A stretch of DNA of 64,000 nt from Phaeosaccion multiseriatum (lineage: Eukaryota; Protista; Ochrophyta, other classes), in NCBI GenBank assembly GCA_965112735.1, contig OZ218952.1:2666001-2730000 (forward strand), read 5' to 3'. Under the pieces are notes generated by a model. The model saw nothing but the letters and a program-made list of their open reading frames with translations. It had not been told where the DNA came from and ran no database searches. A program made the translations under genes and the position numbers. Shown here piece by piece: positions 1 through 64,000 of the stretch. Positions within the stretch are counted from its first letter, which is position 1; every line of letters begins with the position of its first letter.

Positions 1-1100
1 AACCAGGTGGTGGGAGGGGCTCCTTATGCCGCGTCTCAGGAGGCGCGCGATGCACCGTGCTCATCTCAGCACACGGATATATTGAGCATGTGACTCAGCA
101 GGAGGGAATCACTCCGCTCTGTGTCGCGCCTCAGTAGGGATTGTCCTATCTCAGTTGTGGAAACAGTGCTTTCGGCCAAGGCAGCTCTTCTCACCAGGTT
201 CATTTCATCGAGGGAAAGCCTCAGCAAGGGCACACTCCGCTCCTTATCCGTCTCAGGAGTGGCATGCATCGTCGGAGTGGACAAGCTTCTCTTCGGCGGT
301 GCCGCAGTGCGCGTGTCGAATCGCGATGGTTGGGACTCCTCTCGCGCCTCCGCGGCACACGGTCGTGATGAAGTGGTGAGGCAGCTTCTCCGTGCTGATG
401 CCGACGTGGATTGTGGAGAAGGCAGTGTTGATATTCACTTCACTTTAATGTGCTGCTCGTTATGGACACGGGGCAGTGGTGGTCCGTCTTCTCGCTGCAG
501 GCTCACCATGTGATGCCCTGGACACGAACGGCAAGACCCCGCGACTCGACGCCGCCATCGGTGGCATCGTGGGACCGCTGTGCCGCTCATCTCGGCCGGG
601 CCTCGGTGCACATTGCTCTGGGCTTTCTATAGCAGAATCGCTTAGGTCCCTCCGATGTTGAGTTTGCCGTAGAGTCCTCCTCCCCGCAGCAGCGGAGTTG
701 GCATCGCAGACTCTTCTCCTGGAGGGATGTTCGGAGCCTTCCTTTTCGTAGCAAATGGGTGTGGTGCCGCAGGAGGTGGGTGTATACCCCGAGATTTGTG
801 CCCGAGGTGGCTTCGGGAATGGCTGAACTACCAGTAGTCATCGCTTTGCTGAGCAGAGGGGCTTCTTTCGAGCAGAGAGGGGCGCGACGAGAGGGGAGGA
901 CGTGTGCATGAGTCTTTGTCCACCGTCTCATCATGGGTTTCAACACATGCGAACAAGCCTAATTCTCTTTCGGTGGGTTGGAGGGCTGTTGGTTGAGACA
1001 CATCGGCGAACGAAGGGCACCAACGTGCTATGGTCTGCTGTAGTGACACTGCTTATCACGGCAAGGCACGCACCTAGTTCAATAAGACTCCTGGCCTAGA
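1..1100 (+). pseudogene. Degenerate ankyrin-repeat gene, copy A (5' part outside window)
   Basis: Ankyrin-like fragments in shifting frames: QEGITPLCVA(stop), SVVETVLSAKA, DGWDSSRASAAHGRDEVVRQLLRADADVD, GHGAVVVRLLAAGSPCDALDTNGKTP. Contains stops and frameshifts; near-identical to 6783-7916. Confidence 0.75.
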
Positions 1101-1900
1101 GCCTTGGTTTGTGTGCAGGCACCACCGCAAGTTGCACACCTCCTCGTCGTCAAATCATCGCTCGGACGACGAGCGTATGGAGGACAGAGCAGCACCTTGA
1201 GGCTAGGCAATCACTTACTCACGCACGCACCCCCACACCCTCTCGCCCGCGCTCCCACACTGCCTCCCACGCTCACTCGTCGGTCACTTTCCGACACACA
1301 CGCGCGCACTTGCTCACTCTCATGCACGCCCTCACGCACGCACTCACCCACTCACTCCACCAGTCGCGCGCGCACACACTTTGACATGTGTGCACGTGTG
1401 TGTGCGTGAGATACGTTAAAGCTCCTGGAAAAAATGCAGTACCTCGACTCTACGCCTCCCACGTGCAGCTCCTGCCTAGTTTCCTCACTTGTGCCCCAGT
1501 GTAAGGGTCCTAGCGGCCCGAAATTGACCTGCCACGCTACGATTACCATGAGCAAATTATGTGTGTTTTCTTCCTGCCCTTCTTTTCAGCTCGCATGTGC
1601 TTCTGAGTATGTGTGTGTTACCCAACGCCACTACGTCTAGGCGGCAAGGCGGGGATGTTACAGGTGGGAATGGTGCTCTTGCTTCAGAGCTGAGCCCAGC
1701 CGGGTACGGTGACCCGAGACAGTATCACATTATCACACACGAGGGTCATGTTGCAGACGCTGCGGTGCAAAAGAGACGGACAAGCTTGTTTTGAGTTGTA
1801 AATCACTTCCCCTGTATTTACTTTTAAGTTAAACGCTGTCGGCCAAGGCCATAGACAAGACATGTATACAATGTGGGTATCAAAAAACAATCTCCATTGC
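1..1900. repeat. ~1.9 kb direct segmental duplication, copy 1 (partner 6783-8730)
   Basis: The same ORFs recur at offset 6831 (66..284 vs 6897..7115; 121..513 vs 6952..7344). Identity continues to caaaaaacaatctccat at 1881/8711. Copy 1 has a ~50 bp deletion near its start. Confidence 0.97.
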
Positions 1901-1991
1901 AGGACTTATAAGTCCTGCTTGCACGAACACCCAATGCTACTTGCGCCCCTCAGGCTTTTCTCGACTATAACTCCGTCATCAGCCTCGCGGC

Positions 1992-2784
1992 TTATGCACA
2001 GTCCGCCGAGTAGCTGGTGAGGCCCGATGAAGGGCAGAAGATGATGGTCTCCGGGGTGAAGTCGGGGTAGGGAACCATGCCTGCCGCGGCGCCTTCGCAC
2101 GTCATCCAGCAGCCTCGGCACACCTGGCCCATGCCGAGGTAGTTGCACAGCAGGCCAGACCCCCCCGACAGGCAGCTCTCGTCGTAGAACACGCTCTTGT
2201 CGAAGCCTTGGAGCAGCATGAGGGCGGTCTCGGCGTCCATCCCGCAGTCCGTGTCCTCCACCTGGGGCTCCTCTGCCGGTCCACCTCCTTCTCCAACCAT
2301 CAGCTCGCAGGCCTGCCACTCGCCCTTGCCGCAGAATCTGCAGTCCATGCCCGCGCCGTGTGCGTTGCATCCGAGGCCTCCGTACTCAGAGCACGTGGGG
2401 TCCATGTAGCACGGCGCCTGCAGAGGAGGAGTGGAAAGGAGGGCGGAAAGGGGGGCAGAAAGAGGCAGAAGACGCAGGCGCTAGAGTGAGCGGGGGGCTT
2501 TGAAGTACCTTTGTGTGCCAAGCAATCCAAGGAGGGTGGAAAACAGCAGCCCACGGCCGCCATGAAAAGGGGAAGGACACCACACTGCTGTGACTCACCT
2601 CGTCGGTGCACTGGTCGGAGCACATAGCTCCGCCCAACACGACGGGGTTGACTGATCCGGGCGAAGGGGCCAAGCTGGCGAACGGGGTGAAGGCAGGTGA
2701 CGCCGTCTCAAGCTGCGCAGAAGCCACGCCGGCGGAGAGCAGTGCAGTGGCGATGGAGGTGATGAAGGACATAGTAGGAGCCAT
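1992..2784 (-). CDS. Secreted cysteine-rich protein, copy 1 (2 exons: 2784-2599, 2417-1992; ~203 aa)
   Basis: Hydrophobic signal peptide MAPTMSFITSIATALLSAGVASA-Q, S/P-rich linker, then two Cys modules (CxxxC..PCYxDPTC..GGLGCNAHG..CRFCG..C and YDESC..GLLCN..CRGC..FCP). GTGAGT donor and CTGCAG acceptor, phase 0. Confidence 0.9.
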
Positions 2785-2949
2785 GGTCAAGTTGTTGTGA
2801 GCGGGAGTGAGGTGTGCTTGTGAGAGAGGAGCAGAAGATGATAATGTGGCTCGTCGACCAGGCTAACGCCGAGCCCTCCGTCAGCCATTGCCGAAGTCGA
2901 AGTCTCTAGCGCTTTGACTCGGCTCCGGAGCACCACTTCGTTCACTTCC

Positions 2950-4470
2950 AGTTGGCTTTCCGCGCCTCTCCTGCTCTGCAATTTGCTTCGCTGCTGAAGA
3001 AGCGTGGGGGGGCGTGGGGAACCTCTCCAGTATGGAGGGGACTTTCGACACGGAGGTACGATATCTTTTCCAGGTGGGCGGATGACTGTAACAAAGGAAT
3101 GGGAGACCCAGCCTAAACTATTACTCGCTGCCGGCGGTTCTTCTAATTCAAAAGAAAAATGGCACCTTCCTCTTCCTCCTTTGCCCTTCCCCCAGGCGCA
3201 GCGGCTCTATCACGCCGTATGGCATGGATTGGCCCCCGCGAAGGTTGAGGCGATTGTGAGAAAGGTCTTGTCCGGGAAGGGCAGGGAGCCTGGAGAAGCC
3301 GATACATGACACATGAGAACCTGCGATGATCTTGGCGACTGGGCCTTCTCCCCGAACAGGCATCATTGAACTCTGATGTCAGCAGGTGCGCATCCTGTAC
3401 TGACCAAGAGATACGTCCCGGAGCCATTTCGCTGTGTAGGCTTCTCAATGAGGACATACTTCAGTGGTAAAGTAGCTCATCTTCGCAGGCGCATGTGTCG
3501 TGAATGAGAGGGCTTGACTCCTGTCGTTGTTTTTCGTGTCAGAAGGGGCACACATACCTCAGCCTGCGTATGTATGAGGGAGTGGGCCAGCTGAGATCCT
3601 CTCCAGCTCTTCATGGCTCCGAATGGGCCAACCCAGGTCATGGAGGCGCTGCTTTCTACCAACGTGATTGTGGATTCGACAGAACCTCGCCGGTTTGTGT
3701 GTGTGTATAGCGGCTCATCTAAGCAGGTGCATGTATCCACCTGAGGGCCACTCTGGTCTTGGTCGTGTCTCAGTTGTGGAAACAGTGCTTTTAGCCAAGG
3801 CAACTCATCTCACAGGCGCGCTTAGCTGCGGGAAAGACTCAGCAGGGACACACTCGCCTATGCAGTAGGGAGGCGCCTTCTCTGTGCTGGTGCGAAGGTG
3901 GATTGTGGGGAGGAATGGAATCAGTCCGCTTCATCTTGCTGCTGAGTGTGGGCACGGGGCAGTGCGTGGCCCATCTTCTCGCCGCAGGCTGTCTATGCGA
4001 AGCCCTGGGGCCTTACCCCTTTGCTCTCCGTCGTCAGTGGAGGCCATCTTGGGGCCGTCTCAGGCGGAGCCTCCGTGGACATTGCCCTGGTCTGTTTACA
4101 GCAGTACAGCACAAGCCCTGGGATGAAAGATATGGAGCAGCATCTCCTCGCCGCATCAGCGGAGGTCTTCACATCGCAGTCTGCCCTGGACCTGATGCGT
4201 GTCATCGACCCCACCTTTGGCAAGCCGAGGGGTGTGGCGCCGTGGAGAGGGGATGTACCCCGAGGCTATGCTCGAGGCGGCTTCAGAAACGGCCTGAGCA
4301 ATCGCTTGTCGTCGCTTTACTGAGTAAAAGGGGTAGAGTGCAGGCTTGCTCGACAGAGGCAGGGGGAGGAGCGGCTGGCACTGGTCTTGCCTGCATCTCA
4401 GTGTTGATTCAACATCTGTGTGCATTGCCACGGATGCTCACTTCTGTGTTGATGGGAAGGACTGTTGATT
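2950..4470 (+). pseudogene. Degenerate ankyrin-repeat gene, copy B (older paralogue)
   Basis: Fragments RNGISPLHLAAECGHGAV, AHLLAAG, GLTPLLSVVSGGHLGAV, SVVETVLLAKA. The 5' part aligns by eye with 6050-6330 (ctctccagtatggagg vs ctcttcagtacggagg). Multiple frameshifts and stops. Confidence 0.7.
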
Positions 4471-5067
4471 GAGGCGGCTTGGCGGAGGCTGGCATCAGCG
4501 CTGTAGGAACACAGCTCCTGACTCAATAGATTGTGGTAAAAAATATAGCAAAGTTCAAAATGAAAACGATGTCATTTCCCTTTTGTCTGCACCTGTCCCC
4601 TTGAGACGGCACTCGCTTGTGAATGCTGCGGTCACCCAAGGCCCATAGACAGTAGGTCAAGGAGAGTGGTGCAGATTTTGACTGCCCACAAGGAAGCACG
4701 TACTCCTTCATGCCTTGCTTTGAGTAGGGCCCCACATTTCCTTGACCGGGGAAGCGAGGGTGTGCAGAGACACTGCACAAAGAGACATCTTTCTCATAAG
4801 GAACCAAGCAGGATAAGAGGGGGCTTAAGGATAGACGGAGTCAAGATTCATGCTAGCTTTAAGTTCGTTCATTCAATATAATAATGATAAATTTAAAATC
4901 GGCCAAGGCCAAGGCCAAGGTTAAATATATCGGTCTCAAAATTCAGCAGTGACGCTGCCTATACACGACGATGCTATTGCTTCCCTCTGAATCGCGCCCA
5001 AGGGCGCTGCTTGGAAAGATTAAGATCTCCTCGCTTTGTCTCCTATGTGTGTCGCTTGGACACGTGC

Positions 5068-5828
5068 TTATGCGCAGTCCGCGGAGTAGCTGGTGAGGCC
5101 CGATGATGGGCAGAAGACGATGCTCTCGGGGGTGAAGTCGGGGTAGGCAACCATGCCTGCCGCGGCGCCCTCGCACGTCATCCAGCACCCTCGGCACACC
5201 TGGCCCATGCCGAGGTAGTTGCACAGCAGACCAGTGTCTCCCGACAGGCAGCTCTCGTCGTAGAACACGCTCTTGTCGAAGCCCTCGAGCAGCATGAGGG
5301 CGGTCTCAGCGTCCAGCGAGCACTCCGTGCTGTCAGCGTCTCCGGCGGGCTCCTCCTCTGAGATGATGAGGTCGCACGACTGCCACTCGCCCTTTCCGCA
5401 GAATCTGCAGTCGATGCCCGCGCCATGGGCGTTGCATCCGAGTCCGCCGTACTCAGAGCACGTGGTGTCGGTGTAGCAAGGCGCCTGGAAAAGGAGACAG
5501 CAAAGGAAGAGGAGAGCAGAAAGAGTGAGCGGAGGGTTTGCGAGTAACGAAGATCGAACGGATATGCCACTGGCCACCCCAGCAAGGAAAGAATAAAGAG
5601 CCTCGCCCACTGCAGCGATGCAATAAAGGAGGAAGGACGTTCACTCACCGCTTCGGTGCACTGGTCGGAGCAGAAGGGGGTGCCGGCAACGACGGGGTTC
5701 ACGGAGCTGGGAGAAGGTGCGGAGCTGCTCATGGGGGCCATGGAGGGCGCCGCAGTTTCAAACTGCGCAGACACCGCACCGGCGGAAAGCATCGCAGTGG
5801 CGAGGGAGAGGAAGGACATAGGAGCCAT
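5068..5828 (-). CDS. Secreted cysteine-rich protein, copy 2 (2 exons: 5828-5649, 5484-5068; ~198 aa)
   Basis: Signal peptide MAPMSFLSLATAMLSAGAVSA-Q; same intron position and Cys pattern as copy 1; intact reading frame. Confidence 0.9.
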
Positions 5829-6049
5829 GTTGTTGTTGTTGTGTGTTGGGGTGGGAGAAGAGTGTTAAGAACAGTGGAAGAGTGGAAGAGTGCGTGGATG
5901 TTTGTGGCGAGAGCTGTCGAGGATGGTGATTAGCATGTGAGAGGAGCAACTTAATTGGGGATAACGAAAAGTCGAGCCCCGGTTTTCGTTGACTTGAGAG
6001 GAGCCCAGGGCGACTTCGCTGTTCGGTGCGAGAGGCGGGAAAGCTTGTT

Positions 6050-7916
6050 CTTGCGTGGCTGCTCTGCAACTTGCTTGCTGGTGAGGCAGCGAGAGGAGCT
6101 CTTCAGTACGGAGGTGCTTTCGAAATGGAGGTACAAAATCTTGTTCAGGAGGGCCATCACCGTCCTTGCCGCCCTCCCTGTCACTGTACACCCGGAATGG
6201 TAAGCCCCGCCTGAGCCGAGACCCTCCGGTGTGGCTGCGAGCTGTGTGTTTGCTCCTCTTAATATCCGCTCAACGCCCGTAGTTGCATTAATTCCAAACA
6301 GCAGGGCAACTCAAATATCCTTTGCCCCATCTTCCACCAGGCCCAGCAGCTCTGTCACGCGATAGGGTATGAGTTTGGCCGGAGCAAGAGGTCCAGGCCA
6401 TTGCGAGGAAACTCTCGTCTCGAGGAAGGATGGAGCGAAGAGAACCTGGAGCGGCCGATACATGAATCACAGAGGGCGAGCATACCGAGATGGTGACTGA
6501 GCATGCTCCACCAGCAGGCGTGGTTGACATTTGCCCATCGCAGGAGGGGCACATGTGTGGCTCAAGGGAGGAATGCCAGAGTCATTCCGCTATGCCATGT
6601 GGGACATACTCCAGTGGTACAGCAGCTCAGCTCCGGGGGCGCACGTATTGTGAGAAACTCTCTGCGGCTTCGCTCCACCCGTTCAATGCATGTCAGAAGG
6701 GGCACATGTCTCAGCCGGCACATGACCCGAAGTGGTGGGCAGCAGGATCCACCCCGCTCTTTATGGCGTCTCGGAATGGCAAAACCAGGTGGTGGAGACG
6801 CTCCTTACGGCGAGAACGCGTGTGGATGGTTTCGATGTCTCAGGAGGAGGGAGCATATGCCGCGTCTCAGGAGGGGCGCAATGCACCGTGCTCATCTCAG
6901 CACACGGATATATTGAGCATGTGACTCAGCAGGAGGGAATCACTCCGCTCTGTGTCGCGCCTCAGTAGGGATTGTCCTATCTCAGTTGTGGAAACAGTGC
7001 TTTCGGCCAAGGCAGCTCTTCTCACCAGGTTCATTTCATGGAGGGAAAGCCTCAGCAAGGGCACACTCCGCTCCTTATCCGTCTCAGGAGTGGCATGCAT
7101 CGTCGGAGTGGACAAGCTTCTCTTCGGCGGTGCCGCAGTGCGCGTGTCGAATCGCGATGGTTGGGACTCCTCTCGCGCCTCCGCGGCACACGGTCGTGAT
7201 GAAGTGGTGAGGCAGCTTCTCCGTGCTGGTGCCGACGTGGATTGTGGAGAAGGCAGTGTTGATATTCACTTCACTTCAATGTGGTGCTCGTTATGGACAC
7301 GGGGCAGTGGTGGTCCGTCTTCTCGCTGCAGGCTCACCATGTGATGCCCTGGACACGAACGGCAAGACCCCGCGACTCGACGCCACCATCGGTGGCATCG
7401 TGGGACCGCTGTGCCGCTCATCTCGGCCGGGCCTCGGTGCACATTGCTCTGGGCTTTCTATAGCAGAATCGCTTAGGTCCCTCCGATGTTGAGTTTGCCG
7501 TAGAGTCCTCCTCCCCGCAGCAGCGGAGTTGGCATCGCAGACTCTTCTGCTGGAGGGATGTTCGGAGCCTCCCTTTTCGTAGCAAATGGATGTGGTGCCG
7601 CAGGAGGGGGGTGTATGCCCCGAGATTTGTGCCCGAGGTGGCTTCGGGAATGGCTGAACTACCAGTAGTCATCGCTTTGCTGAGCAGAGGGGCTTCTTTC
7701 GAGCAGAGAGGGGAGGACGTGTGCATGAGTCTTTGTCCACCGTCTCATTATGGGTTTCAACACATGCGAACAAGCCCAATTCTCTTTCGGTGGGTTGGGG
7801 GGCTGTTGGTTGAGGCACATCGGCGAACGAAGGGCACCAACGTGCTATGGTCTGCTGTAGTGACACTGCTTATCACGGCAAAGCGCGCACCTAGTTCAAT
7901 AAGACTCCTGGCCTAG
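6050..7916 (+). pseudogene. Degenerate ankyrin-repeat gene, copy C
   Basis: VIPLCHVGHTPVVQQL, AGSTPLFMASRNG, NQVVETLLTA, AYAASQEG, EGITPLCVA, AAHGRDEVVRQLLRAGADVD, YGHGAVVVRLLAAG, spread over three frames. Confidence 0.78.
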
Positions 7917-8730
7917 AGCATTGGTTTGTGTGCAGGCACCACCGCAAGTTGCACACCTCCTCGTCGTCAAATCATCGCTCGGACGACGAGCGTATGGAGG
8001 ACAGAGCAGCACCTTGAGGCTAGGCAATCACTTACTCACGCACGCACCCCCACACCCTCTCGCCCGCGCTCCCACAGTGCCTCCCACGCTCACTCGTCGG
8101 TCACTTTCCGACACACACGCGCGCACTTGCTCACTCTCATGCACGCCCCCACGCACGCACTCACTCACCCACTCACTCCACCAGTCGCGCCCGCACACAC
8201 TTTGACATGGGTGCACGTGCGTGTGCGTGAAATAAGTTAACACTCCTGGAATTTGTAGAAAAAATGCAGTACCTCGACTCTACGCCTCCCACGTGCAGCT
8301 CCTGCCTAGTTTCCTCACTTGTGCCCCAGTGGTAAGGGTCCTAGCGGCCTGAAATTGACCTGCCACGCTACGATTACCATGAGCAAATTATGTGAGTTGT
8401 TCTTCCTGCCCTTCTTTTTAGCTCGCATATGCTTCTGAGTATGTGTGTGTTACCCCACGCCACTACGTCTAGGCGGCAAGGCGGGGATGTTTCAGGTGGG
8501 AATGGTGCTCTTGCTTCAGAGCTGAGCCCAGCCGGGTACGGTGACCTGAGACATAATCACATTATCACACACGAGGGTCATGTTGCAGACGCTGCGGTAC
8601 AAAAGAGACGGACGAGCTTGGTTTGAGTTGTAAATCACTTCCCCTGTATTTACTTAAGTTAAACGCTGTCGGCCAAGGCCATAGATAAGACATGTATACA
8701 ATAAGGGTATCAAAAAACAATCTCCATGGC
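6783..8730. repeat. ~1.9 kb direct segmental duplication, copy 2 (partner 1-1900)
   Basis: Near-identical to 1-1900 with scattered substitutions and small indels. Confidence 0.97.
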
Positions 8731-8890
8731 AGCCAAGTCCTGCTGCCTGGGATACACGAACACCAAAGGTGCTTGCATGCTACTTGCTTGCTCCCCTCTG
8801 AATCACGCGAAGGGTGGTTCGGGAGTCTCGACGTCGCGTTATAGTCGAGAAATGCGATGACACGGGAAACTACATCATCAGCCTCGCGGC

Positions 8891-9661
8891 TTATGCGCAG
8901 TCCGCCGAGTAGCTGGTGAGGCCCGATGATGGGCAGAAGACGATGCTCTCGGGGGTGAAGTCGGGGTAGGCAACCATGCCTGCCGCGGCGCCCTCGCACG
9001 TCATCCAGCACCCTCGGCACACCTGGCCCATGCCGAGGTAGTTGCACAGCAGACCGGCGTCTGCCGACATGCAGCTCTCGTCGTAGAACACGCTCTTGTC
9101 GAAGCCCTCGAGCAGCATGAGGGCGGTCTCAGCGTCCAGCGAGCACTCCGTGCTGTCAGCGTCTCCGGCGGGCTCCTCCTCTGAGATGATGAGGTCGCAC
9201 GACTGCCACTCGCCCTTTCCGCAGAATCTGCAGTCGATGCCCGCGCCGTGGGCGTTGCATCCGAGTCCGCCGTACTCAGAGCATGTGGGGTCGTTGTAGC
9301 AAGGTGCCTGGTCGGGGGGAGGGGAGGGAGGAGGAAGGAGAGGGAGAGAAGGATAGAAAAGAGTGAGCGGATCGTTGCTTTCGGGGGTGGCGATAAAACG
9401 GTCTCTTGCGAAAGCGGAGAGCGTAGAAGTAAATGGGTCAACGGCGATGCTGACAATGGAGGAAGGACAGTCACTCACCGCTTCGCTGCACTGGTCGGAG
9501 CAGAAGGGGGTGCCGGCAACGACGGGGTTCACGGAGCTGGGAGAAGGTGCGGAGCTGCTCATGGGGGCCATGGTGGGTGCTGCCGACTCCATCTGCGCAG
9601 ACACCGCTCCGGCGGAGAGCAGCGCAGTGGCAATGGAGGCGATGAAAGACATGGGGGCCAT
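8891..9661 (-). CDS. Secreted cysteine-rich protein, copy 3 (2 exons: 9661-9479, 9307-8891; ~199 aa)
   Basis: Signal peptide MAPMSFIASIATALLSAGAVSA-Q. Exon 2 is almost identical to copy 2. The 171-nt intron is stop-free, which produces the 256-aa ORF in the track. Confidence 0.9.
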   Translation of the reverse strand: MAPMSFIASIATALLSAGAVSAQMESAAPTMAPMSSSAPSPSSVNPVVAGTPFCSDQCSEAVSDCPSSIVSIAVDPFTSTLSAFARDRFIATPESNDPLTLFYPSLPLLPPPSPPPDQAPCYNDPTCSEYGGLGCNAHGAGIDCRFCGKGEWQSCDLIISEEEPAGDADSTECSLDAETALMLLEGFDKSVFYDESCMSADAGLLCNYLGMGQVCRGCWMTCEGAAAGMVAYPDFTPESIVFCPSSGLTSYSADCA

Positions 9662-10102
9662 GGTGGTGGATGTGTAGGGGTTGGTGCAGGAAAGAAAGAT
9701 TCAGTCCAAGTGTGTGAGGCAGTTTAGTGTTTAGCCCAGGGAGCGAGTAGCGCGCCACGGGGCCTCAAACAATTCTTCCTATGCGAGAACTTGCGATGAA
9801 ATAGAGCGGTTGGAGATACCCTGAGAGGAACAAAGTGTAACGGTCTTGGGGGGGGTAGAGAACAGAAAAATCGTGCCGTCAATTTTTCTGGTTCTTGTCC
9901 TTTCACTTTCAGTTACACTTGCTCTTCTGGCTTCTATTTCCCAAGTGAAATCGAGCAGAGAATAGCATGGCAAGGTGTGTGTGTGCGTGCGTGCGTGTGT
10001 GTGTGCTTGCGTGCGTGTGTGTGCATTAGGAATTAGGCGCGCTCCATTGCACCTACAACTGTAGAGCAGCCGGGACCTGCCCTAGCTTCCAAACACGCTC
10101 AG

Positions 10103-13100
10103 TCAGTCAGCTGGTCCGGCTCTACCTCTGCCCTGCTTGCCCTCCATCCGTCGGTCGTGGTGCTGCTGCATGGCCTCCAGGAGACCCTCCACCGTGGCCC
10201 GGGACTCCATTCGAACCGCGCGGGTCTGCGGGGCGGCAGGAGCGGGGGCAGTGACCGTTGGTGATACAGGACCAGGAGCAGAAGAAGCAGGAGAAGGTGG
10301 TGATGCAGGAGCGGAGGGACAGAACAGCACACGTCTCACGTCAAAGTTGAGGGGTGGGGGCAAGAAAGAGTAGCGAGTAGATGAAATTCGGCATCCTCAC
10401 CTGCTTCAGCGCCCTCTTCGCCAAGACGTTTGCCCCTGTGCAGAAGCAGTAGATGCGGCAGTTGCCCGCCGCCGCAGCGATCTCCACGTCCTTGGGACTC
10501 ACCACCCCCACTCCGGACCCAACCACGTGAAGACGTGCCTCCGAGTCCTCTATGGCATCCAAGATGGCCAGGAGAGAGTTTGCGCTACCTGCCTTGATAA
10601 TGACCGGGGTCACCTCGTCAAAGGCCTCCTCTTCGTCCCTCTTCATGCGCTCCTCATCCACCAGTTGGTAGTAGTCGTCGTCGTCGTCGTCGAAGCTGTC
10701 ACCGTCCTGCTCCTCCTCCTCTTCGTCGTCGTCCCTATTTCTGTCGGCCTGCTGCTGCTGTGTCATCAACTGCTGTTGCTGCTCCTGCTCCTCTTGCTGT
10801 TGTTGTTGTTGTTGTTGTTGTTGTTGCTGCTGGTGCTGGAGGGTGGCGAAATCACCTTGCTCGGTGGTCCACCCGCTGTTGTCCCACAGCTCATTCCCCG
10901 CCCCCGCCCCCTCCCCCGCCTCCTCTTCCTCATCATCATCATCACCGTACTCATCATCACCACCACCGTTATAATCGCCCGCATTCCTCCCAGGCTCGTG
11001 CACATCTTCATAGTTGGGCAGCAGTCTCTCCATCGCCCTCACATCAGCGATCATCTCTGCATATCTCTGCTCCGTCGCAAAGAGTGCCTCCCCCACGGGC
11101 AAGTCTACATGTGCATTCTTCTCTACAAACGTCACCCACACCGCCTCCCCCGGCCCGGCCCTCTCTAGGTCTCTACTCTTGTCGTCGCTCTTCATCAAGC
11201 GGATTCTATAGTGCAGGCATGTGGAGGGCGGGGGGGGGGGGGACAAGGGGAAGGAGAAGTTTTGCTTCTTGTCAGAGCGAAGCGGGACCAGGAAGGAAGA
11301 GCGCGCGTGGGCGCGTGAGACGGGGTGCAATTTCGGAGAGAGAGACTGTGCGCCAAACGCCCTCTCGCTGTTAGTTCATTCATTCATTCAGTCGTTCTTT
11401 CTGTCTTTCTTTTCTTTTCATTCACCCACTCGTTCGCTCCCGTTCCCTTCTTCCTCCCCTCATCGCACCTACATACCTTCCCCACTTGTAGCCCGAAACG
11501 AAGAAGTGCCCCACCTCGATGAAACCGTCATGCACCAGCAGAAGGAACTGCCGCCCGTTCTTGGGGTGGATGGTCACGTCCAGCACAGTGGCGAGGGGGG
11601 CATTCCAAGGCGACCGAGACTTCAAGGTTACGAGCGAAGAGGACGATGACGCAGCACGCTTCTTCCCATCCTTCTTGTCCTTCTTCCCTTGGTTGGTCAA
11701 CATCTGGAGAGACTGCGGGTAAAGGACGGACGGACGGAGGGAGCGAGGAAGAGAGGATAGCTTTATAACTAGGTTTTGCTACAAAGAGAGGAAAGGCAGG
11801 CCAGCAGGCCGGCAGGCAGGTAGGCATGCAGACAGGCAGGCAGGCAGGCAGGCAGGCCGACAGAGCAAGGCGCAAGGTTTTGGATTTGGGGGGGGTGAGC
11901 GTAGAAAAAGCGAGCAGCTGGACTGAACTACCGATCTATTGAGCTACATTCGCATGCAAAAGGCCATCCTACACATCCAGAAGCGTACCTCCCAATCCTG
12001 CAGAAAGGTGTCCGTTTCAGAAAGTGTCGTGGCTGTGCCGCCCTCTCCCGAGGCAACAACAAGAGAAGAAGCCGCGGAGGCACTTCCTCTCTCCCCCTCT
12101 CCCTCCTCTCCCCCCTCCCTCTCTGCGGCCGCGTGGGTCAACTCCGCTGCGAGTACTCGCTTCAGTTCGTCCAGGCCCTCTCCGGTGGCGGCGGAGATGG
12201 GCACAAGAGGGGCCTTGTCCAAGGAGATGAAGGTCCTGAGCTCCTTCTCGAGATCCTTCAGAGCGTTCTTGCGCTGCTCCGGCGCGGAGGGAAGAAGGTC
12301 AATCTTGTTGAGAGCCACCACCATGGGCAGGCCTACGACACAGAGAGCAGGGTAGAGGTGTGTGGGTACGGCAGGGTAGAGTTGTATGGGCAGGGCAGGG
12401 CAGAGGTATATGGGTCGGGCAGGGTAGAGGTATATGGGTCAGGCAGGGTAGAGGTGTATGGGTAGGGAGGGTAGGGGTGTATGGGTAGGGCAGGGTAGAG
12501 ATGTATCGGCAGGGTAGGGTACAGGTGTATGGGTAGGGCAGGGTAGAGGTGTATGGGTAGGGCAGGTGAGAGGTGTATGGGCAAGGCAGGTGAGAGGTGT
12601 AGGGCAGGGCATGCTCGTGGGTCGGGGAGGTAAAAAATAACCGCACGCGCCTGCGCACACAGACACACATCCACCCACCCACCCACCCACCCACACACAC
12701 ACACAAACACAAACACACACACACCACACGCGCGCATATCTGGGCTTCTGTTGCCGTCTGTCCTGTGCTCACCGAGGGTCTCAGCGTTTCCGATGGACTC
12801 CTCCGTCTGTGCACAGATACCGTCAGGGGCCGAGATGACGAGGAGCACTGCACTCGCGGCACCGGCCCCGTTGTTGCGCATACGGTAGAAGATCTCCTGT
12901 GATAGAGAAGAGCAGTTGGTGATACAGAGCAGAGAAGAGCAGGCAGAGCAGCGCAGAGAGACGCCCGCGGGAGGGAAGAACAAAGCAGAGCGCACTGGGT
13001 TAGCAGCAGCCGCAGCAGCCGTAGTCGCAGTAGCAGTAGTCGTCGTCGTAGTGGTAGTAGTAGAGTAGTAGTAGTAGTAGTAGGAGTAGGAGGAGTAGGA

Positions 13101-13111
13101 GTAGGAGTAGC

Positions 13112-13182
<71 letters not shown>

Positions 13183-15171
13183 CAGCAGCAGCAGCAGCAA
13201 ACACCAACAGCAGCAGCAATAGTCGCAGTAACAGCAGCCGCAGTTGGTTCTACAGCAACAACACTAGCCTTGCCCAGCCGTACCTGTCCTGGCGTGTCCA
13301 GCACGGTGACCTCTCTCACGCCTATGTCAGCACCCGTACCACCACCACGCCTACTACCACCCTCGTCGTCGCCATCTGCCCCCCGCAGCTGGACGGCCCT
13401 GGCCCGAATCTCCTGTGTGATGCCCTCGTCTTCCCCTGCCACAAGCGCGCTACCCTCTCCCAGCAGGGCGTCGAGTAGCGTGGTCTTGCCGTGGTTAAAG
13501 TGGCCGAGGAGAGCCACCACGGGCTTCGGCTTGGTCTGGGGGTTTGGGTTGGACCTGTGAGTACAAGAAGGAGGGCGTGGGTAGGTACAGGTGGGTGGGT
13601 GGTTAGGTGGGGTGGGCTGGTGGGTGGGGTGGGTCACGCGCACAAGAATTGAGGCACACCGGACGTACACGTTTGCAGCGTTGTCGCGTCGACGTTGCTC
13701 GTGCCTGTCCTTCAACGGACTTGGCTCCACGGTGAGGCGCCCCACTGTCACTCTGAGCCCCCGCTCGGCTTGCTTCACATCGGCCCAGGGTAACATGATG
13801 TCTTTGACGGCTCTGTCGTTGTGAGTGAGTGAGTGAGTGAGTAAGGAAGGAAGGGAGTGAGGGAGTGAGTCAGTCATTCAGCGAGTGAGTGCCTGGGTGC
13901 ATGCATGGGGGTGAGTGAGTGAGGAAGGGAGGGAGTCGGTCAGTGAATAAGTGAGTGTGAGTGAGTGAGTGAGTGAGTGAGTGCGTGGTGTGATAGTCTT
14001 TGAATACAGACGCGGCCCGGTCAGCCGCGGGGGGGGGGGTGGGAGATACCAACAGAGGGGGCAGAGAGGGGCGAAGAGAGGAGAGGTATCACGGAGAGAA
14101 GAGAGGGTAGGCGGGGGCAACAGTCAAGGCATAGAGTGTTGCCGTCCATGCGTGCATGACTGACTGGTTGACTCGCTGACAAGACCCTGTGTAAATGACA
14201 TGAGGCCATCCATCCGCTGCCATCCATCCATCCGCTGCCATAATCCATCCATCCATCCATCCATCCACCCATTCATAAGGACTGCTTGACTCACTGGAAG
14301 GAGTAGAGTTTCCCGTCCTGCATGGGGATGAAGTACCTCTTGTTCCTCCTCCAGCCTCGGAGGGCCTGCAGCACCTACCAGGAGGGGGAAGGGGAGAGAG
14401 GAAGAGAAAGAGAGCAAAGGGGGACATACATTGATGGACGTGGAAGGCCATTAATCAGAGTGTGAGAAGGTCTCCTCTGTCCCTCTGGCTCTCTCTCTCT
14501 CTCCCTCTCCCTCTCTCTCTCTAGGCTCTTCCCCTCTCGCTCTCCTCCCTCTCTACCCTTCCCGTTACAAAGCGTGGCGCCATTCTCCTCTCTCCCTTTC
14601 TCACCTTCTTCGCAGGCACAGCCGCCATCTTGGCCAGCGTTCTCAGCCGAATGAAAGGCGGTACCTTCAGCACCATGCCCTGCCGCTTCACTCCCCCCCT
14701 CTTGCTCTTGCCGGACTTCCTTCTGCTCTTCTTAGAAGTGGGCTTTCCGCTGTCAGACGCAGGGAGGGCCCCCCCCAGTGGACTCGCCGCCACTGCGCTA
14801 GTATCAGCTGCTGCAGCTGCTGCTGTTGCATGCACCATACGTGCCTGCCGTGGAAAGCGCTCGAAACAGCAGAGCCGAGCCCCCTGGCCAATGCCCCTTC
14901 CCCCATGCCAGTAAAGCGGGCTGCTCTCACCATTGAGATGGCGCCGGCCATGGCCCGGCGTCGTAGACCAAGGTGGCCGTCCGTCTCCTCCGCTTCGGCC
15001 TCCTTCCTCCCCCCTCCTGAGTTCTTCTGCTGCTTCTCTCCCCTCGCTGAATACCCTGACGGGAAGCAAGGACGTCCATCGCAGGTGTGGTAGCTTTCCC
15101 AGCTGCTGATGCCTCTGCCTTACACATCTCCTTGCCTGTAGTCCGCCAGACGAAGTCACTGTTCGAAGCAT
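10103..15171 (-). CDS. Atypical translation initiation factor IF2-like GTPase, probably mitochondrial (9 exons: 15171-14605, 14374-14295, 13812-13660, 13554-13284, 12896-12773, 12332-11989, 11703-11477, 11205-10401, 10225-10103; ~897 aa)
   Basis: Arg-rich N-terminus; IF2_N-like VPPFIRLRTLAKMAAVPAKKVLQAL; G1 PVVALLGHFNHGKTTLLDAL; G2 EGITQEIRA; G3 LDTPGQE; G4 NKID; G5 ISAATGEG; domain II ATVLDV..LLVHDGFIEVGHFFVSG; domain III PVIIKAGSANSL..VVGSGVGVVSPKDVEIA. The exon lengths sum to a multiple of 3. Confidence 0.88.
12347..12610. repeat. 24-bp minisatellite (~11 units, GCAGGGTAGAGGTGTATGGGTAGG) in IF2-like intron
   Basis: Tandem units visible directly; lies just upstream of the acceptor at 12333. 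Confidence 0.9.
13020..13200. repeat. (TAG)n/(CAG)n microsatellite in IF2-like intron
   Basis: Long run of agtagtagt; source of the poly-Y, poly-T and poly-L ORFs. Confidence 0.95.
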
Positions 15172-16537
15172 GGATTGTCTCTCCTCTTTCAGTGCGCACT
15201 GCCTTTTTCGCTGCCCCTCCGGCTCATACTGACTTTCGCTGCAGGCCTTCCACAGTAGTTCCAACTCCGGCTGGGGTTGGAGAGGGGTTAGGAAACCCCA
15301 AACCTGAGCGCTTTTCTCCCCTCAATACCCAACACTGATATATAGGAGAGCCGAGGACTATCCCACCCTTAGCCCCAGCAGGAAGCTTCCTTGTCCTACC
15401 AAGCCTTTACAATCGGGGGGGGGGGGATAGGGGCGAGGAGGATTTCCCGCCCCCCTCAGGAATCGGATCCAGGATCCGCCCCCTACCTTACGTATTTCCC
15501 TACATATCCTTACGTAATGCGCCCTTTCCATCCCCTTTTTTTTCGGCTCGGGTTGCACGGGTTGCTTTCTTGCTTGGTTGAGGAGGGAGGAGGAGCGGAG
15601 CGGAGGGTAGCGGAGGAGGAGGAGTAGTAGCTGTATGAAGAGGAGGAGGATAGAAGGGGGGGTGAGCGACGCCGCCTCCCCCACACACTCATTGAAAGCA
15701 ACGCAGCAGGCGCCTCTGCCTGGCTGCCTGCTTGTCGCTCACTCGCATCGCCATTCCCCGCCCCCGCACACCACCATGCCTCGCTTCAACAAGAAACAGC
15801 TCCAAAGGTTCCCTCCCGTGCTGCTGCGTTGTCAGGTGTAAAACAAAATAAATGTCCAAGAAAGCGTTTGTTTGTGCCTCAAACTCAAAAGAGGCCCTTG
15901 GTTGTTGGTGCGTATGTTTGATTCTACAAGATCTTTCCCCCTCGAGTTCCTATCCTGAGTTTATGTATATATATATAAATCTTTTCTCCTCGGAGGCGGT
16001 TCTATGGTCTCAACGACATTTGACATGTCGGGCGGGGGGTTCAGACTCGACCCTCGTCCCTCCCTCCGTGCGTACGTGCGCTGTGAGGTGAGGCCCCACA
16101 GCTCCGTCTTGCTGCTGCTGCTGCTGAGCACCGTGTATAAGGGACGTACACAGGACACGCACGCAACCGCACGCACGCACGCACGCACCACACACTGACC
16201 GCCGTGCTGCCGCCATACCGCCATTCTGTCCTACCCCGTCCTGTCCTGCTGCCCCTCTTCTGCCCCTCCTCCGCTACCGGCTCCAAGCGCCGGCCGTTCC
16301 TCATTCCAACATATACTTTGCTACGATTATAGTTCCATCGTCCATCCCTCTCCTCCCTCTTGAAAGCTTTTTTTTTCTCGTTTCCCCCCCTCCTCCTGCC
16401 CCCACAAAATAGAAGAAATCCAACTCCCTCCCAGTCACACTTTGGCACTTTGCGGTGGACTTGAATCCGACCGCCCACATCACCACGTGTCTCCCTCCAC
16501 GCTCCCCGTACCCCTCCCTCCCCCCTACACACGCTCC

Positions 16538-16568
<31 letters not shown>

Positions 16569-16715
16569 TGCTGCCGAGAGTAAGAGACGCGTGGCTGAGC
16601 ATCGCTCCGTCTTCGTCCTTCGCGCCCTCGCGGCCCCGCGTCGTCCCAACCATGCTACACCCAACCACCAACCCGGAGCCGACCGACCGACCGACAACAC
16701 CCCCACCCACCCGTC

Positions 16716-17332
16716 TTAGGATAGCCAAATGGCACTGACGTCATCCTGGCCAAAGCCCCTGCCGCAAGCCGGGCACTTGCGATGTCGCGTGCGCAGATTC
16801 TCGTCCACACACTCTCTACAAAACATGTGGAAGCATTTGGTGATGATGCAGTTCTTGCGTCGGTCCTGACACACATTGCAGCACAAGAGCTTCTTGAGCT
16901 CCTTGTTCTCCAGTTTGAGCAAGCTTGCTTCTGCGCTCAAGTCGTCTTGCTCCCTGCTTCCGTTGAGTTGCATGCTGAGCCGCTGCTGCTGTATCACCAA
17001 CTGCTGCTGCTTCTGCTGATCCTGCTCGTGCTGCTCAATAGCCCCCACCACCTCTTCCTGGTCTGCCTTGAGACGATCAATCAGCCCCTGTGTGTGTCAA
17101 GACAGCACAAGACAGTCCAGACAGTCAAGAGGGAAGGACGACCACGTGAGAGAGAGGGAGGAGGAGAGATGGGTTGGAGAGTTAGAAGCATGAACACGTC
17201 CCGCGTCATGGGAAAATGTTTTGATTCCATCGCGCGTGTGGACATGCCAAACCAAAAAGTGATTTCTGTGAGGAGAGGACAATCCGTTACTCCGCTGTAA
17301 CAGGGGGGGGGCAGAAACACACACACACACAC

Positions 17333-17386
<54 letters not shown>

Positions 17387-18181
17387 ACAGCATGTACCAC
17401 ATGTCCCTACTCCCACTAGTGAAGGCCACATATGACAGCAACACACACACTCCTAAGTCCCTTTTCTACCCATTCAGAAAGGCTCGCAGGTGTCTTCTCG
17501 TCTTTTCGCTGATGATCAGGCCATCGTAGTCATTGAGTGGATTCTTTTAGTCGACACGAGTTTTAGATTTCAGAGTCGCAGAATATCTGTCATCACCTCA
17601 ACAGCGAAACACCCGACACTCCGTCCTCCATCCCCCCCTCCCTCCCCCCTTTGCACCATTCAAACAAACACACGCATACATACACAGCCACAACCACTCC
17701 ACCCACACCCCTCCCCCACCACCCACCCACCCCCGACCCACACTCTTTTCATCTCTCACCTGCGCCTTCTCCACCTTCCGATTGCTCTTGGCGGTGCTCT
17801 CCCTTGCCCTCTCCGCCTCCAACTTGGCCGCTGCAAGCTCCTCCGCTAGCTCAACACTGCGCCTTCTCAGCTCCTCCTTCTCCTGCCTCAGCCCCTTGAT
17901 GTCTGCCTCCATAGCCGCAGCATCAGCGTGGGCGCGGTCTGCTTGCTCCTTCTCTTTCTGCACGTCCTTCATCACCATCGCGAGCTGGTCCTTCTCTCTC
18001 ATGAGCTGTTTGTTTGGTGTCAGTTGTGACAGGCGAGACAAATGCACGCAAGCAACACATACACAGCACATACACGCAAGAACAATGACACGGAAGGGCA
18101 GGGGGGACATGAGGAAAGAACGGTGTTATTGCTGCCACAGGCCTTGACATCCATGTCTTCCTTCCTCGGGAGCTCAGACCT

Positions 18182-18236
<55 letters not shown>

Positions 18237-21200
18237 AAACTAGCCATCCACACCCACCTACACACCACCCACCTACACACAGACACCCATCCACACCCAC
18301 CCACACCAACACATCCCCCCTCTTTCTTTCTACTCTTCTGCTTCCTTTTCCTCCTCCTCCTCCTCCTCCTCCTCCTCCTCCTCCTTCTCCTCCCCCATCC
18401 TTACCTGCTGCTCCAAGTAGCCCATCCTCTCCTTCGCCTTGGAAACATACACGTCCGCCCTGCTCTGCATCTCCTCTGCGTGACTGCGCTTCAGATCCAT
18501 GGCCCCTGCCTCTTGGCGCTTAAGCTCGAGCAATTCCTTGAGCTTAATGTTCTCCGACACAATGGTCGCGTTGGTCTCATCTCGCTCCTGCTCTTTCTTG
18601 AGGAGGCGCGTGTTTTGCTCCCGCCCTTCGTCGTACGCTCGACTTGTGTTGTCCACCTGAGCAGAGCGAACGAAGGAAGGAGAGAGCAACCGAGCAAGCG
18701 TCGAGCGAACGGGCGACCACCACGACCAAAAACACGATCGAACACCCCCCCCCCCCGCACACACACGCAGACAGACACAGAAGGAGGCGGGAGGGGTAGG
18801 GGAGAGGAGAGAACAAGAAGGGCAGTACGTTAGTGAGCAAGTCCGGGCAAAGAGTGGTGCCGATGGCTGTGCCTGCCTCGAGGTACATACTTATGACCAC
18901 ATACATGCACATGGCCCTTCCTTCCCTCCTTCCCGGTCCACTCCAGTGAGACCATCTTCTCTTATCGCCTCCTCCTCTCTCGCCTTCTCCTCACTCACTC
19001 ACCTCCCCCGAGAGCGCGTCCACCATCTGTTGCGAAGAGAGCAGCTCTGCGGACAACTCTGCAACACGCTCCTGCAGGCGGGCGGCCTGACTCAAAGCCT
19101 CCGACTCCGCCCCTCCCCGTCCGGCGTCTGCCTCCAGCTGCAGCAGAGGAGAGGGTAGAGGGAAGAGGGAACAAGACATCACGACCAAACCCAAGCCAAA
19201 GCCAAAGCCAAAGCCAAGCCAAGCCAAGCCAAGCCAAAACCACACCACCACACGCGCCGCACAAGCAAGCAAGTAAAGGAAGGAAAGAGACGAAAGGAGG
19301 GGATGAGGTGGAGGTTGGGAGAGCATCGCAATGGCGAGGTTTGGAGAGTTTCGTCACCTCTATTCTCTCAAGCCTCATCGATGCACTAGTCCGTCCAAGG
19401 TCAGTCCATCCACTCGTCCACTGCCATCTCGCCCCATGCTACCCTCACTCCCCACCTCACCCTTCCCCTCACCCTCACACTCATCCACCCACTCACCCTG
19501 GCCTTGAGCTCGGTGCTAATCTTGGCCTCAAGATCCCTCTCGGACTCTCTCGACTTCTTGAGGGCCTCTTCCAGCTGCCTCACTTGTTCTGCGGACCTAC
19601 TCGAGGCGTCTCTAAAAGTCGCCAGCACCACTTGTTGGTTGGTAAGCTTCTTACCACACTCCTCCAGCTGACCGCGCTGTACTCGGGCGAGTTTGGCGGC
19701 CTCAATGCTGTTCTCGTAGCGGTGCTTGCACACGTCAAGCTCTTCCTGCACCTGTGCATACAGTACGATGCAATAGAGTAGTGGCGTAGGTAAGGGTATG
19801 CATACGAGAGGGAGGGGGGGAGAGAGTGGAGGGAGGGAGGGAGGCAGGGAGGAAGGTAGGAAGGGGGGGGGTTGGAGGGGAGGGAGGGAGGGAGGGAGGG
19901 GAGGGAGAGAGGGCCATTCCGACACAAAGAAGTACTTGTGAGAAGGGCGGATGGATTGTTGAGCTGCCTCCCTCAGTGGCTCCCTCCCTCAGTGGCTCAC
20001 TCATTCACTGTCTCACCGCCTCACTGCCTCACGTACTGCCTGACTCACTGCCTCACTCTCTCACCTTTTGCAGCAAGGTGCTGCTGTCAGCGCATCTCGA
20101 CTCCCAGCGCTGTCTCTGCCCCTCCATCTCGGCCGTGTGGCTGCCCTCCGCGTGCCTGAGTTTGGCAACTGTCTCCTCAAGTTGGTTCTCCAGAGCGAGC
20201 ACGCGCTGCCTCTCTCGCCCCAGCACCTCCTCCGTCATCTTCAGAGCGTTGCTTAGCCTACGCAGCAGCAGCAGCAGCAGCAGGAGGAGGAAGGGAGGAG
20301 GAGGAGGAGGAGGAGGAGGAGGAGGAGGAGGAGGAGGAAGGGGGGGAAGCAGCAAAGTTTCCCGTTCAGTGGTAGATTCTCATTTCTGGGGTGGAATGTA
20401 CGTGCCTTTTCAAACCCTCTCATCCTCTGTCATCCTCTCACTGTCTCTATGACCCTCTTCTTACCTGGCCATCTCGGGATGCCGCATGACCTCCCCCTGC
20501 AGCCTCGCCCCACTCGCTGAGTCGATGAGCGCTGCGTGCAGATCGGCCTTTTCCTTACGGAGGCGCTCGCACTGGTTCATTGGTGAGGAGAGAGGGGAGG
20601 GGAGGAGGCGGAGAGGGAGAGAGACGGGGGCAGAAGGAGAGAGGGAGGAAGAGAGAGGGGACACACACATAGGGAAAGAGAGGGAGGGAGAGAGTGAGGA
20701 CATAACGCACACACACACGACGACACACACAACAAGCACAACAGCAAAAAAGCTTAAGTGACACTGAGTGTGCAACGTGCGGGCCCAATCCCGTCTCGCC
20801 ACTGTCCCCAACGCTACACTCAGATGTTGCTCCGCCCCGCTCCCTCTCTGCCCAGTACCGTACCTCAGTGAGTCGATGCTGCGCCACCATCTTCTGCTCT
20901 GCCAACTCCTCTTCCAGCGTCACCGCGTCAAGCGTATCTGACCCCGCCCCTCCCCCCCCCAGTCCATTCCTGTCTCTCTCGCCACTCCTCATATGCAAAC
21001 CTGACCCGACACGTTGTAACAGTGCCGAAGAAGACGTGCTAGAAGGTCCACTCGCTAGCACCGGGGTGGTCGGTGGTGCTGAACCAAGCACCCCGATGCC
21101 CTTGCCAGCGCCGCCGCCGATGCCGCCGTTGAGCCCCGTTGGACCGCTCTTGTACCCTCCTCCTCCTCCTCCTCCTCCCCCTCCTGCTGGTGTTGCTGCT

Positions 21201-21280
21201 GTTGGTTCTTCTTTGATGGACTCTAACCCTGCCCCTGCTCCTGCCACGGCTGCTGCGGCTGTCCCACTTGACCCCGCTGC

Positions 21281-21315
<35 letters not shown>

Positions 21316-21925
21316 CAGGAGTGCCGTTTCCAACATGACTAGGGGTTTCCGCCCCTTCACTTCGTTGACTTCCTGTTGTTGAAGTCGCCGCGTCCAAATC
21401 CGATGACGATGGCTCTGGAGAGGAGAGCGCACAACACAAACAGCGCACAATCGAAAAGAACCACAGCAGTGTGAGAAGTAGCAGTTGGTGATACAGCAGC
21501 AGCCGCAGGAGGGGCGGGGAGGGCCGCTATTCGCCACCTCTTCCTCTTGTGTGTTGTCTGCATCGGCCCACCCTCTCCTCTTCCGCCTCCCCTCCCCTCC
21601 CGGCCTATTCGCTCTCTCTCTCCGTGTGTTCTATCTCTACTCTCTCTCCCTCTCCCACCCCCCTCCCCACCCTCCCTCCCTCACCCCCCTCGCACCCACC
21701 CACCTACCCACCCACCCACCTTGCGAGCGCAGCTGGTCAAGCTGACGCTGTATCTTATGCTTCTCATGCTTGAGCACATGCATGTCCATCACAAGCCTCC
21801 GGAGGCGGTCGTGTGTGGCTGTGAGCTGGTCCCTCAGAAGAGATACCTCGGCCACCAGACGCTTCTTCGAGGCCATCAGGTCCCAGTGCAGCTCCTTGAG
21901 GCTGGTGGGGAGGCAGCCAGGCAGC

Positions 21926-21958
<33 letters not shown>

Positions 21959-24900
21959 AGGGAGGTGAGAGGAAACGGGTCGGCGTGTGGGGAGAGGGAG
22001 ACGGGGAGGCGTTGGAGCAGAGCGACAGGAGGAGGCGGGAGACGACAGGACATCTACCAACCGTGGGGGCGATATGGATCAAGTGCTATTGCTGCTGCAG
22101 AGAGAGAGACAGGCCTTACTCACGTCCACTTTCCCTTCCCCTCCCTTCCATGTCCCTCCCCGTCCCTTCCCCTCCTCCCCATCCGCCCCCTCTGTCTTCC
22201 CCTTCCCTTCATCACCTTGCGGCCTTGACGTCTGTCGGGGCGGCCCCAATGTGCTTTTGCAACGCTGCAAGGAGCCGCTCGAAGGCAACGGAGGACACCT
22301 TGGCTCGAGCTGCCAGCGCCGCATCGACCTTTGCGTACCCCTTACCACCCTCACCAGCGCCCGCCCTCGTCGCACCCTTGTTGGCAGCAGCACTCGCTGC
22401 TTGTGGTGTTGCTCCGTCACCGTCCGATGTCTCCATGGGGGCGGCTTCATTATCGCCCCCCTCTCCTCCCTTCCCCGTGTTGGCATTGTCGGCATTGCTC
22501 GCGTTGGTACTGGGGGCGCCGCTGGGGTCTCCTCCTGCGTGCCCCTCGAAGTCCTGAGGAGGAGGAGACCACGGACACCGAAGAATAGAGGCGTTACACA
22601 CGACCCAACACAACGAGTGAGTCAATGGTGTTGTCGGGGCGGGAGGAAGGATACCACAGATCACTACACTTTACTACTGAGTCAGCTTCATCTTCTCCTC
22701 CTCTCCATCCCGGCCTCAGTCGCTCCTCTCCGAACCCGCAGCTCTCGCCCATGCTTGCCCTCGCATTCACTCCTTCACTCACGTACTCACCCACCCACTA
22801 AATCACTCAACTCCCACTCACCCCCTTACTCACTCTCACTCACTCACTCACTCACTCACTCACCCACCCACACTCCCTCACTCCCTCCCTCACCTGCAAC
22901 CTCAGGCTCTCGCCTGGAGGGGACTCAATGACGTGCTGAGGTACCTTGGCGTGCTCCGGCGGCGGCTGCAGGGGGCCGAGAGAGATGCCGTGCATCTGGC
23001 GACGGCGAGACGAAAGTGGATTACAACACGTGCAGATATATACGCAAGGGGTAAGGATGTGAAGAGAGAGGGTACGGGGATGCGCGTGGAGAACGTCTAA
23101 GAGGGTGAAGGCAGACAGACAGACACAAGACACAAATTCAAACAGCACATGCGATATCATGTCTTTCCTCTCCATCACCTCTCAACAAAGACGTGCGGAG
23201 GAGAACGACATCAATCAGAAGCAAAGGAAAGGGAAAGCCCCCCTCTTGACCCTCGACGAAGGCAGAGCAGCGAAAGAGGAGGACAAGACGCGGCACACTT
23301 TTGCTTCGCTCAAACAAGGGGGGTGAAGGGCCGGCAGGTAGGCAGGCAGACAGGCACGGCAGACAGGCACGGCAGACAGGCACACCAGAGAGGAAAGCAC
23401 CACTTACATGTTGTTGGGTGGGGATGTGGAGGATGTCAATGCCGGCCAGATCACTCCCGCAGCCAGCCAGCAGGCTCTCCAGGAGAGTGCCCTCTTCATC
23501 GGGTGGTGGGGGCGCGCCTCCCTGTTGCTGCTGTATCACCAACTGCTGCTGTTGTTGCTCATCACCATCACCACCGGTCCCGGCCCCAGCGCTGGGCTGA
23601 CTGCCGTTACTACCGCTAGCAATGGCGATGGTCTGTTTACGCGGTCCGTGTGTAATCGGATGGAGTGGCGAGGGAGAGAGAAGGGAGGGAGGGAGGGAGG
23701 GAGAGAGAGAGGTGAAGATGGTGAAACAGCAAAAAATCAGACTTTCAAGTGAACTCTCCTCTAGCAGACATCGACCAGCTCAGTCCACGTACGACTCCTG
23801 ATGAAACCTCCACGGACGTCCACTCACGACTTGTGAGCATCAACCCTCCACTGCCATCCACTCCCGACCACGCATCGACTCTATGCATCGCGAGGGGACA
23901 AACAGCCCTGAATGCAACTGAATGGCCCTGTACAAAGCCCCCCCGGGGTTGGGGCGCTCAGGCCACCCACCCACCCACACACCCACTCACACAACATGGT
24001 CTCTCACCTCTCTCTCCCCCCGCATCTTTCTCTTTCCCCCTTGCCTTCTCTCTCTCTCCCTCTCTCCCTCTCTCTCCTCTATCCCCCCCCCCACCCCCTC
24101 TCTCTACTCTCCCTCTCACCTGCAAATCTGCCTCCAGCATGCGCCAGGCGCGATTGACGACGGAGAGCGTGTTGTCGTAGTGGTTTTGCTTTGCTTGCGT
24201 CTGGGCCGGGCAGGACGGATACAAGGAGTAGGGAGGGCGAGGGGGGAGATGCATGCACGCACACACACATACACACAGTGGCACATGGGGAGGAGTGAGC
24301 CAAAAGATACCCCAGTGACAAGTATACACACTGAGACGCGAGAGAGAGAGAAGGAAGGAGGGGGTGGTGCAAGTCCCTGTACACCGCTACAAAGGTAACC
24401 CCTCTTCCTTGCACTACGCTTAGAGTCCCAGAGAGGCATGTGTACAGCATGGACTCGGGCACATGAGACCTTCAAACGCAAGACAGTGAGAGAAGACGAC
24501 GACGAGCAAGAGGAGAGAGGCAGAGAGAGGGTGGGTGGCACTACTTTTTGGGTGGTGCACTGCAGGCAGCCCAACACTGTTCACCTGTCTGAGCTTGGTT
24601 TCCAGCTCCGCGATGAGACGTTTGTACCCGAATAGTTCCTGCGCGAATGCCTTGTTTTGCTGACGCAGAAAGAAGGCATTGGGCTGCGGACGGCCGACGA
24701 CCAATGATGGAACGAGAGGCGCAAGTGAGGGAGTAGAGGGGAGAGAGGAAGGTGGGACATAGGATTTAGACGAAGGAGAGCCATGGAATAGAAAGGGGTT
24801 GGAAAGAGCGCTCGGGAACAAAGCCAAGCGATGGGTGTGTGGGAAAAGGACCACCTTGTTACGATGCTCTCCCCTTTCAAGTCACGCCAGTCAGTATGGT

Positions 24901-25065
24901 ATGGGCCCACTGCACAGGAGAAGCTGCGTCCCAAGTGATACCGAGAGCAATGTAATGCTCCTTCCTCACCTCGTCGCCTCCTTCGTGGCTGCCATCGTCC
25001 TCGACCTTTGGCCGCTGTGCCTGCCCGACGCTAACGCTGTGGCCCTCAGAGCGCGCTCGCTTCAT
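16716..25065 (-). CDS. BRE1: E3 ubiquitin ligase BRE1 (histone H2B monoubiquitination), multi-exon
   Basis: C-terminal C3HC4 RING CNVCQDRRKNCIITKCFHMFCRECVDENLRTRHRKCPACGRGFGQDDV; N-terminal FLRQQNKAFAQEL and YDNTLSVVNRAWRMLEADL; long coiled coils (AYDEGREQNTRLLK..RDETNATIVSENIK). Start MKRARSE at 25065 is inferred; not all internal exons were resolved. Confidence 0.9.
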
Positions 25066-26195
25066 ACTGGGGGTCCTACGGACAGGAAAGAGAGGGAAGC
25101 CAAGCGAGAGAAGGGTCCGGGAGGAGGATATCGGGCAGCAGAGGGACACACAGAGAACACGCTGTGAGAGGGCAGGGAGGGGGGGGTTGGTGGGTTGAGG
25201 GCTCGAAACGTCTCTCCTGGGTCGGGGCCGACAAGAGCAAAGGGACCGGGTTGTGAGCTGCGGTGGCCGCTCATTGACAGCCCCCTTCTTATAAGCGAAT
25301 GGGTGCGGGTTCGGAGCAGAAAGCGGGGCAAGGATCCGACAATCAGTTCAAAAAGCCACATATCGTCTTGGCTTATATCGTCTTGGAGCCAGCCTCCGGA
25401 GGGAGGGGAGGAGGATCCTGAGGAACAGACTACTGTGGGCTGATCTGGCGGGCATCAAGAGCTGCGGGGACGCCCCCGCGTGCCCCGACCCCTGCCCTTT
25501 CATCGGCCTAACACCGGTCTCACAAAGAAGATCCATTCAACCACCCTTTCGCCGCGCGAGCTTCTCCACCAGGCCCACCCTTGATTCTCCCCGGTTGTTC
25601 TCTGCATATATCCCCATCTAGCTTCACGCCCCGCCCCCCTTCCGCCTTGCGCCGCCCCTCCCTCAACCCCCACCCACCTCCCGCTCCACGTTTTACACTC
25701 ACCCCTTGGACGGAAGAGATGTTAGCAGCATCAATTTTCTCAGCGAGGAGCTTCCGGACAGGCTACTCCGGGGAAAAAGCGACAATAGTTAGAGAGACAT
25801 GGACGCTAATGTTGCAGATACAGCGCCTACGAGCTATTTTCTCACAAGCGAGTAAATCTTGGCCGGGGCCCAGACGTAAACAATGCGGCTTCCCCCCCGC
25901 CCCCCCCCGGGTGATCGATTCAAATCTCGAATTCTAAATATCGACCTGGCGTTACTATTTCTCTTCTCCTTTTTTTTGAGGAAAGAAGAACACCGCTTTC
26001 AGTGATACCAAACGCAAGCTTCGGCCAAGGCGGGCCGCTGGGGGCCACACCGCAGCGTCGAAGATGGACCGTGGCCCGAGGTGGGGACTCGGAGCACCTC
26101 AAAGGGAGATGTTTTTTTTTTTAACTCACATTCATCCCGGGGGCCCATCCCTCCTCTCTCCTCTTCTCCCCATTTATTTGCTCTCCTCTCCTAGA

Positions 26196-27829
26196 ATGGC
26201 CTCCACTGGCGCAGCCATAATAGGTGGCAACACGATGCCCGAGTCAATGACGCTAGACCATGTCTCTCCAGGTGATTGATCAGGCAATGAGGCCTTGCTA
26301 CTCACTCACGCGCATCCCTTGTGTCAAGCGACGCCTGGACTGAGACTGAAACCCTGACACAATGCCCCCCTTGATATCTGTTTCCATTCTCACTCTCTTT
26401 CCTCCCTCACAGCCACTAGACTTTTGGAAAAGAGGCGGCAAATGTTTGAGGTGCAAGAGGCGCTGGAAGCACAGAAGGAGGAGTTTGCGAGGAGGGAGGA
26501 AGTCTTTTGCAGAAGAGAAGAGGGACTTAGAAAAAAGGTAGGTACCAAGAGAGGCTGGTAGTACTGACAGTAGTAGCTTGTGGCACGGACGGAGACAGAG
26601 ACCCGCCCACCCTCGTCCTAATTCGTTCTTTCTCCTTGTCTGTCTGTCTGGTGCCCATGTTTTTTTTTGTGTGTGGTGCGATGCTTTGTTTCGGTTTGGT
26701 CCCATCATTACATTACCAACAGGACCTGGAGCTGCAGGCCTCCCTCATCAAGTTTAGTAAGTTCCTGCAAGAGAATGAAAACAAGCGTAACAGAGCCATC
26801 AAGCGGCTGGCAGACGAGCGCAAGCAGCACGAGCAGAAGGAGCTCGAGATTCAAAAGCTGCAGCGCCAGTACGCAGAGAGGGTGGACGAGGAGACACAAC
26901 TCAAGGAGGCCCTTGACAAGAACAGGCGGTATCACGACTTCCTCAGTCAAGTGGTCGAGGCCGCCACAGAGGACTACCCAGAGGTGTGTGTGTGTGGTGT
27001 GGGGACTTATGAGACTACTGACTTGAGTAGTCATCATACTGAGCTTCTGTACTATCATCGTGGCCACAGCTGATCGGTCTGGTCGGGTATGCTTTGGTTG
27101 GCTTTTTGACTGGTGTCCACCCACCCGCTTACTCACTCTAGTGAGTGCTAGTTGGCTCATCATAGGGGGGCCTTGCTTTTGAGGGAGTCAACGCACGGAG
27201 CTGAGAGGGGGTGTGGGGGGAGGAGCGGAGCGATGACTGGAGGACCAGCGCCCTTATCGCTCACTAAACCACTAAATCATCACCATCATCACTGCCTTGC
27301 ATTACTAAAATACAATGACCAAACACAGGTGACGGACCTGCTGAACCGTTTCAAGACGCTCAAAGACGCCAACCGCGACCTCGTGGTGGGACAAACTAAG
27401 AACGACACCGAGAATGAGGCCCTGAGGGAAGAGTATGCCGCCTACGCCAAGGCCGGCTCAGACGAGATTATGAACAAGAACAATGAGATTAAAAAGCTGC
27501 AGCGCACGCAGGAGCACGCCGTGAGGGATGCGTTCCAGTTGCAAAACGAAATGGACGCTCGCATTCGCAACCGAGGAGACTGCACACTCGAGATGGGCCA
27601 AGTGTTGAGCGCCGTGGCGAACATTCTAGAGCGGTGTGAGCAGGGGAGTCACATCAAGAGGAGTAAGGTGGGCAGCTCGAGCTCCAAACCTTTGGCCAAC
27701 AAGTGCTCTGCGCTGGGCAATCTGCAGACAGAGGGCAAGCTGGCGATGGAGCGGCTGGAGGAGATTGCCAACTCGATGATAGACTACGCCTCCATCGTGG
27801 CCGACTACTCCACTATGCCGCCCCGGTGA
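26196..27829 (+). CDS. CFAP73: CCDC42/CFAP73 family (DUF4200) flagellar coiled-coil protein (exons 26196-26271, 26413-26537, 26723-26983, 27329-27829)
   Basis: Spliced product MTLDHVSPATRLLEKRRQMFEVQEALEAQKEEF..DLELQASLIKFSKFLQENENKRNRA matches the family signature. Confidence 0.88.
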
Positions 27830-28519
27830 GGATCGCGGGCACCATGCTCTGCTAGTACAACAGAGTTGGGGACGAAGGGAACTGTCCATGGGCGGCGCCG
27901 GCGTTCAAATCCCCCACCGAGACAGACAGCTGCGAGAGTCACAAACCAGGCAAGCACCGGGTAGGGCGGGTGGGAGCGCCCGCTTGCTTCTTTTATCGTG
28001 TGTAGTTGGCGGTGCCACTCACTCGGGGCGGGGGGTCGCGGCCCAGTGGCGTCCATTGTGCCATCGCTCAACTTGCTCTCTTGACAGAGCTTGACGCCTA
28101 GCAGTTAGGAGTCAATCGCCACGAAACGCCCGTCTATCCGCACTCGTATCTCAGGCGAGTGCAAGTGAGCGGGGAGTGAGTGGGGCGATTGTGAGAGAGC
28201 GAGTGCATAAGCTTAGCCGTGCTGAGCTTAGTTCTGTTTGGCTTGGCTTAGCTTAGCTTAGCTTAGAGTTTGGGTTCATGCCGTACGTGCGTGTGATCTT
28301 TGATTCATGGATCTGTGCATGCACGTGTAGACAGACAGAGAGAGAGAGAGGGGGGGGTGGGGGATTGAAAGGGAACCCTTTACCCTTTTGTCAATAAAAA
28401 TAGTCAAGCAAACGATGAATCGCGGGCACCTCGTGTATCACGGAGTGGAGACCGTCTCCCTCCCACACATGCATAAGCACTCCACACACGACAGACGGCG
28501 TTGTACCATAGGCCATAGG

Positions 28520-28720
28520 TATTCAGTCGTGAGTCAGTCGTGAGTCAGTCGCGACAGGGGAGAGGTTCCATAGGTACTCAGAAGTCAGTCAGGAGTGCAG
28601 CATTGCCGGAGGGGTTACTGCCGATTGAGTAGTGTAGCAGTGAGCAAGCGCAGTGCGCAAGTGAGGAGTGCAGCAGTGAGCAAGTGAGGAGTGCAGCAGT
28701 GAGCAAGTGAGTAGTGCACA
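28520..28720. repeat. Short tandem repeats (GAGTCAGTCGT x3; ~23-bp GAGTGCAGCAGTGAGCAAGTGAG units) between convergent 3' ends
   Basis: Visible directly. Confidence 0.7.
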
Positions 28721-29359
28721 GCATTATTTGTATTGCGGCGTGCCGATGCACGAAAGGTTGCATGCCGCGGCTGTGCTTCAATCGCTGCTCCTGTGTTGTT
28801 CGAACAACACTGATCGAACTTCTCCCCCCCCCCCCCGAAGGCTGGCGCACCTTGCTCCCTCCCTTCTCACCAAAATGTGTGAGAAGAGCCTCATCCTCCT
28901 CCTCATGCAGCTTCAGTCGTCCATGCCTCTTTGATCAAGATACACGTTTCAGTCAGCCCCTTGACCATTTGAGCAATCAATACTCAATACTCCCACGTCA
29001 AGCAAACAAGTGATCGATCGAGCACGTGCCCGTGCCGCCCTCCCTCCACTCCGCTCCATCGACCAACAGAGCGGTTTGGGTGGTGCGACTCCATATGTTC
29101 GCCGCACACACACACACACACCCTCACACCACTCTTTGCTGCGTAGTTTGTCCATTGACACTGCTACTGGTGTAGGGAGTGTTGCCTTGGTGCATTGGCG
29201 GGATTGGAGCTGCACGCCACCACCCCGCCCCCCCGGCCAGCCCATCCACCCACCTCCACACATCCAAAAGCTTGGTACAGCTCTCCTCCTCCTCCTCCTC
29301 GCAAAGAACAAAAGCTCCTCTCCTCCTTAGCTCCTCTCCAAGCTCTTGTCATCAAGCTC

Positions 29360-30472
29360 TCATCTCCACCACATACCCAGCTGAAGGTATGACACACCAG
29401 GCCACCCTTCCTGCCACTCCTTCAGACAATTGGCTTCGTTCTTAACGATGGACATTCTTCCCCAGTCCGAGATCTGCTGCCCGTCTTGAGGGTTCATTAT
29501 AAGGAGGGCGGGCAGCTGCATATTCTCGAATTCCTCGGCTATTCGCTTGTTGTGTCCGCCTTTCCACGGCAGTCGTAGAAAGCCCTTACCGTCCACGAAC
29601 TGCACCATGGTCTCCTCGCTGTTTATGGTATGGTGGTGACGAGAGACGTAATTGGTCGTGTGATCGAGAGCAAAAGAATCGACATTAGCAAGCGAAGCGG
29701 GATGGGGGGTGGGTGGGGTGGGAAAAGGGCGGAGGAGACGAGAGGGCAAGGAGTTCAGAAGGGGTAAGCAGCCAGGCAAGCGCAGCAAAGAGAGCAGGGG
29801 GGGATCCCTCCCACCCCACCCCCCCCCTTCGCTCTGTTTACCCCTCTGTCACACCGACTCGCCCATCCGCTCTCCGACAAGCTTTACCTGTGATCATATG
29901 AGACGTATATGACCACAAACTCTTCCTTATGCTTCTCCTGAAAGGCGGCCAATACCGGGGTAAACTCTTTACATGTCTCGTTCCAGGATCCGCCAAAATA
30001 GACGCCCACCAACTGTGTGCGTTTGCAGTGGCATTCGAGTTGTATCCACGAGGAGAGAAGAAGGAGGGGCGGGGAGGGGCGACAGGCCCACCATCAGTCT
30101 CCAGGTCACGATTAAAGCCGGAGGTAGGGTTCCGATGGGCTCAAAGGCGACAAGTCTTGGGTGCTCAAGACGTCGATCCACCTTTCAACCCTCCCCTCTC
30201 ACCTTCCCTTTGAACACTGAAGAGTCCACGGGGTCCCCGTTCTCATTGAGCAGATGGCCCTCAAAACCCGAGAGCATACCGTTGAAGCCACCCTCTTCCA
30301 CGTCTCCCTCGTCTCCTCCTGCAACTACCGAGCTGTCTGCCACCGCAGCCCCTCCTCTGATGGGCGACCTCGCAGCTCTCGCAGACCTTCCCGTGGGAGA
30401 AACTGAGTTGGGACGGGGTAGCGCACACACACCTGTGTCTGGGTCACAGTTGAGCTCCTGTGAAGACATCAT
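29360..30472 (-). CDS. Nucleoredoxin/tryparedoxin-like thioredoxin-fold protein with altered active site (exons 30472-30203, 30012-29888, 29618-29360; ~217 aa)
   Basis: LLNENGDPVDSSVFKGK-LVGVYFGGSWNETCKEFTPVL..FVVIYVSYDHSEE..FLRLPW..LPALLIMNPQDGQ..WGR follows the nucleoredoxin consensus (YFSAxWCPPCxxFTPxL..EVVFVSxD..W..IPxL). Confidence 0.88.
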
Positions 30473-30606
30473 GGTAAGGCAGCTCGCTTGTTATATAGAT
30501 GTCGGAATGATGGGGGATATCGATAGGGACAAAGCAGTTGCGGTCGTCCACTGCCATCGGGAATGAAATCTCGAGGACGATCGATCGATTAAATGAGACG
30601 GACGGG
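30473..30606. promoter_or_regulatory. Putative bidirectional promoter (134 bp between divergent ATGs)
   Basis: Head-to-head nucleoredoxin-like gene and Sec15; contains palindromes TATCGATA (30518) and CGATCGATCG (~30578). Confidence 0.5.
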
Positions 30607-33558
30607 ATGACGAAAACGACGACTGTGAGCAGGACAGGACTCGTCGCTAATGCCAGCAGACTCGATGCGGAAGGAAGGAGGAAGAAGGAGGTGAGGAGGG
30701 GGAGGAGGAGGAGAGAGAAAGAGAAAGAGAGAAGAGGGAGAGGGAGAGGAAGAGCGAGAGAGACGGGAGGACATACACAAGAGGGATGGAAGGTCCTTTC
30801 CTCTCCCCCCACTCTTCTCGATTATGAACGCTTCTCAATGAAGCAATCGCTCGCTTTCGAATTGATTCACACGGGTACCAACTTCCCGCTGTCTTCCACC
30901 CTTGCCCTCCTCTCTCCCCCCTTCCCAGGGCATCGATGGCTTGGTGCAGGAGCTGATTCATGCCTCGCAAGACGGTCACATCCCCTCCGTGCTGAGAACA
31001 GCGCTGGAGCGGGGATGGAGGGAGGACCTCCACCAGGCGCTAGAGGGCTTCGAGACGAAGATGACAGCCGAGATTAGCAGGGTTTGCAACAGGTACCGAC
31101 CTGGGTGTGCCGGTGGTGGTAAGAGTGGCGGCCTTGACGGGTTGGAGCCTGGTTAGAAACGCCGCAAGAGCAGCAAAGGCGAGCAAGCCATCCTCCAAAG
31201 AAGCCGCAACAGCAGCAGCAGCAGCCGTGTACACGCAATGGCGCGGCTCCGTTCCTCCCCCACTTCTCTCTCTCTCCCCCTCGCTTCTACCTATCTCCTC
31301 CCACGTCTCTCTCTCTTACGTATCTCCCTCTCCCCCCCCTACTCTCACACCCGCTTACCCATATTCTCCCTCTCTCTCTCCTTCACCCATCTTCTCTCTC
31401 TCTCTCTTCCCAGGCACTATGCAGAGTTCATCGACTCAGTGGAGGAGCTCATGAAGATGCGGCACGAGCTCACGCAGCTCAAGGATCAGGTCACAGGCCT
31501 CAATCAGGATGTGCAGATGACAGGCAGGTCCGCTCTCAGCACTACCAAGGTGAGAGGGTGGATCATTAGAGCATGCATCAGTCGTACGAGGTAGAGAGGG
31601 CGGAGGGAGCGAGGGAGGGAGTGGGTGAGAGAGGGAGGGAGAGAGGGAGTTACTTTACTTAGTGGGGCTCTCCTTAGACACTTGGTGGCCCCCTCCCCCT
31701 CCCTCCCCTGCCACTCGCTGCTGGCTGTATCGCCAACCTGCTGCTGCTGCTGCTGCTGCTGCTGCATCACCATCTGCTGTCCCTCTATGATTACATAGAC
31801 CATGTTGCGACAGCGCTACACGGCGCAGAACATCTCCTCTGCCATGACGGTGATTGCCCAGTGCGATGAGATTGTCAACATGGTCATGGACGCCTTTGTG
31901 CACATTCACGACGAGAAGTACTACTCCGCCCTCAACACTATGGACGAGATCAACACGCGGTGAGTAAGTCAGTGAGTGAGTGATGGAGAGAATAAGTCAG
32001 TCTCGCTTCCTCGTCCTTCTTCTCGGCACTCGTCTTACCGTGTTTTTTCCGGTCCTTCCCTTCCCTTCCCTGCCTCCCACCCCCTGCCATCCCCTGCCAT
32101 CCACACAGTCTCTCGGGCCTGGGTAGCATAAAGTTCGCGTCCCAGCTGCGGCAGTGGATGCCGTCCCTCACAGAGACCATCAACAAGGCCACCAAGGAAG
32201 AGGTAAGTGGGTGCGTGAGTGCTTGAGTGGGGCAGGGAGGGAGAAGAGACGGAAAAAAACATGTACACCGGACAGGCAAGGACCGTCCTCGTCTTCGGCA
32301 CTCACGGCACTCATTCATATACACATGATGCACTCACACACTCACGCACCCACGCACCCACGCACCCACACGCCCACACACCCACGCACCCAATCACCCA
32401 TGTCAGATGTCTGAATGGCTCGTGCAGATCCGAGAGGTGTCTTACAAGGTGGGAGGCGCTGCCATGCGGCGCTACGCCCGACTGGCCAGCGACGGCAGTT
32501 ACAACCCCGCCAAGTCCAAGCACCGCAAGGGGCAGGAGGAGGTCATTCGGTGAGTTGCAGAGTTGCAGTTTTAGTTTTCAGCACCTATCCACCCACCCAC
32601 CTGCCCACCTACCCACCCACCCACCCACCTGAATTATTGGCTTACTCACCCACCCACCCATCCTCTGTCCTGACACCAAACGCACCCACAGGTCGCAGTG
32701 CGAGAGGGTCTTGGTGAGGATCGAAGAGGAGCTTGGCTGCAGCTTCAGATTAGAAGACAGGTACGTGAATGCGTGGGGGTGTACGTGTGAAGGCAGTGAG
32801 TGAGTGTCAGGACAGCGAGAGTGGGTGTCAGGACCATGGCGCCCTCCGTCTCTGCAGATTGTAGGCCCCGCTGTCCACTGCCGTCCCCCCGTATTTCTCC
32901 AGTGAGTTGGCTGAACTCATGTAACCCCTCCCCATCCACTGCCATCGCTGTATCATTGACGTAAAGCGAGCTGGCGGATTGGGTGCCCGACTTCATGAGG
33001 GGCGGAGAGGATGAGATGGCCCTCGTCATTAGAGAGCAGGTGCGAGCATGTGTGTGTGTGGGTGCGTGTGAGTGTGTGTGCGTGCGTGTGTGGGTGCGTG
33101 TGTGCGTGCACCTGTGGGTGCGTATGTGGTTGCGTGTGTGGGTGCGTGTCACTATGGAATCAAAAAGTGTGTGTGGGGGGGGGGGGGGGAGAGAGAGAAA
33201 GAGTGGCAGAGGTCCAACACCCAAAACAGTCCACGGCTTGGCGCTCAAGCCTACGAGGCGAGGAGGCACACTCCCATCCCCTCCAATTCCATCCCCTCCC
33301 ATCCCATCCACTGCCATCCCAAGGAGTACATGCTGGATCACTTGTCGGACCACTTGCACCCCGTGCATAGGGCCTTACACATCTTCGCCAGGCTCGAAAT
33401 GCTCCCCGACTTCTCCAACTGGTACAGGTCAGTTACTTACTTCCGCTCCATCTTAGTCAGCTTGGGCTAGTCAGTTGGGTACCAAGGGGGTTTAGATTGG
33501 AGGAATAGGGGGCTTAGGCTGTTAGGCTGTGCTCTCTCCGTCACACTCTCTCTCACAC

Positions 33559-33609
<51 letters not shown>

Positions 33610-33636
33610 GCTTACCTGTCTGTCTGTCTGCTTACC

Positions 33637-33689
<53 letters not shown>

Positions 33690-36600
33690 CCCTCAATATG
33701 CCGACGTCTCTTTCTCTTCTCTCTCTCCCTCAACTCTCTTATCTCTCGCTCTGTCTCTGTCTCTCCTCTCCGTCTCCATCCACACCCTCCACCCCCCCCC
33801 TCCCACCCGCACTAGAGACAACCGCACCCCCATGTCAGAGCTTCAATCCATGATCACTCGCGAGCTAGACAAGCTCGATACTGAGGGCTTCCTGCGCTAC
33901 TTGCCCACTCTCGCCAACGGGATTGCCGGCTTCTTCATTGTTGAGAGGACGCTCATGATGAAGGTGGGTAGTAAGTCAATGGGTGGGGGTGGGTGGGTGG
34001 GGTGGATGGGTGGTGGGTGGGTGTCAGGACTGTGGGTGATTGGGTGTCAGGACACAGGGTGGGGGGGGGTGTGAGATTGGGAGAGGGGGAGGAGCAGGAG
34101 GAGCCCTTTCAAAGCAAGCGAACCGCGCTTGCCCCCCTCTCCACATCCACTGCCATCTCCCTCCCCCTCATTGACACATCCTGACCCCCCGTCCGCTGCC
34201 ATCCATCCATCCATCCATCCGCTCATCCACTGCCATCCACTGCCATCCCATCCGTCCAATCCAGGTGGACCACAAGGAGGGCATGCTCTCTCCTGCCCAA
34301 TTAGACGAGGCGTGGGAGCACTGTGCAGTCTCACTCGAGGCCCAGATTGTTGCCAACGTCCCCGGTCTCAGCAGAGTCGGGCATTATGTGCAGATCAAGG
34401 AGACTCTCCTCACCCTGGGTGAGTGGAGGGGTGGGTGGAGTGGATTGTGGCAGGCATGTGGGTGGTGGAGTGGCTCAGTGGGTGGGTGAGTGAAATGAGC
34501 AGCCTTGGGTCTTGGGGTAGCAGTGGCACGCTGACAGCAGATGATGAAGCTGGAATCAACGGGGGCCTGAATCTTCCCCTCTCCCCCTCTCCCCTCCCCT
34601 CCCCTCCCCCCCCCTCCCCTCCCCTCCCCTATCAGGTATCATAATGGATGACCTGGAGATGGACACCACAGTCCTTATGGACCTTCTACGCCGCCTCGCC
34701 ATCCCCTTCCAAAAGCTCCAACTCGCGGCCTTTGAACGCACTTGTATAGGGGCGGCAGAAGACGAAGGGTATCAGCCGCTCGAAGTGCCCGACAGAGAGT
34801 TTTACGATGCTGTCATTCTGCCCTTGGGCCTGCATGAGGAGGGAGTTGTCGGGGTAGGGGGGGTAGGCGCCGAGGGGGTGGATGCTGTCGACCCATACTA
34901 TTTTAAGGTGGGTGGGGAGGGGAAGGGGAGGGGGAGAGGGAGGGGGAGAGGGAGGGGGAGATTGGCACCCCACTTTTGACTTTTGAAGGGCATGACCCTC
35001 TGCCCCTACCCCTGCTCTGCTCTACTCGGCTCCATGCCCTGCTGATCCCCTATGACTCATCCACTGCCATCCCTTACACCTCCCTCCCTCCGTCCGTCCC
35101 TCTCAGGCGATGCGCTTCCCCAAAGTGTATCCCTTCTCCCCCACTGTACCTGAGATGGGCTTTGCGCTGCTCAAGGTGTGTGTGTGTATGTGTGTGCGTA
35201 TGCATGCATGCGTGCGCGTGTGTGTGTGTGCGCGTGTGTAGGTTTTGTGTGGATGTGCGTGTGTATGTATGTGACACAAAGTGTTAACATTTCGACTTTC
35301 ACGCTCTGATGCCCCCCCCTCCGGCCCTCCTCTCTCTCTTTTGTTCATTGATTTCACTCGTGTGCTCACTGACTTACTCGTGTACTCACTGACGTACTCA
35401 GGTGGCATGCATGATGGTGGCTTTCGTGTCTCGCATGGAGATTCCCAACACGGCCGCCATCGGATTCAAGGTACACACATACACACACATACACACATAC
35501 ACACACATACACACACACGTAACTTACCCCATCCACGACCATCTCTCTCTCTCTCACGCCCCCCTTACTTACGGACTTACTTTAGGCCCTGGAGCAGGGC
35601 GCCTCTGTGCTGCAGCGGCTCGTGACGGAGCAAGTGGCGCAAGCAGAGAGAGACACTCACATACTCAAGAGCAGCCAGATCTCTGTCAACAGCGCGGTAA
35701 GATGGATTGAATCAAGTACCAAGGGTGTGTGTGTGTGCACATAGTGGTGGTACTGCACATAATCATTGTTTTGCCTTTCCTTGTGCCATACCCTCTCTTG
35801 GGACACATGCATACTCACACTCACTTTTGGCCCACTTGAACAACTCTGTCGTGCCCCCCCCCCCGTCCCACCTCTCCTTTGTCAACTTAACGTTTCGCTG
35901 ACGTATGTGTGGACCATCTCATCTCAACCCCCCCCCCCCCCTATCTACCCCCCCCCCCCTTGCCCTCTCCCTCTCCCTCTCCCCCTCCTTCTTCCCCCTC
36001 TTGTTCAGTACCTGGCCAGGCTGCCCATCTCACTGGCGAACTCTCTGTGGGAATGCCTGTCAGCCATGCAGCTCACTGACTTAGGGGGGGGCTTCTCCTC
36101 CCTCTCAGAGGCCTCCTTCCAGTCCCTCGACAAGTCGGGGAAGGTACGACTTACGCCATCCTCACCATTGGCTTACTTCATCCTCACCATTGACTTACTC
36201 TGCATCCTCACCGTTGACTCACTGCATCCTCACCGTTGACAACGCATTCTCACCATTGACTTTATTTATGCTCACTTGGACTAACTTCATCCCCACCATT
36301 GACACACGCATTCCCTTCATTAACTTCCTGTATCACCACCATTGAGATACGGCATCTCCCCGTTTACTCACGATTTGCTTCCTCCCTCCCTCCCTCCCTT
36401 CCTCCCTCCCTCCCTCCCTCCCTCCCTCCCTTCCTCCCTTCCTCCCTTTCTCCCTTTCCATCCACTCACCCCTCCCTCCTCCACGACCACCGTTACACCA
36501 CCTCCCACCTTCCTGCCTCCCTCTGTTCATCCATCCATCCATCCATCCATGCATCCATCCCTTTCTCTCTCCCTCCCTCCCTCCCACCTCCCCCCCCCTA

Positions 36601-39273
36601 GGCCCTGGAGCTGATCAGCGATCGTGCCAGAGACCTCATCTTCGAGCTCATCCGCCGCAAGGCAGACGAGTTGTTGCAGGGCCTGCCATTTGTGAGGTGA
36701 GGAGGCAGTTTCAGTTCCAGCTTGTCTGCCCTTGTAGCATAGGCACAGAAGCCTCGACATCGATCCCATATGTGGTCTTCGATATTGATGAGGTCACATA
36801 AACTGCAGACTGAAAAAATGTTGTTCAATACATCAAAAACTTAAGTCTCTCTCCCTTCCCCTCGCTCAACCAACCACCTAACCAACCAACCAACCAATAC
36901 ATCAGATGGGAGCCTGGCAGTGTGGCATCACACCCCCAAGCCTATGCCGACGACCTCGTCAACTACCTCAGAGTCACCTTCATGAACCTCGCCGGCATGC
37001 CCTCTGCTATGAGAGAGGCGGCCCACTTTACCTGTCTATCGCACGTCAGCAACTCGATACTCAACTTTGTGCTGAGCAAGGAGGTGGGTGTGCGATGTGG
37101 GGATGAGGTGGGAGGAAGAGAGAGGGAGGGAGAGGGAGAGGTAAAGAAAGAGAGAGAGAGAGAGGGAGCGAGCCACATGGAGGGGGAGAACCCAGAGGAG
37201 AATGGCGAGTGGCGAGTGGAAGAGAAGCGGCCGCTGGAAGCTGATTTCCCCGTCTCTATCTGCCTGTCTGCTTTGCCCCTCTCCGCCTCTGCCCTGCCTG
37301 CCTACCTGCCTCTGCCTGCCCTTCCACTCACCTGTCTGCGTCTCTGAATTTGTTCCTTCCTACAAATCCTACCCCGCCTCTCTCTCTGGCTCCTCGTCTC
37401 TCCATCCCCCTCCCTTTCGCTCTGAACACACACACACCTCTTTTTCTCGCCTCGCTCCTCCTCTCTCCCCTCCCCTCTCCCCCTTTTCAATCCCCAGGTG
37501 CCAACTGTGAACATGATGGGTATCCATAACCTCGCACAGGACGTTAGTGCCCTCATGGACTTCGCTGAAGAGAGCGGTATTGAGGGACTGAGGGAATGCT
37601 TCGGCAACCTGTGAGTAGAGATGGAGGCATATGGGAAAGAGGCAGAGAGACCCTCTCAAGTTTCAGTCGATGTCTCATTCACTTGACCTTCTTTTGCTTG
37701 TCGTGTCGCAACACCCTACGCACGTATACCCTCCGTCCGACACCTCTTCCATTCCCCTCCCCACTCTTCTTGCTCCTCTTCCTCCTCCTCTTCCTCCTCC
37801 TCCTCCTCTTCCTCCTCCTCCTCCTCCTCCTCCTCCTCCTCCTCCTCCCCTGCCCTCCCCTCCTCACAGCTGGCAATTGGTGACCATCGTGCTCGAAGCC
37901 GACACCAAGGCCATGACCGACCCGAGCCTGCGAGCGGATCGATACCCTCGATTGGACGTACATAACCTCGTGCTGTTGCTTGAGAAGGTGGGTATGGGGT
38001 CCATCGTCACTCACTCACTCACTCACTCACTCACTCACCCACCAATTCACTCACTTTAATCACTCACTCACTCACTCACTCACTCACCCACGTGCTTTCT
38101 CTTGTTGTCTCGAACTCACTCAGCCTCTCACACTCATTCACTTACGCACTCACCCACCCACCCACTCACTCACTCACTCACTCACACACTCACTCACTCA
38201 CTCACTCACTCACTCACTCTCTCACTCACTCACTCACTCACTCACTCGCTCACTTACTCACTCACTCACTCACCCACCAATTCACTCACTTTAATCACTC
38301 ACTCACTCACTCACTTTAATCACTCACTCACTCACTCACTTTAATCACTCACTCACCCACGTGCTTTCTCTTGTTGTCTCGAACTCACTCAGCCTCTCAC
38401 ACTCATTCACTTACGCACTCACTCACTCACCCACTCACTCACTCACTCACTCCCTCACTCAACTCACTCACTCACTCACTCACCCACTCACTCGTTCGCT
38501 CACTCACTCAGTTCACTCAGCCACCCAACCACCCACCGATCCTCACCCATTCGCTCACACAAGTTACTCACTCACTCACTCACTCACTCACTCACTCACT
38601 CACTCACTCTCTCACTCACTCACTCACTTACTCACTCACCCACTCACTGCCTTACTCATTCATTCACTCACTCTCTCACTCACCCACTCACCCACTCACG
38701 GCCTTACGCATTCACTCACTCACTCACTCACTCACCCACCCACTCACTGCCTTACGCATTCATTCACTCACTCACTCACCCACCCACTCACTGCCTTACG
38801 CATTCATTCACTCACTCACCCACTCACTCACCCACTCACTGCCTTACTCATTCATTCATTCACTCACTCGCTCACTCACTCACTCACTCACTCACTCACC
38901 ACCCCTTCTGTCCTGACACCCTCCACTCCATTAGTACCGTAACTTGGGGTGGGGGGCGAAGATAAAGAGCACCGGAGATGAGGTGGCGTCCCTCGACGTT
39001 AAGCAGGTGTGTGTGTATGTGTGTGATGAGTGTCGATACAGCGTGTCGACAGTGTCGGTACAGTGTCGGTATCGATGTGTCGGTATATCAGTGTTTATAT
39101 ATATTTATATATTATATATATACATGTATTACATATATATATCTGATGTGAAAGAAGTAGAAGGAAGAGTGGGGGAACTGGTTGCTTAGCCCGCTGAAAA
39201 CCGAAAACTACTCCTTTTGAACAACCAACAGGTGCAGGTGGTGCTAAAGACACTCAAGCTCGAGGAGCGATGA
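30607..39273 (+). CDS. SEC15: Exocyst complex component Sec15/EXOC6, about 20 exons
   Basis: EISRVCNRHYAEFIDSVEELMKMR; KYYSALNTMDEI; PVHRALHIF; IAGFFIVE; FPKVYPFSPTVP; YADDLVNYLRVTF; REAAHFTCLSHVSNSIL; MMGIHNLAQDV; LRECFGNL; RYPRLD..LLLEK. Start (30607) and last exon (39232-39273) are inferred from splice signals. Confidence 0.9.
33560..33690. repeat. (TCTG)n microsatellite, Sec15 intron
   Basis: Visible directly. Confidence 0.95.
36155..36345. repeat. Degenerate ~22-24 bp minisatellite (CATCCTCACCATTGAC core, ~7-8 units), Sec15 intron
   Basis: Repeated catcctcaccattgac/catcctcaccgttgac. Confidence 0.8.
38007..38900. repeat. ~0.9 kb compound (TCAC)n satellite with internal higher-order duplications, Sec15 intron
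   Basis: (CACT)n with a duplicated cccacgtgctttctcttgttgtctcgaac block (~38087, ~38356) and repeated ctgccttac(g/t)cattc units. Confidence 0.95.
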
Positions 39274-39728
39274 CAACGCTGGGCGGGTCGATAATCGATG
39301 TGATCGATACGTAGATGTTATCGATGTCCATCATCTCGATTTGCTAGTGAGGAGTAAGGGAGGATTGAGGACGAGGGGGCGTGGAGCGTGGAGTGAGTGA
39401 GAAGTGAGTGAGGAGGGAGGAGCCTCCTTCTCAGCCTTGCCCCCCTCCCCCCCTCCCCCCCTCCCCCCCTCCCTCCGTCCCTCCGTCCGTCCGTCCGTCC
39501 CTCCTGACATAGGGAGGTGGTGCGGGTGTGTCCGAAGGTTGTGTGGTGTCTGCCAACACTTATTGATAGTTATATTCACGATACTCGTACCATTGTGTAG
39601 ATTGTTTGTACAAACAAATAGGAGATTAAAAAAAGATGGAAGATACGTACGTACAGGTCTTGTTTATCGTCCTTCTTTCTCAATGGGACGCAAACCTTCC
39701 TCTTTAGGTAAAAAGGTGTCGGACTGTA

Positions 39729-39926
39729 CTACCTCACAACCCTCCTCACTCGCTTCTCTCGCCTCCGTGCGGCGGAGGCTGTATCACCAACTGCTACATG
39801 TGGCCTCACGCTCTGCTGCTGCAGCCGCTGCTGGTGCTGCTGAAGCTGCTGTAAAGAGAGACCGAAAGAGGGGCCGGCAGCGGCGGCGCTGGAGTGCATC
39901 TGCTCCTGCTGTAGCACCAACTGCTC

Positions 39927-39969
<43 letters not shown>

Positions 39970-42647
39970 TGCTGCAGAGTCATCGGAGGCGGCGCAGTCG
40001 AGTGGTGATAGTCGAAAGTCGAAGAGGGGTTGAACTGCTGCTGCTGCTGAACCACCACCGGCTGCGGCTGGGAATGCCTTCGCCCGTCCCCTCCTCCTCC
40101 TCCCCTCCGCACCACGCCTACACCTGCACCGCTGCCACTCCTCGACCTAACCACACCCCCTCCTCCGCCCCCTGCCGCCCCCGTCCTGCTGGTCACACTC
40201 CCACTGCCGCTCCTCGTCCTGCTGACACTCCTCGTTCGGCCAACAACGCCCCCGGTCCTCACTCCAGCCCTACTCTCCGTCCTCCCCACACCTCCGCTCC
40301 CACTCCCACTTGTCGACCTGCCGAGACTGACGCCACTTCCCGTTCTACTCAAGCCTACCCCACCACCCCCACCTCCACTCCCTGTCCCCGAAGTAATGGA
40401 GCGAATGTCTGCCGCTGGAGAGACCCGTCCAGGGGCCTCCACGCCGGCGAGGTAAGGGGAGATCTCCACGACATTGCGATACACCTCCTCTCGAATGTCG
40501 GCGCCATCTGTTGGGGAACCAACAGCTGCTGCTGCTGCTGCTGCTGCAGCCGCTGCTGCTGCCCCTGCTGCTGGCTGGTGGTGATGATGATGATGGTGAT
40601 GCTGCTGCTGCGGCGGCTGCGGATGTCCGAAGTACCCCTCTGGCGACGACTGAATAGTCGCTACTGCTGCTGCTACTGCTGAAGAATCACTAACTCCTCC
40701 TGCCAGCGGTTGGGTCCTGAAGGACGAGCCGGCAGAGGCCGAGCCCGCTCTGGAGCGGCGCCGTGTGGGGGACATTGTCATGGATGGGGTAGGTCCTGGT
40801 ACGGCGTTGAGAGTGGCTGCCATATGGCGTTGCTGCTGTATCACCAACTGCTGCTGTTGCTGTTGTAGTTGCTGTTGCTGGTGGGGGCCGTTCGCTATGG
40901 GAAGGGGAGGAGGTGGGAGGGCGACGAGAGAGAGGCCTTCGTTCTCGAGCGCCTCCACAAGAGATTCGTCGATCTGGAAACCGTGAGAAAGAGCGACACC
41001 GAGACAGAGATAGAGGAGGGGGGGGGGGGGAGAGGGATGGAGGGAGAGAGAGAGATGGAGGGAGAAACAAGCAGAGAGAGAGGGAAAGATCATGCCGCAG
41101 GCGAACAAAAGGCGGACGAGTGGGGGGGTTAGCCATTGATTCGCCTCCATTCTCTTCCCCCAGTGGGCATTCTTTTCCGATTCACTGCCCCACACGCCCT
41201 CACCTACCCACTCATCCACCCACCCGAGACACGCTTCCCACTCACTCACCCATAGAGTGCCATTCACCCACCCACGCACTCAACTATCCACCCACCCCCT
41301 GTCCTGACACGCCCATGTCCTAGACCCACCCCCCTCCCTCTGTCCTCACGCCCACCCATCCACCCACCCCCTGTCCTGACACGCCCATGTCCTAGACCCA
41401 CCCCCCTCCCTCTGTCCTCACGCCCACCCATCCACCCACCCCCTGTCCTGACACGCCCATGTCCTAGACCCACCCCCCTCCCTCTGTCCTCACGCCCACC
41501 CATCCACCCACCCCACCCCACCCCATCCCATCCCCTGTCCTGACACCTGACACGCACCTCTGCAAGCTCTGAAACGAGGGACTCCTCCTTCCCCTTGAGT
41601 TCATTGACTTGTAGCTTGAGCTTGCCCACTCTTACGTCCCTGTCCACCTGCATCTCCTGCAGAGCTGCGTCTTTGGCGGCGTCCAGCACATCCAGCTGAG
41701 AGGGGGAGGGGGAGGGTGTGTGCGTGTGTGTGCGTGCGTGTGTGTGTTTGTGAGAGAGGGAGAGAGGTTTTGGTGCATGGCAAGAGTGTTGGAAGAGAGG
41801 GGAGGAGAAAGAAGCAAGCAAGGAAGGAAGGAAAGAGGGGGCATTGACGAGAACTTGAGATGAGCTCATCCCATCGGAGACGTTTAAGAAGTCAGTAAGT
41901 CAGTGAAGTTCTCGAGGGCTGCCGGTGTCTCTCCCTCCCTCCCTCCTTCGCTCCCTCCCTCCCTCCGTCCGTCCCCTCCCTCCCACCCACCCCTTCCCTC
42001 CCTCCGTCCGTCCCCTCCCCTTCCCTTCCCTCCCTCCCTCCTAGTTGTTCCCACCCTCCTACCTTGTTGATGGCCAGCCACAAAGCTGCTAGCTCCCTAC
42101 TGCTGCTCTTCTTCACACTCGTCAGCTCTTCGCGAACTCTTTCGTTCTCGGCAGAGAGCCGCTCGCTGGATTCTGTTCACAAAGAGCACACAATATACAC
42201 GGAGAGAAAAGAGAGAAAGAGAGAAAGGAAGAAAGGGGGGGGGGGGAGAGAGGGAAAGCAGAGAGAGGAGAGAGAAAGAAAGCACCCAATGTATATATAT
42301 GTTAGCATCAACATCGAGGTAAGTAAGCCCCCCTGTACACTGAAGGTGACACTAGACGTTATGTAATCATGGTACCGTATGGCGTTACAAATCAAGTGTA
42401 CACACACGCACACACACACACACGGTGCCCACACATACAAACACACACACCCACACGCACACACACGCACGCGCACCTGTTGCTCTGCGAAGGGCCTCCT
42501 CTGCCTTCCGCTTGTCCCTCTCGAGAGCATCCACCTGGGCCTGATTGGACTCAGTCTTGCCGTGGATGCCTTGCAGCACCTCCTGTTGCGAGAGGAGAGG
42601 GGAGGGGGAGGGGAGGGGATGAAGGAGAGGAGGAGGGGGAGCGAGAT

Positions 42648-42687
<40 letters not shown>

Positions 42688-45600
42688 CAGAGTAGAGGGA
42701 GAGAGAGAGTGACGAGAGAGAGAGAGAGAGAGAGAGGACGACGGACCTTCAGAGTGCCCTCCATCTCTTCGTCGTGCTCCTCGTGGAGGCGCTGCACCTC
42801 CACCTGTGAGGAATGGAAGGTGAAGTGGCGCCGTTGGTGACACACACACACACACGCACAGCCACACAATACGTAGAAGGTGTACAGTAGGATGCACATG
42901 TTAGGAAACCTCAGGACACCTCAGGACACCTCAGGACACCTCAGGGCCGCTTCCTTACCTTGTGCTGCTCCTCCAGTCTCCTCCTGGCCTGCCTCTCCTC
43001 CTCCACCTCTTCCCTAAGCCGTTGCATCTCCTGTTGTTGCTGCTGCATCTGCTGTCCCACATGCCCGTCCCTCTGCTCCCTCTCCTTGCTGTGCTGCTCG
43101 GCTGCAGTGCGCATCTTCTCTGCGATGGCTGCTCGCTGCTGCTCCTCCTCCAGCTTTGACTGGTGGGATGAGGGTGGGGGGATTTGGGGGGGCGTATGAA
43201 TGGAGGGAGGTGAGGGCGGGAGGGAGGGAGGGAGGGCGGGAGGGAGGGATGATGTAACAGATGGCAGGCGAGGAGAGAGAGGTGGTGGGCATTGGAACAT
43301 TGGCAATGAGGTAACGACGCGAGCGACGGAGGACGAAGGGCAGACGACCATCCACTGCCATCCCCTTTTCATTCCACGGCCATCCCTCCAATGACATAAC
43401 CCCCCTCCCCCTCCCCAGCCATCCCCCATCCCTCCACTGCCATCCCCATCCACTGCCATCCCCTCCACGGCCATCCCTCCACTGACATAACCTCCTTCCC
43501 CCTCCCCTGCCATCCCCCCGCTCACCTTGAGGCTGTCATAGTCTCCCATGGCCTCGCGGAAGCTCTCCAGCTCCGCTCTCGTCGCGTTATGCGCCTGGCA
43601 GACACAGCAGTTGGTGATATAGACAGCGCCAGAGATAGAGATGTACAGCAAACAGGTAAGACATAGATTCTATACAATGCAAATTCATGGATTTGTATGC
43701 GATCGAACACAATACTGATCCCTGTGGATGAATCTGACTAGTGATGCGAGCAAGGCTTGTTACTTGCTCACTTCACTCACTCACTCCCTCATTCACTCAC
43801 CGCATCCCTCTGCCTGAGCTGTGCTCTGGCCTGCTGGAGCTGCTGCTCCACCTCCGCCCCTCGAGCAATCTTTCCTTTGGCCTCCAGCAGCAGCTCCTCA
43901 AGCCCCTGTCATTCACACATCACAAGCACATCAAAACAAAAGGGGGGGGCGCGTCTCTTGTTTTAGCCACCCCCATCCACTGCCATCCACTGCCATCCAC
44001 TGCTCTCCACTGCCATCCCCTTCCTCCCCTCTCTCCCTCCCTCCTTCCCTCACCGTGATGACTTTTGTGTCCACCCCATACACACCCATCCTCTACCATC
44101 CCCTCTCTCCCTCCCTCCGTCGCCGTGATGACTTTTGTGTCCCACCCCATCCACACCCATCCTCTACCATCCCCTTCCTCCCCTCTCTCCCTCTCTCCCT
44201 CCCTCCCTCACCGTGATGACTTGCGTGTCCCTGTCGGCGCTTTCATCGCTGGCCAGAAGGGCCCTCAGAGCGTCTCTCGCCTTGCCGGCGGAGGCCTCTT
44301 GCGCTCGAAGATGCCTCACCAGTTGCATCTGATCCTCGAGCTTGGCGAGCTAAGGAGGGGAGATGGCAGAGGAGGGGGAGGAGGGTAGGGAGGGAGGGAG
44401 GGAGGAGTGAAACACACGAGTGATGGCTTGCAGGGCTCGATTGCAGGGCTAGTTTGCAGCCCCAGTTTGGGCTCTGCGCCATCCACCACAGCACAACCGC
44501 ATGCAGATTCTCTCTTTTCCTTGTTACAAACATTATGCACTGCCTCCCTTCCCTTCCTCCCCATACCCCGTCCCCCGTCCCTTTTGCCCTCCCTCACCCC
44601 GAGCTCCCCCCACTCCCTCCGTCTCCCCCCTCCCTCCCTTCCTCCCTCCCTCACCTGCTGCCTGTTCTGCTCTTTCAGCCCCTGTTGAATCTTATTATTC
44701 CCCTCCAACAGCGTCGCTTGTGCCCTTAACTCGGCCTCCTTGACCTTCAACTTGCCCTGCCACTCCTCCCTCAGGCCCACCCTAAGCTCGTCCATCTCGT
44801 GCTTGGCCTCAGAGAGGGCAAGGCGGTTGTGCTCGTTGGCGTCCTTCTCACGTCGGAGCTCTTCCAGAATCTGCAGGGATGAGTATGAAGATAAGCATGG
44901 CAGAGGATGGCAGTGGATGGGATGGGGGATGGCAGTGGACGGGATGAGATGAGAGATATACGATGGGATGGCAGTGGAAGGGGTGGCCACTTACCAAGTT
45001 CTGGTCCTGCAAGTTGCGGGTGGCGAGGGCCTCCTTCTCCACGGCTTCGGCCCTCTCCTCTTGTACAAGGACCAGATCCTGGCACACGCCGTCCAGTTCC
45101 TGATGCAGCAGTTGGTGGTACAGCAGCAGCAGCAGCAGCAGGTACCATGATTTGGTATCGAAATTAAAGGGAGGTTGGGGAGGGAGTCGAAGACAGAAAG
45201 TAGAAAAACCCACACAGGCCCCCAACGCACATACGCACGCACACACGCACCCACTTACGCTACACTCACTTACCCTCTGCAAGTCTCCAAGCTTTCCCTC
45301 ATACTCATCCTGCTGCCGAAGTAGAGCGTCTCTACGTCCGTCCAGCGCCGCCATCTGTGAAGACCGCAGCTCCTCTTGCAGGGCCTCCACCTCCGCCTGC
45401 AGCTGCTGCCTCTCCCTTTGGAGGCTGGATATGACGTCTTGCATGGACATTTGCTGCCGCTGCGACTCCCCAAGCTCGCGCCGGAGCTCCTCAATCTCCT
45501 TGCGTAACAGAGCGATGGTCTCATCCCGTTCATCCACTTCTCGTTGCCTGCGCATCTCGAGCCTGTCGATTTCTTCCTGCCTGCGCATCTCGAGCCTGTC

Positions 45601-45722
45601 GATTTCTTCCTGCCTGCGCCGCTGCTGCTGTGGCGTATCGATCGCGCCCACTTGTTGCTGCCGCCTGTCCCGCGCTGCGTGTACTGCTGCTATATCACCA
45701 AGTGCTGCTGTATCACGAACGG

Positions 45723-45755
<33 letters not shown>

Positions 45756-45814
45756 CCCCTCCCCGCTGCTGCTGCTGCTGCTGCTGCCTTCTTTGGGCCT
45801 CTTCTTCCTCCTCC

Positions 45815-45875
<61 letters not shown>

Positions 45876-48800
45876 TTCTTTGGGCCTCCTCTTCCTCCTC
45901 CTGCTGTCGCTGCTGCTGCTGCTGCTGCTGCCTTCTTTGGGCATCCTCTTCCTCCTCCTGCTGCTGTTGCCTCCTTTGGGCCTCCTCTTCCTCCTGCCGC
46001 TTCCTTTGTGCCCTATACGCCTCCGCCATCTCTTCCTCCTCCTGCTGCTGTCGCTGCTGCTGCTGCTGCTGCTGCCTTCTTTGGGCCTCCTCTTCCTCCT
46101 CCTCCTGTTGTCGCTGCTGCTGCTGCTGCTGCCTTCTTTGGGCATCCTCTTCCTCCTCCTGCTGCTGCTGCCTTCTTTGGGCCTCCTCTTCCTCCTCCTG
46201 CTGCTGCTGTATCACCAACTGCTGCTGCTGCTGCTGCTGCTGCTGCCTTCTTTGGGCATCCTCTTCCTCCTCCTGTTGCTTCTTCTGCATCACCAACTGC
46301 TGCTCCCGGTGCCTCCCCTGGGCCTCTTCCTCCTGCTGCTGCTGTTGTATCAACAACTGCTGCTGCATCCTCCGGGCCTCCTCTTCCTCGTCCTGCTGCT
46401 GCTTCCTCCTATGGGTCTCCTCTTCCTCCTGCTGCTGCTGCTGCTGCTGCTGCCTTCTTTGGGCATCCTCTTCCTCCTCCTGCTGCTGCTGCCTCCTCTG
46501 GGCCTCCTCTTCCTCCTCCGCCTGCTGCTGCCTCCTTTGGGCCTCCTTTTCCTCCTGCCGCCTCCTCTGTGCCCTATACGCCTCCTCCTCCTGCTGCTGC
46601 TGTATCACCAACTGCTGCTGCTGCTGCCTCTTCTGGGCCTCTTCCTCCTGCTGCTGCATCACCAACTGCTGCTGTTGCTGCTGCTCCTGCCGCCCTCTCT
46701 GGGCATCCTCCTCCTCCTCCTCCTGCTGCTGCTGCTCCCGCTGCTGCGCCGTCTGGTGCTGCACCTTCTGCTTCTCCTCCTCCTCCTCCTCCTGCTGCTG
46801 CTGCTGCTGCACCATGACCTTCTGTCGCACCTTCTCCTCGAACTGCCTCCTCGCCTCCATCCTCTCCTCCTCTGTGCTCTGGCGTCGCCCTCGTCCAACT
46901 TTAGGTGCCGGAACTTGAACCTGAGCCCTCCCCTCCTCCTGTCTGCGGCTGTGGCTGGTGTCAGGACTGTGGCGACTGCCGCTCTCCTTCTCCAGCGGGG
47001 CCGCGGTGCCCAGGGGTGTGTGGAGTTGTGACGTCATGGGCGCCATACCCATACCCCTTCCTGCGCTCGTGCTGGGCTTTCTGTTGCCATCCTTTCCATC
47101 GCCAACTGCCAGCGGATGCGGAGGAGGAGGATGAGGAACAGGGGTGCCTCCGAAAGAAGAAGCAAGCGCTCCTCCCGCCCCTCCTGCCCATCCACTGCCA
47201 TCCCCCTCTCCCCCTTCACTGCCATCCCCTCCTGCGACTCCTTCTGCCGCCCCGCGTCCGACCCCTTCGGCAGCCGCACCAGCACCAGCAGTTGGTGATA
47301 CACCAGAAGAAGTCACAGTGACAAAGCCAGTCCCACTACTGCGGATACCCTCCTCCTCACCGCGCCCCGACCCCTCCTCTCTGTCGGTAAGAACATGACT
47401 GTCCAAAAAATTCTCTACATGACTATCAACATGACAGTCCATATGACTGTCCATATCACCTTCCACACGACAGTCCAAAGGACTGGCCCTGTCCCTGTCC
47501 CCCCTCGGCTCTCTTGTCGAAGGCGTTGCTTCCCACCCTTCAGCTTCTCCTCCGTCTCCTCCTCCTCTTCCCCCTTCTCCGTCTCCTCTTCCGTTTCCTC
47601 CTCCTCCTCCTCCCTCTCCTCCCCCTCGTTCTCCTGCTCCTCCTGCTTCTGCTTCTGCTCCTCCTCCTCCTCCTCCTCCTCCTGCTCCTCCTCCATCCCC
47701 TGCTCCTCCTGCTCCTCCTCCTCCTCCTCCTCCTCCTCCATCTCCTCCTCCCCCTCTTCCTCCTGCTGCTCCTCCTCCTGCACGCATACCAACAACCTCT
47801 TGAGAAGGAGGCAACCCTCCTCGCCGACTCTCTTGCTCATCCATTGCCATCACCTTCACACCCACTCGCCCCAGTGGTAATGCGCCGAAGCCGCCGTGCC
47901 CCCCAGGGCGCCCTACTCCAACCCCTGCCCCCCGTTTGGTGCCATCCCCCCCTGCCCCCCATTGACTGCCATCCCTCCTTCCATCATCATCGTCGCCAAC
48001 AATGCCGCAAGCACCAACGTGCGTAGCAGCGCCATCTGTGACCCCGTCGCCTTGGGGCTCATCCCCTCGGAGCCAGTCCTCCCCTTGGGACCGTCTCAGC
48101 GGCCCCCTCTCAGCCTCTTCGCCTCTTCGCTTCCTCTCCTCCTTATCCTCTTCCTTCTCCCATGTTGACCTGCTGCTCCTGCTGTTGTTGTTGTTGTTGT
48201 GGTGGTGGTGGTGGTGGTTATTGCTGCTGCTGCTGCTGCTGCTGCTGGTGTTATCTTGACGGCGCATCTCCTCCCCCGCCACCACCACCTCCACCACCTC
48301 CTCCTCCTCCTCCTCCCATGTCGACCTCCACCTGTTGTTGTTGTTGTTGCTGCTGCTACTGCTGCTACTCCTGCTGCTCTCTTGGGTGCTCTCCTGATGA
48401 CGCATCTCATCCACTTCTTTCCTACCGCCCCGGGACGCCGGCTTCTCCTTGTTGTTGTTACCCTTCTCAGCACCGCCGGACGCCACAAAGCACAAAGACT
48501 CTTGTTCTCTCCCCTTGTAAGGCTTGTAAGGAGATCCTCTTCTTCCCACTGCGTCCGTTGGTGCGTCTGGTGAAATAGGAACGTCGCCAGCTCCTCCCAT
48601 GGCAGGTTCTGTCTCTCTCTGCTGCTGCTGCTGCTGCTGCACGTCCTCCTCGACTCCCGCTTGTACTGCTGCCGCCCATCCTCCACCTCCTCCTCCTCCT
48701 CCTCCTCCTCCTCCTCCTCCCACTACTGCCGAGGCACTCCTACTCAAGGACGAGAAGTCACCACCGAGCCCCATACCAATACCACTACCACCACCGCTCC

Positions 48801-51539
48801 TATCGCTGCTGCCTCTGTGGTGCAGTGACAATTCACTTCCCGTACCCTTTGTCAGCTTGGCCAGCCTCTGCTGCGGGTCCGCCACTGTCTGATAGAGAAT
48901 CTGCCGTGCCGCCTCACTGCCCCCCTCCGCCCTCAAGTCGTCCAGCAAACTCGCCGCCTGCTTCCTCAACTTCTCTGCCGTCCTCGGAGTGGCAGGGCGG
49001 TTGTTATCCAGCCCCGCCATATGTGAGTGATGTATCGCCGCCGCCTTGGACTTGCGTAGTCGCTCTGCGTACTTGAGTGTGTTCATTGTCTCCACGTAAC
49101 TCGCTCGAGCAGGGGAGATGGTGGCAAGCATGGTGGCGTGGGCCCTGCCACCCAGGGCCTCTCTTAGCAGCCAGGTGAGGGTACTCTCTCGATAGGGGAG
49201 ACCGGCAGGCTCTTCTCCCTTGGACAGGCCTTTGATGATGGTGCCCAGGTTGCTCAGAGCCTGTTTGGTTGGTGGTTGGGTTGATGGTGTGTGTGGTTTG
49301 TTGTTGGTATGTTGGTGGGTGTGGGTTGTGATGGGCAGGAAGGAAGCAAGAAGAAAAGGAAGGAGGGACGCGTCGCGTAGGGACGTTAGAGACGGGCAGT
49401 GCCAACGGTGTCCTGTGCTTGGGTTTGAACCTTCTCCTCCTCTTCCCTGATTCCCCCTATCCTCCTCACCCTCTCCATTCTCCTCCTCCTTGTCCCCCCC
49501 CCTCCTCCCCCGCCTCCTCCTCGTCCTTCTCCCCTCCACCTCCACCTCCTCCTCCTCCTCCTGCTCCTTACCTTCTTGATCTGCGCCTGCTCTCTAAGCC
49601 TCTGCGTCACCATCATGGACTCCTCCTTACTCGGACTCGCTCCTCCTCCTCCCCCTCCCCGTCCACTGCCATCCCCGCCGAATGCCCCTCCTCCTCCCCC
49701 CCCCCCACCTCCTCCGCCTCCTGCTCCATCCGTCATCGTCATCATCATCTCCTTCTCGGAGCCCGCCAGATCGATGAGTTGGACCTGTTGACAGCAAAAT
49801 AAGTAAATAAACGAGTTCGTGGGCGAACGCCTGAGCAACGATTTTACCCTTTGGAGACAGAAGAGAGTGGAGACAAGGTGGAGGACACTGACCGTACGGG
49901 GGGGGCTCCCTCCCTCCTCTCCCTCCCCTCCCCTTCCCTTCCCCCCCCCCCCTCTCTCTCCCTCCCTCCCTCCCTCCCTCCGTCCATCGATGAGTTACAA
50001 CACACCTTGGTGAGCCCCTCTCTCGTCTCCACCTCTACGGTAAGTATAGCGTGTCCTCTGCTCGAGGACGCGTTCTCTTGCGTCTCTGCAATGATTCGGT
50101 TTCTGCAGCCGAGACGGACGATGCTCATGATCTGTAACGTTGCGTGTTTGAGTTGGATCCACATCGCACCACCGCCCGGGAGAGGGAGGGGAGGGGTAGG
50201 GAGACAGAGCGAGAGAGAGAGAGAGGGGGGGGGGGGGTGAGTGAAGGTGCATGTGGTCGTGTGTGTTCTCCCCACACAACCTCCTATTGATGTGCTGAAG
50301 ACCCATCCCTTCACTATCCACAGTACTCACTAGCCTGTGCTCCACTATCCACTATCCTAACCCTTTACTCTACCACGTACCCTATACCCACATCCTACAC
50401 CCTCTCCCCATCCACTGCCCATCCCCCCACGTGGTCAGCTGACTCCACTACCAAACCCTATACGCTATCCCCATCCACTGCCATCGCGCACCTGGTCAGC
50501 TGACTCCACTTGAATCGGGTCCAAATGGTCCACGTAGGGACCCATCGTGGGGTGCTCCCGAACCTTGAACTTGTTCGTCTGCGATGCTCCTCCCCCTCCT
50601 CCTCCTCCTCCTCCTCCTCCCCCTCCTCCTCGCCATCCACTGCCATCCCCTCCTCCTCCTCCTCCTCCTCCCTCTCCCCCCTCGTGATTGTAGGGGCTGG
50701 ATCCCGATGATGATAATGAGGAGGAGGAGAAGGAGGAGCTTCCGCCTACCCCACCCCCACCCGTCGGTGTTGTGCTTTGCCCTCCGCCGCCCCCGCTCGG
50801 CCCCATCGCGTTGCTGCTGTTTTCGCTGCCGCTGAGCAAGTCTCGAATCCGCTCATTGTAAATCTCAATGAAGGTGACTGCGAGCGAGGCTATACTCCCT
50901 TGTCGCAGGAGCCGCACAAGCTCAAGACAGATGCGAGGCGTTAGACCCATCCTTGATGAGGCCGAGGGCTGACCCCCCCTCTCCTCCACCCTCTCCGCAT
51001 CGCCTTCCTCGTTCTCCTCCTCCTCCTCCTGCTGCTGCTGCTGCTGCCCTTCCTTCAGCAGCTCATCCATATCACCAAACATACTGTGAGAATTGGGAGG
51101 TAAAGAGGAGAGGAGAGGCGGAGGAGGAGGCGGAGGAGGAGGAGGAGGAGGGGGAGAGGGCGTGAGAGGTGGGGAAGCGAGGTTAGGTAGCAGGGAGAGG
51201 GTAGAGAGAGAGTGGTGACATGAAATGAATTAGCTTGGACGAAACGCATTTGCACTCCCTCTCTTCCTCTGTATCGTATCACCAACTCACTCACGTGTAA
51301 GTCTTGCCACTGCTGGTGTGCCCGTAGGCGAAGCAAGAGCTCTGTAGTCCGTTGAGAGCGTCCGCCACAATACGCCGACCCAGGGTGGCGAAGATAAAGG
51401 CCTGGTCCGCCGCTGAGCGCTGTCGCTGGGCCTTCAGAGCGGCCTGATTCACCCGCATGCTCGCCTTCTTCTTCTTGCCGTTGCTGTTGGTACTATTACT
51501 ACCCTGTGAGCCCGCCCCTGCTCCTCCTCTCTTGCCCCC

Positions 51540-51570
<31 letters not shown>

Positions 51571-54019
51571 ATGGTCGACTGCTGCTCCACCAACTGCTCG
51601 CCCTCCCCCCCCTCCCCCCTCCGCATGGACCAGAACACATGGTCAAAGTCGAATATCCTTGCCCAGTCCCTACTGGCCATGTTAGCCCTCGCTGCCATGG
51701 CCGCCGCCTTGCTCACTGTATCTGCCGAGGCGGTGAACTTGTTGGGATTGCACACCATCACCACGTTGCCACTGCCTGCTGCAGCAGTTGGTAGTACAGG
51801 AGCAGCAGCCTGAGCCTGAGTCTGGCTGTCGCTGTCGTCGTTGCTATCCCCTCCTCCTCCTTCTCCTGCTGCCACTGCTGCTGCTGCTGCTGCCCCTCCT
51901 CTGTCGCCGTCTCCCTCGCACACGACGCTTCTGGACCCCCTCTCGCTCAAGATCATGGGTCGCACACGGACAGCAACCTTCACAGCGTCCTTGTCCTGTG
52001 CATCACCAACACACACACACAGAGAGAGAGAGAGGAGGGGCCAGAGAAGTTGGGTGACGAAACGCACGGCAGCAAGCGAGGAAGCGATCGACCAGCACAA
52101 TGGTGAGAGGAGGCGGGGGAAGAGAGAGTTAGGTGATGTAGTTAGTATATATATATATAAGAGAGATAACGCATGCACACACACGCAGCCGCACGTACGT
52201 ACCCTCCGTCGTTTGTGCGTGGACGCTCCTCCCGCCCCTCCCCTCGGAGGAGTCATCCTTCGCACCGGCGATTGCTCAAAGGGGATGATGCCCCGACGGC
52301 CCGAGGGAGATATCAGACCGCTACTGCTCTTGCTTGCGGTTATGCCGCCACTGCCGCCGCCGCCCATTGTAGAAGGCACTCTCCGGCTGATGCCCGCACC
52401 ACCGCTGCCACTGCCGCTGCCGCTGTTGCTGCCAGGTACGGTGTAGGACAGTCTGCGGTTTCCGCCATCGCCATTGACCACACCACTACCGCCCCCTCCT
52501 CCTCCCCCGGCCTTGGTATGCACACCAGCGCGGACGGAGGAGGAGGAGGAGGAGGAGGAGTTGTTCGCACCTATCGAGGACCTCCGCGGCTGTTGCTGCT
52601 GCAGCTTGGAGAAAGAGGATGACGAGGAGGCACCGCCACTTGCCCCTCCTGGGGAGAAGGCAGAGGAAGCGATGGTGGAGGTGGGGGAGGGTGAAGGCCC
52701 TACCGTGGGAGAGGATGACTCATCCTGCGGTCCGTGATGCTGACCCCCGCTACTACCGGGCAGGCGAGTCGGTGTAGTGGTGGCGGACGTGGCGGATTGC
52801 CGACGCCCCGCGGATCCCTGCTGCTGCCCGTGGGCGGTGGGAGCTTGCAAGTGCCGGCGCTGTGGAGACGCTGCTGGTCCTGCTGGTCCTGCTGCTACCC
52901 CACCCCCATCGACAGCAGTGCCACGCGCCGTGCCGGAGGGCGACGGTGGAGATACTGCTGCAGATTCCATCAGCCCGCTTGTCGCCCTTGGCCCATGAAA
53001 CGTGCTTCTCCTTGCCCCTGCCCTCGCTGCTGGTTCTGGCACTGAAGAAGGGCTGCGGCTAACAGGGCTCGGTGATGCGTCTCCCCCATCTCCCCCTCCA
53101 CTGCTGCCACTGCCACTCGCTCTACGAGGCGTGATGCCTGATGGGCGGCGGGAAGAGGAGCGGCACGAGACGGGGGGAGACGACACGGCAAAGGAAGAAG
53201 AAGCCTCGCTTTTGCCATTGCCACTTCCACATTCACTTTCACCGCTGGCGACAACGCCCTCCCCTGCCCCCACCCCGACAGGATCATCGGCACTGCTGCT
53301 CGCTAGGTGCTTTCCATTTGTATTGCCGGCGGCGGCCGTGGCTGTGGGGATGGCTGCTGGGTCCTTGTCCTCCTCCTCCTCCTCCTCCTCCTCCTCTGCC
53401 TCCTCTTCCTCCGTCCGCCCTTCCTCCCCTCCTTCCCTCTCTGAATAGCCCCCCGCCCCTGCGTCGCCGTTATAGCCGGCTTCCTCTGCCAATACTGTTC
53501 CCTCCAACGTGGAGTCGAGTGGTTCTGTAGCGTCGTCACTGTCTGTGGTGTCTTCCTCTTGATCAGCCTCTTGATTAAAGCTCAGGCTGTCGTCATCAAC
53601 GTCTTTGCTGAACGACTTCTGCTTTGAGAGATTGGAAGTGTTGTGGGCAGGTGCGAAGGGCAATAAAGCGCAATGGTGCGGGAGAAACCATGACGGGTGC
53701 CATCACAAGCAGCAGCGGGGAGGCGGGTGCAGGCATTAGAAGAGAGGGAGGAAAAGGAAAACGCTCCGTCTCTGTTGGATGTTGGCCAATGGTTAAATGA
53801 AGTTGTACGCGACGCCTTCCTAGAGAGGGAAGTGCAACGGCGGTGGTAGCCACAGCAGCTTCACATCTCACGGAACACATACGTCTTCCGCCACCAAAAG
53901 AGGAGAACACTCACCTGGCCGTTGGGGGGCTCCCCATTCATTTCATCGTCGCTCAGTAGGCCCTCAAGTTCTTTGACCTCGCTCACATCCTCCCCCCCCC
54001 CCTCCACTGAGTCTCCCAT
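39729..54019 (-). CDS. Very large kinesin-3-like motor protein with low-complexity inserts and long Q/E coiled-coil tail, multi-exon
   Basis: AVKVAVRVRPM; FDFDHVFWS; FAYGHTSSGKTYTMFG; GLTPRICLEL; FIEIYNERIRDLL; KVREHPTMGPYV; NASSSRGHAI; LIDLAGSE; LPYRESTLTWLLREALGG..MLATISPA..ETMNTLKYA. First exon 54019-53915 splices in frame to 53618. Confidence 0.9.
41290..41550. repeat. 72-bp tandem repeat x3+ at the 5' end of a kinesin intron
   Basis: Unit ccacccacccccctgtcctgacacgcccatgtcctagaccc..tgtcctcacgcccacccat; visible as a 24-aa period in ORF 41264..41869. Confidence 0.95.
45760..46810 (-). repeat. Coding minisatellite (EEEE[D]AQRRQQQQ)n in kinesin tail
   Basis: More than a dozen units built on ctgccttctttgggc(c/a)tcctcttcctcc flanked by (CTG)n. 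Confidence 0.93.
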
Positions 54020-54332
54020 TTCCTGTTGCGCTCCTCCTCCTCCTTCCTCCCTTAATCTCTATATCTGTGCTCGAACGTGCCTTGAGGCCGCCTCGGTGAC
54101 CGCGCAGTTTCAGTTCACCCCCCCTATCGTATCATTTGTGATAAATGATAATCCATTTGGATTTGTAAAGGTAAAGGGAGGGAGGAGTGAGAAGGCCAGA
54201 GACCAGAGGCAGGTGGACTGAGAATACTTTTCACATGGATCTTGGTCCGACGAGGCTGCTCCTTTCAACCAGGAGATGTAGCTGCTGCTGCAGCAGCAGC
54301 GTCAACTGGGAATCCTAACCGTCGAGACCACG

Positions 54333-57300
54333 ATGAAGCTTCGGGTGTTGCTGCCCTCAATCTTGCTCTTCTCTGGAAGATGTGCCTGGGCACGTGCTCA
54401 GACTTCCAAGGAAGACGACGGCAGTAGCAGTAGGGAGGTGCGCATCTCTGGAGCGGGCCGGGCTCGCGCTGACATGCTGGATCGAGGCTTGCATCTGCAC
54501 CAGGCGGGGGACTTGCATGGTGCTGCCGAGTGGTACAATAAGCTGCTGCAGGTAAATAAAAGCACGCATACTAAGGATAGAGATCATCATATCCTTCCTT
54601 TGGGTGGTGGAGTCGAACCTCTGTACACCGTGGGCGGATCTGCGCGCTCCACCCCTTTGGTGCCGAGGGAGGGGAGACGATAGGCCACAGCACCTTGTTA
54701 CGGCGCAGGTCAATGCTGCTGGTGCTGCTGGTGCTCCTGCTTCTGCTCCTGCTTCTACCACCTTGACACCTCGAGGCTTCCCTCCCTGACCTCCCACTCC
54801 CACTCCCACCCAACTCCCGTTTCCATCAACCCCGCGGCAAAGGTGCGACCCTCGGACCCAGACGCCCTCCACTTGCTCGGATTGGTGCAACACAGTCACG
54901 CAGGGACGGCAGAGAGCAAGGGGGAGGGAGAGACCGCTGCTGCCCTGTACGCAGAGGCGGAAAGCATGGTTCGCCGAGCCATAGCGGCCGCTGCTGACAA
55001 CAGGGTGGACCAGCTGACCATGCGCAGGAATTTGGGGGAGGTGCTGAGGGCGAAGGTGAGGGAGGGAGGGAGGGAGGGAGCGAGGGAGCGAGGGAGGGAG
55101 GGAGTGAGTGAGTGAGTGGGTGACAGGGGTGAGGGAGGGGGGGGGGGGAGGGAGCGAGGGAGTGAGTGAGTGAGTGAGTGAGTGGGTGACAGGGGTGAGG
55201 GAGGGGGGGAGGGAGGGAGGGGAGGGAGGGGAGAGGGGAGGGAGAGAGAGGGGGAGGGGGGGAGTGATAAGAGATGGTTCGAGTTGGGTACGCCCATCAT
55301 TAGGTCTCATCCATTACGATAGCCGCACACGCACACCCACACACACACAGTCAGCCTCAGGCATTTCATCACCCTCATCACATGACACCCCTATTGTCTT
55401 TTCATAGAGGAGTGCCACTCATACGCATAGCTCAACTCATACTCGGACTCTTCCCTCCCTCACTCACTCCCTCCCTCACTCCTTCTCTCCCCCCCTTCCT
55501 CCCTCCCTCCCTCCACCCCATCCCTCCCCCCCCCTTCCCTTCTTCCTCCGATCAAAATGATGTGCCAAGGGTGACCTGTCCGGTGCTGAGGCCCTGCTTC
55601 GGGGTATCCTCGACGATGACGCCCTCGCCTCACTGGACTCATCCGAGGGGCGTAACACAGCAAGGTTCAACCTCGCTGTCACCCTCCTCTCGCTGGCCAA
55701 TGTTACACCACCAGGGGGTGGGGGAGAAGCCCAGGCCGAGGGAGAGGGGAAGGGGGAGGGGAGGAGGAGAGAGGCGGCGGCGGAGGAGGAGGAGGAGGAC
55801 GTGCAGCAGAGGCGGGGGGAGGCGGAGCGGCTGTTGAGAGACGTCGTTCAGAGCGACCCCAGCTACTTGGTGAGTGAGTGAGTGAGTGAGGGAGGGAGGG
55901 AGGGAGGGAGGGAAGGAAGGATAGGGTGACAGGCATGCGGAATGAACTGAAACTGAAACTCATATTCACGTTGGCGTGTCACAGGAGGCCCTGCTGGAGC
56001 TTGGGGCTCTGTATAGCCAACGCGAGGCCTATGAGGAAGCCCTGCACGTCTATGAGCAAGCGGTGAGTGAAGCGAGTGGGCAGGGGGGCGTGTGAGTGAG
56101 TGAGTGAGTGAGTGAGTGAGTGAGTGGGTCAGTGAGTGCGTAAGTGTGTCAGTGAGTGAGTGGGTCAGTGAGTGAGTCAGTGAGTCAGTGAGTGAGTCAG
56201 TGAGTCAGTGAGTGAGTGAGTGAGTGAGTGAGTAGGTCAGTGAGTGAGTCAGTGAGTCAGTGCGTGAGTTAGTGAGTGAGTGAGTGAGTCAGTGAGTGAG
56301 TGAGTGAGTGTGTGAGCGAATGGGGTGCGTGGGTGGGTGCGTGGGTAAGTGAGCTGCTGCTACGATACTTGAGAAGAGATCAGTCGTTTTCCGGGCACGA
56401 TGGTAAGAAGTTGGTCGGTTCGAAAAGTGGTGATGACCACGAGTGTGGCTTCCACCCCGTACTGCCCCACTGTCTGACTCTCTCCCCTCCTCCTCCGCCC
56501 GCTCCCCGCCTTCATCCGTCGCCACCCGCCCGCGCTCCTCCCCCCCTGGGACACACTCGCAGGTGTCGCTGAATCCCTCCTCCCTCGACACTATCCTGGA
56601 CCTTTCTGTGGCACACCATCACCTCGGAAACCTGGAGCTGGCCAGAGAAGGCTACCTCACAGTCATACACACACATCAGTTGGTGATACAGGAGCAACAG
56701 CAGGGGCAAGTGCAGCTCGAGAATCAGCTGAGCGCGGAGGGGGGGGATAGTGGTAGTAGTAGCTTTGGTACCTCTCTCCCTCCTCCTCCCCCCTCCTCCT
56801 CCTCCTCCTCCTCCTCCTCCGCCAGTGTTGCCTCTAGCTCTGGCTCTGCTTTTCTGCATGCAATGGTGAACTTCGCCGCTCTGTGTCAGGAGACGCAGGA
56901 CGCAGAGGGGGCCGTCAATATCTACCACGAGGTGAGTTAAATCGACGGTTTCAGCTCATCCTCCACCACCCACCCCCTCGCCATCCCAACCCACCCACTC
57001 CCAGCCTCTAACGGCACTACACTGCCGCACTGCACGACGCCACACTACACTACACCCTACCCCTGACCCTGACCCTGACCCTGACCCTGACCCTGACCCT
57101 GACCCTGACCCTGACCCTGACCCTGGCCCTGATCCTGACCCTGACCCTGACCCTGACCCCAACTTTAACTACCGTAACCACACTACAGGTGCTGCAGGAA
57201 GACCCCTCTAACGTGGTTGTGCTCAACAACTTGGGGGCGGCGCTCATCTCTCTGGGAAGGGCGGAGGCCGGAGCTGAGGTCTTGCAACAGGCCTTGCTGC

Positions 57301-60300
57301 TCGACCCTGACAGGCCCGACGTGCTCACCAACCTCGGCGTTTACTATCAGGTTAGCCACATCACACGACATGTCACTGGCTGACGGATACCAAGTGCTGG
57401 CAGACTAGTTGGTTGGCTGACTGGCTGGACTGACTGCTCTGACCTGGCTGACTTTTTCTGGCCTTGGAATGGCTGACTGGGTTGAATGACCGCTGTGGTG
57501 CTGTGGTTTGACTGATTGCCTGACTGCTATTGTCTGCTTGATTGAGATTTGACTGATTGATTGGTTGTACAATTAGAAGCTTAAACCCTCCCTCTACCCC
57601 CCCTACTCTCTTTCTTCTCCACTCCGCGCCTGTTCCCTCCCTTTGTCCTTCTCCTTCCCTGCCTTGCCTTGCCTTGACCTGCCCTGTATCACCAACTGCC
57701 TTGCCTTGCCCATATGACTATAAAGGAGTCGGGGATGCTCTCTGAGGCGCGAGAAGCGTACACACACTCGTACGTACAGAGGAGGGACGATGGGCTGGTC
57801 GTGAGGCAGGTAGGTGGGGCTGCACTTGCAGTTCCCCCCCCCTCCCTCTTATCTCTCTCTCTCTTGCTCTTGCTGCTGCACTATACCACCAACTGCTGTA
57901 CGTACAGGCCATCATGCTGTCCCCGGTGCCCGAGAGTGAGGCTCAAATCGCAAAGCAGCGACAAGCCCTCCGCTCCGCCGTCGCATCTCTCACCGCCAGG
58001 GCAGCAAGAGTCGACCTAGGCAAAAAGCAACAGCAACAGCAACAGCAACAGCAAGAGCAACAGCAACATCGACAGCGACAGCTTAGGGGTGACGAGGAGC
58101 AAGAAGTAGAGCCCAAGGAGGAGGAGGAGGACGGGGTGGGGCTGGCCCTCAGCCTCTCCTCGGCGGATCCCGTGCGTGCGGTGGAGAGAGTGCACTTCTA
58201 CTTGGCCTACCACGGAATGCCCGACAGAGACATTCAGGAGAGTATTGCAAATATGTATCTGCACCTTCGGCCCGAGCTGCTTAGAGTCTCGGAGGCTCTG
58301 TTTCTGTCATTGTCTCGCGGCCCCATTGAGGAGGAGGAGAGAGGGGAGGCTCTTGCCTTGCTGCTGTCACAAGGAGTCGACCTCGGAGACGGTGTCGTTG
58401 TCCTGAAGGGGGCTACTGATGCTACTGGCGGTGGTGGTGGTGCTACTGCTATTGCTGGTGGTGGTGGTGCTACTGCACAAAACGAAGAAGCAGGGCAGCA
58501 GCAGGGAGTGAGGCAGCGGCGGCCAGGAAGCAAGGGCAAGAAGAGTATGACGAAGACAAAGAAGAGGAAGAGGAAGAAGGTGCGAGTAGGTTTCGTGTCG
58601 AAGTTCTTGGGAGAGGGAGAGCCTCACGGTCTTCTCCTCGAGGGTGTTGTGGCGGGACTGCCTCCCAAGCACTTTACAACAGTGGTCTGTCCCTTGCCTT
58701 CCGCGTCGGGCAACGCTTTGGCACAGGCGCTTTCGGAGGCAGCCGATGAGGTGGTGCCTCTTCCTGGTAAGTACGCCTTAGCATTGGCGACGCTCGAGCA
58801 GCTGCAGCTTGACGCGTTGGTGTACGGAGATATGAATGGCGAGCCGATGACGCACTTCCTCGGCTTTGCTCGTGTCGCGCCCGTGCAAGCCCTCTTTTGG
58901 GGCAACCCCATCTCCTCGGGCAATCCGTCGATCGACTACTTTATATCCGCGGATAGGATGGAGCACCCCAACAGGACGCGCTTGAGGCAAGAGGAGGAGC
59001 CGTACTCCGAGCAGGTGGTGCTTCTCGGTGGGCAGGGTATTTGGTACACACCTCCGGTGTTGCCTGCTGAACTTGCCGCTCTCGATGGGGCAGCGGCAGC
59101 AGCAGCAGCAGGAGGAGGAGGAGCAATTGGTGATACAGGAGGAGGGGGAGGAGGAGGCGGGGGGCTGACCCCCTCTTCCACTCTCCCTCACCGCAGCTTC
59201 AGCGAGCAAGAGGACGAGGAGCAGCAACGAGTGCGCTCTCTGCAGAGACTGGCGCTGAAGGCTCGCCTCGGGCTGCCGACAGACGCGGTGGTGTACATGT
59301 GTCCGCAGAGCATCTTCAAACTGCACCCCAGCTTCGACGCGGTGGTGGGGCGTATCTTGCAACAAGGAGGAGGAAGTGCACGTGTTGGTGATTCAGACCA
59401 TGGCGGTGGTCATGATGGTGATGGTCGGCGACGGGAGGCCCACGTTGTCTTCACGGAGGGTAGGTGGGAGAGCTGGACAGTGGCCTTTCGTCGCCGGCTC
59501 GAGAAGGCGCTTGACATGCTTGACGATGATGATGATGATGATGATAGAGGGGCGTTGTACCAACGGGTGCACTTCGTACCGCGTACCTCTGCTGGGGAGG
59601 AGTACCTGCGACTGCTGGCAGGGGCGGACGTGCTGCTCCACCCCTTTCCGTTTGGAGGCTCGCGGACCTCGAGTGATGGGCTGAGCGTCGGTGTCCCACT
59701 CGTCACGTTGCCCACCTCGCTGCTGCGAGGGAGGATGGCGGGGGCCCTCTACACCTCCATGGAGGAGGAGGAGGAGGATGGCAATAGATGGGGAGCAGGA
59801 AGAGGAGGAGAGGAGAAGGGATTCTTCTCCTCGTGCTGCACAGCGGAGACCGTGGCGGAGTATGTAGAGCTTGCTGTTCGGCTCGGGCAAGACGAGGCCT
59901 TCAATCGAGAGGTGTCTCTGGCCATCTTTCATCGCTCGCACCTGATTTGGAGTCGAAGGGAAGTGGTCACCGAGTGGGTGCAGTTCCTGAGTCGGGCCAC
60001 GGGGGGAGAGGACTTGGGTCATTATCCCCTCGACCTTCTTACGGAGGCGGATGTGGGGTGGGACGAGGGTGAGCGGGAGGAGGAGGAGGAGGAGGAGGAG
60101 GAGGAGGAGCGACAACGAGGCAGTCGCGTTGATGGGGTAAGTGAGTGAGTGAGTGAGTGGGTGAGTGGGTGAGTGGGGCACCGTCATCTATTGATTTTGT
60201 TCCTGCCATGAAGTGAGCCGTGCGGCCCTCCTTGACTCTGTCTTTCGCCCCCAACCCCCACCCCTCGCCCATCAAGGCAGATCTCGCAGCACCACTACAA

Positions 60301-63300
60301 GTAGATAGAGAAAAGAAAGAAAAAGGAGAGCACGCAGAAATAGAGGCAGAAGAAGCAGAAGCAGTCAAACGCCTTTTGCGCTCCTTCCAGCACCACACAG
60401 CGCAGGGGCGCCTCCAAGACGCCGCACAAGCGTTAGACGCGGCCCTCGCCCTCAGGCCCAGCGACGCAGGTGAGTTTCAGCTCATGGGAGAAGAACGAGG
60501 GGCGGAGGGAGTATCAGTAGGAAGGTGCAAAGGGGGGCAAAGGAGTGAAACAACGACGACGGGCGAAACTTCACTTACCTTTTCTCTCTCTCTCTGCGCA
60601 GGTATTATGAACGATCTCGGAGCCACTCTGCAGCAGCTCTGGAGACTCGAGGAGGTGAGTTGTGCTTCTCCTCCTCCTCCTCCTCCTCCTCCTCCTCCTC
60701 CTCCTCCTCCTCCTCCTCCTCCTCCTCCTCCTCCTCCTCCTCCTCCTCCTCCTCCTCCTCCTCCTCCTCCTCCTCCTCCTCATCATCATCATCGTGGTCG
60801 TATTCCTCCTCCTCATGTTCTTCCTCCTTTTCTTCCTCATCCCCTTTCCTCTTCCTCCTCCTCCTCCTCCTCCTCCTCCTCCTCCTCCTCCTCCTCCTCC
60901 TCCTCCTCCTCCTCCTCCTCCTCCTCCTCCTCCTCCTCCTCCTCCTCCTCCTCCTCCTCCTCCTCCTCCTCCTCCTCCTCCTCCTCCTCCTCCTCCTCCT
61001 CCTCCTCCTCCTCCTCCTCCTCCTCCTCCTCCTCCTCCTCCTCCTCCTCCTCCTCCTCCTCCTCCTCCTCCTCCTCCTCCTCCTCCTCCTCCTCCTCCTC
61101 CTCCTCCTCCTCCTCTTCCTCCACCACCACCACCACCACTTGGATGGAGAAGGCTGCCGAGCTGTTTACTCTCAGCCTGTCCCTTCAGCCCCGGTCAGCG
61201 GTGGTAATGGCTAACTTGGGGGTTACCCTGCAGGCATTGGCCCGACCCAAGGAGGCAGAGCACTGGTTTAGACAGGCCCTTGTGCTCAGGAGGGAGGAGG
61301 AGGAGAAGGAGGAGGAGGGAGAAGTGGAGGAGGAGGAGGACTCAGACTGGGCAGTACTAGAGGAGGGCAAGGGCAGGAAGAGAGGCGACGCCCCCCCCTC
61401 CTCTTCCTCCTCCTCGTGTTGGTCATCCTCCTCCTCCTCACGGTCGTCGCCATCACCCTCCTCCACGGACTGGGCCCTCTTCAACCTTAGCAACCTCTTA
61501 CGTAACGAGGGGAGGCTCAGAGAGGCGGTTACAGTGCTGATGGAGGGTTTAGCTCTATCTCAGAGTCTGAGTCAGAGCAGCGGCGAGGGAGGAGGGGGAG
61601 GATGGCAGCTGATGGTGGTGGCTGTGCTCGCTGCCGTGGAGCTTCGAGCTCACCATCAGAGTGTGGTGGAGGAGCTGCAGCAGGAGTTGGGGAGGGGGGG
61701 GGGTGAGGGTGATTTATGGGCAGAGATCAAGAGACTGCAGGTGAGGGAGGGAGGGAGGGGAAGGGGGGGCGGGAGGGAGGGAAGGGACGGAAGGGAGAGA
61801 TAAGTGAGGGAGGGACGAACGGAGGGAGAGTTGGGCAGGAGTTGATTGCTGTTAGTTTGGATCTACTTCTGCCATGCATCTGTCTTCTCTGGCTCACTCC
61901 TCTTCCTCCTCCTCCACCCCCCGGTGCATCAGTGCAAGTTCCCCATGTCAACAAACAACCTCGTGGTCGCTATGGCCTGGCTGGGGGAGCTCCCTGCCTT
62001 GGTGGAGCCCCTTCTCCAGCGCTTGTCAGGCATGCCAGTTGGTGATACAGCAGGCATTCCTCGCCAACAAGTGCAACGAGAGAGCCTGCTGTTGCCGAGG
62101 GGGCTCAGACTCAGCCTCCAGGTGGGGAGCAGGGCAGCAGCAGGAACAGGACCAGTTGGTGATACAATGGTGGGGATGGCAGCAGAGGGGATGGTAGCAG
62201 AGGGGGTACACTTGGTGGTGCAGTACTATGTCAGTGAGGAAGAAGAGAGCGGGGGCGACTCCTGCTCCTCCTCTATGATGAATCGCGTATTGGATGCGTG
62301 TATCCTACACAACCTCCACAATGAGCACATTGCCGGGGTGCACGTGCTCTTGGAGGAGGGGGAGGGGGAGGGGGAGAAGGAGAAGGAAGAGGCGATAAGG
62401 CCCTCAGGAACACGGAGAGAAGGAGAAGGAGGCGTTGGAGGCATTGGAGCGGGCCATCCGAGTGCCGTCCGGCGAGGGGGAGGAGCGCGAGCGAGGTTAG
62501 AGGGGTTGATATTCTCAGCACCACCGGGATCAGCATCATCAGCAACATTATCAGCGGCGGACCAAGAGGGAGACGAAGAGAATGAGGAAGAGAAGAAGCG
62601 GAAACGCAAACGTGCCGCCATCGCGGACAAACTCTTCGTGACGCCCCTCGGCAGGAGAATGACCTTTGCTGATGCCTTTAGGTGCGTCTCTCTCTCTCCT
62701 CTCTCTCTCCCCTCTCTCTCCCCTTTCTCTCTCTCGTCTCTCTTCCGCCGGTCCAGCAGCGAGTTAGTCTACCTGAAGGGGGGCGGCTATCTGTCGACCC
62801 ACCTGTCTCCGTCTGTTGACTCACAAATCCCCTTCTCTCCTGCTGTTATCCTTCCTCGCCTTCTCTGCATGTGCGTGCGTCGTACTTTTGTGACTGTGTA
62901 TTATACTGCATCAACCCTCCGAATGAATCAATCAACGTATGCCTTGCTGGGTTACAGGTATGCAAATACGGAGCTCGTGGGGCAAGTGGTCGTCGTCGCC
63001 AACTCAGACATCGCTTTCCTCGACGACACGTGAGTGCGTGAGTGGGGAGAGAGAGGGACAGAATTGGTGGGTGGGAGGGAGGGAGGGAGGGAGGGAGATG
63101 CGGGGAGGGGGCGGTGGGGTGGGGTGGCGTGGGTGGAAATAGCCTCTATACTCTATGCCCCATACCCCATACCCCATGCCCCATACTCTATACCCCATGT
63201 ATCCTATGCCCTTATGCTCTATTCCTTATACCTTACACCCTTTCCCCCTTGAGTATGCCTTACTACTACTATACCCGATGCCCCATGCCCGTATACCCTG

Positions 63301-64000
63301 TGGTGTAGACTGGGCCGCCTTGGTGACCCGGGCACCCTGGATCTGAGGAGGAAGGTGTTCGCTTTGCTGCGATGGGAGACCACGCTGCGAGGGGGGGATG
63401 AGAGGATGGCAGCTGATGGTGGTGGTGGCGATGGCGTACTGCGAAGTGTATTCGTGCCCCGCATCGATTCACAGGACTGTTGGATATTCAGGAGTCCTGT
63501 GAGTGATGTGGTGGTGAGCGAGAGCGACTTTGAGCTTGGCAGGCCCCGTTGTGACAATCGACTTGCCGCTGTGTTTGAGGATGCCGGGTATCAGGTGAGT
63601 GAGGGACGGAGGGAGGGAGGAAGGGAAGGAAGAGGGGGGGAGGGAGAGAAGGAGGGAGAGGGAGGGAGAGAGAGGGAGGGAGGAAGAGGGGGAGGGAGAG
63701 AAGGATGGAGAGGAAGAGGAAGGGCGTACTGGGAGCCACCCCAAGGGGGAGGATGCAACTTGTGTTGTGTAGCGGAGGGCATGGCAGTGGATGGGGAGAG
63801 CATGGCAGAGCATGGCAGTGGGTGGGGCTCTGGCTCTGTGTCCGGGTTGTGGTTCTCGTCAGGAAGGGAGCGCTGATTGCCCCTATGCTCACCATTGCTC
63901 TCCTCTTGCCACCTTCGTACGTGCGTGTGTGTGCGTATATGTGTGTGTGTGTGTTTGTGCCGCTTGACGCATGCCTTGTGTCCAGGTGGAGAACCCCAGC
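54333..64000 (+). CDS. Signal-peptide TPR protein with GT41 (SPY/OGT-like) glycosyltransferase domain, further TPRs and a C-terminal GT-A-like domain; 3' end outside window
   Basis: Signal MKLRVLLPSILLFSGRCAWA; TPRs (LHQAGDLHGAAEWY, DPDALHLLGLV, VLNNLGAAL..G, VLTNLG); GT41 motifs RVGFVS, FARVAPVQALFWGNPISSGNPSIDYFIS, YSEQVV, YMCPQSIFKLHPSFD, ADVLLHPFPFGGSRTS..GVPLVTLP..LRGRM, EYVELAVRLG; second domain HLVVQYY..RRMTFADAFRYAN..ANSDIAF..FALLRWE..DSQDCWIF..LGRPRCDNRLA. Confidence 0.85.
56092..56312. repeat. (GTGA)n/(GTCA)n satellite at the 5' end of a TPR-gene intron
   Basis: Visible directly. Confidence 0.95.
57058..57158. repeat. (CCCTGA)n hexamer array in intron
   Basis: About 16 units, one base different from the CCCTAA telomere unit. 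Confidence 0.95.
60670..61122. repeat. (CCT)n microsatellite, two long tracts in intron
   Basis: Visible directly; source of the poly-P, S, L and E ORFs. Confidence 0.97.

Follow-up and report, generated by a model that had tools for sequence, protein, structure and literature searches.

A nine-exon gene of the ochrophyte Phaeosaccion multiseriatum encodes an IF2-like GTPase that stops short of domain IV (C2), carries glutamine in place of the catalytic switch II histidine and has an altered P-loop. The gene lies at 15171..10103 on the minus strand of a 64-kb window (the whole stretch of DNA that was analysed), and its sequence identifies it as a conserved, nucleus-encoded paralogue of bacterial-type IF2. 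A different job from that of IF2 is probable because the part that handles initiator tRNA has been lost and three residues of GTP hydrolysis have been replaced. We put at about 0.5 the probability that this conserved mitochondrial IF2 paralogue acts as a ribosome factor that binds GTP and works independently of tRNA, probably while the small subunit matures or the subunits join, a function that we infer.

Gene model and domain content

The gene was delineated by reading the sequence, six-frame translation and junction mapping. All eight introns have GT..AG borders, and the coding sequence spans 2694 nt, comprising 897 codons and a TGA (10105-10103). Exon 1 (15171-14605; all features described here are on the minus strand) begins with the ATG at 15171 and encodes a basic, acid-poor leader, a low-complexity stretch and then the start of a conserved IF2_N-like N-terminal domain (VPPFIRLRTLAKMAAVPAKK, 14664-14605). 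Exon 2 (14374-14295) contributes a family-specific β-hairpin insert of this domain, VLQALRGWRRNKRYFIPMQDGKLYSF, recognized in part from a structural model of the orthologue P0008, and exon 3 (13812-13669) completes the domain and links it to the G domain. Exon 4 (13554-13284) encodes the G domain's first half, which spans G1 to G3. In the G1 P-loop, GHFNHGKT (13505-13482), Phe and Asn occupy the places of the translational GTPase (trGTPase) Val, which belongs to the hydrophobic gate, and Asp, the second catalytic residue; G2 in switch I, GITQ (13424-13413), keeps the Mg-binding Thr and the gate Ile; and in G3 of switch II, DTPGQ (13298-13284), Gln (CAG) replaces the catalytic His, with CAG|GT at 13284/13283 closing the exon. 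Exon 5 (12896-12773) opens with the switch II helix EIFYRMR, a signature of the family, and runs into the next strand. Exon 6 (12332-11989) carries G4 NKID (12309-12298) and G5 SAA (12195-12187) and, once the G domain is complete, a tail rich in Glu and Gly (including 12086-12124). In exon 7 (11712-11477), a basic, Ser-rich linker precedes the first half of the domain II β-barrel. Exon 8 (11205-10401) completes this barrel and encodes a connecting helix, then an insert of acidic and poly-Gln character (11012-10614) and finally domain III (10613-10401). Exon 9 (10225-10103) adds the last strand of domain III, a linker helix (TVEGLLEAMQQ, 10195-10163) and a short tail before the stop, without domain IV. 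All the trGTPase G-domain motifs, G1 to G5, are located (GxxxxGKT, GITQ, DTPG, NKID and SAA).

The first-pass annotation had read G1 as GHFNHGKT and had placed DTPGQ|E across a clean CAG|GT junction at 13284. The P-loop was found as described, and the junction is borne out by mapping and by orthologues: exon-by-exon blastp is colinear with them across every junction, and in the alignment with P0001 exon 4 ends at residue 304 (Gln), exon 5 covers 305-345 and exon 6 starts at 347.

Scanned exon by exon, the Pfam model GTP_EFTU matches exons 4-6 and PF11987 (IF-2 domain III) matches exon 8 with 33.6 bits (gathering cut-off, 27). The best named NCBIfam matches include TIGR00487 (bacterial IF-2), with 27-35 bits for each single exon; its equivalog cut-off of 424 bits applies to the whole protein. 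Exons 7-8 align with domain II of the orthologues and of canonical IF2, and the P0008 model contains the corresponding barrel. That AlphaFold model (pLDDT 82.6), which provides the structure prediction that had been suggested as a check, consists of the N-terminal domain, G, II and III, an IF2 core without domain IV, and the structures that match it best are those of IF2 and mtIF2. Mammalian mtIF2 is also the best sequence relative with a solved structure (1e-69); the top matches are all canonical IF2, mtIF2 or eIF5B, with no C2-less IF2 paralogue among them. The fold and domain order (IF2_N-like N-terminal domain, G, II, III) are thus shared with mIF2/MTIF2 and bacterial IF2, and G1, G2, G4 and G5 are intact for GTP binding, as in canonical IF2. 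The Phaeosaccion protein differs from canonical IF2 in its lack of domain IV/C2, in its His-to-Gln and P-loop Val-Asp to Phe-Asn replacements, in the extra hairpin of the N-terminal domain and in its large low-complexity inserts.

Loss of C2 and replacement of catalytic residues

Domain IV/C2 of IF2 holds the fMet-CCA end of initiator tRNA. In the Phaeosaccion gene the stop falls 40 codons into exon 9, directly after the helix that leads to domain IV in IF2, and 441 bp downstream, at 9661, begins the next open reading frame, which encodes a secreted Cys-rich protein; these measurements match the short tail after domain III and the interval of about 440 bp reported at first pass. When four canonical IF2s and five members of the family were used as tblastn queries, each coding exon from exon 3 onward was recovered, but no domain IV-like coding anywhere in the 64-kb window. 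A C2 profile that detects all canonical IF2 controls tested has no match in family members. The absence of C2 noted in the original description is upheld by these searches and by the ends of the orthologues, and a missed C2 exon is rejected: tblastn of canonical IF2s found none in the window, and orthologues end at the same place.

Orthologues that share GH[FYCQ][ND]HGKT and DTPGQ[DE]xF[YF]RMR and stop at the helix behind domain III are present in brown algae, in Tribonema, in the chrysophyte Pedospumella and among many environmental or unnamed protist sequences. This conservation in relatives rejects a pseudogene, and the earlier argument to that effect, that nine exons join in frame, is reinforced by the shared motifs, the shared end and the colinearity. 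The four data sets found for Phaeosaccion (one study, all DNA-like) include no RNA run. Transcript-like, intron-free contigs of the closest relative (three runs) have CAG at G3 and a stop without C2, beyond which some 400 nt are interrupted by stops in every frame; they contain neither the His codon nor the C2 sequence that the first-pass annotation had said would count against it.

In a phylogenetic tree, the Gln clade and an oomycete clade each have 99% support and their sister relation has 88%. The first-pass annotation had proposed phylogeny and conservation in relatives as a check, and DTPGQ and the altered P-loop are kept in the relatives that form the Gln clade. All C2-less rows lie on one side of a branch with 78% support, in a tree that includes long branches. 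The Phaeosaccion protein fits this C2-less clade, defined by an IF2 core that ends at the post-domain-III helix and an F[FY]RMR-type switch II, by alignment, C2 profile and tree. The clade sits outside bacteria plus canonical mIF2, which is probably a long-branch effect and not evidence of a pre-mitochondrial origin. Because oomycete, amoebozoan and foraminiferan relatives without C2 keep His, the loss of C2 appears to predate the His-to-Gln change; the latter, with the altered P-loop, seems to have been added within the C2-less clade by the ochrophyte branch only.

Phe, Asn and Gln stand at the equivalents of EF-Tu Val20, Asp21 and His84. DTPGQ occurs in the same context in 46 database proteins, a recurrence far beyond chance, and co-variation with the gate position is complete: a residue other than Val or Ile is found there in 44 of 44 Gln proteins, compared with 2 of 330 His proteins. 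The G2 Thr and G4 NKxD are retained in the family, and the P-loop Asp persists in part of the Gln clade. DTPGQE reads as a Ras/Rab switch II motif (DxxGQ), in which Gln positions the attacking water. The rest of the Phaeosaccion protein is a trGTPase, and we know of no arginine-finger partner. What survives of the initial label, a Ras-like catalytic Gln, is the Gln at G3 itself; the Ras likeness is only an analogy, and Ski7 is a closer precedent.

In trGTPases, activation involves the action of a sarcin–ricin loop phosphate on His84, a residue described as conserved in all members and central to the model of ribosome-triggered hydrolysis; Val20/Ile61 form the hydrophobic gate, Asp21Ala costs about 1000-fold and H84Q impairs ribosome-stimulated hydrolysis (PMC5084732). 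Because EF-Tu H84Q keeps some activity (PMC5084732) and the Gln clade includes members with the P-loop Asp, Gln at G3 alone would not prove slow hydrolysis. Ski7, a pseudo-trGTPase paralogue of Hbs1 that binds GTP stably (PMC4509514), is changed at the same three active-site positions (consensus Val/Asp/His; Thr/Asn/Ser in Ski7 and Phe/Asn/Gln here). It differs in belonging to the EF1/Hbs1 family and in being a cytosolic partner of the exosome, and the likeness is convergence, not kinship. Literature searches gave no relevant paper on DTPGQ or GHFNHGKT and no experimental work on any protein of the family, and the motifs are absent also from the examined supplements of a 2015 trGTPase census (PMC4342817).

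Targeting and proposed role

The first 45 residues of the Phaeosaccion protein contain 9 K/R and 1 D/E, a leader of mitochondrial type by its composition. N-termini throughout the family are basic and acid-poor, with no signal-peptide hydrophobic core in any member, and the protein is most likely targeted to mitochondria. Relatives coexist with canonical IF2: in Balamuthia, one copy bears C2 (P0150) and another lacks it (P0262). The examined parts of the 2015 census give two mIF2 entries for Ectocarpus (both mitochondrion-predicted, besides a plastid-type hIF2), Phytophthora (on different scaffolds), Emiliania, Bigelowiella, Toxoplasma and others, one only for Thalassiosira and none for Phaeodactylum, the Ectocarpus entries not being matched to our family by accession (PMC4342817). 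These duplicates, and the mIF2-2 of Atkinson 2012 (PMC3401457), resemble the present protein as long-branched second mitochondrial IF2 copies in protists. In the parts of that paper considered here, however, the descriptions of mIF2-2 cover alveolates and kinetoplastids alone, and the named matches of our family searches included no identified mIF2-2; the examined parts of both papers make no mention of domain IV loss or a His-to-Gln change (PMC3401457, PMC4342817). The first-pass proposal of an organellar IF2 paralogue accordingly stands as regards a conserved, selected gene with a mitochondrial-type leader and relatives that coexist with canonical IF2, but the gene is not alone in its loss of C2, which is common to a wider and older clade.

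Through G, II and III, the protein would still dock on the mitoribosomal small subunit and on the GTPase centre. Delivery of tRNA would not be possible, and GTP hydrolysis may be slow or differently triggered. Retained docking, lost tRNA delivery and altered hydrolysis together suggest that the protein acts, in a GTP-dependent way, as a placeholder or checkpoint during the late maturation of the small subunit or during trial joining of the subunits. Roles of this kind have precedents. In the maturation of 40S subunits, eIF5B drives a trial complex that resembles 80S. Trypanosome mt-IF-2 is present on late mt-SSU assembly intermediates without tRNA, where its N-terminal domain probes the decoding centre (PMC8784144), and human mtIF2 is likewise on an mt-SSU assembly intermediate according to the title of PDB entry 9igt. 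Those are canonical factors with domain IV and His doing a second job, whereas here, by analogy, a separate gene would be dedicated to such a job.

More tentatively, an ancient mitochondrial IF2 paralogue family of stramenopiles, Amoebozoa and Rhizaria may have shed its initiator-tRNA-binding domain to become a tRNA-independent mitoribosome factor, with the ochrophyte branch rebuilding its catalytic centre (Val/Asp/His to aromatic/Asn/Gln). If this scenario holds, for which we see somewhat less than even chances, that branch would provide the first natural IF2-family member not triggered via the sarcin–ricin loop and His.

Alternative explanations and implications

The protein could instead be a working, perhaps the sole, ochrophyte mitochondrial initiation factor that joins subunits without the grip of domain IV while tRNA is chosen by another factor or by the ribosome. 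Mitochondrial IF2s are its best relatives in sequence and features, the domains that bind both subunits (G, II and III) are kept, and the census counts for Thalassiosira and Phaeodactylum would accord with such a role. A profile of protist C2-bearing mIF2s retrieved mostly alphaproteobacterial IF2 and no canonical mIF2 from an ochrophyte, the nearest and only named stramenopile being the bicosoecid Cafeteria. We nevertheless consider this explanation unlikely: Ectocarpus has two mitochondrion-predicted entries in the examined census data, Balamuthia keeps a canonical copy beside the C2-less one, and reviews give mIF2 with a tRNA-binding domain as universal. A specialized role also fits better than a core factor because three catalytic-centre residues (positions as in PMC5084732) are replaced at once.

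Substitution at exactly the three positions changed in Ski7 raises the idea of a GTP-locked pseudo-GTPase, a GTP-stabilized scaffold or adaptor without a catalytic cycle that might, for example, bring machinery for RNA decay or other tasks to mitoribosomes that have stalled or are idle; the large acidic and Gln-rich inserts, which are poorly conserved, could act as docking regions. We regard this as distinctly unlikely: in most other GTPase classes Gln is catalytically competent, and H84Q does not inactivate EF-Tu (PMC5084732). The ancestral C2-less protein, moreover, probably cycled because the His-type sister clades keep a canonical catalytic centre.

It is improbable that the protein is the plastid factor that the Atkinson census lists for haptophytes and heterokonts as hIF2. 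Complex plastids require a signal-peptide-like hydrophobic core, and plastid targeting is unlikely because no family member has one, the N-termini all being of mitochondrial type. The named Gln-clade members are ochrophytes and overlap the hIF2 carriers Ectocarpus, diatoms, Aureococcus and Emiliania in the examined part of the census, but that same part predicts S or C for hIF2 entries and M for both Ectocarpus mIF2 entries (PMC4342817), and the sister clade is in oomycetes, which are plastid-less.

A decaying gene or a model artefact, with a missed C2 exon or a wrong splice yielding Gln, is close to refuted: introns 3 and 4 are open in frame and the transcript-like support comes from the closest relative, not Phaeosaccion, but >40 proteins of independent genomes and assemblies share the motifs and the end, orthologues are colinear with the model, that relative's intron-free contigs share its features and the window has no C2-like coding.

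The 'duplicate mIF2' entries of the census would conceal a protein of distinct structure. IF2 owes its character as an initiator-tRNA factor to domain IV, and this family is a natural experiment in which the ribosome-binding core of IF2 lacks that domain and, in the ochrophyte branch, has Val, Asp and His swapped together, a state that is deeply conserved. It could reveal which functions of the IF2 core are independent of tRNA and if Gln can work in a trGTPase active site, and it indicates that mitochondrial ribosome biogenesis or initiation has an unstudied component in brown algae, other ochrophytes, oomycetes and amoebae.

Structure of the IF2-like gene

The IF2-like gene lies on the minus strand (15171–10103) and has nine exons (15171–14605, 14374–14295, 13812–13669, 13554–13284, 12896–12773, 12332–11989, 11712–11477, 11205–10401 and 10225–10103) that join in frame across eight introns, all of them GT..AG, to give a coding sequence of 2694 nt (897 codons plus a TGA at 10105–10103). 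The G1 motif reads GHFNHGKT (13505–13482), G2 GITQ (13424–13413), G3 DTPGQ (13298–13284), G4 NKID (12309–12298) and G5 SAA (12195–12187), all on the minus strand; exon 4 closes with the CAG that encodes the G3 Gln, and EIFYRMR follows at the start of exon 5. In an exon-by-exon Pfam scan, exons 4, 5 and 6 matched GTP_EFTU and exon 8 matched IF-2 domain III (PF11987; 33.6 bits versus a family cut-off of 27), and bacterial IF-2 (TIGR00487) was among the best named NCBIfam matches of exons 4 and 5. The stop falls 40 codons into exon 9, 441 bp before the start (9661) of the next downstream open reading frame (ORF), which encodes 256 residues and looks secreted and Cys-rich. Local tblastn with four canonical IF2 and five family members found no domain IV-like coding sequence in the whole 64-kb window; the same search recovered all coding exons from exon 3 on.

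The gene model was checked exon by exon against orthologues with blastp, with exon 6 searched as two pieces flanking 12086–12124. On P0001 from Hapterophycus, exon 4 runs up to residue 304 (Gln), exon 5 matches residues 305–345 and exon 6 begins at 347, a split codon accounting for the single residue in between; on P0120 from Choristocarpus, the exon 7 match stops at residue 458 and that of exon 8 begins at 460. The alignments were colinear across junctions, and exons 1–3 encode the N-terminal block that is conserved in the family. The first-pass annotation had described a GHFNHGKT P-loop, a DTPGQ/E motif over a CAG/GT junction, nine exons in frame, a frame ending after domain III with its stop at 10103 about 440 bp from the next gene, and no C2 domain (domain IV, the module that binds initiator fMet-tRNA). 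On the motif, exon, domain and tblastn results, that description is therefore right in every particular.

Introns 3 (13668–13555, 114 nt) and 4 (13283–12897, 387 nt) are multiples of three without a coding-frame stop, so exons 3–5 lie in a single 514-codon open frame (13877–12336). A transcript retaining either intron would stay in frame, and retained intron 4 would place a poly-Tyr/Thr stretch inside switch II; this intron is mostly a (TAC)n-type microsatellite, and the open frame is probably a by-product of low complexity. Intron 5 contains about a dozen tandem copies of a roughly 25–30-nt unit (12620–12350; …CCCTACCCATACACCTCTACCCTGC…), and intron 2 contains (CACT)n and (GGAT)n runs (14000–13820). 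Such microsatellite-rich introns look typical of the Phaeosaccion multiseriatum genome. Within exon 6, the stretch at 12086–12124 is GA-rich and codes for a Glu/Gly-rich part. The downstream ORF (9661–8891, minus strand) begins with what looks like a signal peptide (MAPMSFIASIATALLSAGAVSAQ) and contains a Pro-rich stretch and numerous Cys residues. Elsewhere in the window, a C-terminal RING-finger exon (CNVCQDRRKNCIITKCFHMFCRECV…CPACGRGF; 17051–16716, minus strand) is preceded by coiled-coil ORFs (18110–17598 and 18764–18330), and this arrangement would suggest a candidate E3 ligase of the BRE1/RNF20 type.

Altered catalytic positions

In EF-Tu numbering, Val20 of the P-loop GHVDHGKT is half of a ‘hydrophobic gate’ that shields the catalytic residue, Asp21 is a further catalytic residue whose Ala mutant is ~1000-fold slower, and switch II His84, ‘conserved in all trGTPases’ (translational GTPases), is turned towards GTP by the A2662 phosphate of the sarcin–ricin loop (PMC5084732). 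The P-loop Asp is in addition a ligand for the monovalent cation characteristic of trGTPases (PMC4342817; PMC4509514). All three positions are replaced in the window protein, by Phe, Asn and Gln, respectively. Among the proteins retrieved, the gate is neither Val nor Ile in any of the 44 Gln proteins (Phe 27, Tyr 8, Cys 5, Gln 2, Ala 1, Arg 1) and is Val or Ile in 328 of 330 His proteins, counts taken over related sequences, so few events stand behind the pattern; it has nevertheless been held since the divergence of the ochrophyte classes. Many but not all Gln-clade proteins have Asn at the P-loop Asp position, as do some His-type members. Because the P-loop Lys/Thr, the Thr of GITQ that binds Mg, and NKxD are all retained, GTP binding should be intact. 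The closest precedent is Ski7, a yeast paralogue of Hbs1 with Thr/Asn/Ser at exactly the three positions that are Phe/Asn/Gln here, which co-purifies with GTP and has been proposed to be a GTP-binding pseudo-trGTPase (PMC4509514).

A family without C2

The family was seeded with exon 4 in a word-based search, matches being scored within the 514-codon frame that spans exons 3–5. Matches came from three brown algae, Tribonema minus and unnamed sources, all with GHFNHGKT and DTPGQ, and a profile of them set the group sharply apart at 1166–231 bits, ahead of canonical IF2, which scored no more than 211 bits. When 1.84 billion representatives were searched exhaustively with a profile, further members appeared, bringing to 46 the proteins in which DTPGQ is followed by [DE]x[F]([YF])RMR. 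Named members are the brown algae Scytosiphon, Hapterophycus, Pylaiella, Ectocarpus (two) and Choristocarpus, together with Tribonema (Xanthophyceae) and Pedospumella, a colourless chrysophyte, a spread of hits consistent with an ochrophyte source of the window. Every full-length member ends with the helix after domain III. A C2 profile, built on the last 125 residues of ten canonical IF2 proteins, found all canonical bacterial and eukaryotic controls (E 1e-15 to 1e-37) and no C2 in the Gln-family proteins. The AlphaFold model of the compact orthologue P0008 (13-sequence alignment; mean pLDDT 82.6, pTM 0.78) comprises an N-terminal α/β domain interrupted by a hairpin, followed by the G domain, the β-barrel of domain II, and domain III plus the helix behind it; domain IV is absent. 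In Foldseek it is matched best by bacterial IF2 and by the mitochondrial IF2 of human, pig and trypanosome; the best solved relative by sequence is mammalian mtIF2 (1e-69), and the nearest ESM Atlas clusters are mitochondrial IF2s.

The next-best group carries GHVDHGKT and DTPGHFHFFRMR, likewise ends without C2, and includes the oomycetes Peronosclerospora and Albugo; further C2-less His-type relatives occur in Balamuthia (annotated mitochondrial IF-2), Dracoamoeba and the foraminiferan Bolivina. By this distribution, C2 loss predates the Gln. A maximum-likelihood tree was built under LG+C20 by quick search from 78 rows and 432 columns, with archaea as outgroup. In it, the Gln and oomycete clades were each supported at 99% and were sisters at 88%, and all C2-bearing eukaryotic mitochondrial IF2s (mIF2s) formed one clade with bacteria (98%). 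All 36 C2-less rows fell on one side of a branch (78%), a deep position that we do not take literally because several rows are long-branched. As a separate observation, the clade of oomycetes and relatives (P0015, P0123–P0129) strictly keeps the unusual switch II DTPGHFHFFRMR, with Phe-His after the catalytic His instead of Glu/Ala-Ala; it has no domain IV and is annotated simply as IF2.

With its G domain, domain II and PF11987, the window protein belongs to the IF2 family. Domain IV and the catalytic His, both of which define a functional IF2 equivalog, are absent, so the annotation ‘translation initiation factor IF-2, mitochondrial’ should not apply. The Balamuthia and Albugo relatives are annotated in this way. 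Protists with a second mitochondrial IF2 copy have been reported before (PMC3401457, PMC4342817); no mention of the missing domain IV, the Gln or the P-loop change was found in these 2012 and 2015 Atkinson papers or in the literature searched.

Four sequencing data sets from one study contain the locus, with 88–95% of words including introns, and therefore look like DNA. The closest relative, P0007 (53–73% identical in exons 4–6), provides indirect evidence at the transcript level: it lies on three intron-free contigs of ~3.1 kb each (Logan contigs L001–L003, runs ERR13334382-84). In each contig an in-frame stop precedes the ATG, the G3 codon is CAG, and all frames contain stops in the ~400 nt after the TGA. 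The more distant member P0005 shows the same pattern on a 2.2-kb contig. The three runs look like RNA-seq of a brown-alga-like organism.

Paralogy and proposed role

Balamuthia mandrillaris has a C2-bearing IF2 (P0150, 768 aa) and a C2-less one (P0262, 806 aa) in one genome; it is P0262 that carries the ‘IF-2, mitochondrial’ annotation, and the names may be swapped or misleading. Canonical stramenopile mIF2 is present in Cafeteria (P0275), and in the search for its ochrophyte counterpart matches were swamped by alphaproteobacterial IF2. The Atkinson 2015 census (PMC4342817, supplementary file 6) lists two mIF2 in Ectocarpus siliculosus, CBJ25673.1 and CBJ28782.1, both predicted mitochondrial in the best reliability class, and one plastid-type ‘hIF2’, CBJ29052.1, predicted C/S. 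It also gives two mitochondrion-predicted mIF2 on different scaffolds in Phytophthora ramorum and two mIF2 entries each in Emiliania, Bigelowiella, Toxoplasma, Babesia and Perkinsus; ‘mIF2-2’ is the name given by Atkinson et al. 2012 to a long-branched second copy in alveolates and kinetoplastids (PMC3401457). The organellar IF2 paralogue proposed by the first-pass annotation is thus well supported for the family by the Balamuthia pair and the census duplicates; for this genome we infer it. The Ectocarpus census entries are candidate members of the family.

In IF2, it is domains G, II and III that are seated on the small subunit and reach the GTPase centre of the large one, and initiator tRNA is held by domain IV alone. 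With G, II and III, a protein would be able to fill the IF2 site and to sense subunit joining or promote it; without domain IV it could not deliver tRNA. We consider a working mitochondrial initiation factor unlikely. Somewhat more doubtful still is a GTP-locked adaptor like Ski7, suggested by the changes at exactly the same three positions, because H84Q impairs ribosome-stimulated hydrolysis but does not abolish activity (PMC5084732). The remodelled ochrophyte catalytic centre would give a longer GTP-bound state, or respond to a trigger other than the sarcin–ricin loop.

The N-terminus of the window protein (MLRTVTSSGGLQARRCVRQRHQQLGKLPHLRW...) has nine Lys/Arg and one Asp/Glu in 45 residues, and N-termini are basic and acid-poor in all family members, none of which has a signal-peptide-like hydrophobic core (maximum 12-residue Kyte–Doolittle mean ≤1.9). 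Plastid import in ochrophytes requires a signal peptide, so a plastid role and hIF2 identity, judged from N-terminal composition, seem unlikely, and we give this reading little weight. An artefact likewise receives little weight, given the colinear alignments with orthologues and the recurrence of DTPGQ in 46 proteins.

We favour, at a probability of about 0.5, a mitochondrial, tRNA-independent, GTP-dependent factor for mitoribosome maturation or subunit joining. In Trypanosoma brucei, mt-IF-2 is a constant part of late assembly intermediates of the small subunit, with no tRNA bound, and its N-terminal domain probes the decoding centre (PMC8784144); PDB entry 9igt is, by its title, a human assembly intermediate with mtIF2, RBFA and METTL15. 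In the trypanosome such tRNA-free work is done by a canonical mt-IF-2, whereas here it is proposed for a protein without C2. The strongly conserved, enlarged N-terminal domain of the family fits such a tRNA-free role in assembly.
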